Origin: Nitrospirota bacterium
Lineage (GTDB): Bacteria; Nitrospirota; Thermodesulfovibrionia; Thermodesulfovibrionales; UBA9159
Direction: 5' to 3'
Assembly: GCA_963699545.1 (NCBI GenBank)
Contig: CAVOUE010000005.1
Coordinates: 416,001-480,000, forward strand
DNA: 64,000 nucleotides
In this document: one piece after another, positions 1-64,000 of the stretch
Layout: each line of letters begins with the position of its first letter
How positions within the stretch are numbered: the first letter of the stretch is position 1
Translations under genes and position numbers: made by a program
Notes under the pieces: generated by a model
The model's input: only the letters and a program-made list of their open reading frames with translations
Told to the model about the DNA's origin: nothing
The model's database searches: none

Positions 1-2321
1 TTCTTTCAGAGGCGGTCCTCGATCTCGTGAGGGAGGGAAGGTTCGCGGACCTGATCGGAAAAGGGCTTAAGAACCCACCTGTCAATAAGCCGGGGAAAGG
101 CCAATCAGCCCTTCAGACCTCATTCGATCAGATTGTCGGACAGTGGGAGAACGCCTGCAGTCTTATCAACAAATACATTGCCCTCCGCGTCCGGTCCCGT
201 TCCATGCCGTATCTCAAGGTATATGAATCTTTCAGAGAAATCGTCGAATCCGTCAAGAGACGTCAGGGCAAGGTATTCATCGAAGACATAAGCAGAAATC
301 TTGCCGAATACCTTAACGAGGAAATCGTCCCGGACATCTATTTCAGGATCGGAGAGACAATCTACCACTTCCTGATCGACGAATTCCAGGACACTTCCCT
401 CATTCAATGGCACAACCTTTTCCCCCTTTTCGAGAACGCTCTGTCTCAGGGTGGAAGCCTCTTCGTCGTAGGCGACACCAAACAGGCAATCTACGGCTTC
501 CGCAACGCCGACTACACGATCATGAGAGAGTCCGAGCGCACCAACCCCTTCCCTTCCGCCAGGCATTACGTAAAGGAACTTACGACAAGTCGCAGAAGCC
601 TCAAGAAGATCCTTGACTTCAATGAGAAGGTATTCAAGGAGATCGTGGCGGGAAATGACAAATACAAGGAGGCAGGGACCAGAAGCGGGCTGACCGACTA
701 CGTCCAATGCGCCAGAGATGGCAGCTCCCAGGGATACTGCGAAGTGGTGCTGCAGGAAAGGGATGACGAAACCCCTCCAGAGCGGCGCGTCATACAGGAC
801 CTTGTCGCAGAACTTAGATCGCGAGGGTTCAGCTATGGCGACATAGCCATACTGACCCGGAGAAATGAAGACGTCGTAAAGACCACCCTTTGGCTGAACG
901 AGAAGAACATCGACTTCATTTCTTACAGCAACCTCGACATACGGAGAAGGAAGATAACCGGCGAGATAGTCGCGCTTCTGAACTTCCTTGATTCGCCCAT
1001 GGATGACCTCTCTTTTTCTACCTTCATAAACGGAGAGATCTTCGGCGCCTTGCTGCGTACGGACCATCCTGAGATCACTCCGGAGAGACTCGGGGAGTTC
1101 CTCTTTGGATATAGAGAGAGCCCTCCACTCTACAAGTCCTTCCAGAAAGAGTTCTCTCTTCTATGGGAGAAATACTTCGCCGGCCTTTTCAAGGCCTCAG
1201 GATATTTCCCGATCTACGACCTTGTGACAGAGGCTTACGCTGTCTTCAGGGTCTTTGAGACACTGGGGGACGAGGAGGCAGCACTTGTGAAGATCCTCGA
1301 AGCGGTCAAGGAGTTCGAGGGGGCCGGATACAACAGCATCAGGGACTTCCTTGACTTCGCAGGCGACAGCGACAGCGGCGAGTCAGAGTGGAATATGGAC
1401 GTCCCCAAGACCCTGGACGCTGTCAAAGTGATGACGATTCACAAGGCAAAGGGCCTCGGATTCCCCGCAGTCATTGTCCTTCTCTATGAAGGCCGGAACA
1501 GGGGGTTTGACTACATCATAGAGGAGGAAGAAGATGGGGTGCGGCTGCTCAAGATCAACAAGAAGACCATGGTCAGCGATCCCACTTTCGAGAGGCTCTA
1601 TGAAGAGGAAGCGACAAAGGAAAATGTGAACAGGCTCAATAGCCTGTACGTCGGATTCACGCGGGCAAAAGAAGAGCTCTACGTAATCGGCGTAAAGGGC
1701 AGAAGCGAGACATTTCCGTTCGATCTCCTTCCCGCAAGCGACTTTGCAGCCACGGTAAAACCTGACAGATGTGACATTCCTGCCGCAAAATCTTCTGAGG
1801 TCTTCAGTGTAAGACATCACCCTAAGCAGATAGAGGCAGAGGTCAGAACGGACGAGATGATCAGCGTCGGAGAGAGAGCGAGGGGAGAATTCATCCACAG
1901 GGTTCTTTACCACGTCGAATATCTGCACGATGACATGGAAAGCGTGCTTGAGGACATCATCAGAAGAGTCACTTCCGAAACAGCATCAGAGTCAGCCGCA
2001 GAGGGAGTAAAAAAGCTTCTTCTTCGCCTCTTCGGACGCAAGGAGATAGCGACCTACTTCGAACCCCGTCCCGGGAGAGAGGTGAAAAGGGAGCAGGAAT
2101 TCTCGGATGAAGAGGGACATCTCTTCAGGATGGACAGAGTCGTGATCGACCCGGACAGGGTTACGATCTTGGATTTCAAGACCGGGGGAGAAGGTTGGGC
2201 TGATGAGAAATACAGGGCACAAATGAGAAAATATATGAAGATCGCGAAGGACATTTATCCCGGTAGACGCCTGGAAGGCAGGATCGTTTATATAGACCTC
2301 GGAGAGATCAGGACATTATGA
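1..2321 (+). CDS. UvrD/AddA-like ATP-dependent helicase with C-terminal PD-(D/E)XK nuclease (5' partial)
   Basis: SF1 motifs LIDEFQDTS, VVGDTKQAIYGFRNA, VMTIHKAKGLGFP, LYVGFTRAKEEL; C-terminal MDRVV...ILDFKTG nuclease motif; frame open to window start. Confidence 0.9.
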   Translation, partial: LSEAVLDLVREGRFADLIGKGLKNPPVNKPGKGQSALQTSFDQIVGQWENACSLINKYIALRVRSRSMPYLKVYESFREIVESVKRRQGKVFIEDISRNLAEYLNEEIVPDIYFRIGETIYHFLIDEFQDTSLIQWHNLFPLFENALSQGGSLFVVGDTKQAIYGFRNADYTIMRESERTNPFPSARHYVKELTTSRRSLKKILDFNEKVFKEIVAGNDKYKEAGTRSGLTDYVQCARDGSSQGYCEVVLQERDDETPPERRVIQDLVAELRSRGFSYGDIAILTRRNEDVVKTTLWLNEKNIDFISYSNLDIRRRKITGEIVALLNFLDSPMDDLSFSTFINGEIFGALLRTDHPEITPERLGEFLFGYRESPPLYKSFQKEFSLLWEKYFAGLFKASGYFPIYDLVTEAYAVFRVFETLGDEEAALVKILEAVKEFEGAGYNSIRDFLDFAGDSDSGESEWNMDVPKTLDAVKVMTIHKAKGLGFPAVIVLLYEGRNRGFDYIIEEEEDGVRLLKINKKTMVSDPTFERLYEEEATKENVNRLNSLYVGFTRAKEELYVIGVKGRSETFPFDLLPASDFAATVKPDRCDIPAAKSSEVFSVRHHPKQIEAEVRTDEMISVGERARGEFIHRVLYHVEYLHDDMESVLEDIIRRVTSETASESAAEGVKKLLLRLFGRKEIATYFEPRPGREVKREQEFSDEEGHLFRMDRVVIDPDRVTILDFKTGGEGWADEKYRAQMRKYMKIAKDIYPGRRLEGRIVYIDLGEIRTL

Positions 2322-5158
2322 CCAACACGCTGATCATAGGCCCACAGGAAAACCTCATCGAGAGGACAGCAAGCCTTATAGGCCCTCAAGGGAAAGACTA
2401 CTCTCACAACCTTGTCGTGTTTCCGGGCAGAAGACCGGCGCATTTCCTTCGAAGGGAGTTAGCACAAAGGGGAAAGGGTAGCTTCATACCTCCCTTAATT
2501 CTGTCCATGGACGGATTCATGGATTACGTTACGGAAGCCGTACACCCCGTGAGGAGTGTGGAGACAGTCGATGCCATTGCCATCCTCTACCAGATCCACA
2601 GGAGCGCCCCGGAACCCCTCGGTGGAGAAAGCTTCCTCACCCTCGATAGTTTCTTTTCTCTTGGAATAAAGCTTTTCACGGACATTGAGGAGCTCTATAT
2701 TGAGGGGGTGCCTCCTGCCATGGTAAAGGAAATCCAGCCCTTCACTGATGAAATGATACCCAAGCATGCACTGGCGAGGCTGCAATCACTTCATTTCTTC
2801 TACAAGACCTTTTACGAGAAGATTTCCCAATTGGGTATGGCGACAAGATCCATGAGATACCGCATGGCAGCGGAGAAGATCCTCGAAAGCGGCATTGACA
2901 GGTTTGAAAAGGTGATATTCGCGGGATTCTATGCGTTGACCAGGTGCGAGAAGGATCTCTTCAGGAAGCTGCTACCGAGCGAAAAAGTAATCTTCATATT
3001 CCAGGATGGTCCTGGTCTGGGAGAGCGATTGTCGGAACTGGGAATAGAGACCGGGGATGCCCAACCCTCTCATCCTGAACCGGAAATCCATTTTTACAGC
3101 AGCCCCGATACCCATGGCCAGGTCTTCGCCCTTGGAAGCATTCTCAAGAGAAAACTCGGAGAAGAAAGGATTGCCCGACGAAAAAACTACAATAGTACTG
3201 CCGTCTGCGGAGACCCTCTTCCCCCTTCTCCGGCAGGGGATGACATGTATAGACAAGGACGACTTCAACATTTCTCTCGGATATCCATTGCACAGGACGC
3301 CGGTCTTCGGCTTTCTTAATAATCTCATGGAATTGACTGGTTCCATGGAAGATGACCGTATTTACGTCCCTGACTATATGAAGTTCATACTGCACCCGTA
3401 CATGAAGAATATTTACTACAAGGGAAACGCCGAGATCACGAGGATTATGTTTCACACCATAGAGGAGATACTCCAAGAATCCAGGACCAGGATGTTCGCA
3501 ACACTGTCGGAGATAGAAAACAACGAAAAGATACTCAACGGCATCACTGAAAAGCTTCGCCAGGAAGAAGAAGGCATGACCAGGGCGGAGATTCAGGGAA
3601 CACTATAAGGATGGTCCATCTCAACACAATTGAGAAATTTCTGTCCTTCAGGGATATCGGGGACTTCGCCGCAAAATGCACCGAACTTCTCACCTTTGTC
3701 TTCAACAACAGTACGGCCACGACTTCATCCCCTCTTCTACCCTTTTTCGGAGTCCTTCATAAGAGCCTTGGACACAGTCTCCAAATCCTTGATGAAGGAC
3801 ATGTCGTTCACGGATAGGACAAGCTATTTCACATTTTTTAGAAAATACATTATGACGGGTCACGTGCCCTTTCCCGGCACTCCTCTTAAGGGTATCCAGA
3901 TCCTCGGTTTCCTTGAAACGAGAAACATCAGGTTTGACACTGTTTTTATTCTCGATGCTAATGAAGAGGTGATCCCAGACACCTCCAAAGAAGATACGCT
4001 TCTGCCTTTCAAGGCACGAGAAATCCTGAAACTGCCGACCTATCTGGACAGGGACAAGCTGTCGGCCTACTATTTCGACAATCTCGTAAGAGGCGCAAAG
4101 GATGTCCACATTTTCTTTGTAGAGAATGATACGCAGGGAGAGATCACGCTTCGTAGAAAGTCTCCTATGGGAAAGACAGAAAAGGGACAGATCTACCAGG
4201 GCAAGTGACTATGTGCAGGCTGTCCAGTACAGGGTCAAGCTCGGGAACGATACCCCCGCCGGCATTCCTAAAACCGACAGGGTAGTCAGCTTCTTGAAAG
4301 ATTTCACATACAGTGCCACGGCCCTTGACACATATCTCGATTGCCCGCTTCAGTTCTACTACAGCTACGTACTTGATCTCGGGAAAAAGGAGGAGATCAC
4401 AGGGGAAATCGAAAGAGCCGATGTCGGCAAGTTCGTCCACCGCGTCCTTTCATCATATTTCTCAAAAAGGCTGAATAGAGTTCTAAAAGAAGCGGATATC
4501 GACTTGGAGGAGATGGACAGATTTGATCGATGATCTTTTCGGCAGGGAATACGGCGATAACCCTACCGGAGCCGTATACCTTCTGAAAGCCCAGATCAAA
4601 GAACATCTTAGAGACTATCTCAGCAAGTACCGCATACCTCTTATCAAAGAGAAGAAAGTGACGATTATCGGAGTGGAAGAGCCTATCGAAGCGACTCTAA
4701 ACTCCTACAAGCTCAAAGGTCGGCTGGACGTAGTCGAAAAAAGAGATGGCAATATCTGCATAGTTGATTATAAAAGCGGTTCCTATGCAAAGAACCTAAA
4801 GATCAACTTCAACAAGCTTGATCCTGACAGCAGGGCTTCCTGGGATGAAGCGATCGGAAGCCTCCAGCTTCCTTTTTATCTCATTCTGTACTCTGAGCGC
4901 CACGGCATAAAAATAGAGGACCTGAGAGGAATGTTTTTGCTCCTTGGCCGGTCCTTGATAAACAAAGAGATTGAACTTCCTTTGTTCGATACAGACGATG
5001 AGAGTTCGAAGTTCGACGGATTAAGAACAGTAATTTTGGGTCTTCTGGAAGAGATAGTTGACTCGGCGATCCCGTTTGTCGCCACTTCGAATAGAAAGAA
5101 CAGTTGCCCGAAGTGCGACTTCCAGTACATTTGCGGAACACAATGGGTAACTGGTTAG
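2318..5158 (+). CDS. AddB-like inactivated helicase / PD-(D/E)XK Fe-S nuclease, split over six ORF fragments by frameshifts
   Basis: Overlaps addA-like stop (ATGA); LVVFPGRR N-terminus; GFLETRNI; SATALDTYLDCPLQFYY, GRLDVV...IVDYKSG and CPKCDFQYIC (Fe-S staple); fragments 2318-3319, 3057-3608, 3611-3817, 3630-4208, 4126-4533, 4523-5158 join by +1 shifts. Confidence 0.85.
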
Positions 5159-5450
5159 ATTTCAGGAAGTTCTCCTGCGTGATGGCGTTTCTGGGGAGGC
5201 CAGCGGGCTCATATTAACAGAAGTTCCTTCCAAGGAACAACCGGGGGATATCATGCACCGAATGCCCGGCTTGCATTCATTACAGCTTATTCTTGCATCC
5301 ATGAAGGAACTGGCAGACAAGGGAACCCATTCGCCCGCTGCCGTGGGTCATGCAGACCCGGCCTGTTCACTGGAAACTCCCGCCTCTTCCCCCTTTTCGG
5401 CATTGTTGCGGACCTCCTGGAATTCATATATAATGGTCATCAAGGTGGGC

Positions 5451-6779
5451 ATGGCGGGTTCGAAACCATACAAAGAAGGCACGATTGAGTCCATTAAGAA
5501 AAAGATCCGCATCGTAAACTCACTAGTGTTGCTCGTCATCTTTGTCCTCCTCTTTGTAATCGTCAGGTTCACGTATTCATTCCTTGATTACGTCCCCTCA
5601 CAGTCCCTGATTACCCTCCTGTCCATCACTGCAGGCCTGATTTTCCTCGGCATTCTTCTGATAAGAAATGCGTCAAGGAATGCGATCAAAGCGATAGAAG
5701 ATTACAGCCATACGTTGACAACCCTCCTTGCTACCGCAAAAAATGTGCACGAGATAGCCCATAGTGACACGCTCCTGGACAATATCATGGATGTTTCTCT
5801 TGATATTACCGGTGCGGATGCGGGCTCCATCCTCCTCCGTGAAGGGGAGGACCTTGTTTTCAAGATAGTGAAGGGAGGTGCATCAAAAGAACTCCCCAGA
5901 TTATCATCCCCCAGGTCTGAGGGTATCGCGGGCTGGGTGCTGGACAACGGCAGTCCCGTAAGGATCGAAGATGCAAAAAACGACAGCAGGTTCGCTCCCT
6001 CAGTGGACAGGATAGCCGATCATGATACGAAGTCGCTGCTCTGCGTCCCCCTGCGCCTGAACACGGGAATCATCGGGGTGCTGGAGCTGGTGAACAAGAA
6101 AGAAGGCACCTTTACGCAGGAGGATGAGGAGTTCATTTCGTACTTCGCCGAGCAGGCCGCCGTATCCATCGAAAGGACAAGGTTTGCTGAGGATGAGAAG
6201 AACTATCAGATCTATCTTACCAAGATTCTCATCGATGCCATGGAGAATAGGCCTGAAAAACAAGGACATTCCAGGCGGGTTGCAAAATACACTAATTTGA
6301 TGGCCCATGCCCTGAACATGACGGAGTCCGAGAAAAAGAGGTTGTACCAGGCATCCCTGCTCCATGATATCGGCTTCCTGAAGATCGGACATGACGTGGT
6401 ATCCATTGAGGAATTTCAGAGACACCCCCGTCTTGCATACGAAATGCTTCAGCCGATCAATTTTTACGCGGATATCGCGCCCATCATTCTCTATCATCAT
6501 GAGCGATATGACGGCGGCGGATACCCCACGGGGCTGAAAGGAGAGTCGATTCCCCTGGAGTCGAGGATGATCTGTATCGCTGAAGCATTTGACGCAATAG
6601 TGAGCGGCAACTCATATAAGATCGTCGGCAAAGTGATCCTTCAGAACGTGGAGCCCGCGGTCACTGGATTTCAACATGCCCTTGATGAATTGAGAGAGAA
6701 TGCCGATACGCAGTTCGATCCCGAACTGGCGGATATCTTCCTGACGAACATCAGTGAAGAGTATGCTGAACTAACGTAG
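5451..6779 (+). CDS. Membrane-anchored GAF + HD-GYP domain protein (probable c-di-GMP phosphodiesterase)
   Basis: Two hydrophobic segments, GAF (GSILL..GIAGWV..SLLCVPL..GVLELVNK), HDIG and HHERYDGGGYPTGLKG; start placed at ATG 5451 rather than 5253. Confidence 0.85.
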   Translation: MAGSKPYKEGTIESIKKKIRIVNSLVLLVIFVLLFVIVRFTYSFLDYVPSQSLITLLSITAGLIFLGILLIRNASRNAIKAIEDYSHTLTTLLATAKNVHEIAHSDTLLDNIMDVSLDITGADAGSILLREGEDLVFKIVKGGASKELPRLSSPRSEGIAGWVLDNGSPVRIEDAKNDSRFAPSVDRIADHDTKSLLCVPLRLNTGIIGVLELVNKKEGTFTQEDEEFISYFAEQAAVSIERTRFAEDEKNYQIYLTKILIDAMENRPEKQGHSRRVAKYTNLMAHALNMTESEKKRLYQASLLHDIGFLKIGHDVVSIEEFQRHPRLAYEMLQPINFYADIAPIILYHHERYDGGGYPTGLKGESIPLESRMICIAEAFDAIVSGNSYKIVGKVILQNVEPAVTGFQHALDELRENADTQFDPELADIFLTNISEEYAELT

Positions 6780-6906
6780 CCCCTTCTGAGTCCTCCTCCT
6801 TCGAAAATCTTCCTCTTTTTTTGCAGATCTGCTAAAGCGGAGGGTTTTTTCTCAGTTTTGCGAAAGCGAGCTTCCTGGAAAGTATTTAAAAACAATGGAA
6901 TTGAGC

Positions 6907-6922
6907 TGGCATGGAACCTGCT
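6907..6922 (+). promoter_or_regulatory. sigma54 (-24/-12) promoter
   Basis: TGGCATGGAACCTGCT; GG and GC start 12 nt apart; about 40 nt upstream of 6962. Confidence 0.7.
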
Positions 6923-6961
6923 TTGTATAGTAATGAAGTCAAAAGGAAGGAGGACAAGGAG

Positions 6962-7276
6962 ATGAAAAAAGAGATGGCAAGAAAGATGGCATACATAGGG
7001 GCAGGTGCAGGACTGGTGCTTTTTGCGGTAGTGGGGCTGCTGCCCGGTTCTTTTCTTGGCGGAGTAGTGGGGTTGAACATAGCGGGGAGCCTTTTTGGGA
7101 TGCCGGTGAGTTCGGCGCTTGTGCCGAGACTGATCGTAGGCATATCGATGCTTATGGGAGTACTGGTATCAGGCATCATCTTCATATCGGGCGCAACAGT
7201 GGCAGGCTGGCTTATCGGGTATGTGATTGATACTTTGACGGCAGGCAAGACAGTGACCGCAGAGGTCAAGAAATAG
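6962..7276 (+). CDS. Small Gly-rich hydrophobic membrane protein (paralog 1)
   Basis: GGAGG/AAGGAG RBS before ATG 6962; almost entirely hydrophobic; LPGSFLGG motif shared with next gene. Confidence 0.8.
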   Translation: MKKEMARKMAYIGAGAGLVLFAVVGLLPGSFLGGVVGLNIAGSLFGMPVSSALVPRLIVGISMLMGVLVSGIIFISGATVAGWLIGYVIDTLTAGKTVTAEVKK

Positions 7277-7330
7277 ATACGGAGTACTCCGGGATACCCG
7301 GAGAGGAATATTAATAAGGAGGGCAAGACG

Positions 7331-7666
7331 ATGAAAGCAAGGAAAGAGATGGTAAGGATGGGGACGAAGGTGGGAGCAGTACTGGGAGGGATCGCATTTC
7401 TGGCATTCGGGATCGTACCGGGGTTTTACTTTGGCAGTTACGGGACGCTGGTACTTCTGAACCACCTGTTCGGAGGGCCGCTGGAGGCATCAGTGCTGGT
7501 GAGGGTAGCGGTGGCAATGGGAGTGCTGGTAGGTATCACCTGCATAGCATCGGTGACCATCGTGGTGGGAGCCATATTCGGGACGATGGTGGGCTATCTG
7601 ACCGAGGCGCTCTCAAGCGCCGGTGCGAAGGCCCCTGCAGAGGAAGCACACGTCAAGGCTGAATAA
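7331..7666 (+). CDS. Small Gly-rich hydrophobic membrane protein (paralog 2)
   Basis: AAGGAGG RBS; VPGFYFGS motif; same topology as 6962-7276. Confidence 0.8.
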   Translation: MKARKEMVRMGTKVGAVLGGIAFLAFGIVPGFYFGSYGTLVLLNHLFGGPLEASVLVRVAVAMGVLVGITCIASVTIVVGAIFGTMVGYLTEALSSAGAKAPAEEAHVKAE

Positions 7667-7695
7667 CCTTCCGCGTACCGATAACAACCGTCCGA

Positions 7696-7738
7696 AAGGA
7701 GAGGCCCTCGCCTCTCCCTTCGGTTACTTGTTTTTTTT
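7696..7738 (+). terminator. Intrinsic terminator
   Basis: GGAGAGGC-CCTC-GCCTCTCC hairpin followed by a T-rich tract. Confidence 0.55.
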
Positions 7739-7747
7739 GGGGGAGAT

Positions 7748-8017
7748 ATGTCACGAATGAACTGCTGGGAATTCAAGAAGTGCGGGAGAAACAAAAAGAA
7801 CGAACTCGGCATTTGTCCTGCGGTGACCGAGGTCAGGGCTCACGGAGTGAACGGCGGTCGGAACGCGGGGAGAGTCTGCTGGGCAGTTGCCGGGACATAC
7901 TGCGCAGGAGAAGTTCAGGGCGTCTATGCGCAAAAGCTCACCACATGCGTGGCATGCGATTTTCGTCTGAAGGTGCAGGAAGAGGCGTCCTATAAGTTCG
8001 AGCCGATCTTCATTTGA
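7748..8017 (+). CDS. two-CW domain Cys-rich protein
   Basis: NCWEFKKCGR..CPA..GGRNAGRVCWAVAGTYC..CVACDF signature. Confidence 0.8.
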   Translation: MSRMNCWEFKKCGRNKKNELGICPAVTEVRAHGVNGGRNAGRVCWAVAGTYCAGEVQGVYAQKLTTCVACDFRLKVQEEASYKFEPIFI

Positions 8018-8207
8018 GCTTTGGTTCTGACCGGGAGGTGAGGGAAAATCGAACATGCATTTTCATAATTTCTTCACATTTGCGAGTTAACCTACCAGTA
8101 ACTTCTCCACCCTCCGGCAGCCAAGGACCCCCCTCCTTGGCTGCCTTTCATTTTTTGAGGGCAACTTCCTGCTCCCGGTGATACGGTACAACGCCAAAGA
8201 CAGTGGC

Positions 8208-8624
8208 TCATTCCCCGATAATCTTTACCAGCACCCGCTTCTTCCGTCTTCCGTCGAACTCCCCATAGAATATCTGCTCCCACGGGCCGAGATCGAGGGT
8301 TCCCGCGCTTACCGCCACCACAGTCTCTCTCCCCATGATCTGCCTTTTGAGATGGGCATCGGCATTATCCTCTCCGGTATTATGCAGGTACTGCGAAACA
8401 GGCTCATGGGGGGCAAGTCTTTCGAGCCACACGTCAAAATCCTTGTGGAGTCCGGATTCGTCGTCATTCACAAAGACGGATGCGGTGATATGCATGGCAT
8501 TTACAAGAACAATCCCTTCCCTGATACCGCTTTCCCTCAGGCACTCCTCAACCTGCGGGGTAATGTTGATGAAGGCCCTGCGGGAAGGCACGTTGAACCA
8601 GAGTTCCTTTCGATAGCTTCTCAT
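8208..8624 (-). CDS. yjbQ: YjbQ/UPF0047 family protein
   Basis: [38 protein letters not shown]. Confidence 0.9.
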
Positions 8625-8836
8625 CGCTTCCTCCTTTAGTGTACTCGCACCATAGTGCAGCCCCTGTTCATTTCATTGCCGCTATTAGCCTAACCGCAGA
8701 AGGCGTTGAGTTTCAAGGCGCAGGCGGAGGGAATCGGCGAAAAAATCCGCGCGTTGTCTTCTTCGTCCCTCTTCGATTACAATGAAAGCAACGATCACCG
8801 TATGGAGAACGGGACGAAGAAACTCAGGGAGGTCTC

Positions 8837-9040
8837 ATGACTGACATAACGATCAAGGTCGAAGGGATGACCTGCATGCACTGCGTGATGCGGGTAAAGA
8901 AAGCCGTCGAAAGCGTAAGGGGCGTTCAAAGCTCCGATGTGCAGATCGGGACGGTGAAGGTCACCTTTGATGAGGCAGCGGTGAAGAAGGAAGATATCGA
9001 GCAAGCGATTACCAGCGCGGGATATAAGGTGGCGGCCTGA
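8837..9040 (+). CDS. Heavy-metal-associated (CopZ-like) metallochaperone
   Basis: GMTCMHC motif, AITSAGY end, 67 aa, GGAGG RBS. Confidence 0.85.
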   Translation: MTDITIKVEGMTCMHCVMRVKKAVESVRGVQSSDVQIGTVKVTFDEAAVKKEDIEQAITSAGYKVAA

Positions 9041-9053
9041 CCCCGGAGAAGGC

Positions 9054-11108
9054 CTACGTTCCCCTTACCGTGCCGCCGGTTTTGGCAGTTATGTATGCGG
9101 TCAGACTTCCGTGAAGCTCTTCGATCTCGGAATCGGTAAGGGTCCTGTCCTTTGCCCGGTATCGTACCGTAAAGGCAAGGCTCTTTTTCCCTCCCGGGAT
9201 ATTCTTCCCCTTATAGAAATCGAACAGTGATATATCCTCTATGAGTTCCGTGGGGTAAGCCCTCAGATGCTCCATGATGGCTGCTGCGGGGAGGGACCCA
9301 TCGACCACAAGGGCCATATCCCTGTCAATGAAAGGGTATCTCGGAAGAGGACTATATTTTGCCCCTCCGCTCACCGACGCCAGAAGTGTATCAAGGTTCA
9401 TCTCCACCACGATGATGTCCTGCTGTGACACCTTCAGAGAGAGTTTTTCGACGATGTCAGGATGGAGCGCCCCGAGGAAACCGATCTTCTTTCCCGACAC
9501 CGCGATATCTCCGGATTTCCCGGGGTGCAAGAAGGGTTCTGAGGAAGGCTGGAAGAGGTGATCGCCGATCCTGAGATCATCCAGCAAAGACTGAACCGCC
9601 CCTTTCACAATATAGAAGTCAGGGGTTTCCTCCTTCCAGAGAGAAGGCGTCTTCTCCCTGAAATAGAGAGCGCCCATATGGTGCTCTTCATCGGGAAGGG
9701 CCTCGCCTCTGTCGATGAAGATACGGGAGATCTCAAAAAGACGAAGGTCCCTGCTCCCCATGGAGACGTTATGGAGAAGATTCCGGATGAGGGATGGCAC
9801 GAGCGTGGTCCTCAGATGGGATTCCTCTTCATTGATGGGATTCCTCAGGACAAGAGCCCTGCGCCGGGAATCACTTTCTCCGATGTTGAGGACGTCGAGC
9901 ATCCGGGGATCCATGAAGCTATAGTTGATGGCCTCGGTGAACCCTGCACTCCGGAAGGATTCCTTCACCCTTGCCATACCGTGGTAGCGCGTATCTTTCG
10001 CCTCTTTTGAGATCGGGATCTTCGGGACCGTGACCGGAATCCTGTCGAATCCATGGAACCGTGCGATCTCCTCTATGAGATCGATCTCTTTCTGTATGTC
10101 ACCCCTGAAAGAAGGTGGGGTCACCACAAATCCTTTCGGTCCTTTTCCCACTTTCATGCCGAGCCGCTGTGCTATGTCAATCATCTCATCAGGGGGGATG
10201 GAAGTGCCGAGTATCCTGTTCACCCGGTTGTATCTCACCTCTATCCCGTATGCCTGGAAGGGCTTTGGATACACGTCCACCAGCCTCGAAACTCTTCCGC
10301 CGGCATGAACAGCCATTAATGAGGCAGCCCTGTCCAGGGCCTTTTCAAGAAGCTCGATATCCGTACCCCGTTCAAAACGGTATGCGGATTCCGTCTTCAG
10401 ACCCAGAGCCTTGGAAGTCCTTCGTATGGATGACGGGAGAAAGTATGCGCTCTCAAGGAAAATATTCTTCGTTTCTTCCTTCACCTCTGTCTCAGCGCCG
10501 CCCATGACTCCTGCCACCGCCACGGGCCGCTCACCGTCCCAGATGAGGAGAGCATCCTCAGGGAGAGAGCGTTCCGTCCCGTCAAGGGTCGTTATCGCGC
10601 TGCCCGCAGCTCGTGCAACTCTGATCGTACTTCTCTTGAGGGTATCCATGTCGAAAGCGTGTAAGGGGTGCCCCATCTCCAGGAGAACATAGTTCGTGAT
10701 ATCAACGACGTTGTTGATGGGCCTCATGCCGCATTTTTCGAGCCGCCTTTTCATCCATGCGGGTGAGTCCCCGATGGTCACTCCCTTGATATCCCTCCCT
10801 GCATACCGGTGGCAGAGATCCTCGTCCGATATCTCAACATGGACCATTGAGGGACCGCCCTCTTCTCTGACCTTATACTCAGGGAACTTCAGGGGGACGG
10901 CAAGGAGCGCTGAAACCTCCCGGGCAATGCCCAATATGCTGAGGCAATCAGGCCTGTTCGGAGTGACATTCACCTCAAGGACGGTATCGTCCTCCATCTT
11001 CTCCACGCCTTCGACCTCAAGCCCGACCATGGTTAGTTTCAGGATGAGATCATCGGTGCTTACGGGATAATCGACAAACTCTTTAAGCCATTCAAGAGGA
11101 ACGCGCAT
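9054..11108 (-). CDS. pheT: Phenylalanine--tRNA ligase beta subunit (short form lacking B2 OB domain)
   Basis: TPNRPDCLS, RPINNVVDITNY, YRFERG, DLIEEIAR, C-terminal FDX-ACB; downstream of pheS. Confidence 0.95.
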   Translation of the reverse strand: MRVPLEWLKEFVDYPVSTDDLILKLTMVGLEVEGVEKMEDDTVLEVNVTPNRPDCLSILGIAREVSALLAVPLKFPEYKVREEGGPSMVHVEISDEDLCHRYAGRDIKGVTIGDSPAWMKRRLEKCGMRPINNVVDITNYVLLEMGHPLHAFDMDTLKRSTIRVARAAGSAITTLDGTERSLPEDALLIWDGERPVAVAGVMGGAETEVKEETKNIFLESAYFLPSSIRRTSKALGLKTESAYRFERGTDIELLEKALDRAASLMAVHAGGRVSRLVDVYPKPFQAYGIEVRYNRVNRILGTSIPPDEMIDIAQRLGMKVGKGPKGFVVTPPSFRGDIQKEIDLIEEIARFHGFDRIPVTVPKIPISKEAKDTRYHGMARVKESFRSAGFTEAINYSFMDPRMLDVLNIGESDSRRRALVLRNPINEEESHLRTTLVPSLIRNLLHNVSMGSRDLRLFEISRIFIDRGEALPDEEHHMGALYFREKTPSLWKEETPDFYIVKGAVQSLLDDLRIGDHLFQPSSEPFLHPGKSGDIAVSGKKIGFLGALHPDIVEKLSLKVSQQDIIVVEMNLDTLLASVSGGAKYSPLPRYPFIDRDMALVVDGSLPAAAIMEHLRAYPTELIEDISLFDFYKGKNIPGGKKSLAFTVRYRAKDRTLTDSEIEELHGSLTAYITAKTGGTVRGT

Positions 11109-11109
11109 A

Positions 11110-12138
11110 TTAAAACTGCCTCAGAAACCGTATATCGTTCTCGTAGAACATCCTGATATCATCTATGGAATACTTAAGCATGGCCAATCTCTCCACTCCC
11201 ATGCCGAAGGCGAAACCCGTGTATCTCTCAGGGTCATAGCCCACCATCTCGAATACCTTCGGGTTCACCATCCCTGAACCGAGCACTTCAAGCCATCCTG
11301 ACCCCTTGCATACCCTGCACCCTGAGCCGGAACAGAGGATACAGCCGATATCGACCTCAGCGCTCGGCTCTGTGAACGGGAAAAAGCTCGGACGGAACCT
11401 CACCGGCGTATCCTTCGAGAACATGAGATGGACAAAGATCTCAAGAACGCCCTTGAGATCGCTGAAGGAGATATCGGTATCCACCACCAGCCCCTCCACC
11501 TGGTGGAACATGGGCGTATGGGACACATCTGCATCACAACGGTACACCTTTCCCGGTGCGATGAACCTCAGGGGCGGTTTCCTCCTCTCCATGGTCCTCA
11601 CCTGGACCGGGGAGGTGTGGGTCCTGAGGATAACGTCATCACTGATATAAAAGGTATCCTGCATATCTCTGGCGGGATGGTCCCGGGGGATGTTCAGCGC
11701 CTCGAAATTGTAATGATCGAGTTCCACCTCAGGGCCGACCTCGGTATCAAAGCCCATGCTCACGAATATGTCGATGATCTCTCTCAGTACCGTGCTGATG
11801 GGGTGCATCTTCCCGGGCTTTGTATACTTCCCCGGCAGGGTAATGTCGATGGCGTCAGCGGTGATCTTACTGCGGCGTTCTGCGTCCTTGATCCCGGATT
11901 CCTTGCCGTCGATCTCACTCTCGATGAACGTCTTCAGTTCGTTCATCAGCTTCCCATAGGCGGGCCGCTCCTCTGCCGGGACGGTCGAGAGGAGTTTGAG
12001 CTTGGAGGTGAGGAGACCCTTCTTTCCCAGGTATTTCACCTTCAATAGCTGGAGATCAGCGGACGTCCCTGCGGCACCGAGATCATCCAAGAATGTCTTC
12101 TTGATATCCTGTAAATCTTCCATAGATAAATACGCCAA
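11110..12138 (-). CDS. pheS: Phenylalanine--tRNA ligase alpha subunit
   Basis: HPARDMQDTF, LRTHTSPVQ, FPFTEPS, GFAFGMGVER. Confidence 0.97.
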   Translation of the reverse strand: MAYLSMEDLQDIKKTFLDDLGAAGTSADLQLLKVKYLGKKGLLTSKLKLLSTVPAEERPAYGKLMNELKTFIESEIDGKESGIKDAERRSKITADAIDITLPGKYTKPGKMHPISTVLREIIDIFVSMGFDTEVGPEVELDHYNFEALNIPRDHPARDMQDTFYISDDVILRTHTSPVQVRTMERRKPPLRFIAPGKVYRCDADVSHTPMFHQVEGLVVDTDISFSDLKGVLEIFVHLMFSKDTPVRFRPSFFPFTEPSAEVDIGCILCSGSGCRVCKGSGWLEVLGSGMVNPKVFEMVGYDPERYTGFAFGMGVERLAMLKYSIDDIRMFYENDIRFLRQF

Positions 12139-12203
12139 TCCCCCTTCGTCTCCCTTCGAGTAAAGGGGATCCAGGGGGATTGAAAAAATACTCCCGTGGT
12201 TAA

Positions 12204-12563
12204 TTACGAAGCGAGTTTCTGTTTTACGGTCTCGGTGATCCGGCTGAACGCCTCCGGATCATCATACGCCATATGGGCAAGGGCCTTCCTGTCAAGCCCG
12301 ATCTCCGCCTTCTTTACTCCCGACATGAACTGGCCGTAGGTGAGCCCGAGCGCTCTCACCGCGGCATTGATCCTTATGATCCAGAGGGACCTGAATTCCC
12401 GCTTCTTGACCTTCCTGTCCCTGTAGGAATACTGCAGCGCCTTATCCACCGCCTCCGTTGCTATCCGGAAAAGACGGCTTTTGGCTCCATAGTAGCCCTT
12501 GGCCCTCTCCAGTATCTTCTTCCTTCTTCTCCTTGTCTTGAAACCACCCTTTGCTCTCGGCAT
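12204..12563 (-). CDS. rplT: 50S ribosomal protein L20
   Basis: [24 protein letters not shown]. Confidence 0.97.
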
Positions 12564-12615
12564 CTATCCCTCCTTAAACTTTATTGCTTCCTTTCAGCCT
12601 CTCAACAGTTCTTCA

Positions 12616-12813
12616 CTACTTGTACGGAATAAGTCTCTTGATATTCGCTTCGTCGGTCTTCGCAACCAGCGTGCTGGTCCTCAGGTGCCTCATTCTCTTT
12701 GAAGGCTTTCCGGTAAGGATATGGCTTTTGTACGCCTTGCTGCGCTTGACCTTTCCCGTTCCGGTAACCTTGAACCTCTTCGCGGCTCCTCTATGCGTTT
12801 TAAGTTTGGGCAT
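12616..12813 (-). CDS. rpmI: 50S ribosomal protein L35
   Basis: [30 protein letters not shown] before ATG 12813. Confidence 0.97.
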
Positions 12814-12826
12814 GGAATCCTCCTGA

Positions 12827-13333
12827 TTATTTCGGTGACACCACCATTGTAATATTCTTGCCTTCCTGTCTCGGCGCCTGTTCCAGTGTGAATTTTCCGT
12901 CAAGATACTGCATCAGTCTATCAAAAACCTTCATGCCGAGATCAGGCCTTACCATTTCTCTTCCCCTGAAGAACATCGTGACCTTGGCCTTATTGCCGTC
13001 ATCGAGGAAACGCCGTATGTTCCTGGCCTTCAGTTCCAGGTCATGCTCGCCTATCTGGGGCCTCAGCTTCACCTCTTTCACCTCGATGGTCTTCCTCGAC
13101 GTATGCTTCTTGCTGAGCTGATACTTGTACTTGCCGAAGTCCATTATCTTGCATACGGGGGGCACGGAATTCGGAGCCACCTCCACAAGATCAAAACCCC
13201 TTTCATCCGCCAGCCTGAGGGCCTCTGCAAGGGGCACTACGCCCGCCTGCGACCCGTCCGCGTCGATAAGCCTGACCGTCTTTGCATGGATCCTTGTGTT
13301 TACCCTTATTTCTTTGCCGATGTCCTTGCTTAT
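12827..13333 (-). CDS. infC: Translation initiation factor IF-3 (non-canonical ATA start)
   Basis: [41 protein letters not shown] 5 nt upstream of in-frame ATA at 13333. Confidence 0.93.
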
Positions 13334-13337
13334 ACTA

Positions 13338-15254
13338 TCACCTCCTGAGTGTAATATCCTCTCTTATGAGCTCCAATAAATTCTCAACCGTCATGGAGCC
13401 AAGGTCCTCTCCGTTCTGTCTCCTTACGGAAAGTGTGGCCTCCGTGATTTCCCTGTCGCCTATTATAACCAAATAGGGTATTTTTCTGATAGTGGCTTCC
13501 CTGATCTTATGCCCTATCTTTTCATTGTCCAGATTCGCTTCCGTCCTTATCCCTCCGGCCTTGAATATCCGTGTCACCTTTCCGGCATATTCAGAGTGCC
13601 TCTCTGCTATGGTGAGAACGGCCACCTGAACAGGAGCGAGCCAGACAGGGAAGAGACCGGCATAATGCTCGATGAGGATACCGAAGAAACGTTCGAGGGA
13701 GCCCATCAGCGCCCTGTGAATCATGATGGGTCTGTGTTCCTTGCCGTCGGCCCCCCTGTAAGAGACATCGAATCTCTCCGGGTTGTTGAAGTCGACCTGA
13801 ATGGTGCTGCACTGCCAGGCCCTCTTGAGAGAATCCTTTACCTTGATGTCGATCTTCGGTCCATAGAAGACCCCTTCACCGGGATCTATGGAATAGGATA
13901 ACCCCTTCACCTCAAGCGCCCGCTTCAACGCCTCGGTGGAACGCTCCCAGCTCTCCGGGGTCCCGACGTACTTTTCCGGCCTCGTGGAGAGATAGACATC
14001 ATACTCACGGAAGCCGAAGGTCTTCAGAATGAAGAGGGTAAAATCCAGGACACTGAGGATCTCCTCTTCGATCTGGTCTTCCCTGCAGAAGATATGGGCA
14101 TCATCCTGCGTAAACCCCCTGACCCTCAAAAGCCCGTGGAGAACGCCTGAGCGCTCATACCGGTAGACCGTGCCCAGTTCGGCATAGCGTATGGGGAGGT
14201 CCCGGTAACTCCTGAGGTTGCTCTTATAGATCTGGAGGTGGAAGGGGCAGTTCATGGGTTTCAACTCATATTCCAGTCCCTCTATCTCCATGGGGGAATA
14301 CATGTTCTCACGGTAAAAATCCCAGTGCCCGCTTTTCTGCCAGAGGTTCAGTTTTGCGATGTGCGGAGAAAAGAGGATCTTATAGTCTGCCTTGGCGTGT
14401 TCATCCCTCCAGAAGTCCTCGATCGCCCTTCTTATAACAGCGCCGTTGGGATGCCACAATATGAGGCCGGGACCGATATCATCGCTCACACTGAAGAGGT
14501 CAAGCTCCTTACCGAGCCTCCTGTGGTCTCTCTTTTTCACCTCTTCCAGAAAGGCCAGATACTCTTTCAGGTCTTTTTCCCTGTCAAATGCAGTGCCGTA
14601 GATGCGCTGGAGCATCTTCTTCTTTTCATCGCCCCTCCAGTATGCACCCGCAATGCTGAGAAGTTTAAAGGCCTTGATAGCTCCGGTGGTCGGAACGTGG
14701 GGCCCCCTGCAAAGGTCTACGAAACCGCCTTCTTCATAGAGCGACACGGAATCATCCGCTATCTCATTGAGCAGTTCGACCTTGTAGTCCTGCCCCGCGT
14801 CTCTGAAGAGCTGTATCGCTTCGTTCTTTGGAAGGTCCTTACGGATGAATGGTCTGTTCTCCTTTATGATCTCCGCCATCTTCTTCTCGATCAGCTCAAG
14901 GTCTTCAGGGGTGAGGGGCCGGTCAAGATCAAAGTCATAGTAGAACCCCTCTTCCGTTGACGGACCGATGGCAAGCTTTACCTTGAAGCCGAAAATGGTC
15001 TGGACAGCGTGCGCCATAATATGGGATGCGCTGTGGCGGTAAATCTCTTTCCCCTCAGCAGATTCAAAGGTCACCGGCTCAAAGGTAGCCTCATCACCGA
15101 CATCCTTCAGCTGTGACAGGTCCTGCAGACCACCGTCTGCCTTGACCGCAACGGCCCTGGCTTTCTTCAGCTCTTTCTGAATGTCAGGAAGGGCACCGGA
15201 GACCTCGCTTCCATCAGGATACCTTATCTTGATCTCAACACCTCCATTAAGCAA
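13338..15254 (-). CDS. thrS: Threonine--tRNA ligase (start TTG 15254, or ATC 15233)
   Basis: RHSASH, DLCRGPH, KPMNCP, FYGPKID, IHRALMGSLERF. Confidence 0.97.
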   Translation of the reverse strand: MLNGGVEIKIRYPDGSEVSGALPDIQKELKKARAVAVKADGGLQDLSQLKDVGDEATFEPVTFESAEGKEIYRHSASHIMAHAVQTIFGFKVKLAIGPSTEEGFYYDFDLDRPLTPEDLELIEKKMAEIIKENRPFIRKDLPKNEAIQLFRDAGQDYKVELLNEIADDSVSLYEEGGFVDLCRGPHVPTTGAIKAFKLLSIAGAYWRGDEKKKMLQRIYGTAFDREKDLKEYLAFLEEVKKRDHRRLGKELDLFSVSDDIGPGLILWHPNGAVIRRAIEDFWRDEHAKADYKILFSPHIAKLNLWQKSGHWDFYRENMYSPMEIEGLEYELKPMNCPFHLQIYKSNLRSYRDLPIRYAELGTVYRYERSGVLHGLLRVRGFTQDDAHIFCREDQIEEEILSVLDFTLFILKTFGFREYDVYLSTRPEKYVGTPESWERSTEALKRALEVKGLSYSIDPGEGVFYGPKIDIKVKDSLKRAWQCSTIQVDFNNPERFDVSYRGADGKEHRPIMIHRALMGSLERFFGILIEHYAGLFPVWLAPVQVAVLTIAERHSEYAGKVTRIFKAGGIRTEANLDNEKIGHKIREATIRKIPYLVIIGDREITEATLSVRRQNGEDLGSMTVENLLELIREDITLRR

Positions 15255-15260
15255 TTAGAT

Positions 15261-15289
15261 ATCATACACAGTTTCCTCTTGTTTTTCAA
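15261..15289 (-). promoter_or_regulatory. sigma70-type promoter of the thrS operon
   Basis: Minus strand TTGAAA-17nt-TATGAT with TG extension. Confidence 0.6.
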
Positions 15290-15389
15290 TGCCTTGTCTT
15301 TGTTCTTTGCGCTGTCTGACAGGCAGGATGACCGAAGGGTGGAGACGCGATGAAAGGGGGTGATATTTCCGGCAACCACACCGGGGAAA

Positions 15390-16902
15390 CTAAGCCCCCT
15401 GCTTCCTTCTCGCCGCCAGCTTGTTCAGGGCATTGATGTATGCCTTTGCCGCAGCAACGATGATGTCCGTGTCAGCGCCCTGCCCCCTCACCTTTACTCC
15501 ATCCTCTTCAAGAGATACGAGGACCTCGCCGAGGGCGTCGGTACCGCCGGTGATGCTCTTGACCTCGAACTTGAGGAGATTGCTTTTCGTCTCGGTGATC
15601 GCTGAGATCGCCCGGTACACCGCATCCACCGGTCCGTCGCCATGGGCCACCGTCTCCACGGTCCGGTCACGCACGATAAGCTTGAGCGTAGCGGTGGGCC
15701 TCACGTTGATACCGCTGGATAGGGAAAGATCGGCAAGGCTGTATGTCTCGGGTATCTTTGACACCTCTTCCGAAACCAGGGTCGCGATGTCATCATCGAA
15801 GATATCCTTCTTCTGGTCCGCAAGGTGCTTGAACTTACGAAAGGCTGTCTCGATCTCTTCATCGCTGAGCTCATACCCCAGTTCCCTGAGCCTTTCCTTG
15901 AAGGCATGCCGGCCTGAATGTTTTCCGAGAACGAGCTCTGTCTGTTTCAGCCCGACATCTTCAGGACGCATGATCTCATAGGTCATCTTCTCCTTCAGGA
16001 GGCCGTCCTGATGAATGCCTGATTCATGGGCAAAGGCATTGGCGCCCACGATCGCCTTGTTCGGCTGCACCGGTATGCCCGTTATTCTCGTAAGGAGTCT
16101 GCTGGTGCGGATGATCTCCCGGGTGTTGATATTGGTCGTGGCCTGGTAGAAGTCCTTCCGGGTCCTGAGGCTCATCACCACCTCTTCCATGGAACAGTTG
16201 CCGGCCCGTTCACCGATACCGTTCACTGTGCATTCCACCTGACCCGCGCCGTTCATGATGGCCGAAAGAGAGTTTGCCACAGCAAGGCCGAGGTCATTAT
16301 GACAGTGCACAGAGATCACCGCTCTGTCTCCGATCCTTTCCTTGATGGCCCTGATCATGCTTCCGAATTCCACAGGAGTGGTGTAACCCACCGTGTCGGG
16401 GATATTCACGGTCGACGCCCCGGCATCGATCACGGCCATGACAACATCCAGCAGATAGGGGAGCTCCGTTCTCGTAGCATCCATGGGAGAGAACTCCACA
16501 TCTTCCACAAGGCTCTGTGCCAGTTTCACCATTTCTGCTGATCTCCTCAACGCCTCTTCACGGCTCACCCTGAACTGATGCTTCAGGTGGATATCTGATG
16601 TCGAATGAAAGGTGTGGATTCTTCCGCTGGGGGGCATCCTTTACCGCCTCGAAAGCCCTCCTGATATCATCCTCCTTGGCCCTCGCAAGACCGGCAATGA
16701 TGGCTCCCCTGACCTCGCCGGCGATCCTTTTTACGGCCTCGAAATCCCCTGGCGAGGCGATGGGGAATCCGGCCTCGATGATATCCACTCCCAGCCTCAC
16801 CAGCTGCTTTGCAAGCTGGATCTTCTCATCCACGTTCATGGACGCACCGGGTGACTGTTCCCCGTCACGAAGCGTTGTATCAAATATTCTGATGACTCTC
16901 AT
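15390..16902 (-). CDS. leuA: 2-isopropylmalate synthase (one +1 frameshift near 16625-16635)
   Basis: [14 protein letters not shown] in 16558-16902 frame; [24 protein letters not shown] and allosteric domain in 15390-16637 frame. Confidence 0.92.
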
Positions 16903-17743
16903 CTTTTTCCTCGGCAGGCTCCGGAGAATACTTCTTTTCTTCCTCGTTTTTCCGTGACCCTTCCAGAAGCTGCCCCTTCTCCAGAAGTTTTGTCCTCTTT
17001 CTCTTTATGAAAAGGTGCACGTTCTCAATTATACCCCAAACCAGGTACGCCATCGCAAAAATGAATATGGCGGTGGAAGGGTGCACGAAGAGAACAAAAA
17101 GAATTATGACAAAGACGATGAGAAACCAGAAAGGCTTCTTCTCCCTGAAGTCGATCTCCTTGAGGCCGTGATAGCGGATGGTGCTGACCATGAGGAGGGA
17201 AAGCAATATGGTGATGACAAGGAAGAAGACATTTTTTTCAGGAAGCCCTTTCCAGTAATCGTAATAAAAAATGACGATGGAAGACATAACCGTAGCAGCC
17301 CCGGGGATGGGCATTCCCTTGAATGACTTTAATCCTGGCGTGCCGGTCTGTATGTTGAACCGGGCGAGCCTCAATGCGCCGCAGGCCACAAAAAGGAACG
17401 CTGCCGCCCACCCGACCCTTCCAAAGGGCATAAGGGCCCATTTATACATCATTACCGAAGGGGCAACGCCGAACGCCACGAGGTCCGAAAGGGAATCCAG
17501 CTCGATCCCGAAGCGTGTCGATGTGTTGGTGAGACGGGCGATCCAGCCGTCAAGACCGTCAAAGACATTGGCAAGGACAATGGCCCACGCGGCGTAGAGA
17601 AAATTTCCGTTGATCGCCGAAAGGATCGCGAAAAAGCCGCAGAACATACCGCAAAGGGTAAGGGTGTTGGGTAAAAGGTATATCCCTTTCTTCGGCTGCT
17701 TTTCCGCGTTCCTCTTATGCTTAAGACCCATAACCATCGGCAC
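16880..17743 (-). CDS. pssA: CDP-diacylglycerol--serine O-phosphatidyltransferase
   Basis: [37 protein letters not shown]. Confidence 0.93.
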
Positions 17744-17847
17744 GTACGGTCCTCCTTCGTTTCTCCTGGCTGTATTATAATAAAAAAATGATATATCTGC
17801 TTGAGAAATAAGCCCCTTTCCACAGGCTGCGCCTTTTTATACCACTG

Positions 17848-17876
17848 TTGACTTAAGAAAGTCTATCTGATATCTT
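17848..17876 (+). promoter_or_regulatory. sigma70-type promoter of the fluoride riboswitch operon
   Basis: TTGACT-17nt-TATCTT about 10 nt upstream of the aptamer. Confidence 0.6.
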
Positions 17877-17885
17877 ACCTTCAAA

Positions 17886-17969
17886 GGGCGATGGAGTTCG
17901 CCATTAACCGTCCCGAAGAATCGGGACTGATGACTCCTACCAAATAGACTTTGGTAGGATTTTTTGTTT
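17886..17969 (+). ncRNA. Fluoride (crcB) riboswitch with terminator expression platform
   Basis: GGCGATGGAGTTCGCC..TAACCG..CTGATGACTCCTAC matches the crcB aptamer consensus; overlapping CCTACCAAA-TAGAC-TTTGGTAGG hairpin + T tract. Confidence 0.93.
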
Positions 17970-17983
17970 CTGGAGGGCACTCA

Positions 17984-19165
17984 GTGGCAGTCAGTATCGC
18001 GATGATCATTCTCCTCGGCCTGCTTTCCGACCACCTCTTCCGCAGGCTCAATATGCCCGGTCTTGTGGGAATGCTTCTCACAGGAATGGTCCTTGGCCCC
18101 TATGCGCTGAATGTGATCGATCAGGTCATCCTGACGGTCTCTTCCGATTTCAGAATGATCGCCCTCATTGTGATCCTCCTGAGGGCCGGGTTTGCCACAC
18201 AGAGAGAGACGCTTAACAAGGTGGGAAAGACAGCGATCTTGATGGGCGTCGTTCCTGCAGTCCTTGAGGGCGCCATGATAACCGTGATCGCCCGGCAGCT
18301 CTTTGGCATGAGCACTCTTGAGGCGGCTGTTCTGGGTTGCGCTGTCGCCGCTGTCTCTCCCGCGGTAGTCGTCCCCTCGATGATACGCTTCATCGAAGAC
18401 AAGAGAGGGACGAAGAAGGGGATTCCCACCCTGCTGCTGGCTTCTTCTTCTCTTGATAATGTCTTTGTGATTGTCATTTTTTCAGCCCTGATCGGAATGT
18501 ATGAAGGGAAAAGCGCACACCTCTTTACGACACTGCTCCAAATACCCCTTTCGATAGCCCTGGGGATAGCCTCAGGCATAGTCATAGGGTTTGCCCTCTA
18601 CAAGATGTTCGTGCGATACCAGCCGCGGGCCACGAAGAAAGGAATGATCGTCATAGGAGCCGCCATCCTTCTCACCTGGATGGAGAGAGTGCTGAAACCC
18701 TATGTTCTTGTTTCGTCTCTTTCGGGCGTTATGGCCGTAGGGTTCATCATTCTCGAGAAATCAGAACCGATAGCCCACAATATATCTCAGAAACTCGGCA
18801 AGATATGGGTGTTTGCAGAAATACTTCTCTTCGTACTCGTGGGCGCACAGGTCAATGTTCGCGTGGCATGGGATGCAGGTCTGGCAGGAATGGTGCTCAT
18901 CCTTTGCGGGCTGGCCGCCAGGAGCATCGGCACCTTCGCTGCCCTCTTCCTGACCGACCTGAACCTGAAGGAGAAGCTCTTCTGCGTAGTCTCGTATATA
19001 CCTAAGGCGACGGTGCAGGCGGCCATAGGCGCTGTACCGCTCTCCGTGGGCATGAAATCAGGTCATATTATCCTGGCGGTGGCGGTGCTTTCGATACTTT
19101 TTACCGCGCCGCTCGGAGCTGTGGCGATGGATAAGGTCGGCGAAAAAGTTCTGGGAAAGGCATAG
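17984..19165 (+). CDS. Cation:proton antiporter (CPA/NHA type)
   Basis: Many TM helices; ILLRAG, AVSPAVVVP, ASSSLDNV, PKATVQAAIG; GGAGG before GTG 17984. Confidence 0.88.
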   Translation: MAVSIAMIILLGLLSDHLFRRLNMPGLVGMLLTGMVLGPYALNVIDQVILTVSSDFRMIALIVILLRAGFATQRETLNKVGKTAILMGVVPAVLEGAMITVIARQLFGMSTLEAAVLGCAVAAVSPAVVVPSMIRFIEDKRGTKKGIPTLLLASSSLDNVFVIVIFSALIGMYEGKSAHLFTTLLQIPLSIALGIASGIVIGFALYKMFVRYQPRATKKGMIVIGAAILLTWMERVLKPYVLVSSLSGVMAVGFIILEKSEPIAHNISQKLGKIWVFAEILLFVLVGAQVNVRVAWDAGLAGMVLILCGLAARSIGTFAALFLTDLNLKEKLFCVVSYIPKATVQAAIGAVPLSVGMKSGHIILAVAVLSILFTAPLGAVAMDKVGEKVLGKA

Positions 19166-19176
19166 GCAGTATCGGA

Positions 19177-19647
19177 ATGTTTGAACTCGATATTCCAGGT
19201 TTTGGTCTTGTCAGATTAGAACATCTCGTATCAGATTTCACCGGAACTCTGTCTGTTGACGGGACACTCCTCCCCGGAGTAAGGAAGCAGTTAAATAGGA
19301 TATCTGACTTTATGAAGGTTCATATTCTGACCGCTGATACATTTGGAATGGCAACGGCCGAACTTGATGGCACCAATTGCGAAATCCATATCCTTAAGGG
19401 CAACGACCATGATATTCAAAAAAAGGACTATGTGAAAAGGCTTGGGGCTGACAGGGTTATCGCCCTTGGAAACGGCAACAATGACAGAAACATGCTGAAA
19501 GTTTCAAAGATAGGAATTGCCGTTTGCATGAAAGAAGGCTGTGCAATTGATACGATTACATCAGCGGATATTCTTGTCACATCTACTATAGATGCGCTTG
19601 ACCTCTTGCTTAACCCCAAGAGGTTGAAGGCCACCCTGAGATTTTAA
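19177..19647 (+). CDS. HAD-superfamily soluble P-type-ATPase-like phosphatase (COG4087-like)
   Basis: SDFTGTL motif I, LTADTFG, GNGNND motif. Confidence 0.85.
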   Translation: MFELDIPGFGLVRLEHLVSDFTGTLSVDGTLLPGVRKQLNRISDFMKVHILTADTFGMATAELDGTNCEIHILKGNDHDIQKKDYVKRLGADRVIALGNGNNDRNMLKVSKIGIAVCMKEGCAIDTITSADILVTSTIDALDLLLNPKRLKATLRF

Positions 19648-19651
19648 GCAC

Positions 19652-19785
19652 GGTACCCCTTTCACGTCGGTATGCGATCGGGGGATATGATCCTTGCGAC
19701 CGGGGTGCTTTCCGTGCTTATAACCGCACCTCTTGGAGCCGTGGCTGTGGATAAGGTCGGCGAAAAAGTCATAGGAAAGGGATAG
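19652..19785 (+). pseudogene. Relic 3' end of a paralogous/ancestral cation:proton antiporter
   Basis: Translates VGMRSGDMILATGVLSVLITAPLGAVAVDKVGEKVIGKG* versus VGMKSGHIILAVAVLSILFTAPLGAVAMDKVGEKVLGKA* of the intact gene; 22-nt identity 19128-19149 = 19748-19769. Confidence 0.85.
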
Positions 19786-19898
19786 GCGATAACAGGTAAA
19801 GAACGGAGGGTGCCTTGTCCTTGAATTCGCGGGGAATGCGAGCTTCGGCATTTCTTGGCAAAGCTCCCTTGTGCGGTGAAATATATTACAATAGGCAG

Positions 19899-20366
19899 AT
19901 GAAGGGGAAACAGAAAAGAAGCGAGCTCATCCGGAAAGCGCAGGCGCTGATGAAGGACAGAGACCTTTCAGAGGCGCTGGCTGCGGCCATCGAGGAGAGG
20001 CGCGGAAGCCTCGGGTTTCTGCTGAGCGAACTCAAGGAGCGACGGCCCCGGACGTTTACGCCCTATCTTCTGAAGGGGTCCTCCATCTATGCGGAGCCCG
20101 CCGCCCTGGACCATAAGACCGTGGAACTCGTCGCAGTGGCTGCATCGTCGGCCCTGCACTGCGAACACTGCCTTGAGGCCCATATGGAGCGTGCCCTCCA
20201 GGAAGGGGCATCCCTCGATGAGATACTGGACACCCTCCTCATCGCCGCCGCGATCTCCGAATCGTCCACCCTGTCGGTCTCGCTCAGGAAGTTCAAACAG
20301 AAAGCGGGGAAAATCGAGAAAAAGAGGAAAAAGACTGAGCATCAGCAGGGGCGAAGGGAAGGTTAA
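19899..20366 (+). CDS. Carboxymuconolactone decarboxylase/AhpD family protein
   Basis: LDHKTVELVAVAAS..HCEHCLEAH..GAS.DEI. Confidence 0.85.
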   Translation: MKGKQKRSELIRKAQALMKDRDLSEALAAAIEERRGSLGFLLSELKERRPRTFTPYLLKGSSIYAEPAALDHKTVELVAVAASSALHCEHCLEAHMERALQEGASLDEILDTLLIAAAISESSTLSVSLRKFKQKAGKIEKKRKKTEHQQGRREG

Positions 20367-20426
20367 TAAGGCTGCTGAAATGCCCTGTCAGCGTTTTGTC
20401 TTCGGCGCAGAAGGACTGTAAAGAGC

Positions 20427-21062
20427 TTACGTGCCGGAGGGCATCTCTCCGATTACCGTCTCTCCTGCCTTGACCCTGTCCCCTAATTTGACCCTTATCT
20501 GCGTATTCTGAGGCAGGTAGATGTCCAGTCTTGAACTGAACTTGATGATGCCGTAACGCCCACCTTTTCTGAGGGAATCGCCCGGTTTCACCCGGCAGAC
20601 AGCCCTCCGCGCCAGGAATCCCGCCACCTGGCGCACCAGCACCTTGCCGTATTTCGTATTCAGAAGCATGGCAATATTTTCATTATGAAGGGATGCCTCA
20701 TGCTTGAAGGCGGAGAGGAATTTCCCCGGCGTATGCACCACCGACTCTACTCTGCCGTCACACGGCGCCCTGTTCACATGGACATTGAGGGGAGACATGA
20801 AGATGCTCACCTCCAGCACTTCACCTTTGACGAATCTCTCTTCAGAGACCTTCTGAATCCGGATCACTTTTCCGTCCGCGGGGGCAACGAAGATATTCTC
20901 CCCTTCGGGAATCGCCCTGTCGGGATCTCTGAAAAAATAGGCCATAAAGAGCATCAGGACAAAAGGCGGCAAGGCCCCCCACGGGGAAAAGAGGGCCACA
21001 AGGACAGTCAACCCGAGAAAACCAGCAATAAAAGGATACCCCTCAGGAGCGAACTTGATCAT
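20427..21062 (-). CDS. psd: Phosphatidylserine decarboxylase proenzyme
   Basis: FFRDPDR, APADGKV, IFMSPLNVHVNRAP, IKFSSRLD (self-cleavage site). Confidence 0.92.
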   Translation of the reverse strand: MIKFAPEGYPFIAGFLGLTVLVALFSPWGALPPFVLMLFMAYFFRDPDRAIPEGENIFVAPADGKVIRIQKVSEERFVKGEVLEVSIFMSPLNVHVNRAPCDGRVESVVHTPGKFLSAFKHEASLHNENIAMLLNTKYGKVLVRQVAGFLARRAVCRVKPGDSLRKGGRYGIIKFSSRLDIYLPQNTQIRVKLGDRVKAGETVIGEMPSGT

Positions 21063-21258
21063 ACTTGTTCCGGAATACACACGGGACGGGCAGGAGAAGA
21101 CTTCTTATACGACACCTTATAGAAGAAACCTTCTGGGAGATCAATCAAGGACATTTATATTTAATGGACAAAAGCTGGCCATTTAAATATCCTGTCGATT
21201 ATAAGAATTCTGATACTGTTCGTCCCGCGTCACGTAGGTCCTTTATTATCAACGCTTG

Positions 21259-22296
<1,038 letters not shown>

Positions 22297-22314
22297 TCAG
22301 CTCAATAAATTTAC

Positions 22315-23892
22315 TTATTCTTCCTTCAGCAGCTTATACTCAATACTGTCCACCAGCGCCTGCCATGATGCCTCGATGATATTCTCCGAGACCCCCACGG
22401 TGCCCCATTTCTTTTCCTCGTCACCTGATTCCACAAGCACCCTCACCTTCGCGGAGGTCCCCTTGCCTGCAGTGAGGACCCTCACTTTGTAGTCATAGAG
22501 CTTCATCTCTTTCAGTTGCGGGTAGAACTTCTCAAGGGCCTTCCTGAGGGCATTATCAATGGCATTGACCGGACCGTCGCCCGTGGCAGCGGTATGCTCC
22601 ACGTGCCCGCCGACCCTCACCATGATAGTGGCCTCGCTCAGGGAATCTTCCTTTTCCTTCCTCTTCTCGACGATCACCCGGAAGCCGATGAGGTCAAAGA
22701 ACCTCTTGTGAAGCCCCAGGGTCTTCTTCATAAGCAGTTCAAAAGAGGCCTCTGCGCCCTCGAACTGGAACCCCTGGTTCTCCAGGTCCTTGAGTTGTGT
22801 CACGATGTCCTGGACCTGGGGTGAATCCGGGTCCAGATCGATCCCGAAGTCCGACGCCTTCCTCAGGATGTTGCTCTTGCCGGCAAGGTCAGAGATCAGC
22901 ACCCGCTGGGAATTCCCCACCAGCTCGGGTCTTATATGTTCGTACGTCTCCGGCCTCTTCACGATGGCGCTTACGTGAATTCCGCCCTTATGGGCAAAGG
23001 CGCTGTCACCCACAAAGGGCTGCCGCTTGAAATGCCTCAGGTTCGCGATCTCGTTCACATAGCGGGAGACATCCCTCAGCCTCGCGATCTGATCATCGGT
23101 GATCGCGCTCAGCCCCAGCTTGATCTGGAGGTTCGGGATCACGGAGCAGAGGTTCGCATTTCCACACCGCTCCCCGAGGCCGTTGATCGTGCCCTGGACC
23201 TGGGAGGCTCCCAGCTCCACCGCAATGAGAGAATTGGCGACCGCGCATTCCGAATCGTTGTGCGCGTGTATCCCGATGTCCACCGTCACCACCCGGCCTA
23301 TCTTCCCCATGACAGACCTCACGCTCCCCGGAAGGGTGCCGCCGTTGGTGTCGCAGAGGACGATGCAATCGGCGCCGGCTTCCTGCGCGGCAAGCAGGCA
23401 CTTTGTGGCGAATTTCGGGTTATCCCTATATCCGTCAAAGAAATGCTCGGCGTCAAAAAAGACCCTGTCCACATGCTTTTTCAGATAGGCAATGGAATCA
23501 TGGATAATGTCCAGGTTCTCCTTCAGGGATATCCGCAGGGCCTCGCGAACATGGAAATCCCACGTCTTTCCCACGATGGTCACTGTTCCGCACTGTGAAT
23601 GAAGGAGGGCCTTGATGTTCACGTCATCCTGGACCTTGTGCTTCGGCCTATGGGTGCTCCCAAAGGCCGCGACCCTGGTATGCCGCAAGGGGAGTTTGCT
23701 TACCCTCCTGAAGTACTCCACATCCCGCGGATTCGAACCAGGCCACCCACCCTCGATGTAATGGATACCCAGTTCGTCAAGCTTCTCGGTGATACGGAGC
23801 TTGTCCTCCACGGAAAATGATATTTCTTCGCTCTGCGCACCGTCCCTCAGGGTCGTGTCGTAGATCTCTATCGTCTTCTGCTTTTTCTTCAT
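22315..23892 (-). CDS. cimA: Citramalate synthase
   Basis: [48 protein letters not shown]. Confidence 0.92.
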
Positions 23893-24074
23893 GCTCCCCT
23901 TCTTAACCTTTTGGCTCGTACGTGAATGCGATTGTCTTTGAGAAACAATTTACCCCGGGTTTGGTTAACCAGCCATGAACGTAGGCAGACAAATAACAAC
24001 CGACCCGCATCTCAAGGTGCGAAAAACGGCTATTGTAAATCTTGTTTGAAAAGGTGATCGCCCCCATACTTCCT

Positions 24075-25295
24075 CTATTTTTTCTCCAGTTCAAAGGAAT
24101 CGTGCAGCACCCTTACCGCGAGTTCCGTGTATTTCGCGTCGACGACGCACGAGACCTTCACCTCTGACGTGCTGATCATCACAATATTTATCCGGTGAGA
24201 AGCAAGCGTCTCGAACATCTTCGCCGCAACTCCGGGATGGGTCCTCATCCCCACGCCCACAATGGATATCTTTGCGATATCCTCCCTCAGGGTCACTCCT
24301 TTTGCTTTAAGTTCCTTCGCGATCTCCTGGGTGAGTTTCAGGGTCTTCCGGCTGTCGGTCTTCGGCACGGTGAAGGAGATATCCGTTGCCTTTCCATCCC
24401 CGCTCACATTCTGCACGATCATGTCGACAACAATGCCTGCATCAGCGATATCTTTAAAAAGTTTGGCAGCGATACCCGGCCTGTCCGGAACCGCGGTCAC
24501 CGTGAGCTTGGCCTGGTTCTTGTCATACGCTACCCCTGATACCACAACCTCTTCCATATCCTTATCCTCCCTGGTGACCAGCGTGCCGGCATGATCGTTA
24601 AAGCTCGATCTCACCACCACAGGCACGTCATATTTCATGGCGAACTCCACAGACCTCGCCTGGAGCACCTTGGCCCCAAGACTTGCCAGTTCAAGCATCT
24701 CCTCATAGGAGATCTTCTCCAGTTTCCTCGCTTCAGGCACGATATTGGGATCGGTGGTATAGACCCCGTCAACATCGGTATATATCTCACACAGGTCAGC
24801 GCCCAGCGCAGATGCTATGGCCACCGCCGAAAGGTCGGACCCCCCCCGGCCAAGCGTGGTAACGTCATCCCTGCCCTCGGTGATGCCCTGAAACCCGGCA
24901 ACCACCACGACATATCCCTCGTCAAGGACCTTTTTCGCCCTTTCCCCGGAGATCCTCTCGATCTTCGCCCTTGTGTGGACCGTATTGGTGATGATCCCCA
25001 TCTGCCGTCCCGTAAAGGCCATTGCCTTCTGGCCCATCCCCTCTATGGCAATGGCGGTGAGGGCGCTGGTGACCCGCTCACCGGAAGACAGAAGCAGGTC
25101 CATTTCCCTTTCGCTGGGGTTGGCGGAGATCTGGTGGGCGAGGTTGATCAGCTTGTCGGTCTCACCCGCCATCGCAGAGACGACCACCACCACTTTATGG
25201 CCCGCCCTGGTGGTCTTCACCACGCGCTCCGCGACCGCCTTTATCCTGTCGACGTTGGCAACAGACGTGCCGCCGTACTTCTGAACAATGAGCAT
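24075..25295 (-). CDS. lysC: Aspartate kinase
   Basis: [18 protein letters not shown], two ACT domains. Confidence 0.95.
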
Positions 25296-25468
25296 GAACT
25301 CAAAACCTCCTCAAGACCCGCGTAACAGAGATACGGGTAAATGAGCAAAGTGTAATATAACATGTAAACACAACTGACATCAAATAATTGCCGCTCTGTC
25401 CGCTGCGCTGCGGCCCTTTGCAGAGCGGCTGCAGATACTGTGCGGACTCCGGGCGGCGGTCCCCTCTA

Positions 25469-25497
25469 TTGACTTAAATCGGAAAAGGAATTAAAGT
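25469..25497 (+). promoter_or_regulatory. sigma70-type promoter of aroF leader
   Basis: TTGACT-17nt-TAAAGT, 6 nt before GTG 25504. Confidence 0.65.
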
Positions 25498-25503
25498 ACA
25501 CGC

Positions 25504-25599
25504 GTGAGATATTCGGGCACATATTCCGGCGCGTATGCAGCGGTCCGATTTAGATGCTTCAGGAGCTCTGACTCCACGGGGGTGCCGTCCGGGTTTTGA
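25504..25599 (+). CDS. Putative Tyr/Phe-rich leader peptide of aroF (MRYSGTYSGAYAAVRFRCFRSSDSTGVPSGF)
   Basis: 31-codon uORF with 3 Tyr and 3 Phe codons between the promoter and a terminator upstream of DAHP synthase. Confidence 0.6.
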   Translation: MRYSGTYSGAYAAVRFRCFRSSDSTGVPSGF

Positions 25600-25621
25600 T
25601 GCGGTATCGGCCATAGCGCGG

Positions 25622-25655
25622 ACCACAGGCGGCAGAACCTGTGGTTTTTTATTTT
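25622..25655 (+). terminator. Attenuator terminator upstream of aroF
   Basis: ACCACAGG-CGGCAGAA-CCTGTGGT followed by TTTTTATTTT, just before the aroF RBS. Confidence 0.75.
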
Positions 25656-25668
25656 GGAGGGAGGACCA

Positions 25669-26685
25669 ATGATCATTGTACTGAAGAAGGGATGTAAGAA
25701 AAGGACCGTTGATTCCATCATAAGGAAGGTGGAAGAACTGGGGTTCAGGGCCCACGCCATCTTCGGCGTGGAACGGACCGTCATCGGCGCAGTGGGCGAT
25801 GACCGGGATAAGCATATGCTCTACGCGCTGGAGGCCATCCCGTGCGTGGAGAAGCTGGTGCCCATCCTCCAGCCTTATAAGCTCGCGAGCAAGGAGATCA
25901 GGAAGGAACCGACCGTTGTGAAAGTGGACGGCGCGGCCTTTGGCGGCGGACACTTCGGGGTGATCGCGGGGCCGTGCTCGGTGGAGAACGAAAAACAGAT
26001 TGTGGAGACGGCCATCAGGGTAAAGAAGGCCGGCGCACGCATGCTGCGGGGCGGTGCCTTTAAGCCAAGGACCTCGCCCTATGCATTTCAGGGTCTGGAG
26101 GAAGAAGGGCTCAAACTCCTCGTCAGGGCACGGGAGGAGTCAGGGCTCCCCTTTGTGACCGAGGTGATAAATCCGGAGGACGTGGAACTGGTGGGAGAAT
26201 ATGCCGACGTCCTTCAGATCGGCGCGCGGAATGTCCAGAACTTCTCCCTCCTCCGGAGGGTCGGCAAATTCGGCAAGCCCATCGTGCTGAAGAGGGGCAT
26301 GTCCACAACCATACAGGAATTCCTGATGTCCGCCGAATATGTGTTGTCCGAGGGCTGCAAGGATGTGGTCCTTTGCGAAAGGGGCATCCGCACCTTTGAG
26401 AACGCCACGAGGAACACCTTGGATATATCCGCGGTGCCGGTGATCCACGAGCGGTCTCATCTTCCGATCATCATAGACCCGTCCCATGCAACGGGTGCAA
26501 GGAATTATGTGCCGCCGCTCTGCTTTGCCGCCATGGCATGCGGTGCGGACGGGATCATGGTGGAGGTCCATCCCGATCCTCAGAAAGCGCTCTGTGATGG
26601 TCCGCAGTCTCTCACCATCGAGGACTTTGCCGTGCTCATGAAACAGCTGCGGAAGCTGTCGAAATTTAACGGGAAGAAACTGTAG
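25669..26685 (+). CDS. aroF: 3-deoxy-7-phosphoheptulonate (DAHP) synthase, type I-beta with N-terminal regulatory domain
   Basis: IAGPCSVE, RGGAFKPRTSPY, QIGARN, CERGIRTF, DPSH. Confidence 0.95.
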   Translation: MIIVLKKGCKKRTVDSIIRKVEELGFRAHAIFGVERTVIGAVGDDRDKHMLYALEAIPCVEKLVPILQPYKLASKEIRKEPTVVKVDGAAFGGGHFGVIAGPCSVENEKQIVETAIRVKKAGARMLRGGAFKPRTSPYAFQGLEEEGLKLLVRAREESGLPFVTEVINPEDVELVGEYADVLQIGARNVQNFSLLRRVGKFGKPIVLKRGMSTTIQEFLMSAEYVLSEGCKDVVLCERGIRTFENATRNTLDISAVPVIHERSHLPIIIDPSHATGARNYVPPLCFAAMACGADGIMVEVHPDPQKALCDGPQSLTIEDFAVLMKQLRKLSKFNGKKL

Positions 26686-26722
26686 GGGAAGAACGTCGAA
26701 CCGTGAAGTGCCGGCAGGGAAC

Positions 26723-27934
26723 CTACTTCCCCGTGATGAAATAATCCATGAGGGTGTATCCTTCTTCAACCACCATGATATCTTTTCTCTCCGCAATACC
26801 TTCGTCAAAGGCAGCGTCCTTGTTGTCTCTCTTCTTGCGGCTGTCGTAGATCACAAAAGGGATCGGCTCGCTGGTATGCGTCCTTGCTTCGATGGGCGTG
26901 GCATGATCCGGCATGAGCAGGATCCGGTATTCGTCAAATACCTTTGCTCCCCGCACAACAGTCCCCACCACGAGGGCATCGAAATCTTCGATGGCCTTTA
27001 CCTTGTCCCGGCAGTTGCCCGAATGTCCGGCTTCGTCCGGAGCTTCAACATGAATATAGACAAAGTCGCACTTTTCGAGGGCCTTCAGAGAGTACTCTGC
27101 CTTTCCCGTATAGTTGGTGTCGATATAGCCTGTGACTCCGGGAACCTTCAGGATCTCAAATCCGGCGCAAACACCCAGTCCTTTTGTCAGGTCCACCGCC
27201 GACACCAGCGCACCTGAGAGGGAATATTTTCCCCTGAAGGTCGGCATCTGGGGCTTCCTTCCCTGTCCCCAGAGCCATATGCTGTTGGCCGGGTTCTTCC
27301 CCTTTGCGATCCGTTGCCTGTTCACCGGGTGACAGTTAAGTATCCCCACCGACGCTCTCATAAGATTCCGCAAGACCTCTTCCCCTTCTCCTGAGGGCAG
27401 GTAGTCGGCGATCTCCCTTCCCGTGATATCATGGGGAGGCACGCATTCACCATCCAGCGTGCCGTTCCGCCATACCATGAGATGGCGGTAGCTCACCCCG
27501 GGGTAAAACCTGATATCATCTGTTCCGAGTTCACTGTTGATATCCTTTATGAGAGCATGCGCTTCCTCCGTAGAAATATGGCCTCCGCTGTAATCGTCCA
27601 TGATCGCCCGTGTCTTTTCCCTGTCGAACTTCAGGGTGACCAGGTTGCAACGGTACGCGACATCGCCTTCATTCAGTTCAATTCCCATGCTTGCGGCTTC
27701 AAGGGGAGCGCGGCCGCTGTAGAATTTCCTCGGGTCATACCCGAGGATACTGAGGTTCGCCACATCAGAGCCGGGATGAAACCCCTGGGGGATGGTCCTG
27801 ACCGTACCTATGACACCTTCCCTGGCAAGCCTGTCCATGTTCGGGGTAAACGCCTTCTGAAGCGGTGTCTTCCCCTCCAGCTCTTTCAACGGCCTGTCAG
27901 CCATCCCGTCACCGATGATAACGATGTATTTCAC
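26723..27934 (-). CDS. Cofactor-independent phosphoglycerate mutase family protein (ApgM-like, proposed homoserine kinase)
   Basis: GDGMAD, PGSDVAN, GRAPLEA, HVEAPDEAGH, PDHATP; coupled to thrC. Confidence 0.85.
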   Translation of the reverse strand: MKYIVIIGDGMADRPLKELEGKTPLQKAFTPNMDRLAREGVIGTVRTIPQGFHPGSDVANLSILGYDPRKFYSGRAPLEAASMGIELNEGDVAYRCNLVTLKFDREKTRAIMDDYSGGHISTEEAHALIKDINSELGTDDIRFYPGVSYRHLMVWRNGTLDGECVPPHDITGREIADYLPSGEGEEVLRNLMRASVGILNCHPVNRQRIAKGKNPANSIWLWGQGRKPQMPTFRGKYSLSGALVSAVDLTKGLGVCAGFEILKVPGVTGYIDTNYTGKAEYSLKALEKCDFVYIHVEAPDEAGHSGNCRDKVKAIEDFDALVVGTVVRGAKVFDEYRILLMPDHATPIEARTHTSEPIPFVIYDSRKKRDNKDAAFDEGIAERKDIMVVEEGYTLMDYFITGK

Positions 27935-28992
27935 AGTATTGATTCCACAACCTTTGAAACCGCGTTCATTTCCGACTTCACCTTCAACGGTTGCCCGGCC
28001 ACCTTGAAGACCGTGTCAGGGTCTTTCAGCCCGTGTCCCGTCAGGGTACAGACCACGGTGGCGCCCTTCCTGAAATATCCTTCCCTGTATAATTTTATAA
28101 CACCCGCAACGGATGCTGCGGAGGCAGGCTCACAGAAGATCCCTTCGGATGCCGCGATAAGACCGTAGGCGTTCAGGATATCCTCGTCGGTCACCGCCTC
28201 TATTCTCCCGCCGGACTCATCTCTTGCAGCTTCTGCGCCCTTCCAGCTCGCAGGGTTGCCTATCCTGATGGCGGTCGCAATGGTCTCGGGTTTTTCCACA
28301 GGACGTCCCAGCACGATGGGTGCCGCCCCTGAAGCCTGAAACCCAAGCATCACCGGCACGTTCTTCACCCTGTTCCTTCCCTTAAATTCCTTGTATCCCT
28401 TCCAGTAGGCAGTGATATTTCCGGCATTCCCCACCGGAAGGGCATGAAACTCAGGAGCAGCGCCAAGAACATCGCAGATCTCAAAGGCAGCGGACTTCTG
28501 CCCTTCGAGGCGAAAAGGGTTGATGGAGTTCACAAGCGTAATGGGATATTTCTCCACCAGCGTTTTCACCAGTTTCAATGCTTCATCAAAGTTTCCCTCG
28601 ATCTGTAATACATGTGCACCGTGGATAAGGGCCTGGGCAAGTTTACCCAGAGCGATCTTTCCCTCAGGGATGATCACGATCGCTTTCATCCCTGCCCGCG
28701 CCGCATACGCCGCAGCCGACGCGGAGGTATTGCCGGTCGATGCGCAGATCACTGCCCTTGATCCCGACTCGACCGCTCGGGAAATGGCCATGGTCATCCC
28801 CCTGTCCTTGAAAGATCCCGTGGGATTGGCGCCGTCGAATTTCAGGAAGATGTCCAGGTCCAGCCCTGTCCTCTTTTGAAGGTTCACGGCTCTTACCAGG
28901 GGGGTATTCCCCTCTTTCAGCGTAACAACAGGTGTCTTGTCAGAAACAGGGAGAAATTCCCGGTACTCTTCTATGATTCCTCGCCAGGCCAT
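27931..28992 (-). CDS. thrC: Threonine synthase
   Basis: NPTGSFKDRGM, CASTGNTSAS, PVGNAGN, CEPASA. Confidence 0.93.
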   Translation of the reverse strand: MAWRGIIEEYREFLPVSDKTPVVTLKEGNTPLVRAVNLQKRTGLDLDIFLKFDGANPTGSFKDRGMTMAISRAVESGSRAVICASTGNTSASAAAYAARAGMKAIVIIPEGKIALGKLAQALIHGAHVLQIEGNFDEALKLVKTLVEKYPITLVNSINPFRLEGQKSAAFEICDVLGAAPEFHALPVGNAGNITAYWKGYKEFKGRNRVKNVPVMLGFQASGAAPIVLGRPVEKPETIATAIRIGNPASWKGAEAARDESGGRIEAVTDEDILNAYGLIAASEGIFCEPASAASVAGVIKLYREGYFRKGATVVCTLTGHGLKDPDTVFKVAGQPLKVKSEMNAVSKVVESIL

Positions 28993-28993
28993 A

Positions 28994-29230
28994 TCACTCC
29001 ACGATATCCCCTTCCACAAGCTCTACGTCAATTCCCTGATCCCGCAACGACTGTATGCCTTTTCCGAGATTCTCTTCAGTGCCTTCCAGCTCCAGCACCA
29101 TCTCACCCACTGTCTCGGTGACCCGCGCCCTCCGTATGTTCGGCATCACGTCGAATCTCTTCGCCATGCTGAAGATCACCGGTTCCTTGATAAGCTGTTG
29201 AGGGAAGGTCAGCTTAATACGCCTTTTCAT
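28994..29230 (-). CDS. Stand-alone NIL domain protein
   Basis: LTFP..EPVI..NIRRA.V..GEMVLEL pattern. Confidence 0.85.
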   Translation of the reverse strand: MKRRIKLTFPQQLIKEPVIFSMAKRFDVMPNIRRARVTETVGEMVLELEGTEENLGKGIQSLRDQGIDVELVEGDIVE

Positions 29231-29320
29231 ATATCCTCCTCTTCGATTCGTTTCGGGTTCGGGGCAATGAGGTCGGCGAATATCTCAGAACCTCCCAACC
29301 CCGGACAAAGCCCTCTTACC

Positions 29321-29599
29321 CTAATGACAGCCCCCTGCAATAGCAGGAACTATGGATACCTCGTCGCCGTCCTTGACCACGGTGTCCTCCGCCTTAAGAA
29401 ACCGTATATCTTCTTCATTGACATAGATGTTCACAAATCTCCGTATCTTGCCGCCTTCAGATATCCTCTCCCCTATTCCGGGGAATCTTTTTTCCAGGTC
29501 TGCAACAAGACTGATGATGCTTCCTGCAATCCCTTCCACCTCTTCCTTCCCCTGCGTCAACCTCTGCAGCGGGGTCGGAATCCTCACTTTCACCGCCAT
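29321..29599 (-). CDS. MoaD/ThiS/CysO-family ubiquitin-like sulfur carrier with C-terminal GG-CH
   Basis: VRIPTPLQ, FVNIYVNEEDIRF, IVPAIAGGCH*. Confidence 0.92.
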   Translation of the reverse strand: MAVKVRIPTPLQRLTQGKEEVEGIAGSIISLVADLEKRFPGIGERISEGGKIRRFVNIYVNEEDIRFLKAEDTVVKDGDEVSIVPAIAGGCH

Positions 29600-29626
29600 T
29601 TCGATCACCTCCCTACTAATTACTCG

Positions 29627-30865
29627 TTATTTGTACCCGATCTTTTCCAGTATTCCTTCAAAGGATGCGAGATTCGGCTTGATATAATGGGGCGACGCAG
29701 TATGTCCGTTCAACGCCTCCTGCGTCTTCAGTCCATTGCCCGTGATGCACAACACCGTTGTCTCGTCCCTTTGTATCTTTCCCGCCTCGATCAGCCTCTT
29801 CGCGCATGCCAGGGTAACTCCGCCTGCGGTCTCCGCAAAGATACCTTCCGTCCTCGCAAGCATCTTTATTCCCTCGATGATCTCATCATCCGAAACGTCT
29901 TCCCCATACCCTCCCGTTTCCTTCACTACCTGGATCGCATAGAACCCGTCCGCAGGGTTGCCGATGGCAAGGGATTTAGCGATGGTATTAGGCTTCACCG
30001 GCCTTATCACATCAGTCTGCTGTTTTATGGCAGCGGATATAGGCGAGCAGCCCGTCGCCTGTGCGGCAAAGACCTTTGTTTCCAGCTCCTTCAGTATCCC
30101 GATCTTCTTGAACTCCTTGAATGACTTCCAGACCTTTGTAAGGAGGGAGCCGCTGGCACATGGCACTACCACGTTGTCAGGCGCCTTCCATCCCAACTGC
30201 TCGATGATCTCGAACCCCTGGGTCTTTGAACCCTCCGCATAGAACGGCCTTATATTGATATTCACGAATGCCCACTTGTATTTATTTGCGATCTCGCTGC
30301 AAAGCCTGTTCACCTCGTCATAGTTCCCGTCAACAGCGACAAGGTTAGGCTCATAAACGAGAGACGCCACGATCTTGCTCGGCTCCAGGCTGGCAGGGAT
30401 AAAGACAAACCTCTTGAACCCCGCCTTTGCGCCGTGGGCTGACACCGAATGGGCAAGGTTGCCGGTGGACGCACAGGCCACCGTATCAAAACCGAACTCC
30501 CTGGCCTTCGTGAGGGCAACGGCAACAACCCTGTCCTTAAAGGAGAGGGTGGGATGCGCCACGGTATCGTCCTTCACGTACAGGTCCTTCACCCCCAGTT
30601 CTTTTGCAAGGTTATCGGCCCTGATAAGGGGGGTGAACCCGGATTGCAGCCCCACCTGTGGCTCACCGTCTATGGGGAGGAGTTCCCTGTAACGCCAGAG
30701 ATTCTCTTCTCTTTTTTCTATATTTCTCCGCGTCAATACCTTCTTGATCTGTTTATAGTCATAGACCACTTCAAGGGGTCCGAAACAGAATTCACAGACA
30801 TATATGGGATCAACAGGATATTCCCTGCCGCACTCTCTGCACTTAAGCCCGCTCACATACCCCAT
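29627..30865 (-). CDS. Second threonine-synthase-like PLP enzyme with N-terminal Zn ribbon
   Basis: CRECG..CEFCFG, PTLSFKDR (PLP Lys), CASTGNLA, ETAGG. Confidence 0.88.
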   Translation of the reverse strand: MGYVSGLKCRECGREYPVDPIYVCEFCFGPLEVVYDYKQIKKVLTRRNIEKREENLWRYRELLPIDGEPQVGLQSGFTPLIRADNLAKELGVKDLYVKDDTVAHPTLSFKDRVVAVALTKAREFGFDTVACASTGNLAHSVSAHGAKAGFKRFVFIPASLEPSKIVASLVYEPNLVAVDGNYDEVNRLCSEIANKYKWAFVNINIRPFYAEGSKTQGFEIIEQLGWKAPDNVVVPCASGSLLTKVWKSFKEFKKIGILKELETKVFAAQATGCSPISAAIKQQTDVIRPVKPNTIAKSLAIGNPADGFYAIQVVKETGGYGEDVSDDEIIEGIKMLARTEGIFAETAGGVTLACAKRLIEAGKIQRDETTVLCITGNGLKTQEALNGHTASPHYIKPNLASFEGILEKIGYK

Positions 30866-31023
30866 ATGCACCTCCCGCTTTGCTCATTGTCAAGTGTTTT
30901 TTCGGAATCCTTTTTGAAAAGAAAATATATTTTACTCCAAATCGGAATAAAATAAAACAGGAACTACTGCAGGATTTCAAAATCAAGACAGTGACCCCAT
31001 GGCAAAACCACGGGAGGAAAGAG

Positions 31024-31432
31024 TTAGGACAGCTCCTTTGAGAGAATCTCAACCTCCCTGATCTCTCCCTCCCTGATCGAGAAGGCCTTCACCTCCGGAG
31101 CTTTTCCTGCCAAGCCCGCAATCACATACACCGCGTCCTCGTAAAAGGCGAGGCTCACGTCCTTTGGGGACGGATATGCTGAAGAAGACGGGTGGGAATG
31201 ATAGATTGCTACCATCGAGAGATCGCTCTCTCATATCTCTGATGACGTCAATGTGTTCTTTTGAGTCCAACAGGTAGCTTACTGGTGATTTCTCGATATT
31301 AGACAGCTTATATATTTTGGAGACTTCATTTCCTTTTCCCGCAAGGATGCCGCACGCCTCGTTGGGATAACCTTCCCTGCAATGGACAAGCATTCCGTCA
31401 AAGATAGATTGAGGGATTATTAACTGGCTCAT
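31024..31432 (-). CDS. M67/JAMM (Mec-like) metallopeptidase, one +1 frameshift near 31217-31225
   Basis: PNEACGIL in first frame; IYHSHP..PSPKD JAMM motif in second frame. Confidence 0.85.
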
Positions 31433-31449
31433 GTCTGTATAACTTTGCA

Positions 31450-31524
31450 ATAGGGCATGGCAAGGTTGGCTTGAAGCAAGATTGTCTGGGTCCTCCAAGG
31501 GGCAGGTAACGCCCTGCCCCTTAC
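31450..31524. repeat. Degenerate REP/REPIN-like palindrome
   Basis: AAGGGGCAGG-TAACGC-CCTGCCCCTTAC resembles the REPs inside the RAYT gene (37398-37498). Confidence 0.5.
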
Positions 31525-31646
31525 GTATAAAAAAGCAATTGCCTGCAAATCAATTTTTGCTTTTGCACTTGAATGAACGACTAAGTGAAGAACCATGCAG
31601 CAAACTGCAGGGTTCTTAATGCAATGAATCACCTCTTTATTATATT

Positions 31647-31688
31647 CGCTCGCTAACCCCGCAGCAAGCTACGGGGAATGCGCTCGCT
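31647..31688. repeat. Palindromic element flanked by CGCTCGCT direct repeats
   Basis: CGCTCGCT AA CCCCGCAGC-AA-GCTACGGGG AATG CGCTCGCT. Confidence 0.45.
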
Positions 31689-31749
31689 GTCCATTTCAAT
31701 CTTGCTGAGAGACGGCCTTACCATGCTGGAGAACAATCATACAGTTCAA

Positions 31750-32550
31750 TTACATCCGGCAGTACCCGGCCTCATAATCCTGCAGTTCCGTGATGGACGG
31801 ATGCTGTCCGCACACAGGGCATTCGGGGTTCTTGGGCACCTTCACCCGCCGGAACGTCGTTTTCAGCGCGTCATAGATGAGGAGCATGTTCGTCAGGGCA
31901 TCCCCTTTCCCGAGTATGAGCTTGATGACCTCAATGGCCTGAAGCGAGCCTACCACCCCGGGTATGGCGCCGATCACCCCGGCCTCCTGGCAGGAAGGGA
32001 CGAGACCTGCAGGGGGCATCTCCTCGAAGAGGCACCGGTAACAGTGGCCCTTTCCCGGTACAATGGTGGTGACCTGCCCCTCAAATTTCAGGATGGCACC
32101 GCTCACAAGAGGTTTCTTGAGCAGGACGCATGCATCATTGACAAGATACCGTGTCGGGAAATTATCGCTGCCGTCCACCACGATATCATAGTCCCTCATG
32201 AAATCCATGATATTGTCCTTATTCATCCGCTCCTTTATTCCCACCACTTTTATGTCGGGATTCAGGGCTTCAAAGGTGGCCTTCGCTGAATCCACTTTCA
32301 GCATGCCGAGACGGCCGGTGTTATGGGCGATCTGGCGCTGGAGATTGCTCAACTCCACAGAGTCGTTGTCAACCATCCCGATGATCCCCACACCGGCGGC
32401 AGCAAGATAATATCCCACCGGGCAGCCCAGACCGCCGGCCCCGATGATAAGGACCTTCGCCTGGAGGATCTTTTTCTGACCCTTTCCGCCGACCTCGGGC
32501 AGGATGATATGCCTGCTGTATCGCTGGAGCTGATCCTCCGTGAATTCCAC
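31750..32550 (-). CDS. moeB: MoeB/ThiF-family adenylyltransferase (E1-like)
   Basis: RYSRHI, GAGGLG, SNLQRQ, CYRC and CPVC Zn motifs; no rhodanese fusion. Confidence 0.9.
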   Translation of the reverse strand: MEFTEDQLQRYSRHIILPEVGGKGQKKILQAKVLIIGAGGLGCPVGYYLAAAGVGIIGMVDNDSVELSNLQRQIAHNTGRLGMLKVDSAKATFEALNPDIKVVGIKERMNKDNIMDFMRDYDIVVDGSDNFPTRYLVNDACVLLKKPLVSGAILKFEGQVTTIVPGKGHCYRCLFEEMPPAGLVPSCQEAGVIGAIPGVVGSLQAIEVIKLILGKGDALTNMLLIYDALKTTFRRVKVPKNPECPVCGQHPSITELQDYEAGYCRM

Positions 32551-32795
32551 TACTCCTTCTCCTTCCTGACCTGGATGATCCAGTCAGTGTCATTGATCTT
32601 CTCCACCTTCAAGACACGCTGACCATGATCTTCCATGGATTTCGGAATGCTCCTGGATGCTTCCTCATAGTCAAGAAGGATCTCAATGGTCTGGCCGACC
32701 TCCAGATCTTCGACAGCGAGCTTTGATTTCACAAACGTGTAGGGACAGACAAGCCCCTTAATGTTTATCTTTTTGTCGATCTTCAGATCTTCCAT
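32550..32795 (-). CDS. TusA/SirA family sulfurtransferase
   Basis: GLVCPY motif, 81 aa, GAGGAGG RBS. Confidence 0.9.
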   Translation of the reverse strand: MEDLKIDKKINIKGLVCPYTFVKSKLAVEDLEVGQTIEILLDYEEASRSIPKSMEDHGQRVLKVEKINDTDWIIQVRKEKE

Positions 32796-32927
32796 CCCGT
32801 TTCCCTCCTCGTCATTCAGCTGAGCCTGTGGGTATATATTAGCTAACCTTATTGACACATAAGCGTTACTTATTATGACCGAACGAGAGAAGAAAAGCAA
32901 CAGGTCCGGGACGACAAGGGGCCGGCC

Positions 32928-34235
32928 TCATTCCTCTTTTCCCTCGACTCTTACAAACAGGGTCTTATCAGAGACGACCGGAAGGTTGTCGATCTCCCTG
33001 ACGGCGTTCAGGACGTCACGTTCCTTCGCCCTATGGGTCAGAACAACCAGGGGAACCGAACCACTGATGCTCCTCCCTTTCTGGATCACCGACGCAATGC
33101 TTATATTGCACTTACCGAGGATCCCTGATATGTTCGAAAGGACCCCAGGCTTGTCCAGGGCAGAGAACCTGAAGTAGTACATGCTCTCGACCTCTTCCAT
33201 TTTCCTGATCTTCCTCGTTCCCGCCCCTTCCGAGATCCACGGTATCCTCCTGACACCGCCGGAGATGATGTTCCTCCCGATGTCAACGATGTCCGCTATC
33301 ACAGCACTGCCCGTCGGCAAATCGCCGGCCCCTCTTCCGTAGTACAGGGTCGACCCTACAGCATCGCCCTCAACATACACCGCATTAAATACGCCGTCCA
33401 CCTTCGAGATCAGATACTCGCTGGGTATCATGGTCGGATGGACTCTCAGCTCGACCTCCCCGTCTGTAGCCTTGGTTATGGCAAGAAGCTTCACCTTATA
33501 TCCCAGTTCCGAGGCGAATTCGATGTCCTGTGAGGTTATCCTTGTAATCCCCTCCTTATAAACACGATCCAGCGAGAGGGGAATCCCGTAGGCAAGGGAG
33601 GAAAGGATGGTAAGTTTATGGGCCGAATCGATGCCCTCGATATCGAAGGTGGGATCCGCCTCTGCATAACCGAGCCTCTGCGCGTCCTTCAGTGCATCGG
33701 AAAATTCAACTTTTTCCTCGGTCATCCTGGTGAGGATGTAATTGGAGGTCCCGTTGATAATGCCGTAGATCGCAATCATATTGTTCGCCACGAGCCCCTC
33801 GCGTATGACCTTGATGATCGGTATCCCCCCTGCCACAGACGCCTCGAACCCAATCTCAACGCCCTGCTTCTGCGCCTCGCTGAACAGCTCGTTGCCCTCA
33901 GTGGCAAGGAGAGCCTTGTTCGCAGTCACCACGTGTTTCCTTCTCCGGATAGCGTCAAGGATAAACTCTTTCGCCGGATGGATGCCTCCCACGAGTTCAA
34001 CAACAATATCTATGTCAGGATCATTAAGGACTTCCCCGGCGTCAGGCGTAAGAACGCCTCCCGGCAGGGTAATCCCCCTGTCCCTCTGAAGGTCCCTGTC
34101 CGCAACTTTCTTGAGGACGATATCGAAACCGGTCCTTTCTGAAAGAATGTTTCTGTTTTCAAGAAGGATCTTCGCGGTGCCGCTCCCGACTGTGCCGAAA
34201 CCGATAACGCCGACGCTTATCTTGTTCTTTCCCAT
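32928..34235 (-). CDS. hom: Homoserine dehydrogenase
   Basis: GFGTVG, VTANKA, EASVAGGIP, INGTSNY, C-terminal ACT. Confidence 0.95.
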   Translation of the reverse strand: MGKNKISVGVIGFGTVGSGTAKILLENRNILSERTGFDIVLKKVADRDLQRDRGITLPGGVLTPDAGEVLNDPDIDIVVELVGGIHPAKEFILDAIRRRKHVVTANKALLATEGNELFSEAQKQGVEIGFEASVAGGIPIIKVIREGLVANNMIAIYGIINGTSNYILTRMTEEKVEFSDALKDAQRLGYAEADPTFDIEGIDSAHKLTILSSLAYGIPLSLDRVYKEGITRITSQDIEFASELGYKVKLLAITKATDGEVELRVHPTMIPSEYLISKVDGVFNAVYVEGDAVGSTLYYGRGAGDLPTGSAVIADIVDIGRNIISGGVRRIPWISEGAGTRKIRKMEEVESMYYFRFSALDKPGVLSNISGILGKCNISIASVIQKGRSISGSVPLVVLTHRAKERDVLNAVREIDNLPVVSDKTLFVRVEGKEE

Positions 34236-34363
34236 CCTTGGCTCCCTGTCATCCGTATTGGCATATCGTATATTATGCTCCAAAAGGATGAAGTACTTCA
34301 ACACGTCTGCAGGTGCAACGCCCCGTCCGCGCGACAGTCGGACACTTACGGTATAATAGAACA

Positions 34364-36265
34364 ATGTCGGAATACGGACAGATCCATAATCGAAGGGACC
34401 GGCCCCAAAAGTCCGGAGGCACATCGGGCACTGATGGGAGAATGCCCCGAGGGGTGCGCCTGCCCTCATTTCTTTCGAAATGGATGCTGCTGTTCTGCGC
34501 ATTCTCTCTCCTCGCAGGGGCGGTTGCCGGGTTCGTCTACTGGAGCATTTCAGACCTCCCTGCCCTTAAATCCCTGGAGGAGTATTCCCCGGCCGAATCC
34601 TCCCTGGTATACTCATCTGACGGCGAGATCCTCGCAGAACTCTACCTCGAAAGAAGGACATTCATCCCCTATTACAAAATCCCCGACCACGTGAAAAAAG
34701 CCTTCATCGCCATAGAGGACGTACGTTTTTACAGTCACCCCGGCGTAGACTTTATCGGCATTCTCAGGGCCCTCTATCAGGACCTCAAGACCAGAAGCAT
34801 TGCCCAGGGCGGGAGCACCATCACGCAGCAGCTTGCAAAAATGGTCTTCCTCAAGCCTGAGAGAAGCGTGAAGCGGAAGTTGAAGGAGGCGGCCATCTCT
34901 ATCCAGATAGAGAAACGCTACACGAAGGACGAGATACTGGGGCTTTACCTGAACCAGGCGTATTTCGGGACGCGCGCCTACGGCATCGAGGCGGCGGCGC
35001 AGACTTACTTTGGCAAGTCAGTGGGTCAGCTCACCGTGGGTGATGCCGCAGTCCTGGCCTCTCTGCCCAAGGCTCCCTCCCAATACTCACCCTTTAGGAA
35101 TCCCGAGAAGGCGAAGGAGAGGAAAACCACGGTACTGAGACTGATGCTGCAGGACAAATTCATCACAAGGGCACAGTACGAAGAGGCAGAAAGCGACCCC
35201 ATGCCGGTAACCCCGCACTACCGTAAATATGAGGCGCCCTATTTTGTCGAGATAGTGAGACAGGAACTGGAGGCGAGATTCAATCATGAACTCTATACCG
35301 CCGGATACAAGATTTACTCCTCCATAGACTCCTCGATGCAGAAGGCGGCGGAGGAGGCCGTGACGAACGGAATCATCGCTGTCGAGAAAAGGGCAAAGAA
35401 GGGGGTGCAGGCCGCGCTCATCGCCGTAGAGATAAAGACCGGCCAGATCAGGTCAATGGTGGGAGGCTCTGACTTCTGGAAAAACCAGTTCAACCGGTCG
35501 ACGCAGGCGCTGCGGCAGCCCGGTTCCGCCTTCAAGCCCTTTGTGTATCTCACGGCCATCGAACACGGGATGACTTCCACTGATACGATACTGGACGCCC
35601 CTATCTCCTTCAAAGGGGCCAGGCCGGGTCACCCATGGAGCCCGAAGAACTATGACGGGAAGTATCATGGCACAGTCACCCTCAAGACCGCCCTTGCAAA
35701 GTCCCTGAATGCCGCCACCGTACGGCTTGCGGACAGGGTGGGAGTCGACAGTATCATCGAGACTGCCCAGAGGCTCGGCATAAGGAGCACCCTCCAGCCG
35801 TATCTTCCCATCGCCCTGGGCGCCTCGGATGTGACCCTCATGGATATGGTGTGTGCGTACAGTGCCTTTGCCACCGGCACTCAGGTGAAGCCCGTGTTCT
35901 ATGAATGGGTGATGAACAAGGACGGAATGCCGGTGAGCGAGATGAAGGAGGAAAGGACCGATATCATATCCCAGGAGGATACGGAGGAGATGAGAAAATT
36001 GCTCCGGGCCGTTGTGGAGGAAGGGACGGCCATGAGGGCTAAGGAACTCAAGAGAACGCTCTACGGAAAGACCGGTACCACGAACGATTACTCAGACGCA
36101 TGGTTCATAGGCTTCGATGACCGTCTTGTGGTGGGTGTCTGGGTGGGAAGGGACGACCACACGCCCATAGGGGTAAAGGAAACAGGCGCCAGGGCGGCTC
36201 TCCCCATATGGATGGAGTTTATGAAAAAAGTGCCTCAACAAACTCTTTCGAATCAAAATCCCTGA
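34364..36265 (+). CDS. Class A penicillin-binding protein (PBP1A family)
   Basis: TM anchor, EDVRFY and GGSTITQQLAK (transglycosylase), GSAFK, SLN, KTGT (transpeptidase). Confidence 0.93.
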   Translation: MSEYGQIHNRRDRPQKSGGTSGTDGRMPRGVRLPSFLSKWMLLFCAFSLLAGAVAGFVYWSISDLPALKSLEEYSPAESSLVYSSDGEILAELYLERRTFIPYYKIPDHVKKAFIAIEDVRFYSHPGVDFIGILRALYQDLKTRSIAQGGSTITQQLAKMVFLKPERSVKRKLKEAAISIQIEKRYTKDEILGLYLNQAYFGTRAYGIEAAAQTYFGKSVGQLTVGDAAVLASLPKAPSQYSPFRNPEKAKERKTTVLRLMLQDKFITRAQYEEAESDPMPVTPHYRKYEAPYFVEIVRQELEARFNHELYTAGYKIYSSIDSSMQKAAEEAVTNGIIAVEKRAKKGVQAALIAVEIKTGQIRSMVGGSDFWKNQFNRSTQALRQPGSAFKPFVYLTAIEHGMTSTDTILDAPISFKGARPGHPWSPKNYDGKYHGTVTLKTALAKSLNAATVRLADRVGVDSIIETAQRLGIRSTLQPYLPIALGASDVTLMDMVCAYSAFATGTQVKPVFYEWVMNKDGMPVSEMKEERTDIISQEDTEEMRKLLRAVVEEGTAMRAKELKRTLYGKTGTTNDYSDAWFIGFDDRLVVGVWVGRDDHTPIGVKETGARAALPIWMEFMKKVPQQTLSNQNP

Positions 36266-37124
36266 GATCTTCTCCTCCCTCGCCAACACCGATGAGACGT
36301 ATGGGTATCCCGAGTTCCTTCTTTATGGCAAATACGATCCCGCCCTTGGCAGTGCCATCCAGCTTCGTGAGGGCGATACCGGTCACTCCCACAGCGCTGT
36401 CAAATATCTCTGCCTGCCTGAGGGCATTCTGTCCTGTGGTGGCGTCCACCACGAGAAGAGTTTCGTGGGGAGCCCCCGGCATGGCTTTGTCGATCACCCT
36501 CCTCACTTTCTTCAGCTCTTCCATGAGCGGACTTTTTGTATGAAGCCTTCCGGCAGTATCGATGATCACCACATCCACTTTCCTGCTCCTGGCTGCGGAA
36601 AGCGAATCAAAGGCGACCGCAGCAGGATCCGAGCCGCTCTGATGTTTCACGATCTGGGCCCCGGTTCTCCTGGACCATATCTCGAGCTGCTCTGCGGCTG
36701 CGGCACGGAACGTGTCACCGGCTGCCAGAAGAACCGATTTCCCTTCAGAGATAAAACGGCCTGCAAGTTTTCCGATGGTGGTGGTCTTCCCGACCCCGTT
36801 CACACCCACAGTGAGGATAACAAAGGGCCTTTCTCCTGATACAACGAGAGGCAGGGACGGCCCGAGCAGCGTCGTCATCTCCTGTTTGAGGAACTCCCTG
36901 ACGTCTTCAGTATTGCGGATCTCGCCCTGCTTCGCCTTGTCCCTGAGGAGATCCACGATCTCCCCTGTGGCCTTGACGCCGACATCCGACGCGATAAGGG
37001 TCTCCTCAAGTTCATCGAGGGTCTCGTCATCGATCGCTCTTCCGGTGAAAAGCGCCTCCACCTTCCCGATGAAGCCCTTCCTCGTTTTTTCAAGTCCTTC
37101 CTTTAACCTGTCAAAAAAACCCAT
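36219..37124 (-). CDS. ftsY: Signal recognition particle receptor FtsY
   Basis: GVNGVGKTTT, DTFRAAA, DTAGR, TKLDG. Confidence 0.97.
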   Translation of the reverse strand: MGFFDRLKEGLEKTRKGFIGKVEALFTGRAIDDETLDELEETLIASDVGVKATGEIVDLLRDKAKQGEIRNTEDVREFLKQEMTTLLGPSLPLVVSGERPFVILTVGVNGVGKTTTIGKLAGRFISEGKSVLLAAGDTFRAAAAEQLEIWSRRTGAQIVKHQSGSDPAAVAFDSLSAARSRKVDVVIIDTAGRLHTKSPLMEELKKVRRVIDKAMPGAPHETLLVVDATTGQNALRQAEIFDSAVGVTGIALTKLDGTAKGGIVFAIKKELGIPIRLIGVGEGGEDLRDFDSKEFVEALFS

Positions 37125-37741
37125 TAGCTCTCCTTCTCAAGTAAGATGATGCCATCATAATAACCCTTTGCTTTTTCCTTTTTCCAGTTTAAAGGATTTT
37201 CGATATCCTCTTCCCATCTCACAGAATTGCTGATAACGTACTGTCTGATGCGATTCAGCTGATCTTCGCCCCGGATGACATGTTCATAGTAGTTGCGCTG
37301 CCATAATCGACCCGAGAGTTCGCTGTTGTTCTGATTTATCCATTTTAAGTACTCCGTTGAAACCATTGATTTAAATGCACCCACGACATTCCCTAAGGTA
37401 GGGGCAGGGCTCGCCCCTGCCCTCTTCACCTTTTCATCATCAGGGTTAACAGGGATTTGACCCTCCGCATGCCGGGCAACCGCAAGGGTTGCCCCTACAT
37501 GAATCCATAAAATGCAGTGGATGTGGTTCGGCATTATCACAAACTCATCCAGTTCAATGCTGGAGAACCTTTTGGGCAGATTCCGCCACTGTTCCTCAAT
37601 TATCGACGCGACAATGGCATCTTCAAAAATGCATTCTTTCTTATATGCGCATATCGTGGCAAAATATGCCCCTTTACTGGAATAGTCGTAACCCTTCAAT
37701 CTGATCGAACGGCGATGATGGATTTCAGGATTATATTTCAT
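37124..37741 (-). mobile_element. REP-associated tyrosine (HUH/Y1) transposase, RAYT-like
   Basis: HRRSIRLKGYDY, VIMPNHIH (HUH), WQRNYYEHVIR..YVISN. Confidence 0.88.
37398..37498. repeat. Inverted REP doublet inside the RAYT coding sequence
   Basis: GTAGGGGCAGGG-CTCG-CCCCTGCCC at 37398-37422 and GGGCAACC-GCAA-GGGTTGCCCCTAC at 37474-37498. Confidence 0.75.
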
Positions 37742-37755
37742 CTTCCCCCACTGTC

Positions 37756-37927
37756 TTACAAGAAACGGGGCAGAAAGACATTTCCTGGCAAATTGTCGGG
37801 GGCTTTTCTTGCGGGTTTCTTTATCCCAAGCCTATACATACAAGCGGGATTTTCTCCTGCGGCTGTAAGACTCGTAGTCTTCTTCAGGTTCAGCTATCCT
37901 GCGGGTATAAACAAGGTTATAGCTCAC
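37756..37927 (-). pseudogene. Remnants of two RelE/ParE-type toxin N-termini and an antitoxin C-terminus
   Basis: GTG 37927 (GTGA overlap with antitoxin stop) MSYNLVYTRR fused to IAEPEEDYESYSRRRKSRLYV*; ATG 37839 MYRLGIKKPARKAPDNLP..* (27 aa). Confidence 0.55.
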
Positions 37928-38121
37928 TCTCCAAAAAGCTCTTTATGTGATTTTGTCCTGCCTGTTTTATATTCGGCTCTTGCCTCCTTGATACTTTGAA
38001 GATAATCAGGGGAAGTCATGGCAAGCAAATCTTCAATAAAAGCCTCTCTTTCATATTTCTTCATTTTCTTAACAGCTCCGATAATATCGTCTGATGAAAT
38101 AGGCACTTTTACTTCTATCAT
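37924..38121 (-). CDS. Putative type II antitoxin (RelB-like)
   Basis: 65 aa; SPDYLQSIKEARAEYKTGRTKSHKELF C-terminus typical of RelE-associated antitoxins; GGAGG RBS. Confidence 0.65.
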   Translation of the reverse strand: MIEVKVPISSDDIIGAVKKMKKYEREAFIEDLLAMTSPDYLQSIKEARAEYKTGRTKSHKELFGE

Positions 38122-38155
38122 GAATAGCACCTCCCTCTAAGTGTTATTTTAACAT

Positions 38156-38236
38156 TCATTCCTTCCCCGCCACAATCTCAATCTCCTCATCGGTCAAACC
38201 ATACAATATGCAAACTATCTCATCTATCAGTTTGAC
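38156..38236 (-). repeat. RM-enzyme C-terminal relic, copy A
   Basis: KLIDEIVCILYGLTDEEIEIVAGKE*; core CCACAATCTCAATCTC at 38170-38185. Confidence 0.8.
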
Positions 38237-38262
38237 GTTTCTGTTTGGTCCTATATTATCGT

Positions 38263-38454
38263 TTACTGCGGGTCTGGAATTCCAAGCTGTCTGCAAATCT
38301 TCATCGCCAAGAGATCGGCGATATCTGTGTGTCTTGGAATTGTGGTTGATTTATCCGTACTGGCAAGATTTATATAGCGGGAGTGCTTTGCACCTTCTCT
38401 CAAAAGAACACATCCATGGCGTTCCAGGTGCCTGATCAGCTCCTTTCTCTTCAT
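38263..38454 (-). CDS. hicA: HicA-family toxin
   Basis: MKRKELIRHLERHG..REGAKHS..TTIPRH..KICRQLGI. Confidence 0.88.
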   Translation of the reverse strand: MKRKELIRHLERHGCVLLREGAKHSRYINLASTDKSTTIPRHTDIADLLAMKICRQLGIPDPQ

Positions 38455-38651
38455 ACCTCAATTTCTTCCAGCACGACCTCACGTTTTGGCAGGGAAGAAA
38501 TATCAACCGGTTTCTGCATTTCACGCACGGCATCGATCAGGTTTTCCTTCGCCTCTTCAATCGTTTTTCCCTGAGTGAGCGCCCCCGGAACATCATCGGC
38601 CCACGCCACCCACCACTTGCCGTCTTTGACAAAAGTGGCTTTTATCTTCAT
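38451..38651 (-). CDS. hicB: HicB-family antitoxin (short)
   Basis: WWVAW..VPGALTQGKTIEEAKENLIDA; ATGA overlap with hicA. Confidence 0.88.
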   Translation of the reverse strand: MKIKATFVKDGKWWVAWADDVPGALTQGKTIEEAKENLIDAVREMQKPVDISSLPKREVVLEEIEV

Positions 38652-38785
38652 AGCTTACCTCCTTTGAATCCAACTCCTTTTCTCAACGGCCTTTCCCGCC
38701 ATTTCACCGTCACAGAGGCTGTGCCGCTGTGGGCAAGAGACCGGACCTCCGAAAAGCCTTCCTGAGTTATTATATAACACTTTTA

Positions 38786-38955
38786 TCACTTTACCCCTCC
38801 CTCCACAATCTCAATCTCTTCCTGTGTGAGGTCATAGAGCCTATATACTATCTGGTCTATCAGATTATCTGTTGCTTTTATCTTCTCCTTCAACGGCTCA
38901 AGAACGGCACTGCTCTTTATGAAATGTTTCTCCAATAATTCCTGAGTCTTTCGAC
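38786..38955 (-). repeat. RM-enzyme C-terminal relic, copy B
   Basis: RKTQELLEKHFIKSSAVLEPLKEKIKATDNLIDQIVYRLYDLTQEEIEIVEGGVK* with no start codon and an upstream in-frame stop; core at 38803-38818. Confidence 0.8.
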
Positions 38956-39018
38956 CCGGCCTTCAATTCCTCTTCAACCCACCTTGTCGTTCCCTGAAAA
39001 CTCATGTTGTTTCCTCTC

Positions 39019-39846
39019 CTATGATGCTTCCGAAAGTCTTTCCATCCATATTCCGTTCAAATACGACAAATCTCCCGCATCAGCGTCATGGAGCGCCTTC
39101 AGGTACCGCTTCTTCCCTTGAGGGTCAACTGACGCAGTCTCAGCGGTCGGAAGCCTTAGCCTGAAAAGTATTGCAGACAATAAAATCCTGCCGACACGGC
39201 CATTGAAATCCTTAAACGGATGAATCCACTGAAACCGCCAGTCGGCATAGGCAAGAGTCTCTGCAAATTTTTCAATGTCCCTCTTTTGCAGGGCCCCTGT
39301 GAGCCGAACGGCAAGATCGTCGCAATACAAGCGCATGTGAACAGGGACTTCGAAATATGGCGGAGGGATATGTGAGCCTACCTGGACATTCACATCTCTG
39401 AACCTTCCCGCCCAGTCAGGGAACAATGAGCCTGCTATGTCGCTGTGAAGTTTGCATATCCACTCCGGGGTAATGTGAATATCTTCAGGAATCCCATTAG
39501 TGATCTGCTCCACGCTTATTGCGACGGATACGGCGAGGATTTCTGCTACTTCAGAATATGTCTTTATACCCTGCGCTGTTTCAAAATAGCGGGTTGAATC
39601 TATCGGACGTGTGCTGCCTTCTCCCTTTCGAGGAGCTCCTTCAGGCGGCTCATACTCACTGGCTCCTTCTCGAACTCCATGGACTTCACCACCCAGTCCA
39701 GTATCTTCTCCTGATATGCCTTCCTGAGCACGTTTATATCTGCGTGACTTTCCTGCCACTTTTCGAGCCTTTGCTGGGCCTTCTTTATCTCTGCCTTTGT
39801 CATCTTGTTCTTCCTTGCTTTTATTTTGACATTTATTAGTTTTCAT
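39019..39846 (-). CDS. Fic/Doc family protein (start uncertain)
   Basis: WAGRFRDVNVQVG and HPFKDFNGRVGR Fic-like motif. Confidence 0.85.
   Translation of the reverse strand: MKTNKCQNKSKEEQDDKGRDKEGPAKARKVAGKSRRYKRAQEGISGEDTGLGGEVHGVREGASEYEPPEGAPRKGEGSTRPIDSTRYFETAQGIKTYSEVAEILAVSVAISVEQITNGIPEDIHITPEWICKLHSDIAGSLFPDWAGRFRDVNVQVGSHIPPPYFEVPVHMRLYCDDLAVRLTGALQKRDIEKFAETLAYADWRFQWIHPFKDFNGRVGRILLSAILFRLRLPTAETASVDPQGKKRYLKALHDADAGDLSYLNGIWMERLSEAS
39600..39803 (-). CDS. Small protein overlapping the Fic ORF, probable antitoxin
   Basis: 67 aa helical; SMEFEKE resembles the S/G-x-x-x-E-G/N Fic-inhibitory motif; AAGGA upstream. Confidence 0.6.
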   Translation of the reverse strand: MTKAEIKKAQQRLEKWQESHADINVLRKAYQEKILDWVVKSMEFEKEPVSMSRLKELLEREKAAHVR

Positions 39847-39870
39847 TGCAATAGTTTCGATTTTCTTTTC

Positions 39871-39890
39871 CCCTCCACAATCTCAATCTC
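39871..39890 (-). repeat. Repeat copy C, overlapping the stop codon of the S-subunit gene
   Basis: CCCTCCACAATCTCAATCTC identical (20 nt) to 38799-38818; reads EIEIVEG in an alternative frame. Confidence 0.8.
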
Positions 39891-41271
39891 CCAATATCAT
39901 CCCCTCAACCCGATGTTTGGCTTCCTCAATGATCCTTGTCGCCTCTGCCTTCAGCCTTTCGGCTTCAGAGATTCGTCTCTTAACTTCATCGGAGATTTTG
40001 TTCTGGATTTCGAGAGGGGGAATGGGGACTAGAAAATTCTCTATTGTCGATATTGTTATATTCCCTTGTATTGCCCCTATCTTTTCTCTTTCTGTAAAAA
40101 GCTTTGAAATCTTGTTGTTCAGCCATATTGAAACATATTCTTTATTAACTTCATCATTAACACAAAATTTAATCATAAACGAGCCAAAGGCAAACCCATC
40201 TGCCTCTTTTGGAACGACTGCAACAATTCCAACGGAACCGCTTCTGGAAACCAATAAATCCCCTTCATAAACAAACCCACTTCCAATTTCTTTTCTCTTT
40301 GATTCTTCAAGATGGGCTATTTCTGTTAGGTCTATCTTGTTAGGTTCTATATTTAATATTCTAAGCAGAGGTATTCCTTCATCAACATAAACATTCTTAA
40401 TAGAAACACCATAATGGATTTTTGTTACAAATTCTTTCAGCTTCGCTATCCTGTATTTCCCTTTCTCTAATGCCTTCTCAACTTCTTCAAACTTCGGCTG
40501 ATAATACGCAACATCCGCTCTGCTGTTCTGCACTTCTGCAGAGGTGACAACAAAACACATCTCGTCCTCAACCTCCGGAAGTTTTATGCCCAGGTCATCA
40601 AGCACATAACCATCAATCGAATCCAATAGCCTCTGTGCCTTAACTTTTTTTTGTTTCTTCTGGTTGTACGCCGATTGCATGATATCAACGATTTGGGTTT
40701 GGATTTCTATAGATGGAATGGGAATTAATATCTTCTTTACTTCTTCCGTGTTTAATTCGGGGCGAGTAGATTTGTTTCCCCATCTATAAATTTGCTGACT
40801 ACCAACATCAGAAAGCAAATAAGTCTTAAGGTAATATGGATTAACCTCTGGCTTGCAGGTGATTGTTACTAAGTGAGAAGTTATATTCCCCTCTATTAGT
40901 CGGTCAGGAAAGACCGCCGAGTATCCCAAAATTGCTCCTGCCTTAGTTAAAAGAACATCATTTGGCAAGACTCTACTTCTTTTTAATTCGGCGTGTTTTT
41001 CCGGAGATATTTTCACTAGATTATTTTCTGAGATTTCTCCAGTTTTAACATTTGAAACCCTTACAACCGGAATGCCTTCTGTAGTATAGTCTTCGACTTT
41101 TAATTGTGTTCCAAATGGCCCATCGACAATTCTACTGCATATATCACCAATTCTCTTTATTTCATACTTAGATTTTTGTAGCTTATGAATTAACTGCAGA
41201 TATTTAGGGTCATAAAACAGAGGGTCTATTCGTCCCTCGATCTCGTTACTCAAAACCGTAAAACACTGCAT
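39883..41271 (-). CDS. hsdS: Restriction-modification specificity (S) subunit with two TRDs
   Basis: Two repeats RIDPLFY/RADVAYY..GIPVVRV/GIPLLRI..IPIPSIEIQ/VPIPPLEIQ with coiled-coil spacers; AT-rich. Confidence 0.88.
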   Translation of the reverse strand: MQCFTVLSNEIEGRIDPLFYDPKYLQLIHKLQKSKYEIKRIGDICSRIVDGPFGTQLKVEDYTTEGIPVVRVSNVKTGEISENNLVKISPEKHAELKRSRVLPNDVLLTKAGAILGYSAVFPDRLIEGNITSHLVTITCKPEVNPYYLKTYLLSDVGSQQIYRWGNKSTRPELNTEEVKKILIPIPSIEIQTQIVDIMQSAYNQKKQKKVKAQRLLDSIDGYVLDDLGIKLPEVEDEMCFVVTSAEVQNSRADVAYYQPKFEEVEKALEKGKYRIAKLKEFVTKIHYGVSIKNVYVDEGIPLLRILNIEPNKIDLTEIAHLEESKRKEIGSGFVYEGDLLVSRSGSVGIVAVVPKEADGFAFGSFMIKFCVNDEVNKEYVSIWLNNKISKLFTEREKIGAIQGNITISTIENFLVPIPPLEIQNKISDEVKRRISEAERLKAEATRIIEEAKHRVEGMILGD

Positions 41272-41272
41272 C

Positions 41273-43072
41273 TTATTTACCCTTCAAGAACTTTTTATAT
41301 TCCGCATAAATCGTATTGAAATCATTTTCTGGGACTTCCCTGCCAGTAGCGTCGTACCCGATGTGGTCTGCTATTGCCATGAAGATTGGATACTTTGCTA
41401 ATCTTTCGTTTTCGCCTTTCCTTCTCAGAAACACAAGCGAAGATTTAACGCCCGCGCCGTAATGGGTGAAGGCGAATTGAGGTAAGGAGACGACTGCTAA
41501 TATCTGGCACTTTTCCATAATAAAGTTCCGCACATATTGCAAAGAAGAATTGGTCAAAATCCCGTCAGGCAATACGATGCCGATTCTGCCGGTCTTCGGT
41601 TTCACAAAATCAATACACCGCTCAATGAACATTACCTCTGTTTTCTGATTCTTCTTACCTTTACCGAGGTCGTATTTCTCCAAATAGTTTTTCTCTGTTG
41701 ATTTGACAGACGCGCCGAATGGGGGATTGGTAAGGATGATGTCGAAATAATCCTTCTTGAAGCCTTTATGTATATCCGTAATCTCTTTAACATCTCTTAG
41801 CGAATCCGTGCTGATCACGTTTGTATGTCCGTCATCGTGTATGATCATGTTCATCTTGCAGACCCTTGCGATCTGGTCGTTAATCTCAATGCCATAAAGA
41901 TTATTCATGGCGAAATTATGCCAGTGCTCCCATGCCTCTTTTTCATCATAATTATCTTCAGCAAACTTTTTCACCAAATCCATTGCGTTCAGTAGAAAGC
42001 CGCCGCTTCCACAGGCGGGGTCTAAGATCAAATCAGTCCTTTCAGGATTGAGCATCTTCACGGCAAATTCAACAATCGGGCGTGGCGTAAAGAATTGCCC
42101 CATCTTGCCTTTAAAAAAGTCCTGCATAAACCGCTCGAATGCAACCCCTTTGGTGTCCAGGTCAATCTTGTTTATAGCCAGCTCTTGCAGGTGCTCAACC
42201 ACATTGTAGACAATCTTTGCGTCTAATCGGATATCTTCCCTGAAAACTTCCGAGTCTTCTTTCTTTGCCTTCTGATATATGGAATCAATCCTATCGTAAA
42301 CCTCGTCTGCCGATTCATGAGTGCCGATCTGGAATTTGTACGTATCGCCCTTCTTCGTGCCTTTTTCGTCTTTCAGTTTACAGAACAGAAGCTTTGATAC
42401 TTCGTCAAAAGCTGTTGTAGGCGCGAGCCTGCCGCCCTGCCAGACAGTATCGTGGGATTTCTCCAGTGCCCTGATGAGTTCTTCTCTGGAGACGATCTTT
42501 AAATCCCTTGCCGGATCGCCCTTGACGAATCTGTATTTCGGCGTTTTTCCATATCTTACAGAAACATCAGAGATTACATTTCGTTCTCTTTCGCTAGGCT
42601 TGAATCCTTCAACATCAAATACTGTCTTTGTAGTGCCAGCGACAACAGCTGCGAACTTTGACCTTAAACTGTTTGCATTTCCAAAGGCTTGTTCAATAGC
42701 CTGCTTGAATTCAGCATCTGAAATGCCATCTTTTTTACACTCAACAACTAAATAAGGTTTCTTTAGCTCCTCGTCTTCATAAATAACAATATCAGCTCTG
42801 TCTTCGGGCTTTCTTCTCGGAACAATGACCTCTAAATCTATCTTTTTACTCGGGTACTCATAGTCCAGAACCAGCTCTGCAAAATAGGAGGCCCTTACTT
42901 TTTCCTCTGGTTTTTTGTAACCCGACGTATAGTCTCGGCTGCAGTGATAGGTGATTTTGGAGTTGTCGTCAGATAAGGAAATGAAACCTTTCTCGATGGC
43001 TCTCTGGATATTTCTCTCAAAGATTGATTCGTGATTGGTTGTTTTTTGTCGTGTCACATCTCTTTCAGGCAT
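41273..43072 (-). CDS. Fused PD-(D/E)XK endonuclease (HsdR N-terminal type) + N6-adenine methyltransferase (type IIB/BcgI-like R-M subunit)
   Basis: RADIVI..VVECKK nuclease motif; GQFFTPR, DPACGSGGFL (motif I), TNPPFG (motif IV). Confidence 0.88.
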   Translation of the reverse strand: MPERDVTRQKTTNHESIFERNIQRAIEKGFISLSDDNSKITYHCSRDYTSGYKKPEEKVRASYFAELVLDYEYPSKKIDLEVIVPRRKPEDRADIVIYEDEELKKPYLVVECKKDGISDAEFKQAIEQAFGNANSLRSKFAAVVAGTTKTVFDVEGFKPSERERNVISDVSVRYGKTPKYRFVKGDPARDLKIVSREELIRALEKSHDTVWQGGRLAPTTAFDEVSKLLFCKLKDEKGTKKGDTYKFQIGTHESADEVYDRIDSIYQKAKKEDSEVFREDIRLDAKIVYNVVEHLQELAINKIDLDTKGVAFERFMQDFFKGKMGQFFTPRPIVEFAVKMLNPERTDLILDPACGSGGFLLNAMDLVKKFAEDNYDEKEAWEHWHNFAMNNLYGIEINDQIARVCKMNMIIHDDGHTNVISTDSLRDVKEITDIHKGFKKDYFDIILTNPPFGASVKSTEKNYLEKYDLGKGKKNQKTEVMFIERCIDFVKPKTGRIGIVLPDGILTNSSLQYVRNFIMEKCQILAVVSLPQFAFTHYGAGVKSSLVFLRRKGENERLAKYPIFMAIADHIGYDATGREVPENDFNTIYAEYKKFLKGK

Positions 43073-43129
43073 ACCGTAAGGTATCAGGATTTCCACTATT
43101 TTTCAAGTAACGCTTGATATAATACCCCC

Positions 43130-44614
43130 ATGAATTCTTATGCCCGTCTTATTCCCCGGCTAAACGGTGGAGAGATTGAGGAGAAGTTCTCCTATTATCT
43201 CGACCTCGTAAAGAAAGGGGTCGCCGGTTTCATCGTGTTCGGCGGAGAGCTTGAGACAGTCCGGGCGAGACTGGCAGAGCTTCAGGCAGCTTCTCATTAT
43301 CCGCTCATCATCGCCTCTGACCTGGAGCAGGGGCTGGGTCAGCAGATAGAAGGCGGCACGGTTTTCCCTCCTGCGATGGCGATCGCGTCTGCAATCACGC
43401 CCCCGTCGCCCCCCCTTGCCAAGGGGGGGAATGAGAGGGGGGTGAGTTCCAAGTTAAACCTACTGAGAAAAACATTCAAGGCTATTGCGCTTGAGGCCCG
43501 GTATGCCGGAATCAATACGATATTCGCCCCTGTTCTGGATATCAATACGAACCCGGATAATCCTATCATCGCCACGAGGGCATTCGGCGAAGACCCCGCA
43601 ACCGTCTCCTTTTTTGGGTGCGAGATGATCAAAGTGCTGCAGCGCAACGGGATCATCGCGTGCGGGAAACACTTTCCCGGACACGGCGATACAGAGGTCG
43701 ACTCACATATCAGCCTCCCTGTCGTCAGGAAGGGTCTCCATTCCCTGGAGCAGAACGAACTCGTCCCCTTTAAGAAAGCGGTCGGCGAGGGAGTGGACAT
43801 GATAATGCTCGGCCATCTGAGTGTCCCCGCCCTTGACCCTTCAGAAAGGCCCGCGTCCCTTTCAGATAAGGCGGTCGCGTACCTGAGGGACAGAATGGAG
43901 TTCGGTGGAGCAATTATTACCGATGCGATGAACATGGGAGGGATTGGTCGGTATACGGAGAAAGAGGCATCCCTTATGGCCCTCAACGCGGGTGTTGACA
44001 TCATCCTCCATCCCTCAGACCCCGATGCCGTGGCAGCGTATCTGTTGGAAAAGAATTGCTTCACGAGTAAGACCACATCCTTGTCATTCCCCGGCTTGAC
44101 CGGGGAATCCAGAAACGCTCTGGATGCCCGATTAAGAACTTCGGGCATGACATATGAAGAAATTGATTTCGCCTCACACCAGAGGCTTTCTGATGAGCTT
44201 GCGGGCATGGCTGTCACTATAGAAGGGAAAAGTGATCTGAGGCTAACGAAGCCTTTCATGATCATCCTGAAGGAGGACAAGGTCGAGAGGGGCGGGCACT
44301 TTGCGAATGCATTGAAGAAGAGATACGCGGGTTTTCGTTATTGCTCCGTCATGCCCGGAGATGAGATACCATGGTCTGCACTTCCGAGGGGCCATGACCT
44401 TTTGGTCGGCGTGTTCTCACAGGTGAAGGCGTGGAAGGGTCAGACTGGCGCATGGGTTCGAAGAGCAGTTGAAAGCCTCGATGGCAGGGCAAGGCTTTTC
44501 ATATCCTTCGGGAACCCCTATGTCCTCAGGAACGTGAGGGATGCCGCCAGGATATACGCCTATTGGGATTCCCGGTCAGCCCAGGAGTCAGTGGCCGAAA
44601 GACTGCTGATGTAG
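43130..44614 (+). CDS. Glycoside hydrolase family 3, NagZ-like beta-N-acetylhexosaminidase
   Basis: SDLEQG, APVLDIN, KHFPGHGDTEVDSH, ITDAMNM. Confidence 0.88.
   Translation: MNSYARLIPRLNGGEIEEKFSYYLDLVKKGVAGFIVFGGELETVRARLAELQAASHYPLIIASDLEQGLGQQIEGGTVFPPAMAIASAITPPSPPLAKGGNERGVSSKLNLLRKTFKAIALEARYAGINTIFAPVLDINTNPDNPIIATRAFGEDPATVSFFGCEMIKVLQRNGIIACGKHFPGHGDTEVDSHISLPVVRKGLHSLEQNELVPFKKAVGEGVDMIMLGHLSVPALDPSERPASLSDKAVAYLRDRMEFGGAIITDAMNMGGIGRYTEKEASLMALNAGVDIILHPSDPDAVAAYLLEKNCFTSKTTSLSFPGLTGESRNALDARLRTSGMTYEEIDFASHQRLSDELAGMAVTIEGKSDLRLTKPFMIILKEDKVERGGHFANALKKRYAGFRYCSVMPGDEIPWSALPRGHDLLVGVFSQVKAWKGQTGAWVRRAVESLDGRARLFISFGNPYVLRNVRDAARIYAYWDSRSAQESVAERLLM
43395..43445. repeat. Palindromic element inserted in frame in the GH3 gene (1)
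   Basis: TCAC..CCCCCCCTT-GCC-AAGGGGGGG..GTGA, encoding TPPSPPLAKGGNERGV. Confidence 0.7.
44082..44152. repeat. RPE/REP-like three-hairpin element inserted in frame in the GH3 gene (2)
   Basis: TGTCAT TCCCCGG-CTTGA-CCGGGGA ATCCAG-7nt-CTGGAT GCCCGA-9nt-TCGGGC ATGACA. Confidence 0.8.
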
Positions 44615-44667
44615 TGCGGGTATCGGAAATAAGTCTACATTCTTTTGCACAGCCTCACCTCCCGTTC

Positions 44668-45378
44668 TCACTTCCCCGTCTGTTTCTGCATCTCCTCGGC
44701 AGCTTTTCTTGCCTCCTCAGCCTGCTTCTGTAACACCTCAGCCTGTTTCTGAATCTCCTCTGCCTGTTTCTGCATTGCCTTTGATGTCTCTTCCATCTGC
44801 TTCTGGAATTTCACCGCCTCCCGCGAAAACCTCCTGGCTGCGAACTGTGAGCTGATGCTCGCGAGTATCAATAACCCACCGATAATACCGAACACAAGCC
44901 TCGCTTTTTGAGAAGGGATGGCATGCACCTCCACACTGGCAATGATGATCAGGCATGTCGCAAGGACGATACCTATCGCAGAGCCCGCATAAGGGATTAT
45001 GCCGAGCACCGCATTGATGGGAGCTATGGCCGAAATATATGCCCCGCACCGATAGGCGGTTTCATACGATTCCTGGGATCCCATGAGCTTCCAGATCACA
45101 AAGAGTATTGCGGCCCCGACAAAGCCGAATACCGCGACCGCGACCGGAACCACAATTATTGATCCCGCAGCAGCGGCAACCCCCATACTGAACCCCAGAC
45201 CGATGATGCTGAGCACTGCGTGGATGAGACCTCCGATGAGGCCCATCACCACCATGAATATGAGAGGCCCCACAAAGCCCCCTGTCTTCGGCATCTCTCT
45301 GAAAAAGGCGGACGGGGAAGTCAATACCCTGATCGCATTCTGCGGGATACCGGAAAGATTAACACCTTTTGTCTCCAT
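44668..45378 (-). CDS. Yip1-domain membrane protein with C-terminal coiled coil
   Basis: VLTSPSAFFREM N-terminus, about 5 TM segments, QKQAEE repeats. Confidence 0.75.
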   Translation of the reverse strand: METKGVNLSGIPQNAIRVLTSPSAFFREMPKTGGFVGPLIFMVVMGLIGGLIHAVLSIIGLGFSMGVAAAAGSIIVVPVAVAVFGFVGAAILFVIWKLMGSQESYETAYRCGAYISAIAPINAVLGIIPYAGSAIGIVLATCLIIIASVEVHAIPSQKARLVFGIIGGLLILASISSQFAARRFSREAVKFQKQMEETSKAMQKQAEEIQKQAEVLQKQAEEARKAAEEMQKQTGK

Positions 45379-45568
45379 CGTTACTCTCCCTTCTTTCATT
45401 ATGGAATCGCTCGCTTGACAATACATGGCAGAGAACACCTTGTCAAGGTGAATCTCATACTGAAACTTGAGGTTTGGAGGAAGTTGACATGACTTTCTTA
45501 AATGCTCTATTCTTTCTCAGACGTCATGGTGTGATACTCTCAACTTTTTGACAGTAGCTAAGGAAGTA

Positions 45569-45832
45569 ATGCATACGGATGAATATGAGATCTCCCTTTC
45601 CAGAGAACTGGATGTCTGCAAAAAGACTATCGGGAAATTGCAGAAATCCCTCCGCATAATAGAAAAAAAATATAATACAACGACAGACAAGTTCGTTGAA
45701 GAGTACCCGAGTAACCGATTCCCGTCTCAGGACAAGGATTTCATTAACTGGCACAGTGATTATGAAGCGCTCAGGAGATGGGAAGAGAGGCAGAGGCAAT
45801 TTGAGGAAATATTTCACCGCATGAAGATATAA
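45569..45832 (+). CDS. Hypothetical protein
   Basis: 87-aa ORF with AAGGA RBS and downstream hairpin. Confidence 0.6.
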   Translation: MHTDEYEISLSRELDVCKKTIGKLQKSLRIIEKKYNTTTDKFVEEYPSNRFPSQDKDFINWHSDYEALRRWEERQRQFEEIFHRMKI

Positions 45833-45847
45833 AGGGATTCTATTATC

Positions 45848-45878
45848 CTCTTCCCTCCCCGAAACGGGGAGGGAAGAG
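45848..45878. terminator. Hairpin terminator between convergent genes
   Basis: CTCTTCCCTCCCCG-AAA-CGGGGAGGGAAGAG perfect inverted repeat. Confidence 0.7.
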
Positions 45879-45886
45879 TTTCTCTC

Positions 45887-46048
45887 TCAGTGTCCGCCGG
45901 GGAAGAACGTGTAGCTTACCCACACAAGGATTCCCAACAGAGCGGCTCCGATTATGAGACTGTAGCTGATGAGCTTCTTCTCCACAGGAAGTAGTGGCTC
46001 ATACTCCATTTTTTTAAGTTCTTCTGCTAATTTTGGTTCATCAGGCAT
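45887..46048 (-). CDS. 53-aa single-TM protein downstream of the PSE transporter (not in ORF track)
   Basis: AGGAGG RBS; MPDEPKLAEELKKMEYEPLLPVEKKLISYSLIIGAALLGILVWVSYTFFPGGH*. Confidence 0.75.
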   Translation of the reverse strand: MPDEPKLAEELKKMEYEPLLPVEKKLISYSLIIGAALLGILVWVSYTFFPGGH

Positions 46049-46064
46049 ACATACCTCCTTTCTT

Positions 46065-47870
46065 TTACCCGGTGATTATCGGCGGTTTTACTCCATGGAA
46101 GAATATCCATGAGATAACCAACCCTATCCATATGATGAAACCAAACAGGCAGAGAACGTACACAGCTGCCAGTTTCCCGATGCCTTCTTCCCATAGTTTC
46201 TTGAAGTTGGAAACAACTCCAATAGCAAAGAAAGTGAGGAGGAAGAACATCACCCTGAACGAATTGCTTCCGTCTGTTGCTATCTTGGCATTTGTTAAAG
46301 TTGCCTTTTGGTCCTTGATCTGGTCGCTTAAGCCTTTCAGCTTGTCTTTCGCAGCAGTGATTTTTTCGTTTAAGGCCGCCAGCGCTGCCGGGTCTGTTGT
46401 TGTTGGAAGCTGTTTGTCCGCCTTGGAAAGCTCCTCTTTCAAGGTGCCGATCTCCTTTTCAACAGGTTGCACCGTTCTGGTAGCAGGCAAACAGACTATC
46501 AGCAGCAGCACGAACGTCATGACATACCCTAATACAAACTTCGGGAACCTGTTCCATATCTCGCCTGCCCCGATCTTTTCACCCGGTTTGCACTCAATCT
46601 TGGCGCACCATATATAGGCAAGTATGAACGCCCACACCCCGATAAAGATATCGATGAACAGCTTTACCGTTGTGGCGGTCATAGTCAGCCAGCCTTCCTT
46701 GTAATTCACGCCTTCCATTGCCATTGCCTTTGCCCTCACAAGGGCATCAGTAACTGCACCGCTTGCAACTGCTGCGCCATCGGTCTTTACCGCAAGACCC
46801 ATCCACGCGCCTGCCACCAGCGGCTCTTTCCATAAGAAGGTCTGCGCCATGAAGGGGAGAACAATAAGCTCAATCACGGCAAAGATAACGACCAGCGAAG
46901 ATACCATTATCGGCACTATGGGCCTCGCCCTTATGGCGCCTCCTGTTGCGATGGCCGCCGAAACGCCGCAGATCGATATCCCAGAGGCTAGAGGGGCAGC
47001 CCACTCCCTGCTGAACTTAAAGTACTTCCTGGCGACAAAGTATACCAGCGCCCAGTAGATCAGGTAGGCCTCCACAATGGCGCAAAGACCCCTGAACATC
47101 ACCGCAGTCGCCAGCCCGAAGGACTCAGCCGCCTTAACACCGAGCAGCGCACCCATCAGGACGATGCCGGTTTTGATATACAGCTCAGGTCTTATGACAT
47201 CTTTCAGATACTGTGAGAATTTAGGGAAAAAGTTACCGACAACGAGACCGGTAATAAGCGCGACAATAAAACCTGCCTCGCCCGTCAGTTTCAGTGACCA
47301 CGGAATTCCTGCTTTCTTGGCATCTGTTGCTGCTATATATACGTAGTGTCCAATAAGCCAGCACGCATAGCTTATCCAGAAGACAATGGTGAACCCCACA
47401 ATGAACTTGCCGATATTCACACGCAATGCTGCTGCGCCAACCAACATCACGACAAGCATGAAAAGATAGGTGAGGAGCAAAGACGTGAACCCGGTTATTC
47501 CCGATTCATATTTGTCGCCGACCTTAAGTCCTGCGGTATCCTTTACCGTGATGGTATCTTCTTTTCCATCCGCCTTCTTGAGAGTCACCTTCTGACCCTC
47601 GATCTTTGTAATCTCTCCCTTTACCAAGGCATAGTTCTTCGTTGTTGCAGAGGTCGCTTTTGAAATGTCAGCCCATGGTTTTGTTGCTATTCCCCATCCA
47701 AGGATATCCGCTCCTCCAAATGCAAAAAGCGAAAGGACAAAGATGAAGAGTCCAAGCCACAGAGAGAGCCAATCCTCGCTTATTCCCTTTTTCTTTTCCG
47801 GTGCACAGGTCGCAGGGGTATCACATTTGGCCCCGGTCAGCTTGTCTTCATCTATTCTTTCTTCTTCCAT
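46065..47870 (-). CDS. Putative sulfate exporter (PSE/UPF0324, YeiH-like) family transporter
   Basis: SEDWLSLWLG, ASGISICGVSAAIA, WNRFPKFVLG; many TM helices. Confidence 0.85.
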   Translation of the reverse strand: MEEERIDEDKLTGAKCDTPATCAPEKKKGISEDWLSLWLGLFIFVLSLFAFGGADILGWGIATKPWADISKATSATTKNYALVKGEITKIEGQKVTLKKADGKEDTITVKDTAGLKVGDKYESGITGFTSLLLTYLFMLVVMLVGAAALRVNIGKFIVGFTIVFWISYACWLIGHYVYIAATDAKKAGIPWSLKLTGEAGFIVALITGLVVGNFFPKFSQYLKDVIRPELYIKTGIVLMGALLGVKAAESFGLATAVMFRGLCAIVEAYLIYWALVYFVARKYFKFSREWAAPLASGISICGVSAAIATGGAIRARPIVPIMVSSLVVIFAVIELIVLPFMAQTFLWKEPLVAGAWMGLAVKTDGAAVASGAVTDALVRAKAMAMEGVNYKEGWLTMTATTVKLFIDIFIGVWAFILAYIWCAKIECKPGEKIGAGEIWNRFPKFVLGYVMTFVLLLIVCLPATRTVQPVEKEIGTLKEELSKADKQLPTTTDPAALAALNEKITAAKDKLKGLSDQIKDQKATLTNAKIATDGSNSFRVMFFLLTFFAIGVVSNFKKLWEEGIGKLAAVYVLCLFGFIIWIGLVISWIFFHGVKPPIITG

Positions 47871-48040
47871 ACCTGACCTCCTTCCTTAACGTATTTCTCA
47901 CCCCAAAAAACTTCCTCAGACATCTTTTCTGAAAGGACTATTCTCCTAACTTTCCACCTCCTTCCGACAGATCTTCCGCCGTCATCAGAACCTATTATGA
48001 ATCATAGGGATTTTTTCGGGAAAGTCAAATGATCCTCCGC

Positions 48041-48313
48041 TTAATAGCCCCCTGTTTTCGGCTTGACCTCTTTCGTTACCTTGCCGTCCTTTACCGCTAC
48101 GCCCTCGCCGACCTTAACACCGCCGGTGTCTTTCACTTTGACTTTCGTTTCTTTTCCCTTGTCGTCTTTTATGGTAATCTCATATTCGGACGGTACGATT
48201 TTCGTTACGGTGCCCTTTATGGCACCCTTCTCTTCTTGATGTCCGCAATGACCCACGCCTGCAACGCTGAAAGTAAATACAAAAACCATAAGAAATGCCA
48301 AAACGGTTCTCAT
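48041..48313 (-). CDS. Small exported beta-barrel (OB-like) protein
   Basis: Signal peptide; GTVTKI..ITIKDDKGKETKVKV..VKVG.GV. Confidence 0.75.
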   Translation of the reverse strand: MRTVLAFLMVFVFTFSVAGVGHCGHQEEKGAIKGTVTKIVPSEYEITIKDDKGKETKVKVKDTGGVKVGEGVAVKDGKVTKEVKPKTGGY

Positions 48314-48338
48314 TCTCTTCCACCTCCTTTGACTCTTG

Positions 48339-49310
48339 TCATTTTTTTAATTCCTCCACCGCCTTTTTCAGTTCATCCACAGCCTTTATCGCGTCGTTCA
48401 CCCTTACAAAATCATACCAGTTCTCGTTGGCGGCAGGGTAATCCACGTTGCTCCCGTAAATGATCCATGAATCATCATAATTGGCGGGGTCCTTGAAACC
48501 CATCAGCCTCAATTCCAGATAGATAAGGGTTGAGCGTGTCCCCGTCTGGCAGTATGGTATGGTGCGCTTGCTCTTGTCCAGCTTGTCAAAGATCTTCTCC
48601 AGTTCGTCCATGGAATGGATCTTCCCCGACTGGACATCGTAGGTCTTTATATGGGAGACATTTTTCGTGGTATTCGGGATATGGCCTCCCCTCAGTGCAC
48701 GGATATCGTTCCCACCATACTCTTTTTCGGTCCTCGAATCAATGACCTGCGCTCCCTTGCTTTCACCCTTTGCGATCTTTACCATCTCATCAGTGGTGGC
48801 GATCCTGCTCTTTGCGACCTTCGCCTTGAAGGATGCGGGAGAGACTTGCTTAGCTTCCTTTTCGATGGACTTGCCGCCCTCTTTCCAGGCTTCTATCCCG
48901 CCGTCCAGGAAAAAGACCTTATCGTGGCCGAGATATTCAAGTATCCAGAAGGCTACGGAGGCGCTCGTTATGAGCCTTGCGTCGGCATAGACCGCGACAG
49001 GTTTATCCATGCTGACTCCCGCATTGCCCAGGAGCTTTTCAAGGTCTTCAGTCTTTTTTGCCCTCAGCGTAGTATCCCTGAGGACCTTGCCGCATGCCCC
49101 CCCGAGGGTTATCGCACCGGGAATGTGACCGGCTGCATAGGCCTTGTCATCCCTGCAATCGATCACGACCCACTTTCCCATGTTCTTCTGCACATCCGAC
49201 GGCGATACCAGTAACTGCGGATTTGCATAGTCTGCAGCAAACACTGACGCGCTCATGAACAGAGAGATAACGATTAGTAGCGCTGTAGTTAGCCTGCCTG
49301 TCTGTCTCAT
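48339..49310 (-). CDS. Exported tandem-domain rhodanese (sulfurtransferase)
   Basis: Signal peptide; GHIPGA, LDGG, GGHIP, active-site CQTGTR, YDDSW. Confidence 0.9.
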   Translation of the reverse strand: MRQTGRLTTALLIVISLFMSASVFAADYANPQLLVSPSDVQKNMGKWVVIDCRDDKAYAAGHIPGAITLGGACGKVLRDTTLRAKKTEDLEKLLGNAGVSMDKPVAVYADARLITSASVAFWILEYLGHDKVFFLDGGIEAWKEGGKSIEKEAKQVSPASFKAKVAKSRIATTDEMVKIAKGESKGAQVIDSRTEKEYGGNDIRALRGGHIPNTTKNVSHIKTYDVQSGKIHSMDELEKIFDKLDKSKRTIPYCQTGTRSTLIYLELRLMGFKDPANYDDSWIIYGSNVDYPAANENWYDFVRVNDAIKAVDELKKAVEELKK

Positions 49311-49447
49311 CTTACCTCCTCTATGGGTTTTCTCGTGTGAATTTCACAATCTCCTTTTGATACTCGAAAAGTTTCTTGAAGTGCATTATGTAAAAGGCGG
49401 GTCAGAATCATGCACGTATCTGTTCAGGCCGTCCATGCTACGAAAGA

Positions 49448-49463
49448 AGCAAGGGAGATGCCA
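49448..49463 (-). promoter_or_regulatory. sigma54 promoter of the rhodanese operon
   Basis: Minus strand TGGCATCTCCCTTGCT, near-consensus -24/-12. Confidence 0.8.
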
Positions 49464-49514
49464 CTCTTATTACCCATGAAGTATATGGTTTATTTTCGAA
49501 AGCGTGTGAGAAGC

Positions 49515-49564
49515 TGTTACCATAAGGGAACACGGAGATCGTTGTATGTTCCCGGAAGGGAGCA
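49515..49564. promoter_or_regulatory. Two putative enhancer (UAS) sites for the sigma54 activator
   Basis: TGTTACCATAAGGGAACA (49515-49532) and TGTTCCCGGAAGGGAGCA (49547-49564), imperfect palindromes 32 bp apart. Confidence 0.6.
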
Positions 49565-49569
49565 TATCC

Positions 49570-50943
49570 CTAATTTCCTATATCATACTCTTTCATCTTT
49601 TTCCAGAGAACTTTCCGGCTGATCCCCAGCCGCTTCGATGCCTCGACCTTCTTCCCGTTGGACTCTTTCAGTGCACTAATGATCATCTGCCTCTCGAGCA
49701 TGTCTACACTGGCCTGGAGCGTAACGTCATCCGCCTCCGATCCTCCTTCCACCCTTGTGACCCCTGAGAACTCTTCGGGAAGATCCCTCAGGTCGATCGA
49801 CCTGTTTTTTGAGAGCAGCACCGCTCTTTCCACAGCGTGTTTCAGTTCGCGGATATTCCCCGGATAGGAGTATGAGAGCAGGGCTTCATACGCTGACGGG
49901 GCTATTTTCAGCTCCGCTTTGGAAAAAGCTTCTCCAAAATACTTGATGAAATGCTCTATGAGATAGGGGATGTCCTCTTTCCTTTCCCTGAGCGGCGGTA
50001 CGACGATAGGAACCACGTTGATCCTGTAAAAAAGGTCTTCTCTGAACCCTCCTGTCCTGATCACCGCCTTAAGGTTCTTGCCCGTTGCGTAAATCCCCCG
50101 GGCATCAATCCTGATCGCTTCAGCGCCCCCGAGGCGCGTCACGGTATGCTCTTCAATGACCCTCAGCAGTTTTGCCTGGAGTCCTAAAGGCATTTCGCCT
50201 ATCTCGTCGAAGAATATACTTCCGCCGTTGGCGATCTCGAATTTCCCTTTCCGCGTCTCGGTCGCACCGGTGAAGGTTCCCCGTTCGTGTCCGAAGAGTT
50301 CAGATTCAAAGAGAGTCTCGGGGATAGCGGCACAATTAATTTTGATGTAAGGATTACTCTTTCTCCTGCCGAGATTATGGATAGCATTCGCGACCAGTTC
50401 CTTTCCCGTGCCGCTCTCTCCCTGGATCAGAACAGGCACGTCGGTCCCGGCCACCGATTCGATACGGTCAAAGACGCCCCTCATCGCGTTGCTTACCCCG
50501 ATGAGATTTTCGAAACCTGTCTTCTCGCTGAGGGAGTTCCTCAGGCGGTGGATTTCCCTCTCAAGGTTCCGAAAATTCAGAAATCGGTCGATGGTTATCA
50601 GTAGTTCCTCAGTTGAGAACGGCTTCGCGATGTAGTCAAAGGCCCCGTCTTTGATCGCCTGTACCGCGGTCTTAACCTCAGCGTGGGCGGTCATTATGAT
50701 GACGCCCGTATCGGGGGAAACTGACTTTATCCGGTTCAGTATCATAAGCCCGTCATAATGCGGGAGCTTGAGGTCCGTAATGACGAGAGCGAATCCGCCT
50801 GAGGCGGACTCTTTTTCTATCGCGGATATGCCTTCTGCTCCATCCTCGCACGTTTTGACGGCATACCCTGAGGACAAGAGGGCATGGCTCATTCCGAGCC
50901 TCATGGACGGTTCGTCCTCGATGATGAGTATCGTATTCTTCAT
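49570..50943 (-). CDS. NtrC-family sigma54-dependent response regulator
   Basis: Receiver domain; GESGTGKE, ESELFGHERGTFTGA, FREDLFYR; Fis HTH. Confidence 0.95.
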   Translation of the reverse strand: MKNTILIIEDEPSMRLGMSHALLSSGYAVKTCEDGAEGISAIEKESASGGFALVITDLKLPHYDGLMILNRIKSVSPDTGVIIMTAHAEVKTAVQAIKDGAFDYIAKPFSTEELLITIDRFLNFRNLEREIHRLRNSLSEKTGFENLIGVSNAMRGVFDRIESVAGTDVPVLIQGESGTGKELVANAIHNLGRRKSNPYIKINCAAIPETLFESELFGHERGTFTGATETRKGKFEIANGGSIFFDEIGEMPLGLQAKLLRVIEEHTVTRLGGAEAIRIDARGIYATGKNLKAVIRTGGFREDLFYRINVVPIVVPPLRERKEDIPYLIEHFIKYFGEAFSKAELKIAPSAYEALLSYSYPGNIRELKHAVERAVLLSKNRSIDLRDLPEEFSGVTRVEGGSEADDVTLQASVDMLERQMIISALKESNGKKVEASKRLGISRKVLWKKMKEYDIGN

Positions 50944-52880
50944 GATGCAACAGGCAATCGCACCGTAAATGTCGTCCCCTGCCGGGAACTCCGGACAACG
51001 ATCCTGCCGCTGTGCTGCTCAACAATGGACTTGCTCACCGACAGACCGAGGCCGGTCCCCTCACCCACCGGCTTCGTCGTGAAGAACGGCTCAAAGACAT
51101 GCGGCATGACCGTCTCGGGGATACCGGCCCCCGAATCCGAGAAGGACGCAATGCAATGACCGTCTTCAGAAAAGGTCTCGATCACCAGTTCCTTTGGTCT
51201 GCCGTCATTCATTGCATGGATCGCATTCAATATGATATTGAGGAACACCTGTTCCATCTTGTTCTGGTCCACCATGATCTCCGGCGCGTCAGGAGCAAGC
51301 TTCCTGATTACCTTGATATCCTGTTTTGCTATGAGATACTCGGTGAGTTTCAGCACATTCTCGATCAGCGTGTTGACGGAGACGCTTGAGACGCTCAGGG
51401 CGGATTTCTTCGAGAAGTCCAGCAGCTGCCTGATAATGTCCTGTATCTTCACCAACCCGGAGTTGATCACATCGATATGCTTCTTTTTCGTCTGCCCGTC
51501 CATCTCGGTCGTCATGAGATTGTGGAAACAAAGCCTCACTCCGCCAAGGGGGTTGTTGATTTCGTGGGCAATTCCTGCGGAGAGCTGTCCCATGGCGGCC
51601 AGTTTGTCCGCCATGCGCATCTGCTCCTCGACGTTCATTTTGTCGGTGATATCCTTGACATAATGGACGGCCTTGACGACATTCCCGCCTTCATCAAAGA
51701 GGGGATAAAAATGAACATAGTAGAATTGCCCATCCCCACCTTCCCAATATTCCGAAACGGCCCTCTTTTCCCTTTTGGCCTTATCAAGAAAACAAACAGG
51801 GCAGTGCGTATCTGAGTCACAGTCTTTAGAATGACACTCCTTCGCGAAAACGGCACTTATACCCTTTGCTATCCATTCGCGGTAGGTGCTATTCGTTATC
51901 TCCAGGGAACAGTCGGGGTTCACAAGGGCAAGGGGATCACTTATGCCCTCGAAGATCGAGTGCAGCGTTTCTGCATTCTTTCTCAGATCCTCCTGGGCGC
52001 TGAAGAGATGTTTCGCCATCTGATTGAACGATTCCATCAATTCTCCAATCTCATCCTTTGAGGTAATGGGAAGGTCCTGGTTAAGCGGCTCCGTGCCCCT
52101 GACGATTCCGTCGAATATGGTAGTGAGCTTTGTCAACGGCCTGCTGACTAAACTCCAGAAAGCCCCTTGCAGCGAGAAAAAGAGAAAAAGGAGAGATCCA
52201 AAACCGAATACAAAGGTGGATATGGCGATTCCCTTTATCTGCCCAAGGGTAACTGCCAGAGGGATCATTACCGACTCTGCCCCCATTATCTCCCCCTCTT
52301 TCCATCCGAAACCACCCTGAGTTCCGTATTTCTTCACCAACCCCCGGGGCGCGCGCATGGGATCACCATGACATTTCAGGCACCCATCTTTTGCCTTTAT
52401 CGGCCTCGCCCTGACAAGATACTCCTGCCCTTTCACCGCCACAATACCGTTCCAAGACGTCTTGTCCGGATCCTTTTGGAAAGAGAGTATCATTTTCTCG
52501 TGGAGGGCGTCGGCCTTGTTGACCTGGTTCAGCGGGTTCAGTGACATCCTATTGTAAACGTAGTCCTTCAGTTCCCTGTTGAAGCGTGCCATGACCTCGT
52601 GTCTCACATGGGTCGTAGACATGGCCTCAACAATAAAATCATCCTGATCATTCAGGTGTGGAAGTATTTCAAACATCCTGGGACGGAGCACCTCGTTGAC
52701 ATAGCTGCCCACCGCCCCAATCTGGGTCATTATGATAAGGGTCTTTTCACTGGCATCTTCAACCACCCTGTCTTTCAAGTTCGTGTAGAGCAGGAAGGAA
52801 AAGATGACGCAGAAAATGAGAAGGATGAAAACTACGGCGAGGGTAAACTTCGTGCTAAGCCTTAGGTTCTGTATTTTCAT
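50940..52880 (-). CDS. Sensor histidine kinase with periplasmic c-type heme (DUF3365/Tll0287-like) domain, HAMP and PAS
   Basis: CLKCH between two TMs; AHEINNPL H-box; GTGLGLS G-box. Confidence 0.92.
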   Translation of the reverse strand: MKIQNLRLSTKFTLAVVFILLIFCVIFSFLLYTNLKDRVVEDASEKTLIIMTQIGAVGSYVNEVLRPRMFEILPHLNDQDDFIVEAMSTTHVRHEVMARFNRELKDYVYNRMSLNPLNQVNKADALHEKMILSFQKDPDKTSWNGIVAVKGQEYLVRARPIKAKDGCLKCHGDPMRAPRGLVKKYGTQGGFGWKEGEIMGAESVMIPLAVTLGQIKGIAISTFVFGFGSLLFLFFSLQGAFWSLVSRPLTKLTTIFDGIVRGTEPLNQDLPITSKDEIGELMESFNQMAKHLFSAQEDLRKNAETLHSIFEGISDPLALVNPDCSLEITNSTYREWIAKGISAVFAKECHSKDCDSDTHCPVCFLDKAKREKRAVSEYWEGGDGQFYYVHFYPLFDEGGNVVKAVHYVKDITDKMNVEEQMRMADKLAAMGQLSAGIAHEINNPLGGVRLCFHNLMTTEMDGQTKKKHIDVINSGLVKIQDIIRQLLDFSKKSALSVSSVSVNTLIENVLKLTEYLIAKQDIKVIRKLAPDAPEIMVDQNKMEQVFLNIILNAIHAMNDGRPKELVIETFSEDGHCIASFSDSGAGIPETVMPHVFEPFFTTKPVGEGTGLGLSVSKSIVEQHSGRIVVRSSRQGTTFTVRLPVAS

Positions 52881-52970
52881 CTCTCCCCTCGAGAGTCCGA
52901 AAGAACCCTCTCCGCTAATTGTATAAAGAGCACGGGAGAAAATGCAATGAAAGAAGCAGGCCCAATGGCC

Positions 52971-53453
52971 TTATGGGATAGGCAGGACCTCTCCTTCCAT
53001 ACTCTGGAGATCTACCAGGGCAATAGTGGACTCCCCTTTATGCAGCCGGGCGGCCTTTCCGGGATTGACAATGAGGGCGTCCTTCCTCCTTCTCACATCA
53101 GGCCTGTGGGTGTGTCCGTGCACGATGAGGTCGAAATGTCCGCAGTCGGCGAGCGCGTCTGCCAGATCAGGCTCATGCACCACCACGATCTTCTTCCCGT
53201 CGAGGGTCATGACGAGGGGCTGAGAGGAAAGATTCCCCTCCGACCGCTGCCTGAGGAGCAGCCTGTCCCCATCATTGTTCCCGAAGACACCGGAAATCCC
53301 GCAGTTCAGCTCATCCAAAACATCAAAGGTAAAGGGCGATACAAGGTCTCCTGCATGGACCACATGGGAAACTCTGCGGGCATTGAAGATGTCCACTGCC
53401 GTCCTTATCGCAGACATGTCATCGTGAGTGTCCGATAGTATTCCGATCAGCAT
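52971..53453 (-). CDS. YfcE/MJ0936-family metallophosphoesterase
   Basis: SDTH, HAGD, GNND, HGHTH, NPG. Confidence 0.9.
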   Translation of the reverse strand: MLIGILSDTHDDMSAIRTAVDIFNARRVSHVVHAGDLVSPFTFDVLDELNCGISGVFGNNDGDRLLLRQRSEGNLSSQPLVMTLDGKKIVVVHEPDLADALADCGHFDLIVHGHTHRPDVRRRKDALIVNPGKAARLHKGESTIALVDLQSMEGEVLPIP

Positions 53454-53519
53454 GCATTTAACAAAAACGGGTGAGGGAATATCCCTCCGTTCCCTCACCC
53501 GCCGCACTATGAACTGTGA

Positions 53520-53723
53520 TCAGATCTTTACCACATTTGCGGCTTTCAGGCCCTTTTCATCCTCCACAATATCGAACTGGACCCTCTGACCCTCTGCCAA
53601 CGTCTTAAATCCATCGGTGGTGATGGCTGAAAAATGGACAAAGACATCAGGACCGTTATCCTGCTGGATAAAACCATAGCCCTTTGCTTCGTTGAACCAC
53701 TTCACCTTTCCTTCCAGTGACAT
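53520..53723 (-). CDS. Cold-shock protein
   Basis: GKVKWFN..KGYGFI (RNP1), DVFVHFSAI (RNP2). Confidence 0.96.
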
Positions 53724-53891
53724 ACTTCGTAAATCCTCCTTCGTGCTCCTGCAAAAAATACCGAAACGTCCAGGACATTTCAGGTTCTGTCTCTTCCTTT
53801 ATACCATTCATTTCCCCCTATGTCAACTCAAAAAAGAGAGGGGACAGGTTGACAAAAGAGAGCGGGCTGTATTTAAATAAAAGTCTCATTC

Positions 53892-53967
53892 GGGCGGATA
53901 GCTCAGCTGGGAGAGCAATGCCCTTACAAGGCATGGGTCACAGGTTCGATCCCTGTTCCGCCTACCA
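53892..53967 (+). tRNA. tRNA-Val(TAC)
   Basis: 76-nt cloverleaf; anticodon arm ATGCC-CTTACAA-GGCAT; GGTTCGAT; encoded CCA. Confidence 0.97.
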
Positions 53968-54057
53968 TACGTCTTTGAAATGGAGTGATGAGTGAGGGCT
54001 TCCCTCCTCTTTCACTCTGAACTTTGAACTCAAGAATCTGCCTTGCAGGTTTTTGCT

Positions 54058-54134
54058 GGGGTGGTAGTTCAGCTGGTTAGAACGCCTGCCTGTCACGCAG
54101 GAGGTCGCGGGTTCGAGCCCCGTCCACCCCGCCA
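54058..54134 (+). tRNA. tRNA-Asp(GTC)
   Basis: 77-nt cloverleaf; CCTGC-CTGTCAC-GCAGG; GGTTCGAG; encoded CCA. Confidence 0.97.
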
Positions 54135-54425
54135 GTTTTTCCTTTATATTTCAATAGCTTAGTTCCGCCTAAATTGCCCATTTGCACCAATCTGTGCACC
54201 ATCTGCAACGCTTCTGAGCATCGTAAAGATTTACGGGAGAAGTCCGCAGTAACGTATGCCTCACCGGCGCGGCGTAGCTGCGTCCTGATGCAGGCAATAG
54301 TTAAAGACTACCAGTAATTACGGACCAATTGTCTTTGTGATCTGGCAAATTGTAACCTTTCACTTGGCCTTGGCGTCTCAATAGCAGGTATAACGATGTA
54401 ACACACAAATGGAAGAGGAGGATTT

Positions 54426-54794
54426 ATGAGAAAGATTCTTGTAACTCTTATCGTTGCAGGTCTTCTATCATTAACATACGCAGAACCGGTGTTTGCCCAC
54501 GGATGGGTCATTCCAGCGGCCATTATCGGTACGGTGATCAATCTTGCAGCCACAGCAGCCACAGCACCAGCGACATACGGTTATGCACCTGGAACATACT
54601 ACGCTCCTGGAGCATATTATGCGCCAAGAGTATATGCAGCACCGACGGGATATTATGCGCCAACGGTATATGCAGCACCGACGAGATACTATGCGCGGAG
54701 AGCGTATGCAGCAGCGACGAGATATTATGCGCCAAGAGTATATGCAGCACCGACGAGATACTATGCGCGGAGAGGGTACTATCCCGTCAGATAA
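54426..54794 (+). CDS. Exported Tyr/Ala/Pro-rich repeat protein
   Basis: GAGGAGG RBS; signal peptide ending VFA; YYAPxVYAAPT repeats. Confidence 0.75.
   Translation: MRKILVTLIVAGLLSLTYAEPVFAHGWVIPAAIIGTVINLAATAATAPATYGYAPGTYYAPGAYYAPRVYAAPTGYYAPTVYAAPTRYYARRAYAAATRYYAPRVYAAPTRYYARRGYYPVR
54615..54782 (+). repeat. 36-bp coding tandem repeat (4 full copies + partial)
   Basis: TATTATGCGCCAAGAGTATATGCAGCACCGACGRGA-like units encoding 12-aa repeats. Confidence 0.85.
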
Positions 54795-55121
54795 TTGGCT
54801 TTTATACAGATATGATTATTCAAGCCCAGAAGGAGAGGGTATTTAGGGAACTCGGAATATCAGTGCTATCTGATGCAGTGAAGATGGAAAAAGTAGAAAC
54901 GCTGTTTCCCGCTGATTTCAGTTAGGAGATTTCGGAAAAAGAATAAATACTATCAGATACCCATCGCGGCTTAAACAACTATCTTAAGGTGGGCTTGATA
55001 TTGAGTACACCGACTACCTGATAGTTATAACAAGTTGAAACAGGTGAAGATTACAGCTTGACCTTTCCCCGAATTGATGGACACACCTAAAGATTTGTAA
55101 GATGGAAGAGGAGGTGTGTGT

Positions 55122-55424
55122 ATGGGGAAAGAGGATAAACGGCGGCATTTCACCGGTGAGTTCAAGAGGAATGCAGTGCAACTGGTCACGGAAAAGGGGA
55201 TGCCAGTAGGTAGGGTAGCGCGGGAGCTTGATATTCATCCAAATTTGCTTCATCTGTGGAGAAGGAGATTGCTGAAAGATGGTGAGAAGGCCTTTGTGGG
55301 CAAAGGGCATTCAAGTCCTGAGGGAGCGGAGATAAAGCAGCTCTGTAAGGAATTAGAAAAGGTGAAGGAAGAGAGGGATATTTTAAAAAAAGCCTTGGCC
55401 GTATTCTCCAAACAAAGCAGATGA
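55122..55424 (+). CDS. IS3 transposase OrfA (HTH + leucine zipper)
   Basis: RRHFTGEFKRNAV..VARELDI..ERDILKKA. Confidence 0.9.
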   Translation: MGKEDKRRHFTGEFKRNAVQLVTEKGMPVGRVARELDIHPNLLHLWRRRLLKDGEKAFVGKGHSSPEGAEIKQLCKELEKVKEERDILKKALAVFSKQSR

Positions 55425-56278
55425 AGTATGGGTTTATGGAAGAGCACCGGGAGAAGTACAAGGTGGGAAGCATGTGTGAGGTGTTGAAGGTATCCAGGAG
55501 CGGGTATTATGCGTGGCGCAGTCGTCCGGTCAGCACGAGGGTAAAAGACAATCGTGAGCTGCTGGGGCACATACGGGAGGTCCACACTCAAAGCAGAAAG
55601 CTGTACGGTAGTCCCCGGATCACCGTTGAGCTCAATGAACAGGGTGTCAAATGCGGGAAGAACCGGGTAGCCAGGATCATGAAGGACCATGCAATATGTG
55701 GGGAAGTGAAAAAGAGGAGATTCAGGCGGACTACCGATTCACGGCATGATTATGCCCTGGCGGCAAACCTGCTGATTGAAAAGAGACAGACAGAGGGGGT
55801 ATGGGCATCAGATATAACATTTGTTCCCACTTCCGAGGGCTGGCTGTATGTGGCGGCAGTGATGAATGTCAGAAGCAGGAGGATTATCGGGCTGTCCATG
55901 AGCGCCAAGCTCTCTCAGGAACTCGCCTCTGATGCGCTGAAGGCGGCAGCAAGCAGGCAAACCCCTTCCGAGGGGCTCATCCACCATTCTGATCGAGGCA
56001 GACAGTACGCGAGCTATGCATATCAGGAGCTTCTCAGAGAATACGACATTACCCCGAGCATGAGCAGAAGTGGCAATTGCTATGATAATGCCTATGCCGA
56101 GTCGTTCTTCGGTACCCTCAAAACGGAATTGGTCCACGGTGAGAAGTACCGTTCAAGGCTGGAGGCAAGGCTCAGCATATTTGAGTACGTGGAAGTGTTC
56201 TATAATCGTCAGAGGAAACACTCGGCATTAGGGTATAGGAGTCCGGAGCAATATGAACGGCTCCTTGATGAAACTTAA
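55421..56278 (+). CDS. IS3 transposase OrfB (DDE)
   Basis: YGSPRI, WASDIT, HHSDRG, NAYAESFF, YNRQRKHS. Confidence 0.93.
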   Translation: MKYGFMEEHREKYKVGSMCEVLKVSRSGYYAWRSRPVSTRVKDNRELLGHIREVHTQSRKLYGSPRITVELNEQGVKCGKNRVARIMKDHAICGEVKKRRFRRTTDSRHDYALAANLLIEKRQTEGVWASDITFVPTSEGWLYVAAVMNVRSRRIIGLSMSAKLSQELASDALKAAASRQTPSEGLIHHSDRGRQYASYAYQELLREYDITPSMSRSGNCYDNAYAESFFGTLKTELVHGEKYRSRLEARLSIFEYVEVFYNRQRKHSALGYRSPEQYERLLDET

Positions 56279-56324
56279 CTGGGTGTCCACTTTTTCGGGG
56301 GAAGGTCAGATTGTATTACACAAT

Positions 56325-56353
56325 AAAAAAGGGCGAGATTTCCGCCTCGCCCT
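56325..56353 (-). terminator. Intrinsic terminator of the IPTL-CTERM gene
   Basis: Minus strand AGGGCGAG-8nt-CTCGCCCT followed by T tract. Confidence 0.7.
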
Positions 56354-56383
56354 CGACCATTTAATTTTATGAACCTCTATTAA

Positions 56384-57058
56384 TTAATTTTCTGTTCTTC
56401 TCCGTTTCCTCAGGTAATATAGAGAGCCTATTCCTGCAAGTGCCATAAAGATTATCATACCCCACTCATTCATGGTGGGGACATTAGTAGCCATCTGTGC
56501 AGGTCCGCCTGCGTCAAGAATTACACCGTCTGCCATCATGTCATCATCGCCCCGCTGACCATCACGGAAATGCACCATGACTACATTGCTACTAATCTCG
56601 GCACCTGTCATTGTCATCATGTCATACATAAAATCATACCAATGGGGCATAGAGTCCATAGCGGTAGGACCATGCCTCCTATACATTAACCCCATAAGAG
56701 AAAGAGGCATGTCGTCTGAATGTTTAAAGAAGGTCAAAGTTACCATAGGTGAGAAAAACATTCCTGCTTTAGAGGTCCGTTCCGCAGATGCCGGGTTCAT
56801 CATCGAATCGCATGGGTCAAGTTGGACTTTAAATGATATAAGTCCGTAGGGATAATCAAAGAAATGGTCATTTCCAACGGCTTCCTCTGTGGTGACAGAA
56901 ACATCACAAACATAGCCAACATCTGCGGAAATAGTAAATTCACAATCACCCGTAGCACATGGAATGGCGGCTGGTTGTGCTTCGCTATCCGATATGCCGA
57001 AAGATATGAGGAGAACTGCCATCAGCAATGTTCCGATAATCATTTTCCTGCAAAACAT
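56384..57058 (-). CDS. Met-rich surface protein with IPTL-CTERM sorting signal (choice-of-anchor-U-like domain)
   Basis: Signal peptide; YPYGLISF, DGQRGDDD..DGVILDAGGP; VPTMNEWGMIIF-TM-RKRRR tail; 23 Met in 224 aa. Confidence 0.8.
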   Translation of the reverse strand: MFCRKMIIGTLLMAVLLISFGISDSEAQPAAIPCATGDCEFTISADVGYVCDVSVTTEEAVGNDHFFDYPYGLISFKVQLDPCDSMMNPASAERTSKAGMFFSPMVTLTFFKHSDDMPLSLMGLMYRRHGPTAMDSMPHWYDFMYDMMTMTGAEISSNVVMVHFRDGQRGDDDMMADGVILDAGGPAQMATNVPTMNEWGMIIFMALAGIGSLYYLRKRRRTEN

Positions 57059-57531
57059 AGATTGCTCCTTTCATTGCGAGGTTAATAAATTGAAGTCCTT
57101 TTAGTAATGAAAGTTTATCAAGCAGAGTGTCGGATGTCAACACACACGCTATATTAATTGTGCATATATTGCCCACTAAAAAAGGGGCTTGGTTATCCAG
57201 GCCCCTTCTGCTTGTTACCGACTACCTGAGAGTTATAAAAAGACGCAACTGGTGCGAATTAGCATTTGAAAGAAACAAAAAAGGGATGTATTGTTTCACA
57301 CACCCCTCTAAAACCAGCAACGCCATTTATGTTCGGCTTTAGCCCGTTTCCTTAGGACACGCAAGGGGTCTCAATGGCATTTTTTTGTGCGGAATGAACA
57401 TTTCACGCAGAAAGACGCATGCGCATTTAACGACTGACAGCGTGTGAAGAATGTGGCGACATTTTGGGGTTTCAAAAATCCATGGTACGATTGACACAAG
57501 GATAGAAGCGAAAGGGTAAGGAGGGGAAGCC

Positions 57532-59238
57532 GTGGAAGAGAAACCTGGTCTCGCAGATTTAAGTGTCAAGACAGAGCTGAGTCAGAATCCAAAAAAATCC
57601 CGCAAACAAACCTGTGATGGAGCTGATTTGGATCGCCGTTCTTTTCTTTGGCGGCTTGGTGTCGGGGCCACAACTGTGGTCGGTCTCAGTTCCGTAAAAC
57701 TTCTGAATATGGAATCCGTGGCAGAGGCAGAGGATCTCGGCCCACTGAACGATTCGAGACGCAGAAACGTTGCGGAAATAATTCGCTTTGATGCAGCCAA
57801 ACTGGCTAAGAATCGTCCTCCTGTCACACATCCTACCAATGGCGAGGAAGAGCTTTATCGTAATAAGATCGCAAACTATTCCAAGGGCTTACCCCACAAC
57901 AAATTGGGCGAAGTGAATTTGAAGGCATACAATGCCTTGCTCAGGGCACTGTCAACAGGAAGACCGGAAGACTTTGAAGCGATCCCCCTGGGCGGCAGCC
58001 GCAAACTGACGAATCCTCAAGCCGGGTTGGCATTTGATTTGGAAGGCCCTGATTCGCATCACCTGTCGACTCGACCCTCGCCCAAAATCGCCGGCCCGGA
58101 GGCAGCGTCCGAGTTGGCCGAGGTATACTGGATGGCGCTTGTGCGGGACGTGCACTTTATGGATTACGACGCTGATCCGACGATCGACGCAGCAGCATCC
58201 GAGCTTTCGGCGTTTAGCGATTTCCGGGGGCCGAAAATCAACGGAAATGTTATACCCGACACGATCTTCAGGGGCAATACCGAGGGAGACCTTTTCGGGC
58301 CTTATATTTCCCAATTCCTCTGGCTCGATATCCCCATGGGTGCGCTCAGTATTCCACAGATGATGCAGACTGTCATGCCTGCCATAGACTACCTGACGGA
58401 CTACAATGAGTGGCTGAACATTCAGAATGGTGCTGCGGCCATGCCCTATATGCATGACCCAGTACCCCGTTATATTCGCAACCTGCGTGATATGGCTGAG
58501 TGGGTACATATGGATGCGCTCTACCAGGCTTATCACCAGGCATGCCTGATTTTGCTGGGAATGGGTGCCCCAGTGAATCACGGTAATCCTTACGTACGCT
58601 CACGCACGCAAGTCGGCTTTGGCACATTCGGTGGACCACACGTTTTAAGTCTCGTTACCGAAGTCGCTACACGTGCGCTCAAGGCAGCATGGTTCCAGAA
58701 GTGGTTTGTTCACAGAAGGTTAAGACCTGAGGCCTTTGGAGGGCTGGTTCATCATACAAGATATGGCACCGCCAAGTACCCCGTTAACCGTGAGATTTTG
58801 GATTCCATGACCTTGGATAGAATCTTCTCCACGCATGGCACTTATCTTCTTCCTGTGGCGTTTCCGGAAGGATCGCCCGCCCACCCATCATATTGCGCCG
58901 GGCATGCCACGGTAGCAGGTGCCTGCGTGACGATTTTGAAGGCGTGGTTTGACGAGTCTTTTGTTATTCCCAACCCGGTCGTGCCAGATGCTTCAGGCAC
59001 ATCGCTCTTGCCTTACAACGGTGATGACCTGACAGTCGGTAACGAACTCAACAAACTCGCTGCCAACGTGGCGCTTGGGCGCAATGCTGCAGGTATACAC
59101 TACCGCAGCGACTACACGGAATCCGTCAAGGTGGGTGAGAATGTCGCCATCGGTATCCTCCAGGAACAGAGGGAGACCTATAATGAAGATGTCAGTTTTA
59201 CGTTCACCAGATTCGACGGCACTACAATCACAATCTGA
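57532..59238 (+). CDS. Tat-exported vanadium-dependent haloperoxidase (bromoperoxidase-like)
   Basis: DRRSFL twin-arginine; QKWFVHRRLRPE, HPSYCAGH, GRNAAGIHYRSD vanadate-binding motifs. Confidence 0.9.
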   Translation: MEEKPGLADLSVKTELSQNPKKSRKQTCDGADLDRRSFLWRLGVGATTVVGLSSVKLLNMESVAEAEDLGPLNDSRRRNVAEIIRFDAAKLAKNRPPVTHPTNGEEELYRNKIANYSKGLPHNKLGEVNLKAYNALLRALSTGRPEDFEAIPLGGSRKLTNPQAGLAFDLEGPDSHHLSTRPSPKIAGPEAASELAEVYWMALVRDVHFMDYDADPTIDAAASELSAFSDFRGPKINGNVIPDTIFRGNTEGDLFGPYISQFLWLDIPMGALSIPQMMQTVMPAIDYLTDYNEWLNIQNGAAAMPYMHDPVPRYIRNLRDMAEWVHMDALYQAYHQACLILLGMGAPVNHGNPYVRSRTQVGFGTFGGPHVLSLVTEVATRALKAAWFQKWFVHRRLRPEAFGGLVHHTRYGTAKYPVNREILDSMTLDRIFSTHGTYLLPVAFPEGSPAHPSYCAGHATVAGACVTILKAWFDESFVIPNPVVPDASGTSLLPYNGDDLTVGNELNKLAANVALGRNAAGIHYRSDYTESVKVGENVAIGILQEQRETYNEDVSFTFTRFDGTTITI

Positions 59239-59487
59239 CACAAGGCCGGAGAACGCACACGTCGTGAGCTCTTATTTGATCTTGGAGAGGGTTAGGTTTG
59301 CGATTGAAATCCTCACTCCGCCAAAGCACATCAGGACGCTGAGTTACAGGAAGAAAGAGTGCACTCTTCGACGAATGTCCCGCTATTTCGACATGATAGT
59401 ATCTCCATCGACAACGCGTGAAGCTGGATGTCCACGCCATTCGAAGCATACAGCGTGCTGAGGTCGATCTATTGCTCTTTCACAGAC

Positions 59488-59781
59488 TCAAGGCAGCTTC
59501 TTGACAGCCGCCGCGAATTCCTCCTTTGTGAACGCCCTGAGTGTGACTGTCTTTACATTTCCAACTGCTCCAATGCTAAGCAATTGCAGTAAACCAGCTT
59601 CGTCACTTGGAACGTCTGCGATCGCCACATAATCGTATTGACCCAGTACCGTATAGAAGTCAATCATCTTTCCACCTGCAGCTTCCAGTGCCTTGGCAGC
59701 TTCTTGGATTCGTGTTGGTCCTTCTTTGATATTCTTGGCGCCCTGTTCCGTTAAGTTCATCAGAATTATGTATCTCGGCAT
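59488..59781 (-). CDS. GYD domain protein
   Basis: MPRYI.L..LTEQG..GG..FY..LGQYD..G.VKT.TL. Confidence 0.88.
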   Translation of the reverse strand: MPRYIILMNLTEQGAKNIKEGPTRIQEAAKALEAAGGKMIDFYTVLGQYDYVAIADVPSDEAGLLQLLSIGAVGNVKTVTLRAFTKEEFAAAVKKLP

Positions 59782-59848
59782 AATCTCACCTCCTTGTTCT
59801 GTGCCCGCAATTCACCGAAAAAAACCTACCTCATCAAAAGGTTCGTCC

Positions 59849-59925
59849 TTCGGCAACTCGGCCGTCTCTCTCTGTAGACCCGCCGCTTTCCGCCCCTTCC
59901 TCGCGAAAGGTTTGGCTTTATCGGG
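59849..59925 (-). ncRNA. c-di-GMP-I (GEMM-I) riboswitch upstream of the GYD gene
   Basis: Minus strand CGATAAAGCCAAACC-TTTC-GCGA-GGAA-GGGGCGGAAAGC..GGGTCT..AGACGGCCGAGTTGCCGAA; followed by a weak hairpin and T7. Confidence 0.85.
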
Positions 59926-60772
59926 AACCTTTCCCTCTTAATTACCTTTTATCATAAAAAATGCGTCTGTCAAGTTGTCATTCTAGGGTTCTAAGATCAA
60001 TATCATAAGGCTACTTGCCCAATTGATTCCATTTGAAATAGGTACTCGCAATTTGGAGGTCTAAGGTTTTTGGTTCAGGAAGGACACTTGCGTATAGCCC
60101 TTCTTTCATTCACGTTGCGTCTTTCGCCCCATACAGAGAAGTTACTTTCGTGTCTCAGGCAGCCATCACAACCAGAAGCAGGCCCATCATGCTGCTTTCT
60201 GTCCCCCTCACGAAGGGTTAGACTTCTCTCCTTTCGCGCGTCAGCGTTGTCATCTCTGCCATGAGGACATCGACAGACCTCTTGATCGACGTCGGATGCT
60301 TTAGTTGCTCCATCAGAGCCCGGAGACTTTATTCTTTTGGGGTTATCACACCTTTCAGGCGTACAATCGGGTGTTTTCCCGTGCCGGACGATAATTTATT
60401 TGAATATATTGAAGCCTTTTCGAAGAGGCTGACCGTGGCACAGAACCTGCTAGCTCATCTGCATATTTCTGATGGCAAGGAGGTCAGATGGGAAAGTGCG
60501 CAGACTGTATCTTCTTTCTTCCTCATAAGTGCAATGGTTTCAATTGCGGTTATCTTTATAAGAGAGTGGGTGAAAGGGACAGGTGCTGCTGTTATTTCAG
60601 ATCTGTCGATACGTCAGCGAATACCGGGTAGTATTGAATTCCCTTGCCCGACCGGTCACAGGTATGCCTTCAGCCTTCCGGTGTTGACCACGGCATCCCC
60701 TTCGTTGCATAATTATCCTTGTGGAGTCTGTGTGTCCCAACTGTCCATACGGTACATTAGCGGGAGGGTGAT

Positions 60773-61081
60773 ATGAGAACATTCATGGTGGTCGTTTTGT
60801 CATTTGCCATGTCTCTGCTCTTCTGTCCGCCGTCACTTGCCCTTGAGTGCTACACGGACCTGGATTGTACCATGGGCAACCGGTGCGTGAAGCAGGAATA
60901 TGAAGAGAAAGGCACCTGCCGTGAAGGCAGCCGGCAATTGAACCCAGGCCAGAACTATAGGCCGGATCCTGAGAGGCCTCAAGGGGACACAAAGGGCAAG
61001 ATGTGCTGGAGCAACAAGGACTGTGAGTCCGGATTGGAATGTATCATGAAATCGGGGCAGATGTACGGGATCTGCCGGTAA
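60773..61081 (+). CDS. Small exported protein with two 4-Cys repeats
   Basis: Signal peptide; CYTDLDCTMGNRC..GTC and CWSNKDCESGLEC..GIC. Confidence 0.75.
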   Translation: MRTFMVVVLSFAMSLLFCPPSLALECYTDLDCTMGNRCVKQEYEEKGTCREGSRQLNPGQNYRPDPERPQGDTKGKMCWSNKDCESGLECIMKSGQMYGICR

Positions 61082-61097
61082 TGCTCAGGATACCTTC

Positions 61098-62219
61098 ATG
61101 GACACCATCGAAAAGCTGAAGGTACTGTCCGAAGATTCGCAGTATGACCTGGCCTGCGCATGCGGCACAAGGAACGACGACCGGCGCAAGCGGGGGCTGG
61201 ACGGCAGATGGCTCTATCCGGTCGCCCTGCCCAGGGGCGGATACTCCGTCCTTCTGAAGACGCTGCTTTCAAACTCCTGCTCGAACGACTGCAAATACTG
61301 CCCCCTTCGTTCAGATACGGACACGAGGCGATGCACCCTTCAGCCGGAAGAAGTCGCACGGGTCTTTATGGATTATCACAGAAGGAAAAAGGTCTTCGGC
61401 CTTTTCCTGAGTTCCTCCGTGATACAGAACGCCGACCACACCATGGACAAGATCAATACGGTTGCCCGCCTCCTCAGGACCAGGCACGATTTCAGGGGGT
61501 ATATACACCTGAAGGTCATTCCGGGAGCTTCGGATGCAGCCGTCGAGGACGCCCTCTCCCTTGCAAGCGCCGTGTCACTGAACATCGAGACGCCGGGGAA
61601 GAAACATTTTTCTCTGCTCTCGAACAAAAAGGACTTCGACAGGGACATCCTCCGTCCCCTCAGGCTGATGGGCAGGCTCACCGGGAAGGGCATGAGGTTT
61701 TCGGGGGTAAAATGCACGACTCAGTTCGTCGTGGGAGCCTCTGACGAGACGGATTCAGAGATCACGGAAACTATGTTCGGTCTTTACAGGCGCATGAACT
61801 TCAAACGCGTTTATTTTTCTGCTTACCAGAAAGGGCTCGGGCATCCCGACATCCCCGGTGAAAAGAAGTTCCTCCGAAACGCGGGGGAGGCCTTTCTGCG
61901 TGAGCACCGTTTATACCAGGTTGATTTTCTCATCCGCAGATACGGTTTTGACAAAGAGGACATCATCTTCGGCAACGACAACAATCTGAGCCTGGACAGG
62001 GACCCAAAAGAAGTCTGGGCTGAGCGCCATCCGGAGTGGTATCCGGTCAGGCTCAATACATCCGAGAGGGACGTGCTCTTGAAAGTGCCGGGTCTGGGCC
62101 CGGAGACCGCAGCAAGGATACTGAAGATGCGGCGGGAGAAAAGGATCTCCCGCCTGGAGGATTTGGGACTGAAGGGGAAAAGACTCGACAAGATCAGAGA
62201 CTACGTGATCTTCGAGTGA
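61098..62219 (+). CDS. Radical SAM protein with C-terminal HhH (putative DNA modification/repair family, TIGR03916-like)
   Basis: YDLACAC, LKTLLSNSCSNDCKYC, GLFLSS, REHRLYQ.DFL.R.YGF, VPGLG. Confidence 0.88.
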   Translation: MDTIEKLKVLSEDSQYDLACACGTRNDDRRKRGLDGRWLYPVALPRGGYSVLLKTLLSNSCSNDCKYCPLRSDTDTRRCTLQPEEVARVFMDYHRRKKVFGLFLSSSVIQNADHTMDKINTVARLLRTRHDFRGYIHLKVIPGASDAAVEDALSLASAVSLNIETPGKKHFSLLSNKKDFDRDILRPLRLMGRLTGKGMRFSGVKCTTQFVVGASDETDSEITETMFGLYRRMNFKRVYFSAYQKGLGHPDIPGEKKFLRNAGEAFLREHRLYQVDFLIRRYGFDKEDIIFGNDNNLSLDRDPKEVWAERHPEWYPVRLNTSERDVLLKVPGLGPETAARILKMRREKRISRLEDLGLKGKRLDKIRDYVIFE

Positions 62220-62284
62220 GTGCCCTCCGCTCTTTTCCTGCATGAAACGCCGGCCCCGGCTGATCAGGCCCTCGACGCGTTTCT

Positions 62285-63046
62285 TTATCTCTTGCCCGGT
62301 TTCGTTTTTTTTCGGGAAACAGCCTTCTTTCTCGCCAGAGGTTTTGTCGGTACCGCCTTCTTTTTCACGCCCGTCTTCTTTGCGACCGCCGCGCGCGGAG
62401 CGGACTTCGTCCCTTTTCCTCGGGCGGTTTTTCCTGTCGTTTTCTTCACCGCCTTTTTCAAGGCCTTCCCGGCTGCCGTCTTTGCCTTTCCGGTCTTTTC
62501 CTTTTTCTTCTTCACGGCGCCCTTCCCGCTTTCCGTCTTCTTCCGGACAGGAGGCCTGACCGCCTTCTTTGGCGTCTTCTTTCCTGTTGCCTTTTTCTTC
62601 CCGGAGGCCTTGGAGCTGACAGCAGCTCCGCTCCTGGGCTCTTCAAATACCGCGGACTTCCCTGAGGTTCTTTCGGGGATGAGGGGCGGCCGTTCCTTCC
62701 CTACTGAAACAGGATGGGATTCCTTCCGGACAAGATGCCCGCCTCCTTCATATATGCCGAGGATATCTTCTTCCCTGACAAGGGTGACCTTCCTGCCCTC
62801 AACTTCCACGTCCTTTGCCATAAAGTCGGTGAACACAACCCGCTCCCCGGGTTTAACAACGGTCGGAACGAATTTTCCCTTCTTCCTTTCGCCCTGGGCG
62901 CTGTATTTCCCGGGACCGATGGCCTCGACAACGCCATCCGCAGGTTTCTCCCTTGCCATAACAGGAATGATGATTCCTCCGGCGGTCTTTTCTTCTGAGT
63001 CGACTCTGTTGATCACTGCCCAATCATGAAGCGGTCGTATCTTCAT
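62285..63046 (-). CDS. GroES/Cpn10 domain fused to a Lys-rich low-complexity tail
   Basis: IRPLHD..EEKTAGGIIIP..GVVEAIGPG..VREEDILG followed by about 150 aa K/A/G-rich tail; AGGAGG RBS. Confidence 0.85.
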   Translation of the reverse strand: MKIRPLHDWAVINRVDSEEKTAGGIIIPVMAREKPADGVVEAIGPGKYSAQGERKKGKFVPTVVKPGERVVFTDFMAKDVEVEGRKVTLVREEDILGIYEGGGHLVRKESHPVSVGKERPPLIPERTSGKSAVFEEPRSGAAVSSKASGKKKATGKKTPKKAVRPPVRKKTESGKGAVKKKKEKTGKAKTAAGKALKKAVKKTTGKTARGKGTKSAPRAAVAKKTGVKKKAVPTKPLARKKAVSRKKTKPGKR

Positions 63047-63247
63047 CTCTGATGCCCTCCTGAACAAAGTATACCGTATGAGTAATTATACTGCATCCCG
63101 GACCGGGGGGAAAGGTTCCCCGGGAAAGGACAGGCAGCCTGCAAAGAATCGAACGCAAGTAACGATCTGGGATGTGTGCGTTCAGGATTGTCAGAAAGGA
63201 CGGGGACGTAACGAGCACATTCTCTGGAGAAAAATCCGCTTCCGGGA

Positions 63248-64000
63248 TTATTTGGCTTTTGCTTTCCTTTGATTGGCAGGCTGGACCCGCACCCGTCTGC
63301 CGTGAAGCATCATATCGTTGAGGGAGCTGATGACCCTGTCAGCAAGGTTGGCGGGCACTTCCACGAAACTGAAGGCATCAAAGATAGCGATATTGCCGAT
63401 TTTCTTGCCCGGGATATTGGTTCCTTCCGAGATGGACCTTACAAGGTCGCCCACTTTTATTTTGTCCTTTTTGCCGATGGTAAGAAAGAGCCTTACCGTT
63501 CCCGTACCGGAAGAGAGGCCTGCCCTCCCCCGTTCTTCGATATCAGCCACTTCCAGGTCCCCCGCTATGAGACTGAGGGCAGCTGCAGCAACGTCCTGAG
63601 GTGAATACCGTTGGAAAAGTTCACCGGCCAGGGAGAGGTGACCGCTATGGTTCCCGGCTGCGATTATGCCCTCGATGTCGTCAATGAGTTCCTTTTCCCT
63701 CGCCTTCTTCACCTCTTCTTTTGTGGGTAACTTTGCCTTGCTTATGACGGTCTTTGCAGACCTCTCGATCAGCCTCAGCTGGTTGTATTCCCGGGGGGTC
63801 ACAAAGGTTATGGCGATGCCTGATTTCCCTGCCCTCCCGGTCCTGCCTATCCTGTGGATATAACCGTCGGGGTTCTGGGGAATGCTGTAGTTGATAACGT
63901 GCGTCACGTCGGGGATATCCAGCCCCCTTGCTGCCACATCGGTAGCCACAAGGATATCGATCTCCCCGCTCTTGAACTTATCCATCATCTCATCCCTGAA
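63248..64000 (-). CDS. DEAD-box RNA helicase with DbpA-type RNA-binding domain (5' partial)
   Basis: [25 protein letters not shown]-terminal [16 protein letters not shown]. Confidence 0.93.

Follow-up and report, generated by a model that had tools for sequence, protein, structure and literature searches.

The repeats in the window, the 64,000-nt stretch of DNA analysed here, are tails of type IIG restriction-modification (RM) genes that lie between interchangeable defence and toxin-antitoxin (TA) cassettes. They probably serve as sites of short-homology crossover, by which arrays would grow and be reshuffled without a dedicated integrase. The recombination pathway at the tails is one that we infer.

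Repeats and cassettes of the ftsY-GH3 locus

A scan of the window finds the 16-mer reported in the initial annotation at 38170, 38803 and 39875 (copies A, B and C), with zero mismatch at each site, and these are its only exact copies in the 3.04-Mb genome; a fourth site, 59222, has 3 mismatches and is no more than chance would give (0.89 matches expected on average with ≤3 mismatches). Copies B and C have 20 nt in common, as had been stated, copies A and C are identical at 23/24 nt, and copies A and B are 68% identical over 60 nt. The minus-strand peptides of the three copies read as originally described, and their proposed identity as RM C-termini holds: copies A and B are homologous to the ends of type IIG genes with Eco57I and TaqI_C domains and end at the native stop. 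The match takes in the final 23 residues (A) and 52 residues (B) of intact 1,000–1,300-aa genes with both domains, and remnant B has 86.5% amino-acid identity to residues 1273–1324 of an intact 1325-aa IIG frame; judged by sequence, A and B are each what is left of the 3′ end of a type IIG gene. Intact genes occur elsewhere, whereas the window holds fragments only. A full-length gene with this C-terminus, noted earlier as lacking in the window, was not found elsewhere in the genome either, where the matching open frames are 52–94 aa. The tail itself matches no family in Pfam or PADLOC.

The variable site is flanked on its upstream, leader side by a GH3 glycoside hydrolase gene (43130..44614, plus strand; Pfam PF00933) and downstream by ftsY (36219..37124, minus strand; Pfam SRP54). 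Its content differs among relatives, as the initial annotation had proposed to check: the site is either filled with other content or empty, and at the empty sites ftsY adjoins GH3 with no tail copy. All other features are on the minus strand. The resident RM pair, which we take to have a two-subunit BcgI-like layout, consists of a gene for a nuclease (HSDR_N_2) plus N6-methyltransferase (41273..43096; Pfam PF13588 and PF02384; PADLOC MTase_I best) and a specificity (S) subunit gene with two TRDs (39883..41271; Pfam PF01420 in two stretches), which ends in the same way in G002, G009 and G284. Copy C (39870..39890) is a bare 21-nt core, corresponding to the last seven type IIG codons; as described before, it is fused to the S-subunit stop codon, past which it is non-coding.

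A Fic-domain ORF (39019..39846; Pfam PF02661) follows, in one open frame with the S gene but for the S stop codon. Nested in its −1 frame is a 67-aa protein with 62 homologues and a conserved S-M-x-F-E motif (39600..39803), for which Pfam and further profile searches give no family match. Upstream of it lies a predicted internal antitoxin promoter (39823..39851; −35 and −10 with a 17-nt spacer), a consensus match only, which is conserved in homologous loci, two of which were unscored in the frame and promoter analysis. A class I Fic antitoxin is a small upstream protein that carries an (S/T)xxxE(G/N)-like motif and binds the Fic domain; in the window pair a motif-like S-M-x-F-E is conserved and binding is predicted by the model. 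The complex prediction for the 67-aa protein and the Fic domain scores 0.93 against 0.32 for the best control, with contact agreement of at least 99% and partner pLDDT of at least 91, by a mark that 116/157 solved pairs and 2/215 mismatched pairs reach; the score may echo likeness to solved Fic-antitoxin complexes. The 67-aa protein is thus a predicted Fic-domain binder and putative Fic antitoxin.

In remnant B (38786..39005; core B at 38798–38818), the C-terminal domain of a type IIG gene that had been split has a start of its own and, near 38955, an internal deletion of 236 nt. Copy B and the antitoxin-Fic module go back to a single IIG gene that the module, on insertion, had split, and we reject the reading of copy B as a free cassette repeat: it is the deletion-bearing C-terminal half of that gene. 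The joint between the S end and the Fic module lies about 10 nt past the core. The S-gene/core fusion is found in four genomes with three different cargos, so it predates the window locus. Over 30 nt at core C, identity is 30/30 in G284, 30/30 in G009 and 29/30 in G002, and the G284 coding DNA just upstream matches at 21–22/30 (three bins). Wider scans find the S-end/core junction at one metagenome locus and at three genome loci titled Nitrospirota. Because the fusion is older than the locus and the Fic joint lies past the core, the resident RM pair probably came in already carrying the core; the proposal that it entered through the same crossover point is not demonstrated.

Further downstream are a hicB-like antitoxin gene (38451..38651; Pfam DUF1902), also present behind cores in G372, G405 and G441, and a hicA toxin gene (38263..38454; Pfam PF07927). 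Next comes remnant A (38156..38233; core A at 38165–38185), the decaying last ~23 codons of a type IIG gene, 89.9% identical over 69 nt to the G009 copy. Behind it, an orphan antitoxin-like gene (37924..38130), without family match and assigned a putative function from its position, has its stop overlapped by a 9-codon toxin stub from 37927 and is deletion-fused to the remnant of a RelB-like/RelE module (37803..37901; 88.9% over 99 nt to the module behind a G002 core), which is nearly whole in G002, where the gene has a RelB-like Pfam match. The earlier claim of a different TA module behind each copy stands for the HicB-like, HicA and Fic genes, by Pfam, and is refined behind copy A, where pieces of two modules lie. 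Between the array and ftsY is a REP-associated tyrosine transposase-like gene (37124..37741; match below cut-off), which is not a regular array part. With a RAYT homologue in 3/49 other array loci, and no consensus hairpin in the spacer element described below, RAYT is rejected as a general motor.

Tail arrays across Thermodesulfovibrionia

The 21-nt core is present in 68/301 genomes of the class, and a control pattern in 0. It often lies in arrays of co-oriented TA and defence genes, which hold as many as 8 copies and commonly follow an intact IIG gene; within loci, 63/63 C-terminal profile matches and, among the matches listed, 65/65 core matches are co-oriented. Cargo annotation covers the 103 of 170 called ORFs that were searched in Pfam, and the neighbour, shared-block and array-locus counts leave out five in-gene and two bare chance matches (L031, L183). 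Cassettes are reshuffled, and variation in their order is what the initial annotation had proposed to test: 17 of 26 recurring downstream families have at least two different upstream neighbours, and the window hicB has four. In the G373 array four different cargos are bordered by an intact IIG gene and four remnants, which agree with one another at 95–100% over 60 nt. Remnants keep stop/start overlaps with the next gene, as intact genes do. No clear age gradient, with older modules further from the leader, runs along the arrays: in the window and in G009 the module with the most decay lies at the distal end, but tail identities show no such trend. Carriage of the arrays on mobile DNA is rejected: 19 viral loci are single-copy, no viral contig holds the exact core, and plasmid matches are single, except for one record with two places.

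For most shared blocks of DNA, the start lies at the tail or ahead of it and the end at the tail's 3′ edge, in agreement with the junctions proposed at the repeat. Among 58 pairs with common downstream cargo, 45 include the core in the shared block and 23 begin at −17 to −32, and in 36 of 42 pairs with common upstream sequence the shared block stops between −4 and +12 relative to the end of the core, the pairs not being independent of one another; many of the 36 share the IIG C-terminal domain only, and about 14, by reading, share cargo. Against the junction reading, 13/58 shared cassettes are without a common core region, including the window hicB. The inference that the tail is a recombination junction at which [RM 3′ end + TA] units accumulate thus survives in part: the arrays are widespread, co-oriented and reshuffled, and block edges cluster at the 21-nt motif, but site-specific crossover and passage through circles stay hypothetical.

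The synonymous sites of the core are conserved and neighbouring codons are saturated. Synonymous identity is 0.67–0.84 at codons −7 to −2, against 0.27–0.52 expected, and is at expectation for the invariant residues at codons −21, −20, −17, −14, −13, −12, −10 and −8. Against conservation of the core only, synonymous identity is also raised at codons −22, −19, −16 and −9, and a second IIG family has no synonymous contrast between core and neighbouring codons.

Proposed crossover at the tail and rival explanations

In the explanation we favour, an RM gene would occupy a hotspot in the chromosome, its 3′ end coupled to cargo genes. The body of this gene would be lost when an RM-plus-cargo segment comes in, or through an internal deletion and a subsequent arrival, whereas its tail would be spared, because the next gene may depend on it for a ribosome site, for stop/start coupling or for a −35 box, and because loss of a TA pair is costly. 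Once cargo lies between two tails, crossover in the 50–230-nt remnants or in the 21-nt core could insert, swap, duplicate or remove it, and would also homogenise the core. In the window, the two-subunit RM pair with its core-ended S gene would have replaced the front of the IIG gene split by antitoxin-Fic. Against this explanation, N-terminal remnants are also common, so that plain internal deletion makes many single tails; a 5′ boundary at the same place would also result if remnants were trimmed back as far as a −35 box or a ribosome site; and 21 nt is short for RecA-dependent exchange. The presence of comEC and dprA in 5/5 genomes checked is weak support, because both also occur in 10/14 controls. 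A search of G000 for Chi-like over-representation of core 8-mers gives none (z −2.1 to +1.3).

A bolder version, which we offer tentatively, is integron-like capture in Thermodesulfovibrionia. Its site would be the last seven IIG codons; the free-standing core would be a selected recombination and expression site for any defence or TA gene behind an RM gene, and one exchange would both renew RM specificity and add a cassette.

That the 21-nt core is the true recombination site of an unlinked host or mobile recombinase, an integron analogue with its site hidden in the last codons of the RM gene, seems rather unlikely. The core is indeed conserved as DNA, also where it is non-coding. The 46 bare cores fall into 16 upstream sequence clusters, and about 8–10 of them are independent joints to non-RM DNA, no more than a few bases from the 5′ edge of the core; this class was found by searching for the core, so that shorter joints are invisible, and it includes at least three REP-interrupted remnants. 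One recent pair is 97.7% identical from exactly −19, and a second conserved spacer element precedes 25/48 bare cores. Yet this element has no consensus hairpin and the core no evident dyad, the sequence of the core varies with the IIG family and with the GC content of the genome, and remnant lengths range from 48 to 233 nt. Moreover, no tyrosine recombinase is found in the window, within 170 kb of the array in the complete genome G126 or, in four draft genomes, on the contigs that carry the arrays, the nearest one to the window array being ~49 kb away.

The absence of attC and integrase claimed at the outset is borne out by the same recombinase searches and by those for the two integron parts. 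The window's genome, G000 (87% complete), has 0 IntI matches over the TIGR02249 cut-off; IntI occurs in 24/111 genomes of the order, but on contigs other than those of the arrays, and the 21-nt core is absent from 18 integron-integrase loci of the order. An attC scan, which in three integrase loci picked up clear attC sites together with chance matches, gave 0 in window positions 37101–43200 and 1 in 101 spacers, a palindrome judged to be chance. An ordinary integron is rejected on these grounds.

We give an equally small chance to an account without recombination at the repeat, in which serial RM-plus-cargo insertions at a hotspot are followed by RM decay through deletion, and the tail survives only by way of expression signals for addictive cargo. 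With 60-aa profiles of the same IIG genes, short frames (<200 aa) make up 43/93 C-terminal, 23/82 N-terminal and 0/65 middle matches, so internal deletions leaving both ends are common; N-terminal stubs, however, were seen at the leader position only, never between cassettes, and tandem copies on one contig are of the C-terminus only. An expression role fits the same-strand ORF within 60 nt in 60/101 cases (11/101 on the other strand), the 13/38 remnants that begin ≤20 nt from the previous stop, and the window's retained piece, which begins just before the antitoxin promoter. A −10 box lies 17 nt past the core's TTG hexamer (TTGAGA/TTGCGA) in 14/48 bare cores, the only set in which it is enriched; a first set of mostly remnant sites shows no enrichment (6/63, background 0–8), and the box behind copy B, TAAAAG, is not a canonical −10. 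The initial promoter idea is therefore retained for a subset, bare cores mostly with this other spacing, and rejected as a general role of the tail. Against the account without recombination, cassettes change neighbours yet keep tails on both sides, near-identical tails surround different cargos in the G373 array, and two distant, intact IIG families are swapped at the core before one UvrD cassette, the sequence being common from −23 on (88.8% over 1938 nt).

Cassette insertion with long target duplication, copying the last 50–230 nt of the resident gene locally, is a mode published for RM loci (Furuta et al. 2010, PMC2853133) and would suit the near-identical ~85-nt tails of G373 and the 18/69 tails whose nearest relative is in the same locus (1.4 expected), but we consider it very unlikely, as most tails are closer to another genome's (mean best 0.88 between versus 0.83 within), copies A and B reach only the 68% given above, the same cargo-plus-tail junction recurs in four genomes, so that units travel ready-made, and bare cores and the S-gene fusion are left unexplained.

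Known systems and significance

V. cholerae T6SS effector/immunity arrays and Rhs/CDI orphan 3′ modules are integrase-free and co-oriented; a new module displaces the body of the leader gene, pushes older modules downstream and sometimes leaves the old 3′ end, and arrays, once finished, travel through ordinary homologous recombination (Kirchberger et al. 2017, PMC5361080). Such sequential displacement is, in our best reading, the closest mechanism. The arrays share with T6SS/Rhs/CDI, as described there, a leader and orphan 3′ ends with downstream genes in one orientation and no integrase; they differ in that the leader is an RM gene, that the cargo is diverse TA and defence genes instead of a polymorphic toxin with cognate immunity, that the 3′ tail is kept at many joints, and that a 21-nt core is conserved as DNA and also stands free. 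Like the long target duplications described by Furuta et al., they have direct repeats of more than 30 nt and variable length, often across a stop codon, with no mobile-element genes. There, however, what inserts is the RM system, and host target DNA is repeated; here it is the end of the RM gene itself that is repeated, in many copies mostly closer to other genomes than to the neighbour; the flanking repeats are near-identical in G373 but not in the window, and the empty ftsY-GH3 sites lack a copy.

Integrons and integrase-less attC clusters hold exchangeable cassettes with attC sites, which have paired R boxes and a bottom-strand hairpin. The arrays resemble them in their co-oriented, exchangeable, TA- and defence-rich cassettes with short repeats between, and differ in having no attC-like joints, no hairpin and, in the window's genome, no IntI; PMC5361080 draws the integron comparison for displacement arrays too. 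In the pneumococcal tvr locus, TRDs are shuffled by its own tyrosine recombinase (Kwun et al. 2018, PMC6265443). As here, tvr is an RM locus with direct repeats, and it has a phd-doc-like pair inside and repeat-mediated rearrangement; unlike there, whole unrelated cargo genes are exchanged here and no site-specific recombinase is linked, and, the fragments being C-terminal tails and not TRDs, a tvr-type RM shufflon is rejected. A full-text literature search (few subscription papers, no supplements) found no description of arrays spaced by RM 3′ ends.

How genes are gained and reshuffled in the many defence hotspots without an integrase is an open question; since a recognisable sequence marks the joints in these arrays, gene turnover is open to direct mapping and testing. 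The tail profile matches 1,848 database proteins of 17–116 aa, some of them contig-end partials, and an origin as tails would account for this large class of short 'hypothetical' ORFs; pointers outside the phylum, at protein level only, are short stand-alone ORFs named from Brocadiales and Deltaproteobacteria. The tail also provides a search handle: many genes behind it have no Pfam match and lie among known defence and TA genes, making them candidate anti-phage systems.

Origin of the repeats at the ftsY–GH3 site

All three copies of the 16-mer (A, B and C, at 38170, 38803 and 39875) are present with zero mismatches and in the reading frames given by the initial annotation, and there is no exact copy elsewhere in the 3.04-Mb genome (G000). 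Judging by named homologues, the organism belongs to Nitrospirota, probably to Thermodesulfovibrionales. The minus-strand order is a nuclease-methyltransferase gene, a two-TRD specificity-subunit (S) gene, copy C, a 67-aa ORF nested in a Fic ORF, copy B, hicB-hicA, copy A, an orphan antitoxin-like gene, RelB/RelE remnants, a RAYT-like gene and ftsY. Two GTAG-tagged palindromes lie in frame within the RAYT-like gene (37398–37498), and the GH3 gene carries palindromic repeat insertions, apparently in frame, at 43413–43444 and 44074–44105; palindromes resembling the latter interrupt several type IIG restriction-modification (RM) genes and remnants in relatives.

The peptides of copies A and B are RM C-termini, as proposed, and align to the last 23 and 52 residues, respectively, of an intact 1325-aa frame carrying Eco57I and TaqI_C domains. 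Copy B is a restarted IIG C-terminal ORF with a 236-nt deletion, and copy C is the bare last seven IIG codons (the 21-nt core) fused to the S stop. The S-stop/core fusion also occurs in the related genomes G002, G009 and G284, with three different cargos behind it. The S protein of G284 is 46% identical to that of the window, and the two loci match at 30/30 positions in the 30-nt bin around the core versus 21–22/30 just upstream. The joint to the Fic module in the window lies ~10 nt past core C, immediately before the predicted promoter of the antitoxin.

Cassette content varies at this site, with the sites of relatives either empty or differently filled. GH3 adjoins ftsY in 9 of the 19 relatives whose ftsY regions were retrieved; seven lack any sizeable insert, another carries a RAYT remnant, and in G002 a single core precedes a RelB-like/RelE pair that matches the most distal remnant of the window at 88.9% identity over 99 nt. 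At the G009 site, an S-gene stub and core are accompanied by the antitoxin–Fic module known from the window (89.7% identity over 995 nt), an IIG tail of 150 aa and, ahead of ftsY, a different toxin-antitoxin (TA) pair. None of the relatives examined was seen to carry an intact IIG gene at ftsY–GH3. G000 has a second array site on the gatA side (L020:11613–12989, G000:C7), where MNT-HEPN and DUF433 genes lie behind a IIG gene reduced to 92 aa by an internal deletion; in relatives, this site holds intact IIG genes and arrays. Elsewhere in G000, the comEC domain is in two pieces in different frames (G000:C3:98762–99608), suggesting a possible comEC frameshift in the assembly.

Distribution and reshuffling of tail arrays

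A 61-position tail profile matches in 92/251 genomes of the phylum, and a 22-nt core pattern (≤2 mismatches) in 68/301 genomes of the class, with no match for the reversed control pattern. The complete genome G126 carries an intact IIG gene and seven remnants across 13 kb, and a congener has neither at the equivalent site; arrays are also present in G373 (an intact IIG gene with four remnants) and in G372 (five cores, with the hicB-hicA of the window behind one of them). Within loci, all profile matches (63/63) and core matches (65/65) are co-oriented. Among 103 cargo proteins scanned, those with Pfam matches belong mostly to TA or defence families, including HicA, ParE, MNT-HEPN, DUF433/DUF5615, PIN, BrnT, Mrr_N, AAA_13, SieB and UvrD. 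The 124 distinct core sites comprise 18 that end intact genes, 53 that end remnants, 48 bare cores and 5 chance matches. A second conserved non-coding element of ~40 nt precedes 25 of the 48 bare cores (for example L157:4970–5013, minus strand of the locus); it lacks a consensus hairpin, and G000 contains no clear copy of it.

The arrays are reshuffled. Across 159 spacers, 17 of 26 recurring downstream gene families have at least two different upstream neighbours. Shared-block edges mostly cluster at the core, consistent with the proposed junction: among 58 pairs with common downstream cargo, the block takes in the core in 45, starting at −17 to −32 from the core end in 23, at −37 in 5 and farther upstream, within remnants or spacers common to both, in 17, but leaves it out in 13. 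In 36 of 42 pairs with common upstream DNA, the block ends between −4 and +12. This pattern, with upstream blocks stopping at the 3′ edge of the core and downstream blocks beginning at its 5′ edge, is the one expected of crossover in the core, but in neither set are the pairs independent, and many upstream pairs have only the IIG domain in common. The clearest examples are one UvrD cassette that follows IIG genes of two distant families, homologous from −23 on, and one pair 97.7% identical starting at −19.

The core is also conserved at the DNA level. In 24 copies of the window's type, synonymous identity at codons −7 to −2 is 0.67–0.84 versus an expected 0.27–0.52; most of the invariant upstream codons are at expectation, and four upstream codons are also raised. 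A second IIG family shows no such contrast between core and upstream codons.

Growth and retention of the arrays

We consider it probable that an array grows when its leader RM gene is displaced or deleted but the tail of that gene is spared, and that cassettes are exchanged by short-homology crossover in the tails. Serial insertion and trimming, with no crossover at the repeat, is an unlikely alternative. A recombinase acting in trans seems equally unlikely. No recombinase is linked to the arrays, in line with the integrase-free mode proposed in the initial annotation: G000 has no IntI over the cut-off, its nearest tyrosine recombinase being ~49 kb away, four draft genomes have no tyrosine recombinase on their array-bearing contigs, and G126 has none within 170 kb of its array. 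Likewise, an attC scan found none in the window, also as claimed, and one chance match in 101 spacers, while recovering clear sites in three integrase loci; an ordinary integron was rejected on the lack of IntI and attC. Neither the core nor the ~40-nt element is present in 103 kb of integrase loci, and RAYT genes occur in 3/49 array loci. Genuine attC-bearing integrons exist in the same order (L227, L228, L239), separate from the RM-tail arrays, and 24/111 genomes of the order have IntI over the cut-off. Local target duplication is the least probable account: the nearest tail is in the same locus for 18/69 (expected 1.4), but the best match of a tail is, on average, more similar across genomes than within one.

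One set of seven IIG genes was used to build three 60-aa profiles. On the same 251 genomes, these gave frames shorter than 200 aa in 23/82 matches for the N-terminus, 0/65 for the middle and 43/93 for the C-terminus, indicating that internal deletion sparing both ends is common; such deletion accounts for many of the single tails. Contigs with copies in tandem were seen for the C-terminal profile only (eight contigs), and N-terminal stubs in leader position only. Remnants are 48–233 nt long (n = 40), and 13/38 begin within 20 nt of the preceding stop. Several retain the stop/start overlap also present behind intact IIG genes, a fossil of operon coupling.

ORFs start within 60 nt of an orphan core in 60/101 cases on the same strand and 11/101 on the opposite strand. 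A −10-like box 16–18 nt past the first TTG hexamer of the core was not enriched in a first set (6/63), but is enriched in bare cores (14/48, other windows 0–9; many of these cores share descent), with 6/53 in remnants. The promoter spacing from TTGTGG, proposed for copies A and B, fits copy A. By these sequence signals, the tail supplies a putative promoter or ribosome site at some of the sites, a role that can on its own account for remnants being trimmed no further than the core.

The closest parallel to the working of RM-tail arrays is the sequential displacement that has been proposed for T6SS arrays of V. cholerae (PMC5361080), and they overlap with long target duplication at RM loci (PMC2853133). 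In contrast, the tvr locus requires its own recombinase (PMC6265443), whereas RM-tail arrays have none linked. The retrieved passages of a 2025 RM review cover defence hotspots, with no arrays of this kind found there (PMC12707154). No description of arrays spaced by RM 3′ ends was found in the full-text literature searched; subscription papers or supplements may hold one.

The nested antitoxin–Fic module

In G012, G001, G224 and G372, the antitoxin–Fic module, itself partly deleted in G001, sits inside a full IIG gene where the TRD meets the C-terminal helical domain. The insertion costs only ~four residues, and the C-terminal domain becomes a separately started ORF, so enzymes split in this way may remain functional. 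This restarted ORF is the one that the window retains, in deleted form, as copy B. The TRD/C-terminal domain boundary is a second insertion hotspot within IIG genes (L038, L060, L159, L160, L161, L162), occupied by antitoxin–Fic in some genomes and, in G438 and G488, by a related antitoxin together with another toxin pair.

The N-terminal extension of the Fic ORF fully overlaps the antitoxin gene. The Fic frame is stop-free across the antitoxin in 12/12 loci with a Fic match and in 2/10 without; it forms an in-frame fusion with IIG genes in G012, G224 and G372 and with an S gene in G487, and in the window the S stop alone separates it from the S gene. The 67-aa putative antitoxin is predicted to bind the Fic domain, with a complex score of 0.93 (best control 0.32), agreement of at least 99% and partner pLDDT of at least 91; the mark used is reached by 116/157 solved and 2/215 mismatched pairs, and the score is possibly due to likeness to solved complexes. 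The frames are compatible with a possible RM–Fic fusion with a nested antitoxin (window 39019–39890; L038, L159, L160, L165), in which an internal promoter would express the antitoxin only. We speculate that Fic could serve as a guard-like toxin coupled to the RM enzyme.
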